A stretch of 64,000 bases of DNA from Octopus sinensis (lineage: Eukaryota): positions 22,642,464-22,706,463 of the forward strand of contig NC_043011.1 in the NCBI RefSeq assembly GCF_006345805.1, in the 5' to 3' direction. This document shows positions 1-64,000 of this stretch, piece after piece (position 1 is the stretch's first letter; each line of letters opens with the position of its first letter). Under the pieces are notes generated by a model. That model was given only the letters and a program-made list of their open reading frames with translations. It had not been told where the DNA came from and did no database searches. A program made the position numbers and the translations under genes.

Positions 1-61
<61 letters not shown>

Positions 62-63
<2 letters not shown>

Positions 64-319
64 GGAGTAAACACATAAATGTGAAACAAGGTGGAAAAAA
101 AGAGTACTCAATACCAGTGGTAGAGTAATATGCTTTATTTAAAGCAGCAGAAAATTCAACAAAATCTGTTACTCTGAGTTTCTCGTTGCCGTTCATCAGA
201 CAGTTTTTGTTAGAATGGAACCGATATATCGGTTCCATTCTAACAAAAACTGTCTGATGAACGGCAACGAGAAACTCAGAGTAACAGATTTTGTTGAATT
301 TTCTGCTGCTTTAAATAAA

Positions 320-320
<1 letters not shown>
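62..320. mobile_element. (TA)n-embedded palindromic element, family A (perfect 94-bp arms, 133-320), carrying a hammerhead on both strands
   Basis: Centre 226/227. Plus-strand hammerhead 242-295: CUGAUGA-ACG GCAA CGA-GAAA-CUCAGA-GUA; mirror copy at 158-211. Confidence 0.8.
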
Positions 321-381
<61 letters not shown>

Positions 382-1303
382 GTGGTGTGTGTGTGTGTAC
401 GTGTACATGTGCGTGTATGTATGTGTGCATGTATGTGCGTATGCATGTATGTATGTGTGTATGTATGTATGCATGTATGTATGTAAATATATATGTACAT
501 ATGTATTTGCGAATCCTCTGTATACTATTAAAAGTGAAGTTCAATATTGCTTGCTTGCAATGTTACACAGCCAAACTGGCACATAATGGGAAAATACTTT
601 GAAAGTAAAGTGTCCCTGAAATGTGAATACGAACAGAATAAAACAAGTTTCGCGTAAATCGGACCTGTAGTTATTGAGATATTCGGAGTTTTGGTGTATA
701 AATACCCCCAAACGGTGCATAATGGGAAATTACTCCGAAAATAACTTAACCTTGAAAGGGAAGAAACCTTCCCATTAGACATATTATGATTGGCAAAATA
801 TTTTAAAGTGAAAATGTCTTTAATAGTACGGTAAATATTTCGTAAAAGACCCGTTAGTAACCTCGGTGTGAAATAGTTTTTTTCAATAGGTTTCTTTCAA
901 GTGCATTCAAAGATTTGGCTGCTACTTCCAGTGCGCCCTACCACCATGTAACAGCTATTTGCGATAAAGGGCCCGAAATACCTGTTATGTGGTAGCAGGG
1001 TGTGCAAGAAATAGCAGCTATATCTTTCCTTTTCTGAGGAAAGGAGCCGTTTACGCGTGATTTCGATGCCACATTCGTTGAAAGCATGCGAAATAACATG
1101 ACAAAGAAAAAAACCCCACGAAAGAAATCTCCGTTGCTGAGAAACTCAGACCTCCCCGGTGACCCAACGGGTCAAGGGTAGACTAGTCTACTATATAAAT
1201 GCGAGTGTATGTGTGTTTAACCCGAAAGGCTCTGAAATGGTGCGTGCTCGAGAAATACGTATTTGACTTTCGAAAATGCACTCCAAAAAGAATGCTGTCC
1301 GTG

Positions 1304-1350
<47 letters not shown>

Positions 1351-1874
1351 TAGTAACATGAACTTCTAACTTGTCTCTTGAGGTCTCTGGGTGAGACTTG
1401 GAGTCAACTTGAACAAAAGAAAGCAAAAGTCAAACATGTAGTAGTAGTAGTAGTAGTAGTAGTAATATAAATAATAATAATAATAATAATATAATTTTCT
1501 ATAAGAGACAATTCAACTTTTAACTCTACAAATCTCACACTCTCTATTTGTCACCATCTTTGTCACTCTCTCTCTCTCTCTCTCTCCCTCTCTCTCTCTT
1601 TATATATGCATTAACTCTCGGGCATTACTTTCATTTTATTTAAAACTTCTTTTAATGTTTATTCTCAGTTTTATGACAGCTATTACAAATCCTGTTTTCT
1701 GACTAGGTAAATATGATCAAACTTTGAATATCTGTAATATTTTTCTAAAACTTTTTTCCCGAATTAATGAATCACAAACTCAGATCGTGCCTGAAAAAGT
1801 ATATCAATATACCAAATTTGAAAATGTTCACTCAATCTTAAAATTTCAAAATTTGTGACAGGGACAGAAAAAGA

Positions 1875-1944
<70 letters not shown>

Positions 1945-2200
1945 AAAGATATAAGGTACTCAGAAATCTTGATGGTTTTATATTTACAGATTTTTATTAA
2001 TATGTCACATGTCTTTATAAATCATATATTAGCACTTGCATCTACTCTAGTAGTCTACTAGAGTAGATGCAAGCGCTAATATATGATTTATAAAAACATG
2101 TAACATTAATAAAAATCTGTAAATATAAAACCATCAAGATTTCTGAGTACCTTATTTCTTCTAATCTATAATACCTGTACATCACCTCCAAACCTTCTAA
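1945..2200. mobile_element. (TA)n-adjacent palindromic element, family B
   Basis: ~105-bp inverted arms centred at 2054 plus unpaired tail TAATACCTGTACATCACCTCCAAACCTTC shared with 62759-63340. Confidence 0.7.
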
Positions 2201-3489
2201 TATACCGTCTACCAAATCCACTCACAAAGCTTTGGACAACCTGAGGCTATAGTAGAAGACACTTGCCCAAGGTGTCATGCATTGGAACTGAACCCATAAC
2301 TATGTGGTTGGGAAGCAAGTTGTTTATCTCATGCATTTTGTCATGGTAAACTTCCTCACTCTCTATAAAAGTATATTGTTCTCGCTGAGTCTGCATGAGT
2401 TTGTCAATGTGTGTGTATGAATGTGTGTAAGGAATTTCATTGGGATAACAGAGTGTTTTAAAAATGTATGTAAAAGATAATTTATTTTAATAGCATATTT
2501 TTCTGTTACTAAATGTTTTTTCTTACACAGACACACACACGCGAACTTGCTTAGTGCAAGATGAGGGTTAAACATTTAAATTACAAATATTTTTGTTGTC
2601 GCTTCAATCCTAGCAATGGACCACTGCATCATCATTCCATAAAATGTGTTTATAGGGAGAAAAATATTGAAAAACATCAGTACGTGTCAGAGTGACAAAA
2701 AGAAAAAACAATCAAGGTACCAGGTGGTCGAGGGATTTGCTACAAACAACAGCTAAAACTCTCTTAAATCGCACATTATAAAAAAAAATTATTTTTAAAA
2801 ATTCCAAAAGAAAGCCAAAATTTTAGAATTTCAGGTGAGCTGGGTGGCAAGCTTAATGAAAACATTAAAAAAAATTTCACTATTCTTTTCAAATTAAGTT
2901 TTATTTTCTGTTTGAAAATAAAGTAAGTGGGAATTGTAATGGTCTTCGCAAATTTTCAAAATTTTTTAAAGGCTTCTCCTCTCATTTTTGAAAAAAAATC
3001 ATTAGCCAAAATTGGTACTGAGTGGGGGAGGGGAATGTGACAAAAATTCATAATTTTCCAAAATTCTTCTTTTTTTTTTACTAAAAAGGCATTCCCCATT
3101 CTTAAGTGCATAGTGAACCAAAAAAATTGACAAAATCAGTGCAGAAGTGAGGGTGGGATCCCTAAATTTTCTAATATATTTTTTCATTAAAATCTTTCCC
3201 CCAAAATTTGCAAGGGGGTGATAAAAAATCAAACTGGAAAATCATCGTCAGAGCAGAGAAAACCCAACTTATGTGGGAGTGTTATTCCGAAAATCCATTA
3301 AGACATCCTATTGCAAAATTTACTTAGCAATGTCAGGATATTCAGCTAATGTTCATATAAATATGAACACATACATATAAACACATACATACATACATGC
3401 ATACATATATACATATTTTATTATATATATATATATTATATATATACATACATATATATGTGTACATACATAGATATATTCATGCATTC

Positions 3490-3550
<61 letters not shown>

Positions 3551-3554
<4 letters not shown>

Positions 3555-3902
3555 TTAAATAATAAGGGTGAAAAATTGAATATTAATTTGATTAATATCA
3601 ATTTAAAACCAGTGGCCTAGCATATTGAAAAATCTGAAGATTCAGAAAAATTATATTACATACATATAAGAGGGATGACCACTAAGAGGACATCCATTAT
3701 GCTAGATGTAGACCCCGTATGGTCTGACCACTAAGAAAAGATTGTTCTCAAGAAAATTCAGCAAATGCCAGAATGTGAGCAAGCAAGACAAATGAAAAGA
3801 TATAAAATATAAAGATCAATCACAAACTTTTCTTAGTGGTCAGACCATATGGGGTCTACATCTAGCATAATGGGTGTCCACTTAGTGGTCATCCTTCTTA
3901 TA
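3551..3902. mobile_element. (TA)n-flanked element with ~80-bp inverted repeats (3666-3745 / 3823-3902) and one-sided tail
   Basis: Inverted arms visible directly; same geometry as families A and B. Confidence 0.6.
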
Positions 3903-4544
3903 TATATATATATATATATATACTATACTATACACACACATATGTATGTAAACAAACTTGAAAACTTTTTTCATCTTATACTTAGTACTTAAGTACCCAA
4001 TCTTTCTGCTATTTTCATAACTATATAGTGTTCTAAATATTACTTTCTTGTTTGTACAATGTGTGTGTGTGTGTGTGTGTTTCTATATTCAACAAATGAA
4101 GTTCCAAATCATAAAATTGAAAAATCCCCATCGAAAGAGGGAAAATCCAACAGAGGTGGTTCCGCTACTCCAGGCATCTGCCAAATACTTAATGGCATTG
4201 TTTACACAGACAAAGTGCTTGAAGTTGTACAGAGGACATAACTCTTTATATGCATGTCGAAAGGAAAACAAATAGAGAAGAAAAGAAATAAAGAGATAGA
4301 GAGAAAACAAAAAAGAGTGAGAGAGAAAGGGGGAGAGAAAAGAGAGAGGTGTAGTATAAAAAGAGGGAGAGAGATAGAGACGAACTAAATATGTGTTTTT
4401 ATCTGATGCAGTACTCTTTCTTCCAGTCACTGGCATACATCGATGATAATAATAAAACCTTCTGATTTAGTCACAAAACCAGTGATTTTGAAAGGAGATG
4501 GAGGAACTGATACCATCGACCCCTATACCTGATACTCTCTTTCT

Positions 4545-4760
4545 CTTTCACTCCCTTGTACTTGTTTCAGTCATTTGACTGCGGCCATGCTGGAGCATCA
4601 CCTTTAGTCGAGCAAATCGACCCCGGGACTTATTCTTTGTAAGCCCAGTACTTATTCTATCGGTCTCTTTTGCCGAACCGCTAAGTGACGGGGACGTAAA
4701 CACACCAGCATCGGTTGTCAAGCAATGCTAGGGGGACAAACACAGACACACAAACACACG

Positions 4761-4792
<32 letters not shown>

Positions 4793-4836
4793 CATATACG
4801 ACAGACTTCTTTCAATTTCCGTCTACCAAATCCACT
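4545..4836 (-). mobile_element. tRNA-derived SINE family A (partial)
   Basis: Matches the repeated consensus ...CCAGCATGGCCGCAGTCAAATGACTGAAACAAGTA. Confidence 0.8.
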
Positions 4837-4989
4837 AACCCTAAAAAGATGAAAAGCAAAGTTGACCACAACTGGATTTGAACTTAGAAAGTACAAGTTT
4901 GGGAGAAATGCTGTGATGCATTTATTCCAAAGCTTTGATGAGTCTTGTCAGCTCACCAATCTTGTGATGGCATTAATAATTAATGCTTT

Positions 4990-5203
4990 CAAGGCAGTGA
5001 CCTGGCAGAATTGTTAGCACGGGGGCTAAATGCATAGCGGCATTTTGTTTGTCCTCATCTTCTGAGTTCAAATTTTGCCAAGGTCAACATTGCCTTTCAT
5101 CCTTTCGGGGTGGATAAAATAAGTACCAGTTGAGTCTCATGGGGTTGATGTGAGTAAACTCCCTCCCCCAAAATTACTGGCCTTGTGCCAAAATTCGAAA
5201 CCA
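4990..5203 (+). mobile_element. tRNA-derived SINE family B (diverged)
   Basis: GAGTTCAAAT B box; GCCTTTCATCCTTTCGGGGT central domain. Confidence 0.72.
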
Positions 5204-5333
5204 GTAATTAATGCTTTCTTATAATTAACTTGTGATCACATATTTGTTGAGAGTGGAATTTTGATCGAGTCAAAGGTGTAGATGAGTCATAGATGAATTT
5301 TGATCAAGTCATAGAAGTATCATAGATGGTAAA

Positions 5334-5554
5334 TTAACCCTTTCGTTACCAACCCGGCTGAAACCGGCTCTGGCTCTGAGTACAAATGCCTTGTTTTCAT
5401 GAATTTTAAATTAGAATCTTCCACCAGACCTTAGTCACAATTTATGATCCTACCACTAACTGAATGATAACCAAGTTATTTTACTAAATTCTTTGTTATA
5501 TTTAAAGTAATTGAGAGAAACACAGAGCATCTCAAAATAAATACAATAACGAAA
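5334..5554. mobile_element. piggyBac-like MITE remnant
   Basis: TTAA-CCCTTTCGTTA start; truncated TAACGAAA end. Confidence 0.5.
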
Positions 5555-6341
5555 TCACTAAACAACCTAAATAAGAAAAGGGAATTATCTACTTCCTCAA
5601 GAGCCTACCATCTCATCTAACATGTATATGACATATCTACTTCATATATAATATGAAGAAGCTGGATACAATGAAGAACTATTAATATGGTGACATCAAT
5701 TGTTAACATCAGTGACATACAAATTCCTTCAAGCAAGCAAAGTAGATTGGTTAATATAATATTATAAAAGACTAGCAGAGATACCTGGCATTGCTTGGAA
5801 TTTAAATGACATAGTTTGTATATATGGTACAGTTAAGTTGAAACATGTGATACAGGAAGTGCAACGTTGACAACCAAACATTTGTGGAATAACTGAAGGG
5901 CTAATTCGACTAAGTGACATGTCATGCGGCTGTTTGGGAGATTCCAGGCCTTAACCTTGTCATGGAAAAGTGGGTAGTGGGGTATGTGATTTTTGAATGT
6001 ATCAAAAAGCTCTCAGTGGATATACTCTCCTTTGAGGCAGTTAGCACTGCTGCTACCATACTGAGAAATCAGCAGACATAGGAACAACATCTATGTGATA
6101 AATTAAGCCTGTGGGCATGCTCAACAGCACCACACGAGAGAAATCTACATGAAAGAAATTATGTGGTAAGGGAGCAAATTGGCAATAAGCACTTGAGTCC
6201 CTTAGTACTGCAAAATACATTAGTAAACAGCAATTGATTAGAAAAATAATTCACTCAAAGTAATTCTGTGAATTGGTACAGTATTTTTGTTTTAAATGTA
6301 TATTTTTTAGGAAAGGAGAAAATTTAATTACATAGTCACAG

Positions 6342-6730
6342 TCATAGGTTTGTGGTGAGAATCTCGCTTCCCAACCACATGGTCATGGGTTCAGTCCCAC
6401 TGTGTGACACCTTGAGCAAGTGTCTTCTACTATAGCCTCGGGCCAACCAAAGACTTGTGAGTGGATTTGGTAAATGAAAACTGAAATAAGCCTATTGTGT
6501 TTATATATCTATATATTTATGTGTGTGTCTTTGTGTCTGTCTTTGTCCCCCACCACTACTTGACAACTGGTGTTAGTGTGCTTACGTCCTCATTACTTAG
6601 TGATTCAGCAAAAGAGATCAATGGAATAAACATCAGGCTTTAAAAAGTAAAAAAATAAGTACTGGGGTTAATTCATTTGACTAAAAATTCTTCAAGGTGG
6701 TGCCCCAGCATGGCCACAGTTTAGTGACTA
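6342..6730 (+). mobile_element. SINE family A (diverged)
   Basis: tRNA-like head GGTTCAGTCCC, CORE-like CCTTGAGCAAGTGTCTT, family tail. Confidence 0.75.
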
Positions 6731-6899
6731 TATGATAAGTAAGTGAGTGGAAACTTTACGGATGTGTGTGTTAAATAATAAGGCAGTAAAAGAGAATGAC
6801 TCTCCCCAGACACAACAGAATATGCTTTAACACATGAACTCATATAACGAATCTTGCAAACCAAATCCCAAAACGAAGTATATATATATATATGTATAT

Positions 6900-6932
<33 letters not shown>

Positions 6933-7439
6933 CGTATGTTTGTGTGTGTGTATATATATATATATATATACGCGAGCGTATATATATACGTCCGCGTACG
7001 TGTGTATACGCATACATACATATGCACGCGCATATATGTACATGCATATTTCGATATCTTATAGCTATACCCATATGCGCGTGTGTCTCTGTGTATGTGA
7101 GTGTATATGTGCACGCGCATACGGACACACAGCCGTGTGTGCGTGCACGTATAGACATGAGTACGTGACTGTTTACATACGTTCTTATATACATCCTTTA
7201 ATATCTTATATCTAGACCTAGAGGCGTGGGCATATACGTGTGTGTATGTAGGGATGGGCGCGTATGTACATGTGAGTGTGTACGCGTATAGTGTCCGTGT
7301 ATGCATGCGGATATTCTGTTGTATGTATGTGTGTGTACGCGGGTGCGTGTGTTTATGTACATGTTTACACGCGAGTGCGTGTGTATGCTTATAGGCTTGG
7401 AGGCGTATATGTACGCGTGTATGTGGGTGTATGTATCCA

Positions 7440-8249
7440 TGATGATATGTATGTACTAGAAGTCCATTTAATTCAAGAAACCAGATTAAATGCTCATCAA
7501 CTCTGATTTACAACACATTAGGTCCCCAGACGAAACTGTTGATTTACTGACAATTCTACAACTAAATTTTATCAATCTCCTGACCACCATGCTTGGTCCG
7601 TAACCTCTATACATCCCTTATCTTTACATTCTTTTACATTTTTATCATGTTTTTATCATGTTTTTTACTCTTATTTCTATTTCTATTTTTACTTTATAAC
7701 CTTATGCCTTTACATTTACTTATATTTCTTTATATTTCTTTATATCCTTTATACCCCCTTTACATCTCCTTATAACTCTTTATATCTTTATGCTCTACAT
7801 TTTTATATTTTTCTATACTTACACCTTTTATACATTTGTTATCCCTGGTCCCGAATTCTCGCCCTCCATCTTCACGTCTATATATGTATTTATTTATTTA
7901 CATTACCTCAACATCCAGTTTTCCTCATTCTACATTGAGAGAAGAAGGAGATGGACGCTTCAATTCTATGCTGCTGCCGCATTATGTCGTACGCGAATGA
8001 GAGGATTCGCATCCCCAACCAAGAATTTTTGATGTAACACATGTCCTTGTGGAAGCTGTTGTGCGCGGCTGAAGAAGGCCACAGACATACATTATGCATT
8101 GTTATAAATCTGTCTAATAAAGGCCCGAAACATATGTACCGCTGAATCCTTCGCATCATGTTTTTATTTTATTTTGATCAATTTACTCCACCACCTACAC
8201 CACCAAACGGTATACACAGGTGCTTATAATTATCAAGTACTCACCCCGA

Positions 8250-8255
<6 letters not shown>
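7440..8255 (+). mobile_element. Penelope-like element 3' remnant (possible GIY-YIG tail plus pLTR with hammerhead) ending in (TA)n
   Basis: LEVHLIQETRLN resembles the E...I......LN end of GIY-YIG; hammerhead at 8065-8142; boundaries approximate. Confidence 0.55.
8065..8142 (+). ncRNA. Minimal type I hammerhead ribozyme
   Basis: GCGG-CUGAAGA-AGGCC...GGCCC-GAAA-CAUAU-GUA/CCGC; palindromic ACAUAUGU; A.C mismatch at base of stem II. Confidence 0.72.
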
Positions 8256-8282
<27 letters not shown>

Positions 8283-8897
8283 ATCAAGGTGGCTTATTCA
8301 CAATTAACAACCAAAAGGCACAAGTATAGACATCACTAAGGTGACTAAGGGTGCTAGTCAGCACCGGCATTGCTAGAAATAAGAGTCAGAACAACTCTTA
8401 GCCACAGGGAAGCACTTACCTAATGACTGACAAGGGAAACAGGCTCCCTACATATATATATATATATATTTATATATATGTATAAAAATACAAACTGGGA
8501 CAAGAACACAAAACATTTAGGAGAGGATACAAAAAACACGGACGGGACATTCGAAGCCTTCAATCTTCAGTCAAGAACTGGATCATCTTCGCAATTTCGG
8601 CTGATATATATATATATACACAGTTCACTCTGTAAGGTGATTGGTGTTAGGAAGGGCATCCGGCCGTAAAAATCCTGCCGAAACAGACAGTGAAGTCTGG
8701 TGCAGTCTTCTGTCAAACCGTCCAACCCATACCAACATGGAAAACGGATGTTAAACGATGATGATGATACACACACACCACACACACACACACACATAAA
8801 CTCACACACACGCACACATACACATGCATATACATGTGTATTTATCTATCTATCTATATATATATATATTAGTATGTAAATGTGTGCATATGTGTGT

Positions 8898-8937
<40 letters not shown>

Positions 8938-9245
8938 TGTTCTTTCTAAAATTTTGCCATGAACATTCATTTTAGTCAATTTTAAACTTTATACCTGCGA
9001 TTTCCATTCCACTATGTGGACTTTATTCTGTGGACAAATCTTTTGTTATCCATAAACATTTAGTCTCTCTGTCTCTGTCTATTTGTCTGTCTGTCTCCTC
9101 TACATATATATTTATAATTATGTATATATATTTATATTTATTGATATTTATATATTTATAATAATATATATGTATATTTATGTATGTTTATATATTTATA
9201 AACATATATATATTTATATTTATTTATATCTATATATGTGTGTGC

Positions 9246-9279
<34 letters not shown>

Positions 9280-9926
9280 ACATATATATATAGATACCTA
9301 CATACATACATACATACATGCATAAGGTGTGACAACTGATGCAGACTTTATGGAGTGTACACTGAAAATATCCCCCACATCATAAGCAGTTGTCTGAAAA
9401 TGTCATCATGGTATTATCTACTAATGTGACATGACATTGTAGCTGGGACAATCTATAATGAAATCCGTAGGGACAATAATCCCAAGGACAAAGAAATAAG
9501 AACTCACAATATGGTAGAAGCCATAGCCACTCATAATAAAAAGGAATACTGGTGGAAAGTACCAATGAAGACCTCAATAAAATGTGTTTCTTTCTTTCTC
9601 ACTGTTGTGGCTGGACCAAGAAGACGTATTCTTGCCTGTCTCCTGTCCAAGCTTGTTTTTTCGCATTCGCCACCACAACCTCGTTTAGGCTTAGCAGCCC
9701 TTCCCGTTTATTTTCACTGTCCTGTTTTTGTTACCAATTTTGACCCTCCGCAAAATCCCAAATTTTATTTAATTTGCTTTGCAGGAGCAACTGTTTTATT
9801 GTGAAATGCTCAAAATACGGATTAGAAAAACTACCAACAACTGATGAAGTGTCGTTCTTAATGCTGTTTGTCTTGTTTTCCATTTGTTGCTTACAAAAAC
9901 AGTTTATATTCCATGTACTCGTACTT

Positions 9927-10453
9927 CATATGCCTCCATTCATCATCCCACATGATCTCAGACTCAACACGGAGGCTTACATTATGAGCCTGGAGGAGGT
10001 AGTGCTACCCTGGGTCAAAAGTGTGGCTGCTGGAAGAACCTTTGTCTGGCAACAGGACTCTGCACCAGGCCACACAAGCAGTAGAACACAGTTATGACTG
10101 TCAGACAATTTCTGTGACCACATCACCCCTAACATCTGGCCATCTAATTCTCCAGACTGCAATCCTATTGATTATTATGTGTGGTATGCAGTTGAGTGAG
10201 TGACCAATAAAACTCCTTGTAACACAAATGATGAACTGAAGGCAAGGATTATGGCAGCATTCACCAACTTAAACAAGGAGACCATCCAGAAGAGCTGCAG
10301 GAGATTCCAAAGTTGTCTCGAAGTTGTGGTTGAAGCAAATGGCAATTTTATTGAATAAATTTACTCTTTAGTATTTCAAGATATTTTAATGAAATGCCAG
10401 TGTTATTTTCGTTTTTGTGTAATTTAGACAACAGTATATTCACTGCACCCTGT
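9927..10453 (+). pseudogene. Decayed Tc1/mariner (maT/DD37D-like) transposase 3' fragment with TIR end
   Basis: FVWQQDSAPGHTS...WPSNSPDCNPIDYYVW with stops; ends ...CACCCTG-TA. Confidence 0.8.
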
Positions 10454-10934
10454 ATGATTGCTGATTGTTTTTATATTCAGTTATAATAAAAACAATTTTA
10501 CACTAATCTGATGGGTTACTCTATACTTTTGTGAAGTACAAATTTATTATTCTTTGACAAGAAAAGCCATCGTCAGAGTTTTGACCAGCTAAGCTATCAT
10601 TGAATCGCCAATGATGGCTTAGCAGGCTGAAACTTCAAAGTCACTGTCAACATTCTTGTATAAGAATAAAAAAAAATAACAATAACAACAACAACAGCAG
10701 CAGTAATAATATGTGTGTGCATGTAAGCATATATGTTTGTGTGTATGTATGTATGTGTGTGTAGTGAGATTCATTGAAATCCAAAGATATGTATATTAGT
10801 GTTGAATGCAGTTATTCATTGTAATAAATGGTGTGTATATTGGTTTTGATATGTGTGTATAATGGCAGTGAACAGAGTGTATACTGATATCGTATGATAT
10901 GGATACTAGTGCTGAATAATGTATATATTTGTAT

Positions 10935-11571
10935 TTACTCTTTACTCTTTTTACTCTTTTACTTGTTTCAGTAATTTGACTGCGGCTATGCCGGAGCACC
11001 ACCTTTAGTCGAGCAAATCGGCCCCAGGAATTATTCTTCGGAAGCCTAGTACTTATTCTATCAGTCTCTATTGCCGAACTGCTAAGTTACGGGGACGTAA
11101 ACACACCAGCATCATCGGTTGTCAAGCGATGTTGGGGGAGACAAACACAGACACACAAGCATACACACACACACATATACATATATATATATATATATAT
11201 ATTATATTAAATTAGAGATAAAACCACTATTAGGCAAATCATACAATGAAAAACTTAAGCCAATACCTAAGATTAATTAATTTATATTATTTAAATATAT
11301 ATCAAAATTAATAAAAAAGATAATTAATATAACACTACGATTGTTTCATGGCTGTTCAATTCTTAAAATTTTCGAGTTACAGTCATTCTTCAGGTAGTTT
11401 AAATATACAACAGGCTTCTTTCAGTTTCCGTCTATCAAATCCACTCACAAGGCTTTGGTTGGTCTGAGGCTATAGTAGAAGACATTTGTCCAAGGCGCCA
11501 TGCAGTAGAAATGAACCTGGAACCATGTGGCTGGTAAGCAAGCTACTTACCACACAGCCACTCCTATGCCT
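10935..11571 (-). mobile_element. SINE family A interrupted by hammerhead-bearing insertion
   Basis: Tail 10935-11160, insertion ~11200-11405, head ~11410-11571. Confidence 0.8.
11331..11399 (-). ncRNA. Minimal type I hammerhead-like motif in a ~200-bp insertion inside a SINE
   Basis: AACUAC-CUGAAGA-AUGACUGU...ACAGCCAU-GAAA-CAAUC-GUA/GUGUU; stem I imperfect. Confidence 0.6.
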
Positions 11572-12781
11572 ATTGATAATATTAATATTAAAAGAGGTGT
11601 ATATTGGCATTATATGGAGTGTATATTGACATAGAACTTTTTTGTATATCAACTGAATGATGGAGCCTTTATGTGGACTCATGACTTACAAGACGTAGTA
11701 GCCAAATCTCCCTCAAAAGGTACCTTAGTGTTTGATAAAAAAGAAATAAAAAAATAAAAAAACAAAAGTGTTGTTGACATATTAAATATAGAATACTTCT
11801 GCTAAAAGGTCTACACTACCAGGTCTGACCTATAATTATGTAATAAATATTCTTGCAGTTAATAAGGGTTACTTTCACAAAGGGGCCCTCCCACCCTTAA
11901 TGAAACAGCAGTAGAAGTAGTAGTAGTAGTTGGGATAATATTTACAGTAGTAACTGTAGTAGTAGTAGTAGTAGTAGTAGAAGAAGAAATAACTGCAGTA
12001 GTTTTAGTTTTTAATTGGTTATTCAAAAACTGAGGTGGGTCAGCTAAAGCTTTGTTAGTCGTTGGGGTACATATAGGAATGATGATGTTGAAATAACTGT
12101 AGTAGTAGTAGAAGTAGAGTCAATCTAATTGTCTAGCACCCACTACTCCCAGATTTCTGGCCTTGTGCCCAATGTTCCCTACAAACAGTACATATGCACA
12201 TGTTTCACAACTAGTAAACAAAAGAAAAAAGAAATACGTGCACACAGGTTTTTCAAGATGATATAACTTTTTTTTTGTCTTTGGATGTAAACATATTTTG
12301 CAAAGCAAGACAAAATTTGAAGACACACACAAAAAAAAAAAAATTAGAGAGAACATTGCTTGTGTATATAGTAGAATCATCATCATTATCTTTGCTATGA
12401 TCATTGTTATCATCATTAACATCATCATCATCATCATCGTCATCATATTATCACCATCACCATCATCATTGTTGTTATCATCATTATCGCCATCATTGTT
12501 GTCGTCATTATCATCATTGTCATCATTTCTTCATCATCATCATTATCGATTTGCTTTAATGCCCACTTTTCCATGAGTCAATCCCATTGCTCCCCCATCA
12601 CCCCAGTCTAATCCTTTATCAATATCTGCTAAATCAAATGGTGGTGGTGAACTGACACTCATCAGAGCATCAGATAGAACAGAACTTCTAACAACATTTG
12701 GTGTAGTTCTTTGTGCCCTGAGTTCAAGCCCAGAGGTCAATAAAGTGCCAATACTAAGGACAAAATTTATTTTACATCCCT

Positions 12782-12824
<43 letters not shown>

Positions 12825-13289
12825 ACTGTATTGATTATGTATTCCCTCTTAAACATAGATGTTCTGTTGGAACAAACTATACTGTGGTAAGTTGCCTTGA
12901 GAGAAACTCTCATAACTCTCATACTAGAACAGGTGCTGGTGTCACAATTAGCCAGTGATCTTTTTAAAAAATATTTATTAGCAGCAGAGGCAGTATTTAA
13001 ACCGAGAGGTAATATTTATCCCCACTTAAATGTGGATGTTCTGTTAGAACGAACTATACTGCAGTTACTGCCATGAGAGAACCTCTCATATTGGTTTATA
13101 TTTATTATCTATTATTTGTTGCAGTTGTTGGACTACAGCTGTGGCACCAGCTTGAAGGGTTTATTTGAGCAAATCACTCCCAGTACTTATTTTATGAACC
13201 TGGTATTTATACTGTCAGTCTCTTTTGCCGGACTGCTAAGTTAGTGATGGTAGTTTTATTTTAGCTGTTATAGTTGTTGTTGTGAAGAC

Positions 13290-13620
13290 ACATGGCTCAG
13301 TGGTTAGAGTGTCAGAGCTCGCAATTATGAGGTTGTGAGTTCGATTCCTGGACCGGGCTGTGTGTTGTGTTCTTGAGCAAGACACTTTATTCCACATTGC
13401 TCCAGTTAACTCAGCTGTAGAAATGAGATGCAACATCAATAGTGCTAAGCTATATCGGTCTTTGCCTTTTCCCTTGGATAACATCAGTGGTGTGGAGAGG
13501 GGAGGTTGGTATGCATGAGCAACTGCTGGCCTTCCACAAACAACCTTGCCTGGACTTGTACCTCAGGGGTAACTTTCTAGGTGCAATCCCATGGTCATTC
13601 ATGACCAAAGGAGGTCTCCT
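13290..13620 (+). mobile_element. tRNA-derived SINE family C (related copies ~38720-38990, ~42920-43245 minus, ~60475-60765)
   Basis: TGGCTCAGTGG A box, GAGTTCGATTCC B box, TTCTTGAGCAAGACACTT body. Confidence 0.72.
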
Positions 13621-13994
13621 CCTTCTCAGTTGTTGTTGTTATTTCTCTTCAGATCAACTCTTATTGAGTGAACCTATGGTCAAAGGTAGTCCAGCAGTGA
13701 CCACCCTATCCTTTTCTTATGCAGGAAACCCAGGACCACAATCCAATGTGCCTTTTTCTGAGATAGAAAGGTGTGATTTAAGGGATGCTTGGGGCCTATT
13801 TCTAGCAGCCCTAGTGACCATGTAGATACTCCCTTATCTGTGTTGTTAGGTGGTTGATGTGTGTGTGTGGAATTCTGACACAGAGTCAGTTCCAGATGTA
13901 AGTCTGGGTGTGAGGGAGGGCAGTGAAGTCAGGACTGAGTAGCAGTAGTAGTAGTAGTAGTAATAGTAGTAGTTGTGTACAAATGATGTAGTGA

Positions 13995-14071
<77 letters not shown>

Positions 14072-15012
14072 ATGGAGCATGTAAGGTTGTTGGTAAGTTC
14101 TGATTTTTCTTTTTATGCATTTGTTTCATATGTGCATGTCTTCACTCACTTGACTGTGGCCATGCTGGGGCACTGCGTTCGTGTATAATGAAAGATATTC
14201 CAAATCATTACCCTCCACTCCCCCCCCCTTCTTTCTATTAAGATACAATATACACAGCATAAACTAATGCAGTGAGAGGTAATTTCAGTGTGAGATTTGG
14301 TTGCTATTTCTAGTGATGCTGCCAAGTAAGCACATAGAACAAGGTGGGGGCCCTCATTGAGTTCGTTTAGCAAGATAAGGTAAAGTTTGGAACAGACATG
14401 GGGGGGCAACCTTTTCCAAGAAGTGATTGCATTTGACATGGCTCATCATTCAGGCCCACTACACTACCTACAAAATTGAAGGTTAATTTTTCATTGTGTG
14501 TGCCATTCAGGATGCCCTATCGGCCACAGGTTATCCATAACTGGTCTAAAAGTGTCAAGTAAACATGTTGATAGTAGTAGTAGTAGTAGTAGTGGCGGTG
14601 ATGGAGGTGGTGTAGGTAGTGGTGGCTATTGTAGAGGAGGTTGTTGTTGTTGTTGTGGTGGTGGTGGTGGTTGGGGCGGTAGTTGCAGCAGCAGCAGCAG
14701 TTGTTATTAAGCCCAATGTTAGCTCTGATTCAAAGCTGTCGTACGAGATCTAAGCCAATCCTGATGCGGCCATCCTGTCTTTTTCCAATTGCAGGGAACC
14801 CTTCCTCAGTATTATCCAGCATCCCTTTTCTAATAATAATTAGGGATGGAGGTGTGTGTGTGTGAGAGAGAGTTGAGGGAGATTTAGCTGTTATTTCTAG
14901 CAGATCAAATGACTACATTGAGGTCCCTTTAGTTGCCTCATATCGATGGCAAGTAGTAGCAGGCACAGGAAGAGATGCAGGGGTAAGAAGAGGAGATAAA
15001 GATTTTACTCAC

Positions 15013-15121
15013 CTGATTTGCCGACACCTGGAGACCCCAGCACAATTAAGTTAACTTCCTTACTGCTGTGGCTGTGCGGTTGCAGTATCTCCTCCATGGT
15101 GGTAACGCTTTTTTTCTGCAT
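15013..15121 (-). CDS. First coding exon of a Ras-family small GTPase, RERG/RASL11/RASL12-like
   Basis: MQKKSVTTMEEILQPHSHSSKEVNLIVLGSPGVGKS followed by phase-1 GTGAGT donor at 15012. P-loop GxxGVGKS; second ATG (15097) in ACCACCATGG Kozak context. Downstream exons not found in window. Confidence 0.8.
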
Positions 15122-17633
15122 CCCATGAGATGACCACAGCAGTCGTGAAGAACCGATAGGTGGCGCTGGTGGCAGTGATGAAGCCAGTTGGAAATATTTG
15201 TTGATAACGGTGATTTTATTATTTTTTTTTATAGCTTCTTAATTTATTTCTTCTTACTTTTTTTTTCCTTTTGTTATTGTTAATTTTGTTTCAGTAGTTG
15301 CTAATATTTTATGATTAAGATTAACAGCAAAGTCAGAGTAACAGTGATGGACAAAAGGCCCTGCGGTACCTAGTTAATTTACAGTCCTCTCTCCGTTCTC
15401 AGTTCAAATCCAGCCGAGTTTAACTTTACCTTATCGAAGTTTTGAGGTTGATGTAACTGTCTATGCCTTTCCTCCCAAATTTGAGGCCTTATAATATTTA
15501 ATAGCGTGCCTTTATGTTTTTGTGTTTAAATCCCGTTGTGATCGACTTTGTCTTTCCTTCCTCCGAAGTTTGTTGTACACCAAATTCTTAAATTTCAAGC
15601 CTTTTGCTCTGTCAAGCGTGCTGCATTGTTCTTCCAGGGTTGGACAAAATCACCGTACAGTCGTAGTTTACCCCTTTACACGTTCAACGTTCAAAATCCC
15701 ACCGTTTTTTTTTTTTCGTTTTAGCTTTCCATTTTTGTATGAGAATGATAAGGTTACCAGTCAAATACCGTTTCCCTAAAATTTTCGGTTTACTTGTCTT
15801 GGAAATAAATATTTAAAACATTGATTATCGATTCTGTTATTTCGTGGTGATAAGGGTGATGGTTTGGTAGAATCGGGTGAATGCTGGTTCAAATGTTCTT
15901 TTGGGGTATATAGTTACGTTCCTGTTTATGTTCTTTGTTCATCAATTTAATCGTCCAGAGAGGAACGGGTTTATTGATAAAATAAATACTAATCAAATAT
16001 TTTAACTTAAGAGAAGTGGGAATTCAGATCATCGATGTAATTATCGATTATCGATTATATTCCTGCCAGAGAAAGGAAGAACATCTCTGATATTTTTTTA
16101 ATTAATCAACGTTGTTGCTACTGACGTTCTTGCTTAAAAGTGATGGAATGAGTATAGCATCGAAAAAAAAATACTTTATGCTACTTTTGCTGTCTCTAAG
16201 TTCAAATGATGCTGATTTCTTGTTGGTAGATGTGGTGACGGCCTGTTTCTTTTTAGACTCAGGTCATCCCAAACTGAGAAAATTTACAGAAAATGTGGCT
16301 GCTATTTCTAGCAGATCGGGCGAACAACTACGTAGCAGCTCCCTAGTTGATTCGATGTAGTACTTGTTGTTGTTCTTACTGATATTGTAGCTGTAACTGT
16401 TGTGGTTAGCTCTTAGTAGTCCTGTTATACGCAATCGACCGAAACACTTGGCACGATTCACGGTGTTGTTGTTATTGTTATCATTTAAATATTTGATAAT
16501 AATGATGGTAACGACGATTTCTACTGCTGTTGTTAATCGTAACTGTAAACTCCAACCTTGTTATCACATATGACTTTTAGTAGTTTGTTTTTGTCTTTTT
16601 GAATGATGCGAAAAGTGTTGGCGATGACTGTGAGTGTGGATGAGTTTTTCTTCTTTTTTTTTTTTTGTTTTTTACCAGGTCAAAAGTTGTTTAAAACTTT
16701 GAAGAGACATCTTGAGTATTTGTAGTGTTACTAGTGGTGATAATTGTCATGGGATAGCAGTTTTGGAGTAAGTATAATTATAAGTAAACAGGGAAGAGAG
16801 ACAGAGAAAGAGAGAGATAGACAGACAGACAGACAGATGATAGATAGATAGATAGATAGATAGATGAAGAGGTACGTGAATGATAGATACGTAAATTTTC
16901 TTTTCTTTCTTTTTTAAAAAAAAACCCAGTAAAAGTGTATATTGAATGAATGAGCGAAAGCAAATAAGTCTGTGAAAGTATCTGGCTAATATAGTTTACA
17001 GAAGCACAGGCGGAGATGGTAGTGGTGTTGAAAGTGGCGGTGGTGGAAGCAGTGATGATGGTCGGTTTATTAGTCGATGGTGGTGGTGGTGGTGGTGGTG
17101 GAAGAGGGTTGTGTGACGTTGGAGATAGTCACTGTGAAGATAGGAATTAAAAGTGGAAGTGAGATAACAGAGTGGCTGAAGAGTTAATAGGTGCTGGATG
17201 TAGTGGCGGTTTTTGGGTGTTGTTGTTGTTGGTGGTGGTGGGGGCATATATGTGTGCGTGTGTGTGCACATACTTGTTGAATATGGTTAGCATAGCTGGA
17301 CAAGATGCTGGTACAAGAGTTCCGAAGATAAGATGTACGTACGTTTTCTATGCCCTTGACACTCGCCTATCCCAACAAAACATCAGCAGATTCTAAATAC
17401 TGCCAACAGTGTGTTTAAAGAAAGAAAACAAATTGCCCGCACGCACGCACATGAAAGCAGTTACATGTATGTTGTGTGTGTGTTGTAGAAGCTAAGTAAA
17501 ATATATATTTATAGACAATCATGTGTATGTTTACTTATGAGAAACTAATAATAAAATTTTATACATATTATACGTACAGCTTTCAATTTCTTTCTCGCTA
17601 TGCTTACACACATACACACACATGTATGTATTC

Positions 17634-17696
<63 letters not shown>

Positions 17697-18540
17697 AAAT
17701 AAGAAAATGGAGAAATACATCCAGATCAAATATCAATTACCAGATAATACCCAATCACATACTTTATTAAACCACCACATAAGAAACTTTAAGGTCGCAT
17801 TTACAACCCCTATCTCAATTTGTATATATATATATATATATATATATATGACAAAGTGGAGTTGTAAGGTACCGCACGAGTAGAATTATATGTGTGTGTG
17901 TGTGTGCTTGTGTTTATATATATATATATGTATATGTTTACACACACACACACACACATTCTTAATTGTTCCAGCCACTGGACTGCGGCAATGCTGGGGC
18001 ACAGTATTGAAAGGTTTAGTCGGACAAATTGATATCAGTACTTATTTTTTTTCATTCTGGTACCTATTCTATCGGTCAGCTTTGCTGAACCGCTAAGTTA
18101 CAGGATGTAAACAAATCAACCGGCTATCCAGCAGTGAAAGGGTAAACACACACATACATACATAAGAGCAAGTATAGTGAAGAAGTGGCGACCGGAAATC
18201 CAACATTTCGAGCAGAGAGTACTTATTCGGGGGAAAAGTTGATAAGAGTGAAATTAGCGAGAGTTTCTCTATAATTTTTCCCTTTAACTTTTCCCTGAGG
18301 AAGTCGTTCGGAAACGTTGGGTTTTCCACTCTCTATGACACAAGTTTACTATACACTTTATCCCCGCCTCAAGAGAATGCGTCATAATTACCAAACGGCA
18401 ATTGAAATCAGTTCTATACGAAAAATTTAAGATTATTTCAAGGATCCCTCAGAGTTGACATACCACTAGGCAAAAGGACCAGTTTATTGTTTGTAGATAA
18501 GAAAATAGTCGTGGACAAGTGTTTCCGCCTCAACGCGTAT

Positions 18541-18733
18541 ACTCTTACTCTTTACTCTTTTACTTGTTTCAGTCATTTGACTGCGGCCATGCTGGAGCAC
18601 CGCCTTTAGTCGAGTAACTCGACCCCGGGACTTATTCTATCGGTCTATTTTTGCCGAACCGCTAGGTGACGGGGACGTAAACATACCAGCATCGGTTGTC
18701 AAGCAATGCTAGGGGAACAACACAGACACACAA

Positions 18734-18804
<71 letters not shown>

Positions 18805-18973
18805 TATATACGACATGCTTCTTTCAGTTTCCGTCTACCAAATCCACTCACAAGGCATTGGTCGGCCCGGGGCTATAGCAGAAGACACTTGCCCAAGATG
18901 CCACGCAGTGGGACTGAACCCAGAACCATGTGGTTGGTTAGCAAGCTACTTACCACACAGCCACTCCTGCGCC
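18541..18973 (-). mobile_element. SINE family A, full length
   Basis: GGCGCAGGAGTGGCTGTGTGG head with A/B boxes, internal (TA)n(TG)n, (GTAAAAGA)n tail. Confidence 0.88.
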
Positions 18974-19380
18974 TATTTACATTTGGTTAACAGCCGTGCT
19001 TTCCTACAGACTTCTAAATTATTTATATGTATAGGTATAGGCGCCGGCATGGCTATGTGGTTAAGAAGCTCGCTTTGTAAGCATATCGTTTCGGGTTCAA
19101 TGCGGTATCTTGGGCAAATGTCTTTTACTGTAACCCCGGACCAACTAATGCCTTGTGAATGAATCTGGTAGACGGAAGCAATGTGGAAGCCTGTCATGCA
19201 AACAGGCGCGCGCGCACACACACACACTGGCATCCGATGTTGGTTTGTTCATGTGCACGAATCTTATCGGTTCGGTGAAAGAGACGGTGCCAAACAATGG
19301 TGGCAGTCTGATACACGTAAAAGATACAAGATATACTTATTTATTTAATAGATCTATCTATTTATCTATCTATCTGTATG

Positions 19381-19455
<75 letters not shown>

Positions 19456-19692
19456 ATATCAACAATTGAGGGTAAAATTAATTAATTAATCAATTTCACC
19501 AAGTGTTCTATGTACTTGTGATATTTTTCTGTATTTACCCCCAAACCTTCGTGAGCTGTCTGGAGTAAACATTATCTGAGAGAAATTTTCTTTAAGTAGT
19601 AGAAATGCTAAGAAAATTTTTTTTGGCTGCTATTTCTACTAAGTTCAGTATGTGGCAAAGTAATTTATTTTACTAAGCCTAATTATATAATG

Positions 19693-19753
<61 letters not shown>

Positions 19754-19780
19754 TATATATATTATATACCCATTTATATA

Positions 19781-20157
19781 CTCTTTTACTTGTTTCAGTC
19801 ATTTGACTGCGGCCATGCTGGAGCACCGCCTTTAGTCGAGCAAATTGACACCAGCACTTATTCTTTGTAAGCTAGTACTTATTATATCGGTATCTTTTGC
19901 CGAACCGCTAAGTTACGGGGACGTAAACACACCAGCATCGGTTATCAAGCGATGTTGGGGGACAAACACAGACGCACAAACATACACACACACACACACA
20001 CACACGCATATATATATATATACGACGGGCTTCTTTCAGTTTCCGTCTATCAAATCCACTCACAAGGCTTTGGTCGGCCCGAGGCTATAGTAGAAGACAC
20101 TTGCCCAAGGTACCACGCAGTGGGACTGAACCCAGAACCGTGTGGTTGATAAGCCAC
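19781..20157 (-). mobile_element. SINE family A
   Basis: Same consensus. Confidence 0.85.
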
Positions 20158-20384
20158 TCTGAGTCATAATATGAATATATCGATGAAAATATATATTAGA
20201 AGATACCATACAAAGTAGATTCTGGGTTTATTGAAATTATCTTCATTTCCAGGGAGGGTGACATTTGGGACCAACCCCGGAACAAGAAGTGATAACCTCA
20301 AGAATTCTCAAAATTCTTTGCCTTAAGGAAAAAGACTGTTCTCTTGTCTAGAGGATGAGTGTATATGTATGTGTATGTACACGC

Positions 20385-21172
20385 GCGTGGCGTTGCTGTG
20401 TGGTAAGAAGCTTGCTTCCCAACCACACAGTTTCAGGTTCTGTCCCACTGCGTGACACCTTGAGCTGGCATCTTCTCCTATAGCCTCGGGTCGACCTTGT
20501 AAGTGAATTTGGTAGATGGAAACTGAAAGAAGTCTGTCGTATATATGTATATATACGTCTGTGTGTGTGTGTGTTTGTCCCACATCACAGCTTGGTAACC
20601 GGTGTTGGTGTATTTACGTCCTCGTAACTTAGCGGTTCGGCAAAATGAGGCCGATAGAATAAGTACTAGGTTTTAGAAGTAAGTCCTGGGGTGGATTTCT
20701 TTGACTAAAATCCCTTCAAGGTGGTGCTCCAGCATGGCCGCAGTAAGATAACGAGTAAAAGAACAGAAAAAAACATATACATACATGCACACACACACAC
20801 ACGTGGTAAGTAGCTTGCTTACCAACCACATGGTTCCGTGTTCATTCCCACTGCGGGGCACCTTGGGCAAGTGTCTTCTACTATAGCCTCGGGTCGACCA
20901 AAGCTTTGTGAGTGGATTTGGTAGACGGAAACTGAAAGAAGCCCGTCGTATATATATATATTTGTATGTATGTGTGTGTCTGTGTTTGTCCCCCCAACAT
21001 CGTTTGACAACCGATGCTGGTGTGTTTACGTCCCCGTAACTTGGCGGTTCGGCAAAATATACCGATAGAATAAGTATTAGGCTTACAAAGAATAAGTCCT
21101 GGGCTCCATTTGCTCGACTAAAGCCAGTGCTTCAGCATGGCCGCAGTCAAATGACTGAAACAAGTAAAAGAG
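20385..21172 (+). mobile_element. Two adjacent SINE family A copies
   Basis: Copies at ~20385-20770 and ~20803-21172. Confidence 0.8.
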
Positions 21173-22429
21173 ATTCTCTAGAATACCCTGGCGGACTTTC
21201 GAAATAACACACCCACTTGATTTGGATTTTCTCCGTTTGCACGGGGATTTTTCATTTTTTCATTTTTTATTTTCACCACATCCTTGCAAATGAGATGTGG
21301 GGACTTTTTATGAAAAAAATTTTTGAAAATATATGAATTTTAAAAAATTCTTCTCCCCCACTCAGTACCGATTTTAGCCAATGTTATTATCATTTTCTTT
21401 TTTTTTTGTACTGCAACACTTAAAATGATGGGAGAAACCCGGAAGGTCAAAAAATTAAAAAGAATATTGGAAATTACAATGGCCACTTCCTTTAGTTTCA
21501 AACGGAAAATGAAGCTTAATTTAAAAACAATAGCGAATTGTTCTCATTAACCCTGCCCCCTCCCTCATAAGGGAGGAAGCTTTTTATGGACTTTTGGAAT
21601 AGTACACACACGTTGGGTTTTCTCCGTTTCGACGGGTTTTTTTTCAGTTTTTTTTTCTTACACAACACTTTTTCAAATTATGGGAAAGCTTTTTAGGGAA
21701 AATTTTGAAAATATATGAACTTTTCAAACCCCTTTGCCCCACTCAACACCGATTTTGGCCCCCTTTTTTTTTCTTTTGCATTACGTACTTAAAACGATGG
21801 AGAAGCCTTGAAGGTTCAAAAAGACCTTTTTGGAAATTACAATCCCCACTTCCTTTACTTTCAAACAGAAAATGAAGCGTAATTTAAAAACAATAGTGAA
21901 AATTTGTAAATGTTTTCATTAAACCCTCTCTCCATAAATCCTAAAATTTCAGCTTAAAATTTTTTTAATGAAATGTATACAGGAAAGGGCGGTTGAAGAA
22001 CTACAGCAAAATCATATGGGAAAAAGATAGAGTCATTCTCCACAGATTGGTAATAGCCATGTGTAAAATGTTTAGTTTGTGCGTGTATCGTTCTTTAATT
22101 CAAAAAGGGGCATCACCCAACTCGTCGCCGAGACGAATTTACGCTGGTAAGGACAGTATCCGAAAGTTTCACTTCTCGAGTTTAGGAAAGCGCCCGGATC
22201 GTGTCACACATATATAATATCTATTTATGTACGTGTGTATGTTGTTGGTTTGGTTGTTGAAACATTGGAATTATTTGTTTTGATTCATATCAAGCTACTC
22301 CAAGTTTACTTTTATTTGTATGTGTGTTTGTGTGTTTTTGTGTAAGCAAACATCTGCTAAGAGAAATAACTCAAAGTAGCCAATGAAATATTTTTGAATA
22401 ACATGCACGTCAAATACTATGCAGTATAA

Positions 22430-22910
22430 GATCTTGATTTATTAAAATTGTCTCCGCCTCTAGAGGATGTGTCACAGTTATCAAACGGCAATTAAGAACA
22501 ACTCCATTTGAGAAGGTGAGATAATCTCAAGAATCAAGAAGTCTCCAAAATTGACATGCCATCAAAGAAACGGACAGCCTTATTGTCTGGAGATAGAACA
22601 ACAGTTATGGGTATGTGTTTCGGGCTCAATAGCTGTCATCATCACAACAGTTATCCGACCTTATCTCTAGAAGCCGAAGGACGCAAACTTCTTATACAAT
22701 GACGGCTACTGGACCAAACCATGTGCCCATCCGTATACTCTTATCTTCAAACAATAATCATGTCCGTTTCTTCAAATGCATGTCAGTTTTAGAGAACTGT
22801 TGGATTCTTGTGATTATCTTCCCTTAACAAGTAGAGCTGGTCTCGGTTGCTATTTGGTAGTTATGATACATCTTCTAGAGGCGGAGATAATTTTAATAAA
22901 TCAGGAATTT
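22430..22910. mobile_element. Fold-back MITE (arm copies also ~18360-18535, ~20215-20355, ~51840-52100)
   Basis: TTTATTAAAATTGTCTCCGCCTCTAGA / TCTAGAGGCGGAGATAATTTTAATAAA. Confidence 0.65.
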
Positions 22911-22945
22911 ATGTTGCACGGTACTTGGCATACTCGTGTATATAT

Positions 22946-23325
22946 ATCTCTCTCTATATAAACGGCAGTTTGTCTGTGCGTGTTTCTGTGTGTCTGTTTG
23001 CTTGTACCCTCACCCTGACCACGGCTTTCAACCGATTCTGATGAAACTTGACACACACATAGCCCAATGTCATAATTCAAAACTAACGTAGCGAAAATTT
23101 TGAAAAGTTCCCCCAGTTCTGAAAAAAATCGATAAATTCGACATGGGGTCGAGAATCAGAAACACAAACCGCAAACTCTAGGGGACGCAACTCCACCTTT
23201 TTTCACTCTCAAAAAAATTTACCATAATTTTTTTCCATTTTTTTGCTATTTTTGGCTATAACTCTCTAAAAATGCTTTATAGTTATTTCCCTTACAAACC
23301 TGAGCAACCCGGCGATACTGCTAGT
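22946..23325 (+). mobile_element. Non-autonomous Helitron-like element
   Basis: TC...(GTCT) 5' region, subterminal GC-rich segment and CTAG-T 3' end; related copy on opposite strand at 28613-29125. Confidence 0.65.
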
Positions 23326-23391
23326 ATATATATATATATGTGTGTGTGTGTGATGTGCATATATATGCATGTAGGCATATATATAAGTATG

Positions 23392-23437
<46 letters not shown>

Positions 23438-23468
23438 ATATATATGGATGTATGTATATGTATAGATA

Positions 23469-23516
<48 letters not shown>

Positions 23517-23560
23517 GTATGTATGTATATGTATAGATATATAATGGTGTATATTATATA

Positions 23561-23602
<42 letters not shown>

Positions 23603-23612
23603 AATATATTAT

Positions 23613-23688
<76 letters not shown>

Positions 23689-23724
23689 ATATATATTATA
23701 TATATATATTATATATATATATAT

Positions 23725-23780
<56 letters not shown>

Positions 23781-23800
23781 TATAATATATATATATATAT
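23326..23800. repeat. Long imperfect (TA)n tract
   Basis: Direct reading. Confidence 0.95.
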
Positions 23801-23921
23801 ATCAACAATCAAGAACGGCCATGATAGGCCATTCACCCACTAGAAATACAGCCAAAGCTTCAACAACCGCAAATAATTAATTCCGTAAACAGGAGAAAAT
23901 TTAAAAAACATTTACCCTGTA

Positions 23922-24028
23922 ATTTCTTGTACGATGCACCGTTTCATCTGCTGTTTAATGGTAAACTAACCTGATTAAATTAAATCAAGCCAATCTTCCA
24001 TAGGCCCTCAGATTCTTCAGCAAGAAAT
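23922..24028 (-). ncRNA. Type I hammerhead ribozyme, monomer 1
   Basis: AUUUCUUG-CUGAAGA-AUCUG...CAGAU-GAAA-CGGUGCAUC-GUA/CAAGAAAU; 8-bp stem I, 5-bp basal stem II, near-palindromic stem III. Confidence 0.85.
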
Positions 24029-24407
24029 AGCCAAGTCGGAACAGATATTTTCACGAGGCATTTCCGACCCTGCCAAGTAATATCTGACCTAAAATTTTCA
24101 AATCGTCGCACTCGCGCCAAATTTATCGGCAGCAAATAAATATAAGCCGTCGATTCCATTACGGAATTAACCAGAAAATTCATAATTAATCATATAGGGT
24201 GGCAAAAAAATTTTGTAGAATTCTTTTTGCCACCAGCGGCCTAGTGGAAAAAATTAAATAGTCATAGACCATTTTTAAGTTCAACATCAACAATCAAGGA
24301 ACGGCCATGATAGGCCATTCACCCACTAGAATAACAGCCAAAGCTTCCACCGCAAATAAAGATTAATTCCGTAAACAGGAGAAAATTTAAAAAACATTTA
24401 CCCTGTA

Positions 24408-24515
24408 ATTTCTTGTACGATGCAACCGTTTCATCTGCTGTTTAATGGTAAACTAACCTGATTAAATTAAATCAAGCCAATCTTCCATAGGCCCTCAGAT
24501 TCTTCAGCAAGAAAT
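24408..24515 (-). ncRNA. Type I hammerhead ribozyme, monomer 2
   Basis: Same core and stems; 1-nt insertion in stem III loop. Confidence 0.83.
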
Positions 24516-24890
24516 AGCCAAGTCGGAACAGATATTTTCACGAGGCATTTCCGACCCTGCCAAGGTAATATCGACCTAAAATTTTCAAATCGTCGCACTC
24601 GCGCCAAATTTATCGCAGCAAATATATAAGCCGTCGATTCCATTACGGAATTAACCAGAAAATTCATAATTAATCAATATAGGGTGGCAAAAAAATTTTG
24701 TAGAATTCTTTTTGCCACCAGCGGCCTAGTGGGAAAAAATAAATAGTCATAGACCATTTTTAAGTTCAACATCAACATCAAGGAACGGCCATGATAGGCC
24801 ATTCACCACTAGAAATAACACCAAAGCTTCAACCGCAAATAAAGATTAATTCCGTAAACAGGAGAAAATTTAAAAAACATTTACCCTGTA

Positions 24891-24997
24891 ATTTCTTGTA
24901 CGATGCACCGTTTCATCTGCTGTTTAATGGTAAACTAACCTGATTAAATTAAATCAAGCCAATCTTCCATAGGCCCTCAGATTCTTCAGCAAGAAAT
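24891..24997 (-). ncRNA. Type I hammerhead ribozyme, monomer 3
   Basis: Same core and stems as monomer 1. Confidence 0.85.
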
Positions 24998-25090
24998 AGC
25001 CAAGTCGGAACAGATATTTTCACGAGGCATTTCCGACCCTGCCAAGGTAATATCTGACCTAATTTTCTCCTGTTTACGGAATTAATCTTT

Positions 25091-25295
25091 GGTGGTGGTG
25101 GTGGTGGTGGTGATGGTGGTGGTGGTGGTGGTGGTGGTGGCGGTGGTGGTGGTGATGGTGGTGGTGGTGGTGGTGGTGGTGGTGGTGGTGGTGGTGGTGG
25201 TGGTGGTGGCGGTGGTGGTGGTGGTGGTGGTGGTGGTGGTGGTGATGGTGGTGGTGGTGGTGATGGTGGTGGTGGTGGCGATGGTGGTGGTGATA
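25091..25295. repeat. (GGT)n microsatellite
   Basis: Direct reading. Confidence 0.95.
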
Positions 25296-25678
25296 GTAAT
25301 GATGTTGTCGTTGCTGCTGCTGTTATCTCTTGTCTGTTATCTATGTAGAAATGAAGCGAAGTGGAATTCATTCCCTATCTCTCTATCCTTTTAGAATGTG
25401 ACCTATTTATTTCCACAGCTGACTCCAACTGATAGTTCTCCCTGTGTATTTATTTTTAAAAGTCAAATGAGTAACAATCGTACTTGGTGTGGGGAGAGGA
25501 AAAAAACTTCCAGTTAATTAATAAAATTTACGCCGTAGGTAAGAAGAAAACATTTCGATTGCTAACATTATTTTAATTTGGTTTCGACATGTATAACCGA
25601 TAACTGCGGACATATTTCCGTCTTAGTAGACCTCCTCAGCGAAACATAGCGAAGCTTTCTTTGTTGTTTAGTCTAGAC

Positions 25679-25878
25679 CAGTGCTTTTCAAACTTTTTGC
25701 TGGAGCGGAACCCCAAGGAAACATTCCACTGGCTCGAGGAACCCCTGTGCAATAATTTAATAGTCTTTGCACACATATCTGCACAGGAGAATTAAAAATT
25801 ACTGCCGATTTTAGCAGTTTTGTAACTTCTTGCGGGACCCCTGGACTGTACTGGCGGAACCCTGGTTGAAAACCACTG
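25679..25878. mobile_element. hAT (Charlie/Buster-type) MITE
   Basis: CAGTGCTTTTCAA / TTGAAAACCACTG TIRs; 8-bp TSD GTCTAGAC/GTCTAGAG. Confidence 0.85.
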
Positions 25879-26004
25879 GTCTAGAGGGACGTTCGTACAT
25901 ATAAGCCTTGTCACAGCCTGAAATTGGTCAAACGAGGGTGGGGTTATCCCAAACCGGGTACTTTACCCGAATGCTTGCAACACAGTGGACTCCGCTACAG
26001 GTTT

Positions 26005-27541
<1,537 letters not shown>

Positions 27542-27712
27542 GTATGTATGTATGTATGTAAGGCCTCCACGACGGTGAAATTACGATTTTAGGAGGGCGA
27601 TTGGGATCACGTGGATGATAAAGGTGCGATCCAGAAAGGAGTGGACAGCGTGCTGTGACCAGCGGTGTCAAATGGACGCCCGGCGGCCTTGTCGGTCAAG
27701 GTGATCAAGGTG

Positions 27713-27744
<32 letters not shown>

Positions 27745-27745
<1 letters not shown>

Positions 27746-27988
27746 CGTTGCTATTATGGCAAAAGTGTCGTAAGTCCAAAACGTTGCTTTTTCAGAAAAC
27801 GATAAAATAGTTTCAACATTCCATAGCAAAACCGTTGTACTTTGACAATTTTTGATATCTTGGCATCTGAAGCAGCAGGAGATACGATAGTTTAAGCAAA
27901 AGAACCGGCTATTGCAAGCAAAAATAAATATTGAAAACAGGCATTTGGCCAAATTTGAACATATGACAGTTTAACATAATAGCAACGA
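27745..27988. mobile_element. MITE with TA flanks
   Basis: TCGTTGCTATTATG / CATAATAGCAACGA TIRs. Confidence 0.7.
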
Positions 27989-28296
27989 TATATATTTCCC
28001 CAGCAACTTGTTGTAAGCTCTGTGAGATAATGCTGGTTCCAATTTATTCCGTGGTAGCAATTCTAAAGGCAGAAGGTTACAACTGCGTAGATAAATAAAG
28101 CGGTTGCTTTATTTACAATTGTTTGATCTTTCGGTAATAAGAGGAATCCAGCAACATTTGAGCATATCACTCAATTCAAAGAGAGCATTCAATTATATCT
28201 ACTGTAGTGCTCAACTGGAATTCCTTTTATCGATCTCTCCAAAGGTGAAAGGAATATCGACACCAGAGATACTTTATTTCTTTATTGCCCACATAT

Positions 28297-28502
28297 TCTT
28301 TATTGCTAAACACAGAGGGGACAAAGAAGGGCAGACAAAGGGATTAAGTCGATTACATCGACCCCAGTGCGTGACTGGTACTTATTTAATCGACCCCGAA
28401 AGGATGAAAGGCAAAGTCGACCTGGGCGGAATTTGAACTCAGAACGCAGCGGCGGACGAAATACTGCTAAGCATTTCACCCGGCGTGGAAACGATTCTGC
28501 CA
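28297..28502 (-). mobile_element. SINE family B
   Basis: Reverse complement of family B consensus. Confidence 0.8.
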
Positions 28503-28612
28503 TACTTAATTGAGAATGTAAACGGTCATCACTAAATACTGCAAAGGATTTTGTCCAACGCTCAAACAATTTTGCCAGCCTACCGCCCTATATACGTGTA
28601 CATTTATATATT

Positions 28613-29125
28613 ACTAGCAGTATCGCCCGGCGTTGCTCGGGTTTGTAAGGGAAATAACTATATAAGCATTTTTAGAGAGTTACTTCCCTTATAGATGCCA
28701 ATTCGGGCTTTCTTAGCTATTTCTGTTTTGGTGTCTTCAAGCCATGAAGTCGTTGTTCTAAAAGAACGCTGGTCTCCTTGACAACGCTTTACGACGTTGA
28801 TTTCCTTACACTCCCTTCCCCACAGCTTCACGAGGAGGGAAGAAGGAGGAGAAGCAAACAGTGCAGGTGTGACCATGGACGCCAACTCCGCCGCCATCGA
28901 CACACGAAAAATTATGCATTAAAATGGAATAAAAAATTATGTTAAATTATTTTTAAAATCGTAGACTCATCGTAGACGCACGCTAATAGCCAGACGGGCT
29001 CGATATGAATTACGACTATAAGATACCCGAATTTGGTTAAACTGCACCGCAAAATGTGGGAGTAGTTAGGAATCTAAATCGAAGGGGACAGACACTCACA
29101 CAACTACAGTTTTATATATATAGAT
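28613..29125 (-). mobile_element. Non-autonomous Helitron-like element
   Basis: ACTAGCAGTATCGCCCGGCGTTGCTCGG terminus shared with 22946-23325. Confidence 0.65.
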
Positions 29126-29241
29126 AGATGTATGCATATATTGAGATCTCAGTAGGGTGTTTTTAAACCTGCCTAAGTAGAAATTTTGTGTCATTGCAAA
29201 TCGCAATTATTAATGACGTTGTCTGTCTGTCTGTCTGTCCG

Positions 29242-29280
<39 letters not shown>

Positions 29281-29373
29281 GTCTGTCTGTCTGTCTGTCT
29301 ATCAGTTTGCCCGTCTGTCTGTCTGATTGCCTGCCTGCCTGTCTATCAATCATTCAGTGAATGAATGAATCTA

Positions 29374-29405
<32 letters not shown>

Positions 29406-29440
29406 TCTATCTAATCTATCTATCTATTTATCTATCTATA

Positions 29441-29501
<61 letters not shown>

Positions 29502-30021
29502 GACTATGTACATACATAATGGCTGTCTCCTCGTTCGACGAGCATGAGCATCGCAAACAAATCCAGACCCTGTTCCACACACTTCTGAAGCTGTCTAGCT
29601 GAAAAGATCAATAAAGTGCGTATACATACATACATACATACATACATACATACTTACATACTTAGATACAAGTACACACTTCTGCATTCAAGTATACGCG
29701 CACACATACGCATAAATACACACGCAAGCACACATGCATATATATAATATATATATATACATATGAATATACATGCATATATATATATATATATATATAA
29801 TATATATATATAATATATATATATATATAATATACATAAGTATATATAGACATATACGTGCATATATACGTATGTGTGTGTGTATATATATATATATACG
29901 TGTGTAATATAACGTATTTTATACTGTCGTATTGTTTTCAATAATAAATGAAGTAAGCAAATCTTATACGTGTTTTATCTTTTATTTACATCTTAGAAAC
30001 GAGTTATTTATGTATTCAATG

Positions 30022-31285
30022 GATCTTTTCTGTTGCTGTCACAGTTTTTGAAATGTTGTTCCAATTATTTTCAAATTTGGTGTACTGATGTAATTTTGTA
30101 TGCTAATTATGGAAAGGAAATTCATTTTTGCCATAAATTGATAAATAAAAAGTTGATAGCTTTTAATGGTTGCAAATTTGAGGTAGTTTTAGACAATTGA
30201 AAACCACAGACACATTAGTGCTTGTTTCCATAGTAACAAGCCAAGATGTCTGCTTAAAACTATTAATTATTTTCTTTGACTTGATCTATATTCTGAACTT
30301 TAGTTTTTGAATTTTCGCTACAAAAAAAAAAAAAATCTTTGGCGATGTTTCCTTTTTAAGTTGCTTACATGCCTGTCTGAACGTTTGCTTTGCATCATTT
30401 TATTAGACAGAAAATTTTATGGGTTTTTTTCTGCTGCTGTCACAATTTTTGAAACTTTAAAATGAAGTGAAAATATTTAAATTTGGCATATTGATGTAAT
30501 TTTCTGCACTGAATCTGATTTTGTTCCAGAAAAACTTTAGAGAAATGTTCACTAAAAATATGTTACTCATTGATTTACCCCAGATCATCCATTGGTCGGG
30601 CTGACCCTAAGTACCAACCTTAAATCCTTACTCTAACCTCAAACCCTAAACCCTAACTCTAGCCCAAACTCAAACTATAAACCCTAATTCTAAGCCTAAA
30701 CTCTAACCCTAAACCCTAATTCTAAACCCCAATCCTAAGCCCTAACTCTAACCTTGGTGTATCTCAAACTTTCGTTTTTGAATTTTCGCTACAAAAAAAT
30801 GTATTGATTTTTTTTTTGGGGGGGGGGGTAATTTAACGGACATTTTTATTGTTTTGGGTTGTTTTTTTCTTTTGTAATTTAACGTACAATTTTCTTTCTG
30901 TAATTTTTGCAAAAAAAAAAAAAGTTTCATTGAGGATTTTTCTGTCTTATGTTGTCTGTTCTAACGTTTCACATGACTTTATTCATTTAAACTTATTAAT
31001 ACTTCAAAACTTCTGACAACTTTTATTTCATTTAATAAAAGTGTGTCGTCGTAATACTGTGATAGATAGCTTTCTCGTTGGAAATGTCAACTTCCAAATC
31101 CTGTTTTCTGATTGGGCAAAAATCATCAAAATTTAAACCTCTGTAACATTTCCCCAAATTTTTTTCTGGAACAAGTGAATAACAAAATCAGATTCAGCAT
31201 GAAAACTTAACATGAATATTCCAGATTCAAAAATTTTCTCTTTATCTTAAAATTTCAAAAACTGTGCCAACAACAGAAAAGATCT
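30022..31285. mobile_element. Degenerate TIR element with internal telomere-like AACCCT repeats (~30610-30755)
   Basis: GATCTTTTCTGTTGCTGTCACAGTTTTTGAAAT / ATTTCAAAAACTGTGCCAACAACAGAAAAGATC; right arm also at ~1690-1876. Confidence 0.5.
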
Positions 31286-31742
31286 TATTTAGTTAAAGGG
31301 ACTTAGTTCAATGTTATATCCAGTTACATACACATAATACATTTATGTATGTTTGTGTACAACATCTATCTATATATATATATGTGTTTGTGTATGTGGG
31401 TGCGCAAGGGTTTGAACAAATGGATGAATGCCGATAAAATGTTCTCAAAGAAATCATATCGTGTTGATAAAGTATAAGTTTCAACAACATTGATCGTCTG
31501 TTCCGACAGAATTTCTTAACAAGGAAGGAAGATGAAGAAAAAATAAAAAAAGAGAAATCCATTATCCAGTCTACCCATCTTGTAGCTACCTTTTCGTTGC
31601 CTACTTTTATCTTTATCTTATATATAAGCTTATCCTTAATTCTATTATTGTTGGTGCTTCAAAGATTTTCAAAGAAAATTACTTGTGCAGATACGGACAT
31701 ATGATAAATGTGTACCGTATATACCGCAAGCGCGCACACATG

Positions 31743-31808
<66 letters not shown>

Positions 31809-32058
31809 CGTACATAGTGTATTATTGATGAGTTTATTAACCCATCAGGTCCATGAGAAGCCACTGAAAGTCTAAGTTTGGTTATATCAATCAGTCTGGT
31901 ATAGTCTATCCGTCAAAACCTAATATTAAGTACGCAGACGCACTTGCATCCACCCCAACACACACACTTACTCACCCCAACTACCCCATCAAGCCCATAT
32001 ATGCATGTTTGTGTGCTTAGAGAGAGAGAGAAATATTTAGCTGTATTTGCGGAGTGAA

Positions 32059-32100
<42 letters not shown>

Positions 32101-32887
32101 CCGCATGCATGGTAACGCCTAGTGGGCAGTTAATACAAGGGAGATAATAATTTCTTCATACTATTTGGCAGGATAAAATGTTTGTATCTGAAATAAAGGA
32201 ATAAGGAAAAAATAGATTTTTTTTATTGCTTACTGGTGTGCTGTAGAAGATAAGAACCCTGGTGTATTGCAGAAGATATATATATATATATATATATATA
32301 TGAAGAGGTGCGTGTGTGTGTGTACATACATACGTACACACACACGCACACACACATATATATACATCCATATATATATATAAATATAATGATAGACAGA
32401 CAGACAGACGGACGGCGGATGGATGGATACAGACTAAGGCGTTACCTTCAAATATGCTTATAAAGTTTATTCTATGGGTGAAGTACTCCCACGTCCTGAC
32501 TCTCTTTCTTTCTTTCTTTCTTTCTTTCTCTCTTTCTTTCTTTCTTTCTTTCTTTCAATCTTTCTTTATTTATTTCTCTCTCTCCCTTTCTCCCCCTCTC
32601 TCTCCCTTTCTCTCCCTCTCTCTCCCTTTCTCTCCCTCTCTCTCTCTTTACACAATCTCACCAACTCGTAAAATGAAACATGCAAAAACATACAGCAATG
32701 AAAACAAAGGATTTTCAAAAGTAAACATACCTGCCCGAGCACATGAACGCACATACATACACGTGCATATGCACGAGTTTAAAATACAGTGCAATATTAC
32801 ACACACACTCACACACACCACATATGTATGTATGCATTCATATATATATGTATGTATACATAAATATATCAATATCAATATATATAT

Positions 32888-33854
32888 TGTTACGGGACCT
32901 CCGAACGAAAGCTGTTACGGAATCCCTCCCGATCGACCAGAGAGTGCTTGCCACGGAACTCACAGAGGAGAGAGACAACAACTACAACAACAGCTGCAAG
33001 AAGAGACACAGAGGCAACCGAGAGAGACACAGCAGAAGGCAATTGGCTTACATTTAGCCTACTAGTTTATAACACTTTATAATTGTTACAACATCAAATA
33101 CATATCAGATACATCAAAGAGGAAATACATGCAAGTAACAACACATCAAATGCAATAACAACAGCATTTAAAGATACATCAGATATATCAAAGAAGGAGA
33201 ATCAACAGCATGCAGATGCAATATAAGAACAGTTCTGTTTCAAATCACATTAACGTTACAGTTCAAAGGACATTAAAGGCATATACAGTTCAATGTTCAT
33301 TAAAGACTACAACAGAGTCTCTCTCTTTCTTTAACAGTTCTGTAACACATATCAACACAGTTCACATTGTTCTTTTTACTGTCTCATTTCTTTTCCAGCC
33401 TTTATAACACATCGACAAGTCCTTTACTCAATTCACATATCAATACAACAATTTACGTACCGTTACAGTTCCTACTATAATAACTGTGCCTTCCCTCCGC
33501 CGTAATCTCTCTCCATCGCCGCTTAGTCCTATGTGCATGTCTTCCTCAGCCCCTCATCCTCTCACTCTACTGTCATCTCTCATGACAAGCTCCCAACTAC
33601 CGACTGCTCGCCTTGAATCCCAAATGCTGACTATCTCTCAATCTCTCCGGCCGGAACTGAACTACTTAGATTCACAGCTCCTGCTTTTATAAGGTAGTTT
33701 CTTTGACCCTTCCCTGACTGGCACGAGGCCAAAGGTCCCCTAAAAGCTCATTACTCTTTCTAAAACAAAGGACTGTAACTTTGCATTGTAGACTTTCAGT
33801 TTCTAAGCCAAGCAAAGTAGGTCGCCAGATCTGTCCTTAATTTGAACCACAACA
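32888..33854 (-). mobile_element. Solo LTR (Gypsy-like)
   Basis: TGTT...AACA termini, ATAT 4-bp flanks, TATAAAA on minus strand at ~33685-33691. Confidence 0.65.
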
Positions 33855-34108
33855 ATATATATGTGTGTGTGCGTGTGTGTGTGTGTGTGTGTGGCACCGC
33901 TTTGAGATGTTTAATCGAACAAATCGATCGCAGTACATAGGTTTTTTTTTAAAGTTTCGTAATTGTTCCATTGACCACTTTTGCCAAACTGCTAAATCCC
34001 AAGGACGTCAACAAGCCAATACCAGTTGTCTAGCGGTGGGTGGTGACAAACACACTCACTGAAAGACACACCCACACTCTCATTCAGTCATTCACTCACT
34101 CACTCACT

Positions 34109-34151
<43 letters not shown>

Positions 34152-35279
34152 ACACACACATATATATATATATATTTAAATAAACAGAAAATAGAGAAAG
34201 CTTTTGATCAACAAACAAACAAATTGACCAACATCGGTTAATTTTTAATACAAAACATAACATTGCACATCCCTTAAACGGTTATTCCAACCTCTAACTC
34301 TGCTTACCTATACATATAGCTGACGTACACGGTAATTCTCGGGAAAGCGGGGCTTATCTTTTGGTTCCGTTCTCATAATTGTTTCGCTAATCCAATAACA
34401 ACAATATAACATATGTAGCCCTTAAAACAGTTTTTGTGTATTTACAGAGAATACCGAACTGTCTTACACAGGATCTTGTTTTTAGGATTTCCCAATAAGT
34501 TATGAATAACCAAATTGTGAAGTCAGTTATGTAATAACATGAAATTAGTCATTCGATAGTGAGAATTCAAATAAAGTAGCCCCGAAAAGGGCTTTAATGT
34601 GTTCCCAGAGTATATAGAACATATATATGTATACTAAAATCATGAAACATGTTAAGTAATAAAAGGCTAATCAGATATGAGATATCAATTCGAGATAAAT
34701 AACTCTGGAAAGGGCTATTTACTTGTTTAAGGCTTGTACTGGATAAATTGCGAAAATAACTCTAACAGTTCAAATACTAAGAAATAAGCATACTCAATTA
34801 CATTTTTACCAAATAATTTTGAAAAATGAATGAATTATTTCCCTTGGATCTCTTCCTGGGGGCCCATTATCGATTTTGTTTTCAACAATATGAGTATGCC
34901 ATGAGGTTTCCAGACATGAGTTCTACCCATGTGTCAAGTTTCATCAAAATTGATAAAACGGTGTTGGAGGAGTTAGCTGACAACTCCACAAACACACCCA
35001 CAGACAGAATTTCCCTACCACACACACACACATACACACACACATATATATCGATGTACATACATCTATACATATATATATATGCATATGTGGGCACAGG
35101 ACGTCATGAAACGTTTACAACAACAAAAAAAGAATTGCGAAGTACGAGTATATGGAATATAAACTATTTTTTCGAACAACGAAAGACAAAAATGGAAACC
35201 AAGACAAACAACATAAAGAACGACCATTCATCAGTTGTTTGCTGTTTTTCTACTCTCGTATTTCGAGCAGGTGAAAATA

Positions 35280-35541
35280 GCCCAGAATTAAGGTTGGCGG
35301 GAGCCGCGGCACATCGAGACTGTATCCAGATCGCTGCGAGCAATTTTAAGAAGGCCAGAGCAACTGCAGAGGACGAGCAACGCCAAAGAAAGGAAGAGTC
35401 ATCTTCACAATCCCCATCCGAGCAAAGCCTACATACTTGCCCCAATTAAACCTGAACCTGTCGAACGAGGATCGACTTACATAGGCATCTAACTACTTGC
35501 TGTTCTTCCTTATGAACTTCGGACACGAAGATCTTCCATCA

Positions 35542-35545
<4 letters not shown>
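35280..35545 (+). mobile_element. RTE-like LINE 3' end remnant
   Basis: HTCPN...TCRTRIDLHRHLTTC, a C2H2-like C-terminus. Confidence 0.45.
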
Positions 35546-35572
<27 letters not shown>

Positions 35573-35829
35573 TTCTTATTTAGTAGAAGCAACTGAGTAA
35601 GTCATGGTCCAAGAGTTTTGTAACTGCCAACGCACGAAACTCTCGGTCCTTGAGTTTCTCTGTTGCTTCCACTAAATATTAATTTTTAAAATATCCTTAT
35701 ACTCGTATTTTCAGTACTATTTTTCCTGTTTGCATAGATGTGAATATGTTCAAAGAACGCATTCACATCTACGCTTCGTAGATCACTGAGATGTTTTGGC
35801 AAGGTATTGAAAAGCTATGCGCCCTTGAA

Positions 35830-36480
35830 CCCTTAGGTGTTACAGTATTGAGCCCTTACTCTAGATGTGAAGGTCGGGATCTTTGATACTGTGCAGTGGC
35901 GTCCAGTTCGGAGAGTGGTATAGCTTAAAATCCTAAAGTCCAGTGCTAGACCCTCCTGGATTTTCAATATATATCTTCTAAGTGTCGCAGTGTGAACTGC
36001 CTCGGACTTCCCTGTTAATTTGGTGCTTTGTGGTGACAATTAATGGGACTCGTAGTCCAGGCGACTGAGAACAAATGTTCTACATAGGAGCAACAAGGTT
36101 TCCTTTTTCCAACCATCAATTCAACTGTACCTTATTACCAACTTAGTAAAATGTTCACGGAATGATGCATCATTAACTTATATGAATCCCACTAACTCTG
36201 GAGTTATAATATCCTTTTGTGCTGTGTATTCTAATAGCAATCTGTTTGTGGACCGACAGCAGACTACTTGTAACTGCTCAGCATTGAGCTTCAAGCTGTT
36301 TTCTTTTACCCACCTATATCTCACGTTCATGTTTTTCTGTAGTTTTGGACTGTCATCAGGGTCCTTGACTGCCTGTGATACTTTTGTATCGTCAGCATAG
36401 CTTGTAAGAACAGCTGATTGTATGACCAAAAGAGCTAACATGAACAGCAGTGGTCACAGTACAGTTACCTGAGGGACTGC
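35830..36480 (-). mobile_element. Decayed non-LTR retrotransposon RT fragment (CR1/L2/Jockey-type)
   Basis: VPQ.TVL.PLLF...YADDTKV...W...N.LKLNA. Confidence 0.75.
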
Positions 36481-36709
36481 GCTTTGATTAGATGTCTCCT
36501 CAGAGATATATATATTCATGCACATATAATATATATTCGATACATATATATGTAACATAACATTATATACTTATATACAGGCAGACAGATGGAGGTACTT
36601 ATACACACACGCGCGCGCGCGCACACACACGCACACACCACACACACACACACACAAACATATAAACATACGTATGTGTGTATCTATAAACATACATATG
36701 TATTATGTG

Positions 36710-37557
36710 ATAGAATGATTGTCGTCATTTCTTTCTCTTTTGCCTGCGTTTGCCTTTTAAGTGCTGTGGTTTTACTGGGATCTCCCTTTTAAGTAGAAAG
36801 AATAGCCATAACTCTTTGACTGCTATTTCTAAACTCGGTGTGTGGTGAGGCAAATCGTTGCTAAACCCTTAATTACTTAGTATTACTTAAACCTTCCTCG
36901 AATGGGGCTTTTACATGCCGAAATCTACTTGGTGAAATTAATGATTATTCCAAATTAATTAATTTCACCCTATATTATTACTGATAACCATATTTCATCC
37001 CAGTAAATAACCACAACATCTTATCCTGGCAGCACGCTGGTGGGAGGAGGTTGGTGACACAAACTTTCATTCACACTTTGAATTTGGTGATACTGGTAAC
37101 GGCTTAAGCTCGCTCTGATACCATGAGTTGAGGTGATGTCTTCTAGTACCTCCAAATTTAATATACAATTATTCATAATTGTAGAGTCCTACGCTGAAGA
37201 GAAAAATAGTTGGGTAAGACATAATTATCTAATTTTTATGCTTTCCTAAGACTTAATTTCGAAACGTACGTCCGTAGGTGACTTAATATAGAATGGTTGT
37301 CGTCATTTCTTTCTCTTTTGCCTGCGTTTGCCTTTTAAGTGCTGTGGTTTTACTGGGATCTCCCTTTTAAGTAGAAAGAATAGCCATAACTCTTTGACTG
37401 CTATTTCTAAACTCGGTGTGTGGTGAGGCAATCGTTGCTAAACCCTTAATTACTTAGTATACTTAAACCTCCCTCGAATGGAGCTTTTACATTGCCGAAA
37501 TCTACTTGGTGAAATTAATGATTATTCCAAATTAATTAATTTCACCATATATTATTA

Positions 37558-37563
<6 letters not shown>
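36710..37563 (+). mobile_element. Penelope-like pLTR/retrozyme partial tandem (~275-bp direct repeats, period ~578) ending in (TA)n
   Basis: 36710-36986 repeated at 37288-37563; a hammerhead lies just before the second repeat. Confidence 0.75.
37188..37278 (+). ncRNA. Minimal type I hammerhead ribozyme
   Basis: CCUACG-CUGAAGA-GAAA...UUUC-GAAA-CGUAC-GUC/CGUAGG; palindromic stem III ACGUACGU. Confidence 0.85.
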
Positions 37564-37639
<76 letters not shown>

Positions 37640-37666
37640 CAGGCAAACAAGCAAACAGACAAAGAA

Positions 37667-37741
<75 letters not shown>

Positions 37742-38094
37742 GGGTGGAGGGATGCTTAAACACGTAAATGATTTTTCGTTCTTCCTTTTAACTTTCTCCG
37801 CCCTATGTTTTCGACTTAATTGCTTCTTCTTTTCTTTCTTTCTTTCTTTTTTTCTTTCTTTCTTTTTTCTTCTTCTTTTCTTTCTTTCTTTCTTTCTTTT
37901 TTTCTTTCTTTCTTTCTTTCTTTCTTCCTTCCTTCCCTTCTTAATTCTGTGTTTTGCAGTTTTGCAGTTGGAACCCCACAAAGTGAGTGCTGAAATAAAA
38001 CAGCTGTTGATTAAGTGATGAAACGACTACTTAGAAAGCTTTGAAATCTGCTGATGGGAAATAAGTTGGGAGAATAAAGGAGGGGGTTATTAAC

Positions 38095-38309
38095 GAAGAA
38101 GAAGAAGAAATAGAAGAAGAAGAAGAAGAAGAAGAAGAAGAAGAAGAAGAAGAAGAAGAAGAAGAAGAAGACGACCAAGAAGAAGAAGACGACGACGACG
38201 ACGATGATGATGATGATGCCGATGATGATGCCGATGATGATGATGATGATGGTGATGATGATGTCGATGATGATGTGATGATGATGATGATGATGCCGAT
38301 GATGATGCC

Positions 38310-38367
<58 letters not shown>

Positions 38368-38424
38368 GTGATGATGATGGTGATGAAGATGATGATGATG
38401 GTGATGATGATGTTGATGATGTTG

Positions 38425-38456
<32 letters not shown>

Positions 38457-38555
38457 GGTGGTGGTGGTGGTGGTGATGGATGGTGATGATGATATGATGG
38501 TGGTGTGGTGAGATGATGATGATGATGATGATGATGGTGATGGTGATGATGATGG

Positions 38556-38647
<92 letters not shown>

Positions 38648-38660
38648 GTGATGATGACGA
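38095..38660. repeat. (GAA)n/(GAT)n compound microsatellite
   Basis: Direct reading. Confidence 0.95.
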
Positions 38661-39998
38661 AAGTTATTTAGTTGAATCTGGGAAAATTATAAAGCGAAAG
38701 ACGACCGTTATAATAATACTACCTGTGAAGGCGCATTGACCTAGTTGTTAGGGGTGTTGCACTCACAATCGTCAGATGGCGGTTTCGATACCTGGACCGG
38801 GTGGTGTGTTGTGCTTTCTTGAGCAAAGCATTTAATTTCACGTTGTTCCTGTTCACTCGACTGTAAATGTGTTCTGCCAATAGATGGGAGTTAACCCAGT
38901 GACGAGTTGCCATCTCGTTCCAGAGGTAGTGATGCAATCTCTGTCACATTCAAACGGAGTTAGGCTCCGGTTTTATGAGTCCTTACGGCTGAAGACAACC
39001 CTAAAAACTACATGTGAAAATTCCACGGTTATTTTGGCCGTTATAAGATTGCTATAAGATTAGTCTATAACTTTATACACTAATTATATAGGGCGAGCCA
39101 AAAGTCACGCACCAAAATTGAAACTCAATATCAATTGTCTTATGAATTGCTTTGGTGCGTGACATTTGGCACACACACACATACACACATACAACGGGTT
39201 TGTTTTAGTTTCCGTTTACCAAATCCACTCACAATACTTTTGTTGGCCCGAGGCTATAGTAGAAGACACTTGCCCAAGATGACACGCAGTGGGACTGAAC
39301 CCGGAACCATGTGGTTGGGACGGAAGCATCTTTTGTTTTTTGCACCATACAGCCATGCCTACACACACACACCACACACACAACACACACACAAACAACA
39401 ACAACAACAACAAATCAATACCTGTTGCCAAGTGGTAGTATGTGTGTGTGTGTGTGTGTGTCTTTTATGCCTGTGCTTGCCCGATATATGTGCGTGCATG
39501 TGTGTTTGTCTGAGATGTATGTGTGTGCGTGTGTTTGTTAGATATATGTGTGTCTTTATGTCAGTGTTTGTCCACATACTACCACTTAACAAGTGTTGGT
39601 TTGTTTATGTTCCTGAACGTAGCGGTTCGGCAATAGAGACTGATATTAATAAGTGCCAGTCTTTAAAGAAATTCGTGCTTGGATCGATTTGTCCGACTAA
39701 AACCCTTTAAGGCGGTACCCCTGAATGGGGCATAGGAGTCGGCAACAGATCGGATGCGTCCCACAAGGGAATCACAAGGGAATCACTAAAGTGTTGTCTG
39801 TGACCTTGACCTTTTCTGAGTATTTCCTTTTTGTTTTTGCTTATTTGTTTGTTTTTTCGTATTTTATCTATTTGTAGTTCAATGAGTTGTTGATAGTTTT
39901 TAAATAGACCTTTGTATCAAGATTTACTTGCATAAACATTCCTAGTGATGCAAATGGCGGGATAAGGCGAGAGTATTTTTTCATAAGATTATCAATTA

Positions 39999-40030
<32 letters not shown>

Positions 40031-40059
40031 ATATATATATATCTATATATATATATATA

Positions 40060-40104
<45 letters not shown>

Positions 40105-40106
<2 letters not shown>

Positions 40107-40260
40107 TGCTGTGTGGTAAGTAGCTTGCTTACCAACCACATGGTTCCGGGTTCAGTCCCACTGCGTGGCATCTTGGGCAAGTGTCTTCTGCTATAGCCTC
40201 GGGCCGACCAATGCCTTGTGAGTGGATTTGGTAGACGGAAACTGAAAGAAGCCTGTCGTA

Positions 40261-40340
<80 letters not shown>

Positions 40341-40574
40341 ATATATTTGTATTGTGTGTATAATGTTTGTGTGTGTGTGGTTTGTCCCTCTCGCATTGCT
40401 TGACAACCGATGCTAGTGTGTTTACGTCCCCCGTCACTAGCGGTTCGGCAAAAGAGACCGATAGAATAAGTACTGGGCTTACAAAGAATAAATCCTGGGG
40501 TTTATTTGCTCGACTAAAGGCGATGCCCAGCATGGCGCATGTCAATGACTGAAACAAGTAAAAGAGTAAAAAGA
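40105..40574 (+). mobile_element. SINE family A
   Basis: Same consensus. Confidence 0.85.
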
Positions 40575-40585
40575 ATATATATATC

Positions 40586-40616
<31 letters not shown>

Positions 40617-42265
40617 ATATATATATATATATGTATGTCTATATACTACAGGGTGGGTCAAAAGTCACGTACCAGATTAAAATAAAACTCATTTAATATT
40701 GCACATTTTGTAATGCGGCGAACTGGCAGAATCGTTAACACGCTAGACAAAATGCTTAGCGATGTTTCGTGCCTTTACGTTCTGAATTCAATTGCCGCCG
40801 GGGTCGACTTTGCTTTTCATCCTTTCGGAATGTACCAGTAAAGTACAGTGGTCGGTGTAATCGACTTAACCTTCTCCCCCCTCCCCCCCGCCAGAAACTG
40901 CTGGCCTTGTGCCACAATGAGAAATCAATGTACATTGCACGTTTCCAAGGCAGCAACCTGGCGGAATCGTTAGCACACAGGGTAAAATGCTAAGCGACAT
41001 TTCGTCCGTCTTTACGTTGTGAGTTCAAATTCCGCGCAGGTCAACTTTGCCTTCCACCTTTTCAGTGTCGATAATATATGTATATTTTTTTATTGCCCTT
41101 GTGGGCAATAAAGAAATAAGAATATAAGTATATAGACAAATGCTTGGTTGACATCCGTTATGCAGATGATGCAACGGTCGTTATACTGCTTTTTCTCTCG
41201 CTGAGGTGGAGGGTTCCAAAATCCCCCAGTAAGATCGGATAACAGGAACAAAGATAAATCAAGAAAATCAAAGAGCTTATGTCTAGGATACATGAGAAGC
41301 AAGTACACCCTAAAGGATGTTGATTGTTGGACGAATTTGTTTGAAACCTGAGTAAGTTCGAACATCTAATTTGAGATAATCGGGATGAGGAGACAATGTG
41401 ACAAACCTTATTAAGAAATTCCAATCCTGAGAAACCAGATAAATAGATTGCTTTGTCGATGTATTAAGTACCAGCGGAGCGCTGGAGGTCGATATAATCG
41501 ACTTGACCCCCGCCTACAAAATTGCTGGCCTTGTGCCAAAATTCGAAATCATTTTGAAACCAATATATATTTCACACATTTCAGAAACAATACTTTATAT
41601 TTACTTTGAAGTGTCAGATGTTTTGGTGCATGGAGCAACTAAAAATCTACAGTGAGTCATGATGAAAAAGAAGTTGCTGATGCATGACTTAAATAATCTG
41701 AAATTTGGAGATTCAGTTCAAATCCAAATAGATGTGACTGGAATTTTATGGTTTTTAAGCATTTTAAAAATCTGTTTTATTATTATTTAAAAAAAAAATT
41801 TTTTTATAGGGATACATAATTACATTTTCTCTTTTATCGTTTACTTATTTCACTCATTGGACTGCAACCTTGTTGTGGCACCACCTTGAGAGGTTTAGTC
41901 GAACAAATCGATCTCAGTACATAGGTTTCTTTTTAAAGTTTCGTAATTGTTCCATTGACCCCCTTTTGCCAAGCTGCTAAACCACAAGGACGTCAACAAG
42001 TCAACACCAGTTGTCAAGCGGTGGGTGGTGACAAACACACTCACTGAAAGACACACCCATCCTCTCATTCAGTCATTTACTTACTCACTCACTTACCCCC
42101 CCCCCCCCACACACACACAGATGTATCTTTCTGTCGAAGAGCGTAGGCTCGAAACGTAAAAGACTTTTTTCTATTCCTGAGCGCTATACTAATACATTTG
42201 TTTGTTTGTACTCCTCCTGCCTTCGTCTTTTGTTTATTTTCGTAAACTTCCCCTTTATATATATG

Positions 42266-42442
42266 GAGTGGCTGTGTGGTAAGTAGCTTGCTAACCAACC
42301 ACATGGTTCCATGTTCAGTCCCACTGCGTGGCATCTTGGGCAAGTGTCTTCTACTATAGCCTCGGGCCGACCAATGCCTTGTGAGTGGATTTGGTAGACG
42401 GAAACTGAAAGAAGCCTGTCGTATATATGTATGTATATATAT

Positions 42443-42523
<81 letters not shown>

Positions 42524-42730
42524 TGTGTGTGTGTATGTGTTTGTCCCCCTAGCATTGCTTGACAACTGATGCTGGTGTGTTTGCGTCACTTAGCGGTTCG
42601 GCAAAAGAGACCGATAGAATAAGTACTGGGCTTACAAAGAATAAGTCCCGGGGTCGAGTTGCTCGATTAAAGGCGGTGCTCCAGCATGGCCGCAGTCAAA
42701 TGACTGAAACAAGTAAAAGAGTAAAAGAGT
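42266..42730 (+). mobile_element. SINE family A
   Basis: Same consensus. Confidence 0.85.
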
Positions 42731-42869
42731 ATATTTATATAAGCAGAAAATGGAGAAAGCTTTTGATCAACAAACAAACAAATTGATCAACATCGATTAA
42801 TTATTTTTTAATACAAACCATAACATTGCACATCCCTTAAGTGGTTATTCCAACCTCTAACTCAGCTTA

Positions 42870-42909
<40 letters not shown>

Positions 42910-43493
42910 TACCCCCCCCCACTTCGGTCATGAATGACCATTGGGTTGCACCTAGAAAGCACTCATCCGAGGCACAGGTCTGGGCGGGGTTGTTTATAGA
43001 AGACTAGCTGAGGTCAACTTTGCCTTCCCTCTCCACCCCACCGATGTTAGCCAAAGGAAAGGGAAAGGCCGATACAATTTGGCACTAGTGACGTCGCAAC
43101 CCATTTCTGCAGATGAATGAATTGGAGCAATGTGAAATAATGTGTCTTGCACACGAACACAACACAGCTTGGTCCGGGAATCGAACTCACTACCTCATGG
43201 TTGTGAAAAGGCCCAAAGCTTTAACCATTGAGCCATGCGCCTTTTCAGACTCATCATTCCACGACCTTCTCGGAATGATTGTTGACAGAGATAGACCATT
43301 TGGTCAATTTAACCCATTTTTTCCCCAAAAGTCGAAAAACGTTCTAATCTAGTAACATATTCCATAGTTCAAGACGTTTCCCTCAGACGCTTCTACAACA
43401 TCAAGAAGTATATGGTGTCTGCCATTTCTGCCCAAATGTTCAAATATGGCTTCCTTTCAGCCTATTTCTCTATGTATAACAAACGTAATATTT

Positions 43494-43958
43494 ATTTCTT
43501 TACTACCCACAAGGGGCTAAACACAGAAGGGACAAACAAGGACAGACAAACGGATTAAGTCGATTACATCGACCCCAGTGCGTAACTGGTACTTAATTTA
43601 TCGACCCCGAAAGGATGACAGGCAAAGTCGACCTCGGCGGAATTTGAACTCGGAACGTAACGACAGACGAAATACGGTTACGCATTTCGCCCGGCGTGCT
43701 AACGTTTCTGCCAGCTCGCCGCCTTGTAACAAGCGCAATATTCTTTTCTACTCTAGGCTCAAGGCTTGAAATTTTGGGGGAGGGGGGGGTAATCGATTAG
43801 ATCGACCCCAGTACACAACTGATACTTAATTTATTGACCCCAAAAGGATGAAAAGCAAAATTGGCCTCGGCAAAATTTGAACTCAGAACGTAAAGTCAGA
43901 CGAAATACTGCTAAGCATTTTGCCCGGCATACTAACGTTTCTGCCAGCTCGCCGCCTT
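43494..43958 (-). mobile_element. Two SINE family B copies
   Basis: ~43494-43724 and ~43750-43958. Confidence 0.8.
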
Positions 43959-44252
43959 CGGCGTTAGTCATACTGAAACACTAAACTCAATAGATTCGAT
44001 TCCAAGGTACGGCAACTTGAGTAGCATTTTCTAAACTGCTCATTGGACCAAAGCCGTGTGAGTAAAATCTGAAAGGCGAAACTGGTGTGGAAGTTCTTCA
44101 GGAAGACGAACTTCCACAGTTTCAAATTTTTGGTGCGGCTTCGTGGAGTTCGTCCTACTGTAAACATTCAAACCAGGTCTCTAGCTTGAAGTGTCATGAG
44201 TTTGACCAATGCCTTGTGAGTGGAATTTGAAAGACGGAAACTGCAGAATCCT

Positions 44253-44296
<44 letters not shown>

Positions 44297-45089
44297 GTGT
44301 GTGTGTGTGTGTGTGTGTTTGTTTGTGTGTGTGTGTGTGTGTGTGTGTTTGTTTGTGTGTGTGTGTTTGTTTATGTGTGTGTGTGTGTGTGTGTGTGTTT
44401 GTTTGTGTGTATGTGTATGTGCTTGTGTGTGTGTGGTGTGTGTGTGTGTATGTGTGTGTGTGTGTGCTTACGTCTACATCAGCTTAAAATTTAGATAGTG
44501 TCTCTTTATGACCTGTAACTTCCTGATATAAGCAGAGATCGAAATGGTGGACTAAAGCCTGTGCTCCAGCATGACCGCAGTCCAAATACCGAAAACCAGT
44601 AAAAAGACCATATGAAGAAAAAGAATCTTATTTATAATCAGAAACTGCGGGGCATAAGCCCACCCGGGTTGTTAACCTAACATATCAACCTGTTAAAAAC
44701 CGAGCCAAAGCAACTGCTTGTATGTAGGCACTTGACTTGCTAAAAAAGTAAAAAGCAAAAGGAAACAAAAAGCTGCCAAACTTTCTTCGAGACAACTGTA
44801 TAAAAAGGAAAGACGTTTTAACCAATGCCGTCTCAGAGAATAGAACCCACATCCTGGTGATCATTATTGAAGATAACTTGATAAGTATAGATTTGGGGCT
44901 AAACGACAATAATCAGATCTCGGAAACCTCTCCATCCATTTAACGTCTTTTCCCTACAAATAATAACCTGTAGATATTAACTATGGTTATCAATAAATTG
45001 ATCTCATCATTTTCAGGAAGCATGCAGAAGCAATGGGCTCTGTTTTACTTCTTGCTCACGCTGACCGTACTACAATAATTTAAGAATCA

Positions 45090-45465
45090 GCGCAGGAGTG
45101 GCTGTGTGGTAAGTAGCTTGCTTACCAACCACATGGTTCCGGGTTCAGTCCCACTGCGTGGCATCTTGGGCAAGTGTCTTCTTCTATAGCCTCGGGCCGA
45201 CCAAAGCCTTGTGAGTGGATTTGGTAGACGGAAACTGAAAGAAGCCCGTCGTATATATGTATATATATGTATATATGTGCGTGTGTGTGTTTGTGTGTCT
45301 GTGTTTGTCCCCCTAGCTGGTGTGTTTATGTCCCCGTTACTTAGCGGTTCGGCAGAAGAGACCGATAGAATAAGTACTGGGCTTACAAAGAATAAGTTCC
45401 GGGGTCGAGTTGCTCGACTAAAGGCGGTGCTCCAGCATGGCCGCAGTCAAATGACTGAAACAAAT
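45090..45465 (+). mobile_element. SINE family A
   Basis: Same consensus. Confidence 0.85.
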
Positions 45466-45841
45466 AAAAAAAAAAAAATACCGTTGCAATGCATCGTTCG
45501 ATTCTGTTGGAAATTGCAGCGAAATCGCTCAAAAATTACACTCTACAGTCCTAAAAGATATATAGAACACGTTGGATATTGCAGTCCTAGAAACACTGTT
45601 TCTGAAAATCAAAATTTTAAAAGAACCAAAAAAAAAACAAATGTTGAATAAAATTATGTTTGAAATGTCTTGTCTCGTAGTTCTGTTGAAGTATGAAAGG
45701 ACGACTTGTTTCAAAGGGAAAATACTCGTCTATAAATATATGTGATCAATTAGAGTAAGCTCCCTTACTTAAACGTACGTTAAATGTTTAAATAATTTAC
45801 GTTGAGTTAATTGTTGAACGAAAATAACAAATAAATAAGTA

Positions 45842-46043
45842 AAGGCGACGAGCTGGCAGAATCGTTAGCACGCCGGGCGAAATGCTTAGCTATGTTCTGA
45901 GTTCAAATTCCGCCGAGGTCGACTTTGCCTTTCATCCGTTCGGGGTCGATTAAATAAGTACCAGTTACACACTGGGGTCGATGTAATCGACTTAATCCGT
46001 TTGTCCTCTCTGTGTTTAGCCCCTTGTGGGTAGTAAAGAAATA
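45842..46043 (+). mobile_element. SINE family B
   Basis: AGGCGACGAGCTGGCAGAATCGTTAGC head ... AAAGAAATAG tail. Confidence 0.82.
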
Positions 46044-46191
46044 GGTTTTCTTCGTGTGTTTCAACAGTGGCTCCACGGCAGTTTTTATATACCGCCCTAG
46101 GCTGTTTTCCGCTGCTTCGATACAGTCCTGGCAACTGATTAAACCTCTCCAACCATTATTATTATTACTATCATTATTATTATTGTTATTA

Positions 46192-46283
<92 letters not shown>

Positions 46284-47101
46284 TTTTCTTCTTTCAAATT
46301 TGCTTCCATTTCTTTCCGGGTGTCTGCCCGACACTTGGGGTAAAAAAAGACTAATTGTATGCATTGATAAACCATTAAACTAAACATACCAGTTTGTTCA
46401 TTTTCAAAATGAAATGAAGTTCTGTGGAAAAAAAAATAATTAAAATACATGGGTGGTAATCGTTCTCACATCGATACCGCATGGCCCTCTTCTTAATTTT
46501 ACAAATGTAATCCAGAGGAATCAAATTTGGTTCCAGTTTCGCTGAAATTTGAATAGAGTTTAATATCTTGTTCAGACGCAAAAGCAAATGTTGCAATGAG
46601 ATATTCAGGATTATTTTACTGTAACATTTAGCGAGACGTTCATATAAAATTAATGTCAGAGGCATTGAAAAGAGTCATGATCGCTGTTCTCTCCGCTCTG
46701 ACTAAAACAAAAAAATGACATAAATATCCTTGAAATGAAACTTATCAGTATAAGACTGGCTGTTTGCGACCTTTAATACAGTTTTGAAGTAACAGTTATA
46801 AACTATATAAACTTTTTAAAGCGTACAGAAAGTGTATAACATATTTGTTTTATATAGTTTTTATTCAAATAATTATATTTCAGAAATTTGAAGAAAGAAA
46901 TTAAATACAAGACAGAATTTTCAATAAATATTTGTTAACAGTGTTCAGTAAAATTAACCGACTACAATATTTATCGCTTTTTCCAATTATGAACCTTTTG
47001 ACATACAGTATCTTAGCAACACGTCGACCATAAATTAAAGACTGAATAGCTAAAAGTGCCTAAATCACCTAGATATTCATATAACTTAAGCACTTAGAAA
47101 A

Positions 47102-47927
47102 CTTTTGACCGGCAGATTTAGAAAATAATGTTTTGTAACTAAGCACTTTCAAACTTCAGACACTGGTAGAATGTGTCATATAAAACATCTTTTACTCTTA
47201 GCGTTTTTGAGAAAACTTTATATTTAAGAAGTTATCTTGTGTTAAAGTTGTCGTATTTCGGTTAATTTCAACCAATCAATGACGTGTATTCAGCTGAAAA
47301 AAATTACTGCTGTTGTTTGTCAACAAACACTTCCAGCGGTGTATATTTCGTTTGTCACAGTTATTTATGACATATTTCATCGCAGTTATGTTTGTATGAA
47401 TAAACGAGTGTATCTGAAGCATGTTTACTTCATGGCACGTTCGTGCATTTCTACTGCTTTTAGGTTTTTTTCCCCTATTTTTAGCTACTATTTTCGGAAA
47501 GACTTTCCCTTTACCCCTACCCCTCCAATTTCTTCATTTTTCATTTTTTTCCGTAACTCTAACCCTAAAACACCAACCTTAACCCTAACCCTAAAACCTT
47601 AACCCTAACCCTGTCCCTAAAACCTTCAAGATAAAACCAGTACAAACGCATGAACGATGTCATAAATAACAGCGACAAACGAAATATACACCGCCAATAG
47701 TTGTTGTTGACAAACAACAGCAGTAATTTTATTCAGCTGAATACACGTCATTGATTGGTTGAAATTACCGAAATACGACAACTTTAACACGAAATAACTT
47801 CGTAAATATAAAGTTTTCTCAAAAACGCTAAAAGTAAAAAATGTTTTATATGACACATTCTACCAGTATACGAAGTTTGAAAGTGTTTAGTTACAAAACA
47901 TTATTTTCTAAATCTGCCGGTCAAAAG
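47102..47927. mobile_element. Fold-back DNA element with ~290-bp TIRs and internal AACCCT(A) repeats
   Basis: CTTTTGACCGGCAGATTTAGAAAATAATG / CATTATTTTCTAAATCTGCCGGTCAAAAG; arms pair throughout. Confidence 0.8.
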
Positions 47928-47959
47928 GTAAAGAGCCAGCTAAGGTAGTAAATTGTTCT

Positions 47960-47965
47960 TTTATT
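47960..47965 (-). promoter_or_regulatory. Candidate polyadenylation signal AATAAA
   Basis: AATAAA on minus strand ~95 nt after the stop codon; AT-rich context makes it weak. Confidence 0.35.
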
Positions 47966-48060
47966 TCTATCTTATTTTTCTATCAAGCAAAATATATCGA
48001 AATAAACCTGTCATTGGCATTAAATTGATACACATTATTTTCGAAGGCAATTATAAGAAA

Positions 48061-49236
48061 CTACAGCTCAGTCCTTTGCTTAAAGAATACTGGACGTTCA
48101 GGATGAGCCGATGTATTTAACCTGTCTGATACCTCTTTATCACTACTGTTAACAAAAGCAAGTGAGTAAGTATTATCTGTCTTTCCAGTGGCATTGATCA
48201 AATCATCTTTCCGGTTAGTGTTTTCGCTTCCGCGCTCCAAGTCAGACAGGTTATTACTCTTGGAGGAAAAATTAAAAAGGGGTACAATTTTCTTCTTGTT
48301 ACTAGTTGTCGATTCTTCTTCAAAAGGCAGCTGGCTTGTCACTGCCCTCTGTTCATCTCCAGCCTGTCTCTGATTCGGTGTATTATCAACGGTAAATTTT
48401 TTATATTGGTTTACATTTACTTCTAAGGTCGTTCGAAAGGTGTCGAGCGGGTTTTTGAATTCAGCCGAACTATCTGTTTCTTTGTTCTTTGTTTGGTTCA
48501 ACGTCCTCTCAGTTAATCCTAAATGCTGTCCTCTGTTCAGAATGTGTGTGTTAATTTGACTTTGAAGCTGGCGGCGTTTACGTGATTTCAGTGACGTTAA
48601 TGGTTCATCATCGTCCGAGATTGGTTCTGTGGAGGCTTCTCCTTCGTCTACATTGCTCCCATAAGGCTCAGTTTCAGGAATGTTTATTGCCATCTGGGAA
48701 CCTTGAAGGTTTACGTCCTCGAGCTTTTGATTCTGATTTTCTGCATCTGATAAAATACGGTCTAGGTTATCAACTAAACCTTTTATTTGGGGGTTGTTGT
48801 TAGTTTTGGTGTTTTCTGATTCAGGTTTTGGCTCAGACCATTTTTCTAAAATATTTGTTGATTTACCAAAATTATTTTGTGCATCGTTTCCAATATTTTC
48901 TACATTCCGATCCTTTGAACTGTGATCACCATCATCACTATCATCAAAAGCATCGTTAATATGTCCTTCCAGTTCTAAGCTTACCGAACCAGGATTTGAT
49001 CTACGAATATATACACCACTGTCCAAAGTTTCACTTGTACTTTGCATTGAATCCCGGTGTGATGCTGTCTTATTCCTAAACTGGGCTTGGATTCGCTCAA
49101 ATATTTCCTCAACGCGAGACTTCGGCTCGAGTCCAATACGGAAAAATCCGATCTTACCTTCGTCAATTTTTCGGCAGTCGACCACAGTTGAAGCAGAGTT
49201 TGCAAAGGAGGGCCCATCACATAAAATTCCATCGCA
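48061..49236 (-). CDS. Terminal exon: end of YrdC domain (CDGILCDG...STVVD...FRIG) plus ~340-aa low-complexity tail ending QRTEL*
   Basis: CAG acceptor 49239-49237, phase 0; 1176 nt to TAG stop; DG, STVVD and RxG motifs of YrdC. Confidence 0.9.
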   Translation of the reverse strand, partial: CDGILCDGPSFANSASTVVDCRKIDEGKIGFFRIGLEPKSRVEEIFERIQAQFRNKTASHRDSMQSTSETLDSGVYIRRSNPGSVSLELEGHINDAFDDSDDGDHSSKDRNVENIGNDAQNNFGKSTNILEKWSEPKPESENTKTNNNPQIKGLVDNLDRILSDAENQNQKLEDVNLQGSQMAINIPETEPYGSNVDEGEASTEPISDDDEPLTSLKSRKRRQLQSQINTHILNRGQHLGLTERTLNQTKNKETDSSAEFKNPLDTFRTTLEVNVNQYKKFTVDNTPNQRQAGDEQRAVTSQLPFEEESTTSNKKKIVPLFNFSSKSNNLSDLERGSENTNRKDDLINATGKTDNTYSLAFVNSSDKEVSDRLNTSAHPERPVFFKQRTEL

Positions 49237-49613
49237 CTGAATAGAAAATAAAATCAATGTTCAATCAACTATAAAATATTCATAAAAATAGCTTTCAGAC
49301 ATATTAGTGCACAATAAAGAAAGCTAGGGGAACTGAGATATAAATACGAATTTTTTCTTTTTCATTTTTCTTTGCTTTTTCTATTTTGTGTGGGTGAAAG
49401 TACGTCGGTGATGCAAGTGAAAACGACGCACATCAAAATAGGATTACAAAACTAGCGTCCGAAATGGCGAAAGTGGAACAGAGAGAGTCTGTCTAAATGG
49501 TGAGTGTAAAACAATATGATAGAAGTTGAGTTTGTGAAAATAAAATAAAACGAACAGGTCTAAGGGACATAACTCATTAAACCTTTCTGAAATCATTTGA
49601 AGTTATCAACTCC

Positions 49614-49645
<32 letters not shown>

Positions 49646-50378
49646 TGTATGTATGTATGTATGTATGTATGTATGTATGTATGTATGTATGTATGTATGT
49701 ACGTACGTACGTACGTACGTACGTACGTATGTATGCATGCATGTATGTATGTATGTATGTATGTATGTATGTATGTATGTATGTATGTATGTATGTGTGT
49801 GTGTGTGCATGAGTGTATGCGTGCGCGTGTGTCTATGTGTATCTGTAAAGCATGCGCGCTCCCACATACACATATATATATATACATATATGTATATACA
49901 TATATGTATATACATATATAATTAAATACACTAATATGTGAACGTATGCGTATATAAAGAACGTTTACAAACTAATAAATAAATTAATTAACAATAAAAC
50001 TGAAATGAAATACAATCAGTGAGTGTGCGTTTATTAATTACATAAGCGGAGAATACGAATCAGCTTGGATTGTTCTGTTTTTGGAGAACCTCTACATTTC
50101 TAAGTTTCCACGTAGATCTTTTATAACGTAGCCTATGATAATACGAACAAATGAAAATCTACAGCCTGGACATCAAAGCTGTACGTATTTCATCAGTTTT
50201 GCATAGACGTACGCCTCACATCCGTTGGGCAGCTGATCTCTACAACGGTACACACTTTTTACTTTCTGTCTAATACAACTCTATCAGATTTTCAACTAGA
50301 TTTTCAATAATATTTCTTGAGTGATCGATCAATGTTAAGAAAATAAATCCACTAAGGGAGTTGATGCATCCAACTTAC

Positions 50379-50584
50379 ATTTTTCAGGCCCAACTTGGCA
50401 ATAACCTGCAGATGGTGCGTAGTGTCTGCTTCACCAGTAGGATTAGCAGACGACGTTGATACGGGACCCGTGTGATCGATTAAGAATGACGTCACCATAT
50501 TATCGGGCATGCGTACTGCGATGCTGTCAGGTCTACCAATGTATTTGCCGGCATATCCAACACCCAAGCTGTCTAACCATGGTC
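50379..50584 (-). CDS. Exon: YrdC domain (GPWLDSLG...SIAVRMPD...GPVSTSSANPTG...LGLKN)
   Basis: TAG acceptor, GTAAGT donor, 206 nt, phase 1/0; IAVRxP and TSSAN motifs. Confidence 0.92.
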
Positions 50585-50816
50585 CTAGAGAAGAAATAAA
50601 AGAATAATATTGATATTTTGTTTTGTTTTTCTTTTTTATTATTCTAACAGAAATTTTACAATTTTGTCACGAAATAATATCAAACAACAAGTAAACTCCT
50701 ATTAAGTCGCTTAATCCACAAGAAATAGCACTCAGAGTATCTCAAATTCTATTTTAATATCTTAAAACAGAGGAGACCCATTGGACAATGTAGTCCTTGA
50801 TATATAAATAGACAAG

Positions 50817-51405
50817 AAGGCGGTGAGCTGGCAGAATCGTTAGCACGACGGGCGAAATGCTCAGCGGTATTTCGTCTGAGTTCAAATTCCGCCGAAGTCC
50901 ACTTTGCCTTTCATTCTTTCGGGGTCGATAAATTAAGTACCAGTTACGCACTGGGGTCGATGTAATCGACTTAATACCTATGTCTGTCCTTGTTTGTCCC
51001 CTCTATGTTTAGCCCCTTGTGGGTAATAAAGAAATAGGTATTTCGCCTGCCGCTACGTTCTGAGTTCAAATTCTGCCGAAGTCGACTTTGCCTTTCATCC
51101 TTTCGGGGTTGATAAATTAAGTACCAGTTATGCACTGGGTCGATGTAATCGACTTAATCCGTTTGTCTGTCCTTGTTTGTCTCCTCTGTGTTTAGCCCCT
51201 TGTGGGTAATAAAGAAATAGGTATTTCGTCTGCCGCTACGTTCTGAGTTCAAATTCCGCCGAAGTCCACTTTGCCTTTCATTCTTTCGGGGTCAATAAAT
51301 TAAGTACCAGTTTCACACTGGGATCAGTGTAATTGACTTTATCCCTTTGTCTGTCCTTGTTTGTCCCCTCTGTATTTAGCCCCCTGTGGGCAATAAAGAA
51401 ATAAG
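50817..51405 (+). mobile_element. Head-to-tail trimer of SINE family B (intronic)
   Basis: One head followed by three ~185-bp bodies joined at AAAGAAATAGG/TATTTCG. Confidence 0.82.
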
Positions 51406-51557
51406 GTAGTCAACGATGGAATTTTTTTTATTGTAATCTACACAAGTCTAGTTGACATGAGGTTAAACAGCAACATAAACATATGATTGGAAACCTTTAG
51501 TCAATGACGCTATTGCCAGTAATAAGCATGAAAAATATGTGTAAATATTAAACTAAC

Positions 51558-51717
51558 CTTTGTTTACTACACAGGATATCGTAGACGGCCATACGGCATT
51601 CATGAAGGCCCACAGCATCTCACCGAATTGCTCTCGTCCAGCGGCCAGTTGGTTTACATTGGATATCCACATAGACATTGGTCTGTCTTCAGCTAGTTTC
51701 TTAGTTAAGTATGCTCT
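51558..51717 (-). CDS. Exon: YrdC domain (RAYLTKKLAEDRPMSMW...AVWPSTISCVVNK)
   Basis: TAG acceptor, GTTAGT donor, 160 nt, phase 0/1; aligns with YrdC K.R...P and WPGPLTL.L segments. Confidence 0.9.
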
Positions 51718-53123
51718 CTAGACCCAATAAAGGTAGACAAACAAAATATAATTATTCAATAGCTAACAAAAGAAGCCAAAATTTCTTCAAAGCAAGATCT
51801 CTTTTTATTAACAACATAGACGGTATATCAAATAACATACAAAATTTCTGGTTTATTAAAATTACCTCTGCCACTAGAGGATGTATCATGATTATCAAAT
51901 AGCAATTTAGACCAGATCTATGTAAGGGGAGATAATCCAATTCCAAGAATAAAGAATTTTCCAGAATTGGTATATCACGAGAGGAAAGGACAAACTTAGA
52001 GTCTAGTGATAAGAGGACAGTTGTTAAACGTGTTTCTACCTTAATATGTGTCACCAGTACGGCAATTGTCCAGCCTTATCTTCAGTAGCCATGGGACTTA
52101 GACTTATAAACAAACACTAGAATCAAGAATTCTCCTTTAAAGAAAATAGCACGGTCTCTATTGCAATATGTACACCATCATACTTTGTGTACAGATAATT
52201 TATATCAACGTCTTTATACCATTTATTTAATCAATGTCTTTCTTATACCATTTTTATCACTAAGGTTTTGATTATAACATTTACATTATCAAAGTCACAG
52301 TTATAACATTTATATCATTATCAGTGAATCTTATAAAACATTTTATATAAAATTTATATCATTAAGGTCTCTATAACACCACTTGTACCATCAAAGTATT
52401 TAATATAACATTTATATCATAATTTTTTCTATTATGTATATCATTAATGCTATGATAGGATTTTTTTATCAATTTGTCTCATTAAAATCTTTGAAATAAA
52501 ATTTCTAAGATAACTTTTATATCATCATGATTTATCCTATATACTTTACGTGAAGTGAAATATTTCAAGTCTTGGTACAAGGCCAGCAATTTTAGCAGAT
52601 GGGTGTTAGTCGATCACATCGACTCCAGGACTCGAGTTGTATTATATTTTATCGAGCCAGAAAGGATAAAAGGTAAAGTTGACCTAGGCGGTATTTGAAT
52701 TCAGAACGTAAAGAGTCAAAAAGTGTGATATTTAACGTTATGTTTGATGCGCTAACGATTCCGCTAGTTCTCTACCGTCATAAGACGAAATATAGGTTTC
52801 AAATTTTGGCATAAGGTTAACAATTTTTGGGGAAAGGGTTAAGTCTATTACATCGAACCCGAAAGGATAAAAGGCAAAGTCGAACATCAGAACGTAAAAA
52901 AACGGACGAATTGCCGCAAAGCATTTTGTCCAGTGCGGTAACGATTCTGCCAGTTTGTCACCGTCATTAGAAGAAATGTTACAAAAAAAAAAAAAGACTA
53001 ATATATTGAATCATAGTAGATTATCTACTCTTGTAGTAATTGTGTAATGCTGCCATTTATACACGATACACATTTTTAAGACAGTTTAGGTAATAATAAT
53101 AGTAATAATAATAATAATAATAA

Positions 53124-53510
53124 TGTCCCTTAGTGGCTGACGATATGTGCATCTCTGATCACGAGCAGAAGTAGTGGGAGAGCATCATAGCCATATGTTG
53201 AGAGGGATTCTTTGGGGTTTGAATAATTCACCTCTGGAAACATGGGTGGTTCTTTCAACATCCTTAAACAACCCTTATTCTGGGACCGTTTGAGCGGGAT
53301 GGGCTACTCAACCTGAAGAAAATTCTAACTGGGCCCCACCTGCAAGGTCATGCGCTGTTTACCTTGATATGAGATCACCATGTCGCGCACATATGGTTGT
53401 GATGCATGTGCCTGGTGTACCCTTATCAGACGGGTAGTCATGATGGGTATACTGGGCTTCGTATATTTTACCCCAGTGTCACTTTGATGGCATGAACTGC
53501 TCTCTCACTC
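53124..53510 (+). mobile_element. Non-coding retroelement 3' fragment inserted in (TAA)n
   Basis: Complex-sequence block flanked by (TAA)n on both sides; consistent with Dong/R4-like targeting (inference). Confidence 0.5.
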
Positions 53511-53603
<93 letters not shown>

Positions 53604-53639
53604 AAGAAAATTAATTATAATAATAATAATAATAATAAC

Positions 53640-53675
<36 letters not shown>

Positions 53676-54139
53676 CCCCCCCCACACACACACACAAAAT
53701 TAAAACGCGTATTATACTTCGCAACAAATTTATTCATGAACTTTTATGGTATTTCAATATGGTATATGTTGAAGCAGTGTTCTTCAATCATTTTGCTCTT
53801 GGGAACACTTGAAATAAATACTATATTTCAAGGAACTCTTGACATGAAAAAATATTATACATATTTATTAATCTTTTTCTTTCTTTTTCATAGAATAAAA
53901 CTTTATAAGAAATTCTGAAAAATCATAGGACTGTCTTTGAAGGATTTGGCAATGCTAAATCCATTAGATGCTACAAAAAGTGTATAAGGAATTTCGTCTT
54001 AACAAGACGTTGTTTGAACCAAATTCCCATACGGTTTCCTATTAAACGCTCATTTTTCCGCAGGACCTCCCTATTACTTACAGGTGCAAGTATTTCGAAT
54101 ACGCTATGCGTGAATAATTGTTTCTAATCTAATAATAAT

Positions 54140-54588
54140 TGCTGTGGAAAGCGCAGGTAGGCATGCCAGATTGCTCGAATGCCTGACACACGACTACCCA
54201 AAAGACTGTTTTGCAGTGAATTGACAAAAAGCAAGCGCACACGAAGTGAGCAGAAAAGACGCTTGAAAGATACACTCAAAGCCTCACTGAAGTGCTTTCA
54301 GATCAATCCCTGGGAAATGCAAGCACAGGACCGCCCTGCCTGGTGTAGCTGCACCAACAGAAGTGCCACCTTCTACGAACTGAACTGGCTCGCAGGAGAC
54401 CCAGAAAAGCTTGAGTGGCGCAAGTCCAGAGCCAACTCCTTGCCTTCATTCCCAGCAGACCACCATTGCCCGTCCTGCGGCAGAACTTTCCGAGCACACA
54501 TTGTTCTGATCGGCTACGGCCGGATGCACCGTGATCCATCTTCTCTCATGTGATGCCCTTGGTCAACGTCGAAACGACGGACGAACAT
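54140..54588 (+). mobile_element. RTE-clade LINE 3' end
   Basis: MPDTRLPKRLF.SEL...KRRLKDTLKASLK...CPSCGRTFRAHIVLIGY. Confidence 0.8.
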
Positions 54589-54590
54589 TA

Positions 54591-55083
54591 CCCTAAATCC
54601 TCGAGTATAATCAGCGTTTTTTTCCCAAACTTTAAAGGTCAAAATCCCTAGTGCGTACTATATACGAGGTTAAAAATGAAAAATATTTTCTAAGCAATGT
54701 CTGAGTTTGTCCGGCAATGTTTATTCAGACGCGAAAATATCTTAAGCTAAGCCTAAAAGCAATGACGTCATAAAAGAATCATCCATAACTTGCAGTAAGC
54801 AACATTTATAAAAATAAAAGTATTAAGAACACAGAATAACATATAACAAAAACAATTTGCAAACATATTTACATTCCCATATAACAGTTAAGAACATCAC
54901 CATTATTGTAGTACGCATGCGCGGAAGTGTTTGTTCGACTAGGTGCTGCTGGCTTAATTACGTACGACTCAAGTTAGAAAAGGGGTGCGTATTATACACA
55001 TGGTTTAGGTTTTTCAGAGGTACAACCCCCTAAAAATCCCCTGCGTATTATACTCAAGGGCGGACAAACTCGAGGATTTACGG
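54591..55083. mobile_element. Tc1/pogo-type MITE
   Basis: CCCTAAATCCTCGAGT / ACTCGAGGATTTACGG TIRs flanked by TA. Confidence 0.75.
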
Positions 55084-55144
55084 TACATAATTATTGCTAT
55101 ATGCATACAGTGAAACAATCTATTTAATGTAACAATCAACTTAC

Positions 55145-55233
55145 TTCCACTGATTCAGGGAATTTTACTGCAGCCGCCAATACATAAACAGTGTCTGTTG
55201 GAATACCGACGATCCCTCCTCGGTTCATGATGT
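55145..55233 (-). CDS. Exon: N-terminal part of YrdC/Sua5 domain (DIMNRGGIVGIPTDTVYVLAAAVKFPESVE)
   Basis: CAG acceptor 55236-55234, GTAAGT donor from 55144; 89 nt; phase fits upstream exon; GGIV.IPTDTVY.L is the YrdC signature. Confidence 0.92.
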
Positions 55234-56154
55234 CTGAAAAAATGTGGTGAAACGTCGTTTTCAATTTATTTGATACAACAAAGAACAATACTGTTTTGTT
55301 TAGTTTTTATCCAAATGTTATTAATCACCAGTTTAATTATGCTAGTTTTGATGTTTAGCTCCCGATCAGGCCAGGTCTTTTGTTTACTTATTTATTTTTT
55401 ACGGTTTTTTTTTTTTTTACTTTCTTCTTCAGATAGTGTATCTAGAACAATATAGGTAATGTAAATACTAGGATGTGATTTGGAGAAGATTTGACTGCTA
55501 TTTTTAACAGCTCGAGTGACCACGCAGACAGAACTATAATCATCCCCGTGAAGAAATTTCAGGTTGCGTAGGGAAAATTCAGAGAATTTTGTGGGGAAAA
55601 TTGCTATTAGGCTGAAAAATCATTTACCATTGTTTGCAATATTTTTTTTATTAAACATATTTTACTTATGTTAATTTTAAGGACGATAATATTAAATCAA
55701 TATAAAGCGGTTAATATTGTGCAATAAATTGCATTTATACCGGACGATTTTTTTTTTTTATGTAGTGATGGAGAATTAGGAAATAGGTGATGCTGAACAG
55801 GTAAAAGGTGCAAATACAGAAAAATGAAACGGTTATGAAACATTCCTTCCATATTTCAAAGATGAACTGTTTTGCCTACCCATGCCCCATGCGGTTCCAT
55901 GGCCTGAGCCAATGAGTAATGGAGGTATAGCCGTATGTCAGCTCTGATCAAGCAGACCTTTAGGACCAACTGCAAAGGTTGAGAAGATTCGAAACCGAAA
56001 CCACATTTTTTTTTCATTGTCAGATGGATTTCCGGTCTTTCGTTTCCGACTCCCTGTTCTTGGATGATTTGACCTCGGAGACCTTCTGTGGTCGTGGAAA
56101 GGTTAATCCTTTGTTTTAGGATTGACCTACTTTAGTTGCCAAACTATATATATA

Positions 56155-56203
<49 letters not shown>

Positions 56204-56204
<1 letters not shown>

Positions 56205-56447
56205 CGGAGTAAACACATAAATGTGAACAAGATGGAAAAAAGAGTACTCAAATACCAGTGGTAGAGTAATATGCTTTATTTAAAGCAGCAGAAAATTCAA
56301 CAAAACCTGTTACTCTGAGTTTCATGTTCCCGTTCGTCGGACAGTTTTTGCTAGAATCAGTTTTTTCTAGCAAAAACTGTCCGACGAACGGGAACGTGAA
56401 ACTCAGAGTAACAGGTTTTGTTGAATTTTCTGCTGCTTTAAATAAAG
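56204..56447. mobile_element. Second family-A palindromic element with hammerhead variant (core CCGACGA)
   Basis: Homologous to 62-320; arms 56274-56447 with short spacer; hammerhead-like 56371-56420; (TA)n on both sides. Confidence 0.78.
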
Positions 56448-56461
56448 TATATATCTATATA

Positions 56462-56685
56462 TATATATATACCCATCGAGAGGTTTGTTGAGCCTCTTTG
56501 GTATCTGCTTTCTGACCAAGAGCATCTCGGCCGAATGGCAAAAAGAGGGGCAACACACTGCTTATACTCTTTGTTTGACGGCAAAATTCACATCCTATGA
56601 CCTTCTCTAGCAGCAGACAATTAAGCTAGTTTCCCCACACGCTGCACGGCGGTCAGTCCTTCCTTTTCAAGCAAACAGTTTGTCC

Positions 56686-56777
<92 letters not shown>

Positions 56778-56998
56778 ATTCATCTAAGGACACGCGAGGT
56801 ATTTCATTGTTGTCATCCTCTTTAACCAACTAAACTGCCTGGCTACCACTAAAAGCCTTGCCGTGTATTTCTGGCCCAATGCACCAATAAAAGCTATAGA
56901 CAATATTCTTCTCTTTGATATTTATTATTACGCTGTCTCATCGACTTCGAGAATTTAATAGTAACATAGCCTGTTACATTTGGTGACTCCGGCGTGAT
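56462..56998 (+). mobile_element. LTR 3' part plus tRNA-Trp primer binding site
   Basis: AATAAA ~56886, ...TGTTACA end at 56978, TT spacer, TGGTGACTCCGGCGTGAT (16/18 to canonical Trp PBS TGGTGACCCCGACGTGAT); LTR 5' boundary uncertain. Confidence 0.65.
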
Positions 56999-57157
56999 TC
57001 GAACCTTCGTTACTTTCGACATCTCATCCCAGTCGTAACAGAAACTATTGCTACAGACTTTTTACAATTACTAGTTATGCTTATCAGAATAACTGTGAAG
57101 ATGGGAGTTGAAAGATCGACAAATTTTATTAACATTGGAGAGAAATAAGTTCCTTAC

Positions 57158-58855
57158 CTGCAATCGCTTTGACTCCGGATTGTTTTTGGGCATCTGCCCA
57201 GAAGGCTTTGTGACCCTGAGAATGGAGGAAACTGACTTCTATGATTGGGTTTCCCATTGGGAGCACATCTCGCCCCCAAACAACCTTTAAAGCAGAAGCT
57301 AAGAAACCATAAATACAAACAGCAGTAAATAGAAGCACCACGATTATTTCATATGCTTCATATGAAGGCACTGCTAAGATATTTAGCAAAAATGCCAATG
57401 CGATAAGTTCGAAAAGGAAAGTGATCAGGAACCAGGTCTTGCTTACAACTAGAGAAAGTCCTATAAGAAGTAGAAGAATGACCATATATGAAATGCTCCC
57501 CACACACATGGCCACTGAATTGTCCTGACCCAATGTCCCAAGACTGCGAGCAGTTCCAAGAATTATCCACATGGTACTAAATATAATGAATGAACAGCTT
57601 TCGAATGTAAGTCCACGAGCAAACCCTATACAACCCACGGTGAACTGTGCCACCCCGCCAAGCACAGTTGTCCATGGCATGGAGAGGAGATTGAAATTGG
57701 CAGGAATCCACAAAATAGATAAGGCAGAAACTGCATTGACGGCAAAGCCGATGGTATCAAGCTCAATATACTTGGAATACCCCATGTCGGAAAATTCAGT
57801 AGAGAACAGGCCGTCACCATTTTGTTTGGTGTCCTGTTTGTATAAACGTTTTGCACAGCAACTAAGATGTTTTTTAAGGCTCTGTTGTACTTGAGCTCGA
57901 TCAAATGGGCGTCGACCCAAAGGAAGTTTATAAGGGGTTTGTTTCATTCGGCTCATGTGAGCTGCAAGTCCATAAAGAGAAAACAAAAAGCAAACCCAAC
58001 CCATACCACCAAGGAAATGGCCTTGGACACCATCAACACAAAAGGCAATGCAGAAGATACATAGTAAGATATTCTGTAGTGCATGGAACATTTCTCGAGC
58101 TATGGAAATCAAACTGGCCAATAAAAATGTGAAAAGGAAGAAGATAAAGACAGGTAGTAGTGGTAAGTCATTTGTGCCAGAAAAATGATTAAGTGCTAGG
58201 TTGTATGCTACTGCACACCAGAATGTACCATACAGGGTAAAGTAGCAACCACAGTAAGGGTCATTCCTACGTAAAGCCACAATGCCGCACACAGCTTGAA
58301 AAAATCCCGCCGAACCGACCCACATAAAAGCATTATTGGCAACTGTTGTAGCTCCAGTCACGTGACTAGCAAAAACTGCAAAAACTATTACTTCCATTGA
58401 ATACCCTACAATAGTGTAATCGTTTGAGACGTCTGGATCAGATGACTTTCTTTTCTGCGTGGTCTTGAAATCACCCCCTTTGAATTTATTAACCAGCTTT
58501 TGGCACATCATATACACAACTAATGCAGAAAGTAGGACATAATACGCTCCGGCACTCATATGCACAGGACGCCATAAAGAGGCTATTTCGAAGATGGTGG
58601 ACAAAAAAAGACCGAAAGAAAGAACTGCAGTAAAGGTTGCTTGGTGCAAGATAGATCCAAAGACAAAAATAAGGAATATGAAGAAGAAAGCCCCATATCC
58701 AGGAAATAGAGCTTCATTTGCTGCATTGGACCAGATGGTAGGCGGCCTCGAGATATCTCTGGTGACATTGAAAACACCAACTGCCGCCCACATCGAACCT
58801 AGACATAAGAGTAAGCCACGTAACAGGGAGTCTTCAACATCTCCTGCCGTAATGC
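57158..58855 (-). CDS. Large internal exon (phase 1/1) encoding ~2.5 visible tandem GPR1/FUN34/YaaH (SatP/AceTr)-like multi-TM repeats
   Basis: AG acceptor at 58857-58856 and GTAAGG donor from 57157; open 1698 nt. SatP-like motifs: GFFQAVCGIVALRRNDPYCGCYFTLYGTFW, GGVAQFTVGCIGFARGLTFESCSFIIFSTMW, YKLPLG and WGRDVLPMG (cf. SatP GGxAQxxAG...GNTFG.TAFxSYGxFW and FGRTVLPIG, recalled from memory). Confidence 0.88.
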
Positions 58856-59359
58856 CTGAAAAAAAGAAAAAGAACTTTATAAAAATGATGTTAAAAGCTT
58901 TCAGAGTCTTTATTTGGAAAGGGAAACTTGAATTAATGACAGCTACCTGCGATCAAAATAACTAGTTTTATTTTGGCGGTTTCACTGGATCCCACCTCAG
59001 GTTATAAAAGGCGCCAGCAAATCACTCCAGAGCTTTTCATAACATTAAAATGTCAATTAAATGCTGATGAATATATTAAATTTAAGAAAATCAGGAATGC
59101 AGTTGTTTCAGTATTTTCTTTGAAAATTGTAATTTTTTTCAAATTTCCTATTATATATTCTCAGAAAAAGGCGGCAAGAAGGTAGAGTTCATTAGCACAC
59201 CGAACAAAATGCTTTGCGGCCTATAGTGCATACTTTCTTGATTCTTGCTTGCTTCATGCTCTTGCTTGATGGGGTTGGGGGTCATTCCAGGTCAGTGGTC
59301 CCAGAGATGTCATCATACATGGAGTCGACCGGGTTCACCAGTTCTCTCTATCACTGATG

Positions 59360-59700
59360 GTCCCGTGCCAGCCCCTCTCTATCCTCCAAGGTGACATCGA
59401 GCTTCGGCAAGATCTTTCCACTTGGCGCAACTGCTCTATCTCCCGGAAAGTGAAGCTCCGCATCTACAACGCATCGGCCCTCTCCATTCTCCTCTATGAC
59501 GCAGAAACGTGGCCCCTCTCGAAGACCGTAGCAAAGAGGATCGATGGCTTCGATAGCAGAGCCCTGAAAACCATCGAGAACATCAGATGGTAACATCACG
59601 TTTCCAACAAGGAACTGTGTGCGCGTGCGCATCAACCTCCAGCCTCCCATCTCATAGCTATCTGTTGCATGCGCTGGTATGGACATGTCCTCCGTCTCCC
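59360..59700 (+). mobile_element. RTE-clade LINE ORF fragment
   Basis: SISRKVKLRIYNASALSILLYDAETW...W*HHVSNKEL...RWYGHVLR. Confidence 0.8.
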
Positions 59701-59786
59701 ACCTTTAGTAGAAAGGATTATTTGATAATTCCCTTACCCGCTCCCGATAAAATTGCTGGCCTGGTACCAAAATTTGAAACCAGAAG

Positions 59787-60215
59787 CAACGAGCTGGCAG
59801 AATCGTTAGCACGCCGGGCGAAATGTTTAGCGGTATTTCGTCTGTCGTTACGTTGTGAGTTCAAATTCCGCCGAGGTCGACTTTGCCTTTCATCCTTTCG
59901 GGGTCGATTAAATAAGTACCAGTTACGCACTGGGGTCGATGTAATTGGCTTAATCCGTTTGTCTGTCCTTGTGTGTCCTCTCTATGTTTAGCTCCTTGTG
60001 GTCAATAAAGAAATAAGAACCGTTAAAGGATCTGACAAAATGATTACTGGTATTTTTTTTTATTTCATTACGTTCTGAGTTCAAATATCGGCGAGGTCGA
60101 CTTTGTTTTTCATCATTTCAGTGTCAATAAAATAAATACCATTCGAGTATTGGAGTCGATGTAATCGACTTACCCCCTCCCCTCAGTATTACTGGCTTTG
60201 TTCCAAAATTCAAAA
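59787..60215 (+). mobile_element. SINE family B copies
   Basis: Full copy ~59787-60016 and degenerate copy following. Confidence 0.78.
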
Positions 60216-60810
60216 CTATTATTTAGCCCCAGAGCTGTTCAGACTTATTAGACATCTCAACCATGACCATCATGTCTTTTTTTTTTTCGAGTAAAACTGC
60301 CATTCTTTTTTAAGATCAGATATTATTTGGCAGCTATTTCTTGCAAGTCCAGCGACTGCATAGAGATTCACTCCATTGGCCTAACTAATTACTATGCAAA
60401 TATATGGTAAACGAAACCAATTTCAATAATTTTCTTTTTTCAATTCATGATTTATTATAAAAGTACATACAGACATGAGGTTGTGAGTTCGATTCCTGGA
60501 CTGGGCTGTGTGTTGTGTTCCTGAGCAAGACACTATATTTCACTTAAGTCCAGTTCACTCAGTTGTAGAAATGACTTGCCACGTCACTGGTGCCTAACTG
60601 TATTGGCCTTTGCCTTTTCCTTGGACAACATCGGTGGCATGAAGAGGGGAGGCTGATATGCATGGGCGACTGCTGGTCTTCCGTAAACAACCGTGCCCGG
60701 ACTTGAACTTCAGAGGGGAACTTTCTAGGTGCAATCCTATGGTCATTCATGACCAAAGGAGACAACAAATTCTGCATCAGCATACCTCTTTTTTTTGTCT
60801 GAATATCTTG

Positions 60811-61340
60811 ACATACATACATACATACATACATACATACATACATACACACACATACATGCATATATACATACATGCATACAAACATACATGCATACAA
60901 ACATACATATATCCACAAACACGCACACATACATACATACGTACGTACGTACGTACGTACATGCATACATACATACATGCATGCATACATACACAAATAT
61001 ACACACACATACATATATACATACATGCATGCTTGGATGCATACATACATACATGCATACATACATACATACACATACATGCATATATACATACATGCAT
61101 ACAAACATACATATATACACACACATACATACATACATACATACATACATACATACATACGTACGTACGTACGTACATGCATACATATGTACACAAATAC
61201 ATATATACACAAATATACACACGCATACATACATATATACATACATGCATGCTTGGATGCATACATACATACATGCATACATACACACATACATATATAA
61301 ATACATGCATGCTTGCATGCATGATGCATACATACATAAA
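60811..61340. repeat. (CATA)n-based compound microsatellite
   Basis: Direct reading; source of spurious ORFs. Confidence 0.95.
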
Positions 61341-61835
61341 TACAGACAGACAGACAGGCAAACAGTCACGCCTGCATGTAAGCACGCAAAATGGTTGGAT
61401 GGATGTTGGACAGACAGACATGCAGACAGATAGACAGACAGGTAACATCAAAATAGCTCCATGTAAAACACTTACGTGATATCATGAAAGTTGTGTTACA
61501 CAAAAATATAAAATGTTGCATGTTTGTCTAAATAACGACCCAACAAATATATCAGCAAGCTTACGTGTAAAAATTAGTTGCAAGACAATAATATTTGAAG
61601 TGCAATAGAGAATTTACTGGCTGGAGAATGCTATCAGGCTGTTTTGTTATATGATACATGAAGATCATATTACAGAATATAAATGTCGTTTATATTGGAT
61701 AACATTTTCAAGGAGAAAACTTGTACTATCAAAGATAACATAGATCGAGGCACAACCTGTTGATATGTTGTAATTGACTTAGGACGACGGTCAATATGAT
61801 ATCAAAGGTGGAAATCGTGTGAGATCATAACTGTA

Positions 61836-62315
<480 letters not shown>

Positions 62316-62708
62316 TAGTCTTAAGCCTCTCGAGATGCAAATAATATTATATATGTATGCGTGAATATATGTAAGTATGCATGTGTATATAGTAACAAAC
62401 ATATCATATATATATATAATAACAAAATAATATATAAAACATATGCATATATACATACGTATATGTTCATACCTACATCTATATGTATATATACATGCAT
62501 ATATGGGTACAGGACAACAAAAAAACGTTGAACACAATGAGAAACGAAAACATAAAAACAAAAACATGGAAACGGACTTTTTTTCAAACAACGAAAAAAC
62601 AGAGTACAAGTCATACAACACAAAGAATATTCCCCTTCTTCAGTTGCCCCTGTTTCGGCTACTCCGCGTTTCGAAGGTAAGGGCAAGGCGCGACTTCGTT
62701 GAAACAGT

Positions 62709-62758
<50 letters not shown>

Positions 62759-62761
<3 letters not shown>

Positions 62762-63016
62762 GAAGGTTTGGAGATGATGTACAGGTATTATATATTAGAA
62801 AAATTGAGGTAATCAGATCAGATGGTTCATATTTGTAGATATTTATTTATATATTACATTTTTTACATATATATCATATCATTCGGATTAGCGCTTGCTC
62901 CCATTCTAGTGGGAGCAAGCGCTAATCCGAATGATATGATATATATGTAAAAAATGTAATATATAAATAAATATCTACAAATAGAACCATCTGATCTGAT
63001 TACCTCAATTTTTCTA

Positions 63017-63069
<53 letters not shown>

Positions 63070-63326
63070 TATATATATCGGAAGGTTTGGAGATGATGTA
63101 CAGGTATTATATATTAGAAAAATTGAGGTAATCAGATCAGATGTTCATATTTGTAGATATTTATTTATATATTACATTTTTTACATATATATCATATCAT
63201 TCGGATTAGCGCTTGCTCCCATTCTAGTGGGAGCAAGCGCTAATCCGAATGATATGATATATATGTAAAAAATGTATATATAAATAATATCTACAAATAT
63301 GAACCATCTGATCTGATTACCTCAAT

Positions 63327-63340
<14 letters not shown>
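62759..63340. mobile_element. Two tandem family-B palindromic elements (62759-63022, 63078-63340) in (TA)n
   Basis: ~115-bp near-perfect arms centred ~62906 and ~63224; unpaired tail TCGGAAGGTTTGGAGATGATGTACAGG. Confidence 0.75.
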
Positions 63341-63375
<35 letters not shown>

Positions 63376-63557
63376 TATTATATATACCACCTTCGGGAAA
63401 GAGGAGTGTCAGAAGAAACAAACATGAAATATTTGAAAAAATCAGCTTATCCAATTCTTTTTTCAAATATATACAATGCAATATCTATATAAGTATCATA
63501 CACACACAAACACACTCACACACAAACAAACAAACACACACACACACACACACACAC

Positions 63558-63590
<33 letters not shown>

Positions 63591-63649
63591 TATAAAGCGC
63601 CTTAGCTTTATGGCACTTAGCGAAACCAATGGATACTCAATGACCGGCC

Positions 63650-63900
63650 ATAACTCCCTTCTATACTGAGACTCCATTTGATGTGCTGCAGTATACGTAT
63701 GCTGATCTTGGGAAAGTGCCATCTCCCTTCTCTCTCGAGACTCCATCTGATGTGCTGCAGCATGCATTTTCTGATCTTGGGAAAGTCTCATCTCCCTTCT
63801 CTATTGAAATTCCATTTACGTCCTGCAGCATGTGTTTGCTGATCTTGAGAGAGGTTCATCTTATTTCTCTCTTGAGACTCTCGCCTTCGGTTTTCTACAA
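63650..63900 (-). mobile_element. Decayed 63-bp coding repeats resembling Helitron Rep/Hel N-terminal repeats
   Basis: LSQDQKMHAAAHQMESRERRE / LSQDQHTYTAAHQMESQYRRE 21-aa units with frameshift. Confidence 0.4.
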
Positions 63901-64000
63901 TCTTCCTTGCTTTATATTTGTTTCTGGAGAGATTACGTCTTTTCTATAGTGGCATAGATTTTTCAATATTGTAAGCCAAAAATTATGAACATAGAAGAAA

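What the first reader, a model, noticed from the sequence alone, without database searches (positions are those of the whole stretch)
48061..58855. Animal gene fusing triple SatP/GPR1-FUN34-YaaH channel repeats to a YrdC/Sua5 domain
Seen: five minus-strand exons join in frame through canonical GT-AG sites. They give ~1108 aa: multi-TM repeats, then PTDTVY, WPS, IAVRMP, TSSAN, STVVD and RIG motifs, then a disordered tail. Known: AceTr/SatP proteins are small acetate/succinate channels characterised mainly in microbes; YrdC/TsaC makes threonylcarbamoyl-AMP from Thr, HCO3- and ATP for t6A and is normally soluble. Inference: a membrane channel physically coupled to a nucleotide/bicarbonate/amino-acid-binding module, i.e. 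a candidate metabolite-gated transporter or transceptor of unknown function. The ORF track shows only unconnected pieces of it. Uncharacterised homologues may exist in other aquatic animals.
Basis: partly seen in the sequence, partly recalled or inferred. Interest (0 to 1): 0.85.

Follow-up and report, generated by a model that had tools for sequence, protein, structure and literature searches.

The report
Octopus channel with disarmed enzyme domain
This spliced octopus gene joins three bacterial-type small-acid channel units to a tRNA-enzyme-like domain that lacks a key ATP-binding arginine; it is one of an ancient gene pair whose fish counterparts switch on together during infection, so it likely acts as the non-catalytic partner of its intact sister protein in a predicted shared channel.

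Summary
The gene is real. The five exons join into a 1108-codon open frame. RNA-like contigs from three studies splice them into one molecule. A sixth, 5' exon lies about 0.8 kb beyond the window, giving 1166 aa (NCBI LOC118766235). Structure prediction supports three SatP-fold repeats plus a YrdC/Sua5 fold. The architecture is already in print from computation for vertebrates (Ghasemi et al., iScience 2026), and this scan noted the sister gene before in other genomes.

Not found in my paper searches: the family is two paralogs. A (this gene) lacks the essential KxR arginine in 39 of 39 aligned domains; B keeps it in 138 of 138. Both YrdC domains are equally conserved between molluscs and vertebrates (about 60%). 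Octopus has both on one contig, plus separate ordinary YRDC genes. Trees reject transfer from vertebrates. The genes carry neighbouring locus ids in several animals. The zebrafish genes bearing the two orthologue names rise about 16- and 65-fold on infection with irg1l and acod1, while yrdc is flat.

Best reading: A is a ligand-binding pseudo-enzyme subunit pairing with B in an inducible carboxylate channel. Binding, transport and catalysis are untested.

The parts
57158..58855 (-). Coding exon 2 (1698 nt): end of SatP-like repeat 1, repeats 2 and 3, and the first strand and helix of the YrdC domain (P0001 residues 58-624)
58479..58853 (-). SatP-fold repeat 1, residues 59-183 (its first helix and most of the second come from the exon outside the window); the most degenerate repeat, no NPAPLGL-like motif
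   Evidence: folded alone, best of 48161 chains is SatP 5ys3, Z 17.0, rmsd 3.1, 170 aligned; hhalign to paralog-B repeat 1, 96%
57951..58421 (-). SatP-like repeat 2, residues 203-359
   Evidence: six helices in the model; hhalign 96% to repeat 3 and 98% to paralog-B repeat 2, whose profile hits SatP at E=1.8e-10; not fold-searched alone
57249..57776 (-). SatP-fold repeat 3, residues 418-593; the best-conserved repeat of this paralog
   Evidence: SatP 5ys3 Z 20.3, rmsd 2.7, 174 aligned; profile hit to 5zug E=4.1e-8; 33% mollusc-vertebrate identity
55145..55233 (-). Coding exon 3 (89 nt): YrdC N-terminal part with PTDTVY
   Evidence: PF01300 positions 3-30; spliced join
51558..51717 (-). Coding exon 4 (160 nt): YrdC part holding K659, L661 where the essential Arg should be (codon 51696-51694), invariant R665 and W670
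50379..50584 (-). Coding exon 5 (206 nt): YrdC part with R731, S752-x-N754 and the family-specific D-x-x-H-H
49065..49236 (-). Start of coding exon 6: end of the YrdC domain (S791, R808)
48061..49064 (-). Rest of exon 6: about 330-residue N/S/E/D-rich, poorly conserved tail, likely disordered, ending R-T-E-L and the stop
   Evidence: composition; alignment; disorder inferred, not folded
58856..64000 (-). Part of intron 1; the first coding exon (Met1-Ser57) lies just beyond the window at G000:C15:22707276-22707447
   Evidence: loose ends in X1 and X3 matched once in the genome; ATG and GT donor read in L001

Best explanation
This gene encodes paralog A of a two-gene family of three-repeat SatP-fold membrane proteins, its YrdC domain lacks the ATP-binding arginine, and it likely works as a non-catalytic, ligand-binding subunit that would pair with the intact paralog B in a predicted six-pore ring moving a small carboxylate during the inflammatory response. 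Shown: the spliced gene; three SatP-like repeats and a YrdC fold (repeats 1 and 3 and YrdC by fold search of predicted models, repeat 2 by profile); the Arg lost in all A and kept in all B domains; both paralogs in molluscs, amphioxus and vertebrates; separate ordinary YRDC genes in this genome. From the literature: the SatP monomer is one pore of a hexamer, and the KxR arginine is essential in E. coli TsaC. Inferred: (1) two three-repeat chains close a six-unit ring (also Ghasemi's hypothesis, there as a dimer); (2) the ring is A+B rather than A+A; (3) YrdC-A still binds an amino acid, bicarbonate or nucleotide in a remodelled pocket and gates the pores or tunes YrdC-B; (4) the cargo is a carboxylate of the inflammatory programme, itaconate being my first candidate and a product of YrdC-B the second. 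My odds by step: not an ordinary TC-AMP synthase 0.75; heteromer with B 0.45; inducible defence role also in octopus 0.5.
For: Arg absent in 28 of 28 A domains and present in 127 of 127 domains from the B search. Over all 326 fetched proteins: 39 of 39 in-register A domains lack it (3 off-register rows dropped) and 138 of 138 B domains have it. Arg52Ala E. coli YrdC does not support growth (PMC2685093); sequences without the KRSN tetrad are filtered out as non-TsaC in PMC10321239. YrdC-A is not decaying: 59.5% mollusc-vertebrate identity against 60.5% for B. It keeps T33, K56, R121, S143, N145, S181, R195 (P. abyssi numbering) and has fixed replacements G38>V/T, P59>A, N62>R, H67>W, G96>S. Conservation of the repeats is complementary: A 19/19/33%, B 42/29/20%; in a head-to-tail A+B ring the best-kept units A3, B1, B2 would be neighbours. 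Consecutive or near-consecutive locus ids on contigs of equal length in Mizuhopecten, Nucella, Babylonia, Astyanax and Patella; same contig, 8.5 Mb apart, in this genome. Zebrafish infection data (PMC6980646 suppl. file 8): si:ch211-153b23.3 log2FC 6.04.4 4.05, irg1l 5.81, acod1 3.79, yrdc 0.27 (not significant). NCBI gives the name .3 to fish B proteins and .4 to an Astyanax A protein. SatP carries succinate (PMC8379382); that itaconate is methylene-succinate is my own knowledge.
Against: No direct evidence of A-B contact, transport or lack of catalysis. Invariant R665, at a position that binds PPi in P. abyssi Sua5 (Asn62) and is Lys in B, could replace the lost Arg. Linkage and co-induction fit a shared pathway or old tandem duplication as well as a complex; in octopus the genes are 8.5 Mb apart. 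The induction data are from zebrafish, and orthology of the zebrafish genes rests on NCBI names given to other fishes' proteins, not on the zebrafish sequences. No octopus expression data beyond presence of spliced contigs. The octopus ACOD1-like (MmgE/PrpD) gene is on another contig, C23. The X group, probably non-animal, has a single form with intact KxR (8 of 9), so the architecture can work without an Arg-less partner. Several gastropod proteins hold B-type YrdC domains in tandem without membrane repeats.
Confidence: 0.4

Rival explanations
1. A is an independent homodimeric channel or transceptor: its Arg-less YrdC domain binds a metabolite (amino acid, bicarbonate, nucleotide) and gates its own pores or signals through the tail, without needing B. 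This is.
For: Intact amino-acid/bicarbonate pocket residues and strong conservation. The tail has NPxY/F in 16 of 20 and a C-terminal [ST]-x-[LVIF] in 9 of 20 mollusc A proteins (reading these as sorting and PDZ motifs is my own knowledge). X-group relatives add a GAF-like sensor domain. A and B are far apart in octopus.
Against: Repeats 1 and 2 of A are poorly conserved while B1 and B2 are well conserved, as if each chain kept only part of the function. A and B are retained together from molluscs to frogs and co-induced in fish.
Confidence: 0.25
2. YrdC-A is still an enzyme with a rebuilt active site: R665 takes over phosphate binding and the W670/V641 pocket selects a substrate other than threonine. 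A and B are then two enzymes of one small pathway whose product (an aminoacyl-carbamoyl-AMP or its breakdown product) leaves through the fused pores.
For: All other catalytic-site residues are kept, and the replacements are fixed across 28 A domains. TsaC enzymes have relaxed amino-acid and nucleotide specificity (PMC7430679 abstract). TC-AMP decays to a reactive isocyanate (PMC9654439), a plausible defence chemistry. YrdC domains of HypF and TobZ do other carbamoyl chemistry.
Against: The Arg position is freely variable in A (L, Q, D, H, E, A, S, G), and TobZ and HypF keep KxR..SxN. No acceptor (Kae1-like) domain is present in the protein.
Confidence: 0.22
3. The fusion is a membrane-anchored TC-AMP synthase that feeds tRNA t6A, coupling substrate import to the reaction (a reading close to Ghasemi et al.).
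For: Fold and most pocket residues match Sua5; database labels say threonylcarbamoyl-AMP synthase (automatic names).
Against: The essential Arg is missing in A. The genome has separate YRDC-like genes with KxR and SxN (C21, C8223). Mammals lack the family (PMC13316224). In zebrafish yrdc is flat while the fusions are induced.
Confidence: 0.05
4. The join is a prediction artefact: a membrane gene ending at the intronic stop after 57158 and a separate YrdC gene.
For: The long exon's frame runs on to a stop at 57129. Some database entries hold only the membrane part.
Against: Single spliced contigs cross the junction in three studies. The fusion is in all 28 aligned relatives. The exon boundary falls inside the YrdC fold. 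Membrane-only entries checked are Logan or ENA contig calls or one partial NCBI model, three of seven clustering with longer NCBI proteins, which fits calls of the single long exon.
Confidence: 0.01

Closest known systems
'Vertebrate Ato' family: three Gpr1/Fun34/YaaH domains fused to Sua5/YciO/YrdC (Ghasemi et al., bioRxiv 10.1101/2025.05.26.656167; iScience 2026, PMC13316224)
   Same: Same architecture; two clades; proposed 2x3 ring; no function known. The window gene groups with fish, frog and lizard proteins of this architecture.
   Different: In the passages I read, the paper treats the YrdC domain as a possible enzyme, does not examine active-site residues (no 'catalytic' in the iScience text; no 'KxR' in its supplement text), and suggests horizontal transfer for the few protostome members. 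Here one clade lacks the KxR Arg, both clades are widespread in molluscs and present in amphioxus, and nesting of molluscs in vertebrates is rejected. I could not see its figures.
SatP / AceTr (Ato1/Ady2, Gpr1) carboxylate channels
   Same: Six-helix fold (Z 17-20 to 5ys3/5zug); repeats end in the same lP.G turn.
   Different: Three fused, unequal repeats. NPAPLGL is degenerate in A. The position nine residues after the motif start (Phe of the FLY gate in Ato1, register read from the primers in PMC8379382) is Asn/Asp/Glu in repeats 2 and 3, so selectivity may differ.
TsaC/YrdC/Sua5 threonylcarbamoyl-AMP synthases
   Same: Fold (Z 23.5 to P. abyssi Sua5); T33, K56, R121, S143, N145, S181, R195 kept; TsaC-type signature residue (Ser/Thr); no SUA5 domain.
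   Different: R58 lost; G38, P59, N62, H67, G96 replaced; family-specific insertion and D-x-x-H-H; membrane-anchored; ordinary YRDC genes exist separately.
YciO (inactive-type TsaC paralog of bacteria)
   Same: Lacks the KxR arginine; YciO does not complement sua5 or yrdC (PMC2685093).
   Different: YciO lacks both K and R and is soluble. The window domain keeps K, scores far better against Sua5 than YciO (E 1e-15 against 0.4) and is sister to B and X, so the loss is independent.
HypF and TobZ YrdC-like domains; human YRDC/IRIP as a transporter regulator
   Same: YrdC fold used outside t6A (PMC9654439). IRIP was reported to regulate transporter activity (recalled; only a reference-list fragment seen).
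   Different: HypF and TobZ keep KxR..SxN and carry a Kae1 acceptor domain; IRIP is not fused to a channel.

Membership tests
Vertebrate Ato (3x Gpr1/Fun34/YaaH + Sua5/YrdC) | Three tandem six-helix SatP-fold domains | tested here: met
   18 long helices in the model, pLDDT 84.8; repeats 1 and 3 match SatP by fold; repeat 2 by hhalign 96-98%
Vertebrate Ato (3x Gpr1/Fun34/YaaH + Sua5/YrdC) | C-terminal Sua5/YciO/YrdC domain in the same chain | tested here: met
   PF01300 89.8 bits; spliced contigs
Vertebrate Ato (3x Gpr1/Fun34/YaaH + Sua5/YrdC) | Orthology to one of the two vertebrate clades | tested here: met
   groups with Astyanax, frog, lizard and amphioxus A proteins, SH-aLRT 99-100 in quick trees; that my A and B equal the paper's two clades is inferred, its figure was not visible
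Vertebrate Ato (3x Gpr1/Fun34/YaaH + Sua5/YrdC) | Two chains form a six-unit ring (the paper's hypothesis) | not tested
TsaC/YrdC/Sua5 TC-AMP synthase | YrdC fold | tested here: met
   Z 23.5, rmsd 2.6, 204 aligned to 6f89
TsaC/YrdC/Sua5 TC-AMP synthase | KxR...SxN ATP-binding tetrad | tested here: not met
   K659-K-L661; S752-A-N754 present; Arg absent in 39 of 39 A domains
TsaC/YrdC/Sua5 TC-AMP synthase | Threonine/bicarbonate residues T33, S181, R195 (also T35, R121) | tested here: met
   T636, T638, R731, S791, R808 (positions from PMC6004061 and PMC10321239); H67 is Trp
TsaC/YrdC/Sua5 TC-AMP synthase | Makes TC-AMP; complements sua5/tsaC | not testable with these tools
   needs an assay
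AceTr/SatP channel | PF01184 above its curated cut-off | tested here: not met
   no hit for P0001; 10 of 28 A relatives at E<=0.5, best 5.2e-7
AceTr/SatP channel | NPAPLGL motif at the start of helix 1 | tested here: not met
   absent in A repeat 1, reduced to D..xG in repeats 2 and 3; kept as EPxxLG/EPMxxG in B repeats 1 and 2
AceTr/SatP channel | Hydrophobic F-L-Y constriction | tested here: inconclusive
   by motif register the Phe position is Glu212 (repeat 2) and Asn431 (repeat 3), and Tyr72 aligns to Phe in repeat 3; no residue-level structural alignment was returned, and the Leu position is unresolved
AceTr/SatP channel | Transport of acetate, lactate or succinate; hexamer | not testable with these tools
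   needs flux assays and a structure
YciO | Lacks both K50 and R52; soluble | tested here: not met
   Lys kept in 28 of 28; weak profile match; membrane-fused

The most novel reading that the evidence does not exclude
Molluscs, amphioxus and non-mammalian vertebrates keep an ancient, infection-switched enzyme/pseudo-enzyme channel pair: an A+B six-pore ring in which the intact YrdC of B makes a reactive N-carboxy-amino-acid adenylate (or senses the ATP/amino-acid state) and the Arg-less YrdC of A gates export of that product or of itaconate. This would be an unknown arm of animal metabolic immunity built from a tRNA-modification enzyme and a bacterial-type acid channel, descended from a single GAF-bearing form found outside animals and lost in mammals.
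Probability: 0.25. Interest if true: 0.9.

Novelty: new member of a known kind. Interest (0 to 1): 0.6.

Why it matters
The architecture is known only from computation and has no function. The split into an Arg-less and an intact paralog, their joint retention since the mollusc-chordate split and their strong joint induction in infected zebrafish turn an 'uncharacterised' family into a testable one: two soluble 220-residue domains to assay, two neighbouring zebrafish genes to knock out, and a short list of cargoes. It also corrects two likely errors: the automatic label 'threonylcarbamoyl-AMP synthase' for clade A, and the suggested horizontal transfer to protostomes. If the pair exports itaconate or a new reactive metabolite, it would matter for fish, amphibian and shellfish immunity.

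Tried and rejected
- Pfam on the long membrane exon alone: 0 families at E<=1. PF01184 search of the genome: no match; not evidence of absence, as both paralogs fall below it.
- No run was on record as RNA; the spliced joins carry the argument instead.
- The 3-4 junction row was crowded out of the joints table by repeat matches, so I read it from contig coordinates.
- Complex prediction (YrdC-A with YrdC-B) was not available, so A-B binding is open. The Foldseek 'pdb' list was not obtained; VIA-align was used.
- The careful whole-protein tree did not finish; the trees are quick trees with SH-aLRT only. B-amphioxus groups with B-molluscs in them, but a chordate B clade is not rejected (p-AU 0.118).
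- Horizontal transfer from vertebrates: rejected in all five constrained tests (p-AU 7e-107 to 0.032; YrdC domain, 27 rows, LG+G4).
- A third cluster gene near the octopus genes: none seen among the window's ORFs of 130 aa or more at 1-46000 (by eye). The ACOD1-like gene is on C23. The nature of zebrafish si:ch211-153b23.5 was not resolved.
- No mollusc expression paper naming this family among the 25 listed of 747 (none of the listed held 'yrdC domain-containing').
- Paper searches for the family returned only Ghasemi et al. as relevant; the library lacks most subscription journals, and that paper's figures and the bioRxiv supplements were not visible.
- The tail-motif offsets printed were mis-indexed and are not used; counts come.
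- Earlier findings by sequence: none; by place: unrelated.

Full report
1. The observation. The five minus-strand exons join through GT..AG introns into 1108 codons and a stop, identical to residues 59-1166 of NCBI LOC118766235 of Octopus sinensis, P0001. Assembled contigs of three RNA-like runs from three studies carry the membrane exon and the YrdC exons on one intron-free molecule: in X3, record positions 1783-3485 are window 57158-58860, 1533-1693 are 51557-51717 and 1328-1532 are 50379-50583, leaving exactly 89 nt for the 89-nt exon; X1 and X6 show the same spacing. Loose ends at 57158 read the start of that exon in X1, X3 and X13. A first exon of 172 coding nt lies 0.8-1.0 kb beyond the window.

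2. Domains. Pfam finds PF01300 in 28 of 28 aligned relatives and PF01184 weakly in 10 of 28, not in P0001. A profile of the family hits SatP at E=4.1e-8. The AlphaFold2 model of residues 1-832 (75 sequences, pLDDT 84.8, pTM 0.77) has 18 long helices in three groups and an alpha/beta domain. VIA-align gives Sua5 Z 23.5 for 607-823 and SatP Z 20.3 for 419-593; repeat 1 folded alone has SatP as best of 48161 chains, Z 17.0, then the urea channel, Z 14.7. Repeat 2 rests on profile alignment: 96% to repeat 3 and 98% to paralog-B repeat 2.

3. What is in print. Ghasemi et al. describe this architecture in non-mammalian vertebrates, with two clades, a few protostome members ascribed to possible horizontal transfer, a 2x3 ring hypothesis and no function (bioRxiv 10.1101/2025.05.26.656167: abstract, passages and section 3.6 read; PMC13316224: passages and supplement text; figures not visible). 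So the fusion itself is not new. This scan also noted the family twice before on other genomes.

4. Two paralogs. A PF01300 search of this genome found two ordinary YRDC-like genes with KxR and SxN (C21, C8223) and a second fusion gene on C15 about 8.5 Mb away, with three repeats and an intact K-E-R. Searching with each paralog gave clade A (molluscs, frogs, lizards) and clade B (molluscs, amphioxus, shark, fishes, amphibians, best 120 of 261 listed). The 50%-cluster search added A proteins from Astyanax, amphioxus, chiton and oyster. Quick trees separate A from B with SH-aLRT 99-100, and inside A place chordates apart from molluscs. AU tests on the YrdC domain reject all-vertebrate and all-mollusc clades and three nestings of molluscs within vertebrates. 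The duplication therefore predates the mollusc-chordate split, and transfer is not needed. A third group, from MMETSP, ENA, IMG and Logan records and probably non-animal (inferred from the source label and tree position), is equidistant from A and B, keeps KxR in 8 of 9 domains and ends in a GAF-like domain (Atlas score 0.94; PDE5 GAF E=0.003). With the outgroups also having KxR, the Arg was lost once, on the A stem.

5. The active site. The KxR..SxN tetrad binds ATP and T33/S181/R195 bind threonine (PMC6004061, PMC10321239; passages); E. coli Arg52Ala is non-functional in vivo (PMC2685093; passages). A lacks the Arg in 28 of 28 domains and B has it in 127 of 127; over 326 fetched proteins the counts are 39 of 39 (3 off-register rows dropped) and 138 of 138. 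A keeps the other pocket residues and fixes V/T38, A59, R62, W67, S96. Its mollusc-vertebrate identity, 59.5%, equals B's 60.5%. This is the pattern of a domain selected for a changed job, either binding without catalysis or altered catalysis. Invariant R665 keeps the second possibility open.

6. The pores. Mollusc-vertebrate identity by repeat is 19/19/33% in A and 42/29/20% in B. B1 and B2 keep an NPAPLGL-like motif; A does not. By motif register the FLY phenylalanine is Asn, Asp or Glu in repeats 2 and 3 (register from PMC8379382, passages). Selectivity may therefore differ from SatP, which passes acetate, lactate and succinate.

7. Context. A and B have consecutive or near-consecutive locus ids on equal-length contigs in five species; this is read from identifiers, not coordinates. 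In infected zebrafish larvae si:ch211-153b23.3 rises 6.04 log2 (row 5 of the table).4 4.05.5 3.08, irg1l 5.81 and acod1 3.79, while yrdc is 0.27 and not significant (PMC6980646: one passage and supplementary file 8 rows). .3 is also a co-expression hub with irg1l and noxo1a in PMC11140123 (passages), and .3.4 and .5 appear together in PMC8877790 (passages). NCBI applies .3 to fish B proteins and .4 to an Astyanax A protein. I had reached this co-induction before reading the earlier notes; note e1-8580461 gave the lead to look for ACOD1 linkage, which is absent here (C23), and sharpened itaconate as candidate cargo.

8. Mechanism. I commit to: A is the non-catalytic, ligand-binding subunit of an A+B six-pore ring that is induced in inflammation and moves a small carboxylate (0.40). 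Rivals: stand-alone gated A homodimer (0.25); A as an altered enzyme in a two-enzyme pathway exporting a reactive product (0.22; TsaC is promiscuous, PMC7430679 abstract; TC-AMP decays to an isocyanate, PMC9654439 passages); t6A supply (0.05); artefact (0.01). Gene structure, folds, residue states and trees are shown. Ring formation, A-B contact, ligand, cargo and an octopus immune role are inferred and untested.

9. Verdict. A real gene and a new member of a recently described, functionally blank family. The Arg-less/intact paralog split, the pre-mollusc-chordate duplication, the GAF-bearing outgroup and the joint induction of both paralogs were not found in my paper searches, which miss most subscription journals. 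Interest 0.6.

Noticed in passing
G000:C15:31238450-31253263 (L007:5952-6044, L008:344-8233, L009:1106-1264; minus strand): Paralog B of the same family, with three repeats and an intact KxR..SxN YrdC domain; its exon layout differs from the window gene (most of YrdC in one exon, the repeats in several).
   Followed up: yes
G000:C21:18031800-18033130 (L003/L004) and G000:C8223:287971-288385 (L005/L006): Two divergent ordinary YRDC-like genes with KxR and TSAN. The one on the small contig C8223 has very short introns and may be a second copy or come from another organism.
   Followed up: partly
P0173, P0176, P0190, P0297, P0300 (MMETSP, ENA, IMG records): Probably non-animal 1070-1140 aa relatives: membrane repeats + YrdC with intact KxR + a C-terminal GAF-like domain; sister to A and B.
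   Followed up: partly
P0030, P0031, P0032, P0033, P0037 (Haliotis, Batillaria, Littorina, Pomacea): Soluble gastropod proteins made of two to seven tandem B-type YrdC domains without membrane repeats; the Nucella relative P0113 (one domain) has the locus id next to B and A. Some may be assembly or annotation artefacts.
   Followed up: partly
G000:C23:14086698-14090806 (L013-L016): An MmgE/PrpD-family (ACOD1/IRG1-like) gene exists in this octopus genome, unlinked to A and B.
   Followed up: partly
window 48061-48100 and alignment A1 tails: Mollusc A tails carry NPxY/F (16 of 20) and end in [ST]-x-[LVIF] (9 of 20, including this gene's RTEL), which resemble sorting and PDZ-binding motifs.
   Followed up: partly
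window 50810-51400, 54160-54550, 59270-59700: Three or more tandem copies of a very abundant interspersed repeat fill intron 4; LINE/reverse-transcriptase-like fragments lie in introns 3 and 1 (judged by eye).
   Followed up: no
window 62750-63400: Two near-identical inverted-repeat blocks with a self-complementary core between TA microsatellites, possibly a MITE-like element or an assembly artefact (seen by eye).
   Followed up: no
zebrafish si:ch211-153b23.5 and .7 (literature only): Neighbouring genes of the same clone; .5 is co-induced (3.08 log2) and its nature was not resolved.
   Followed up: partly
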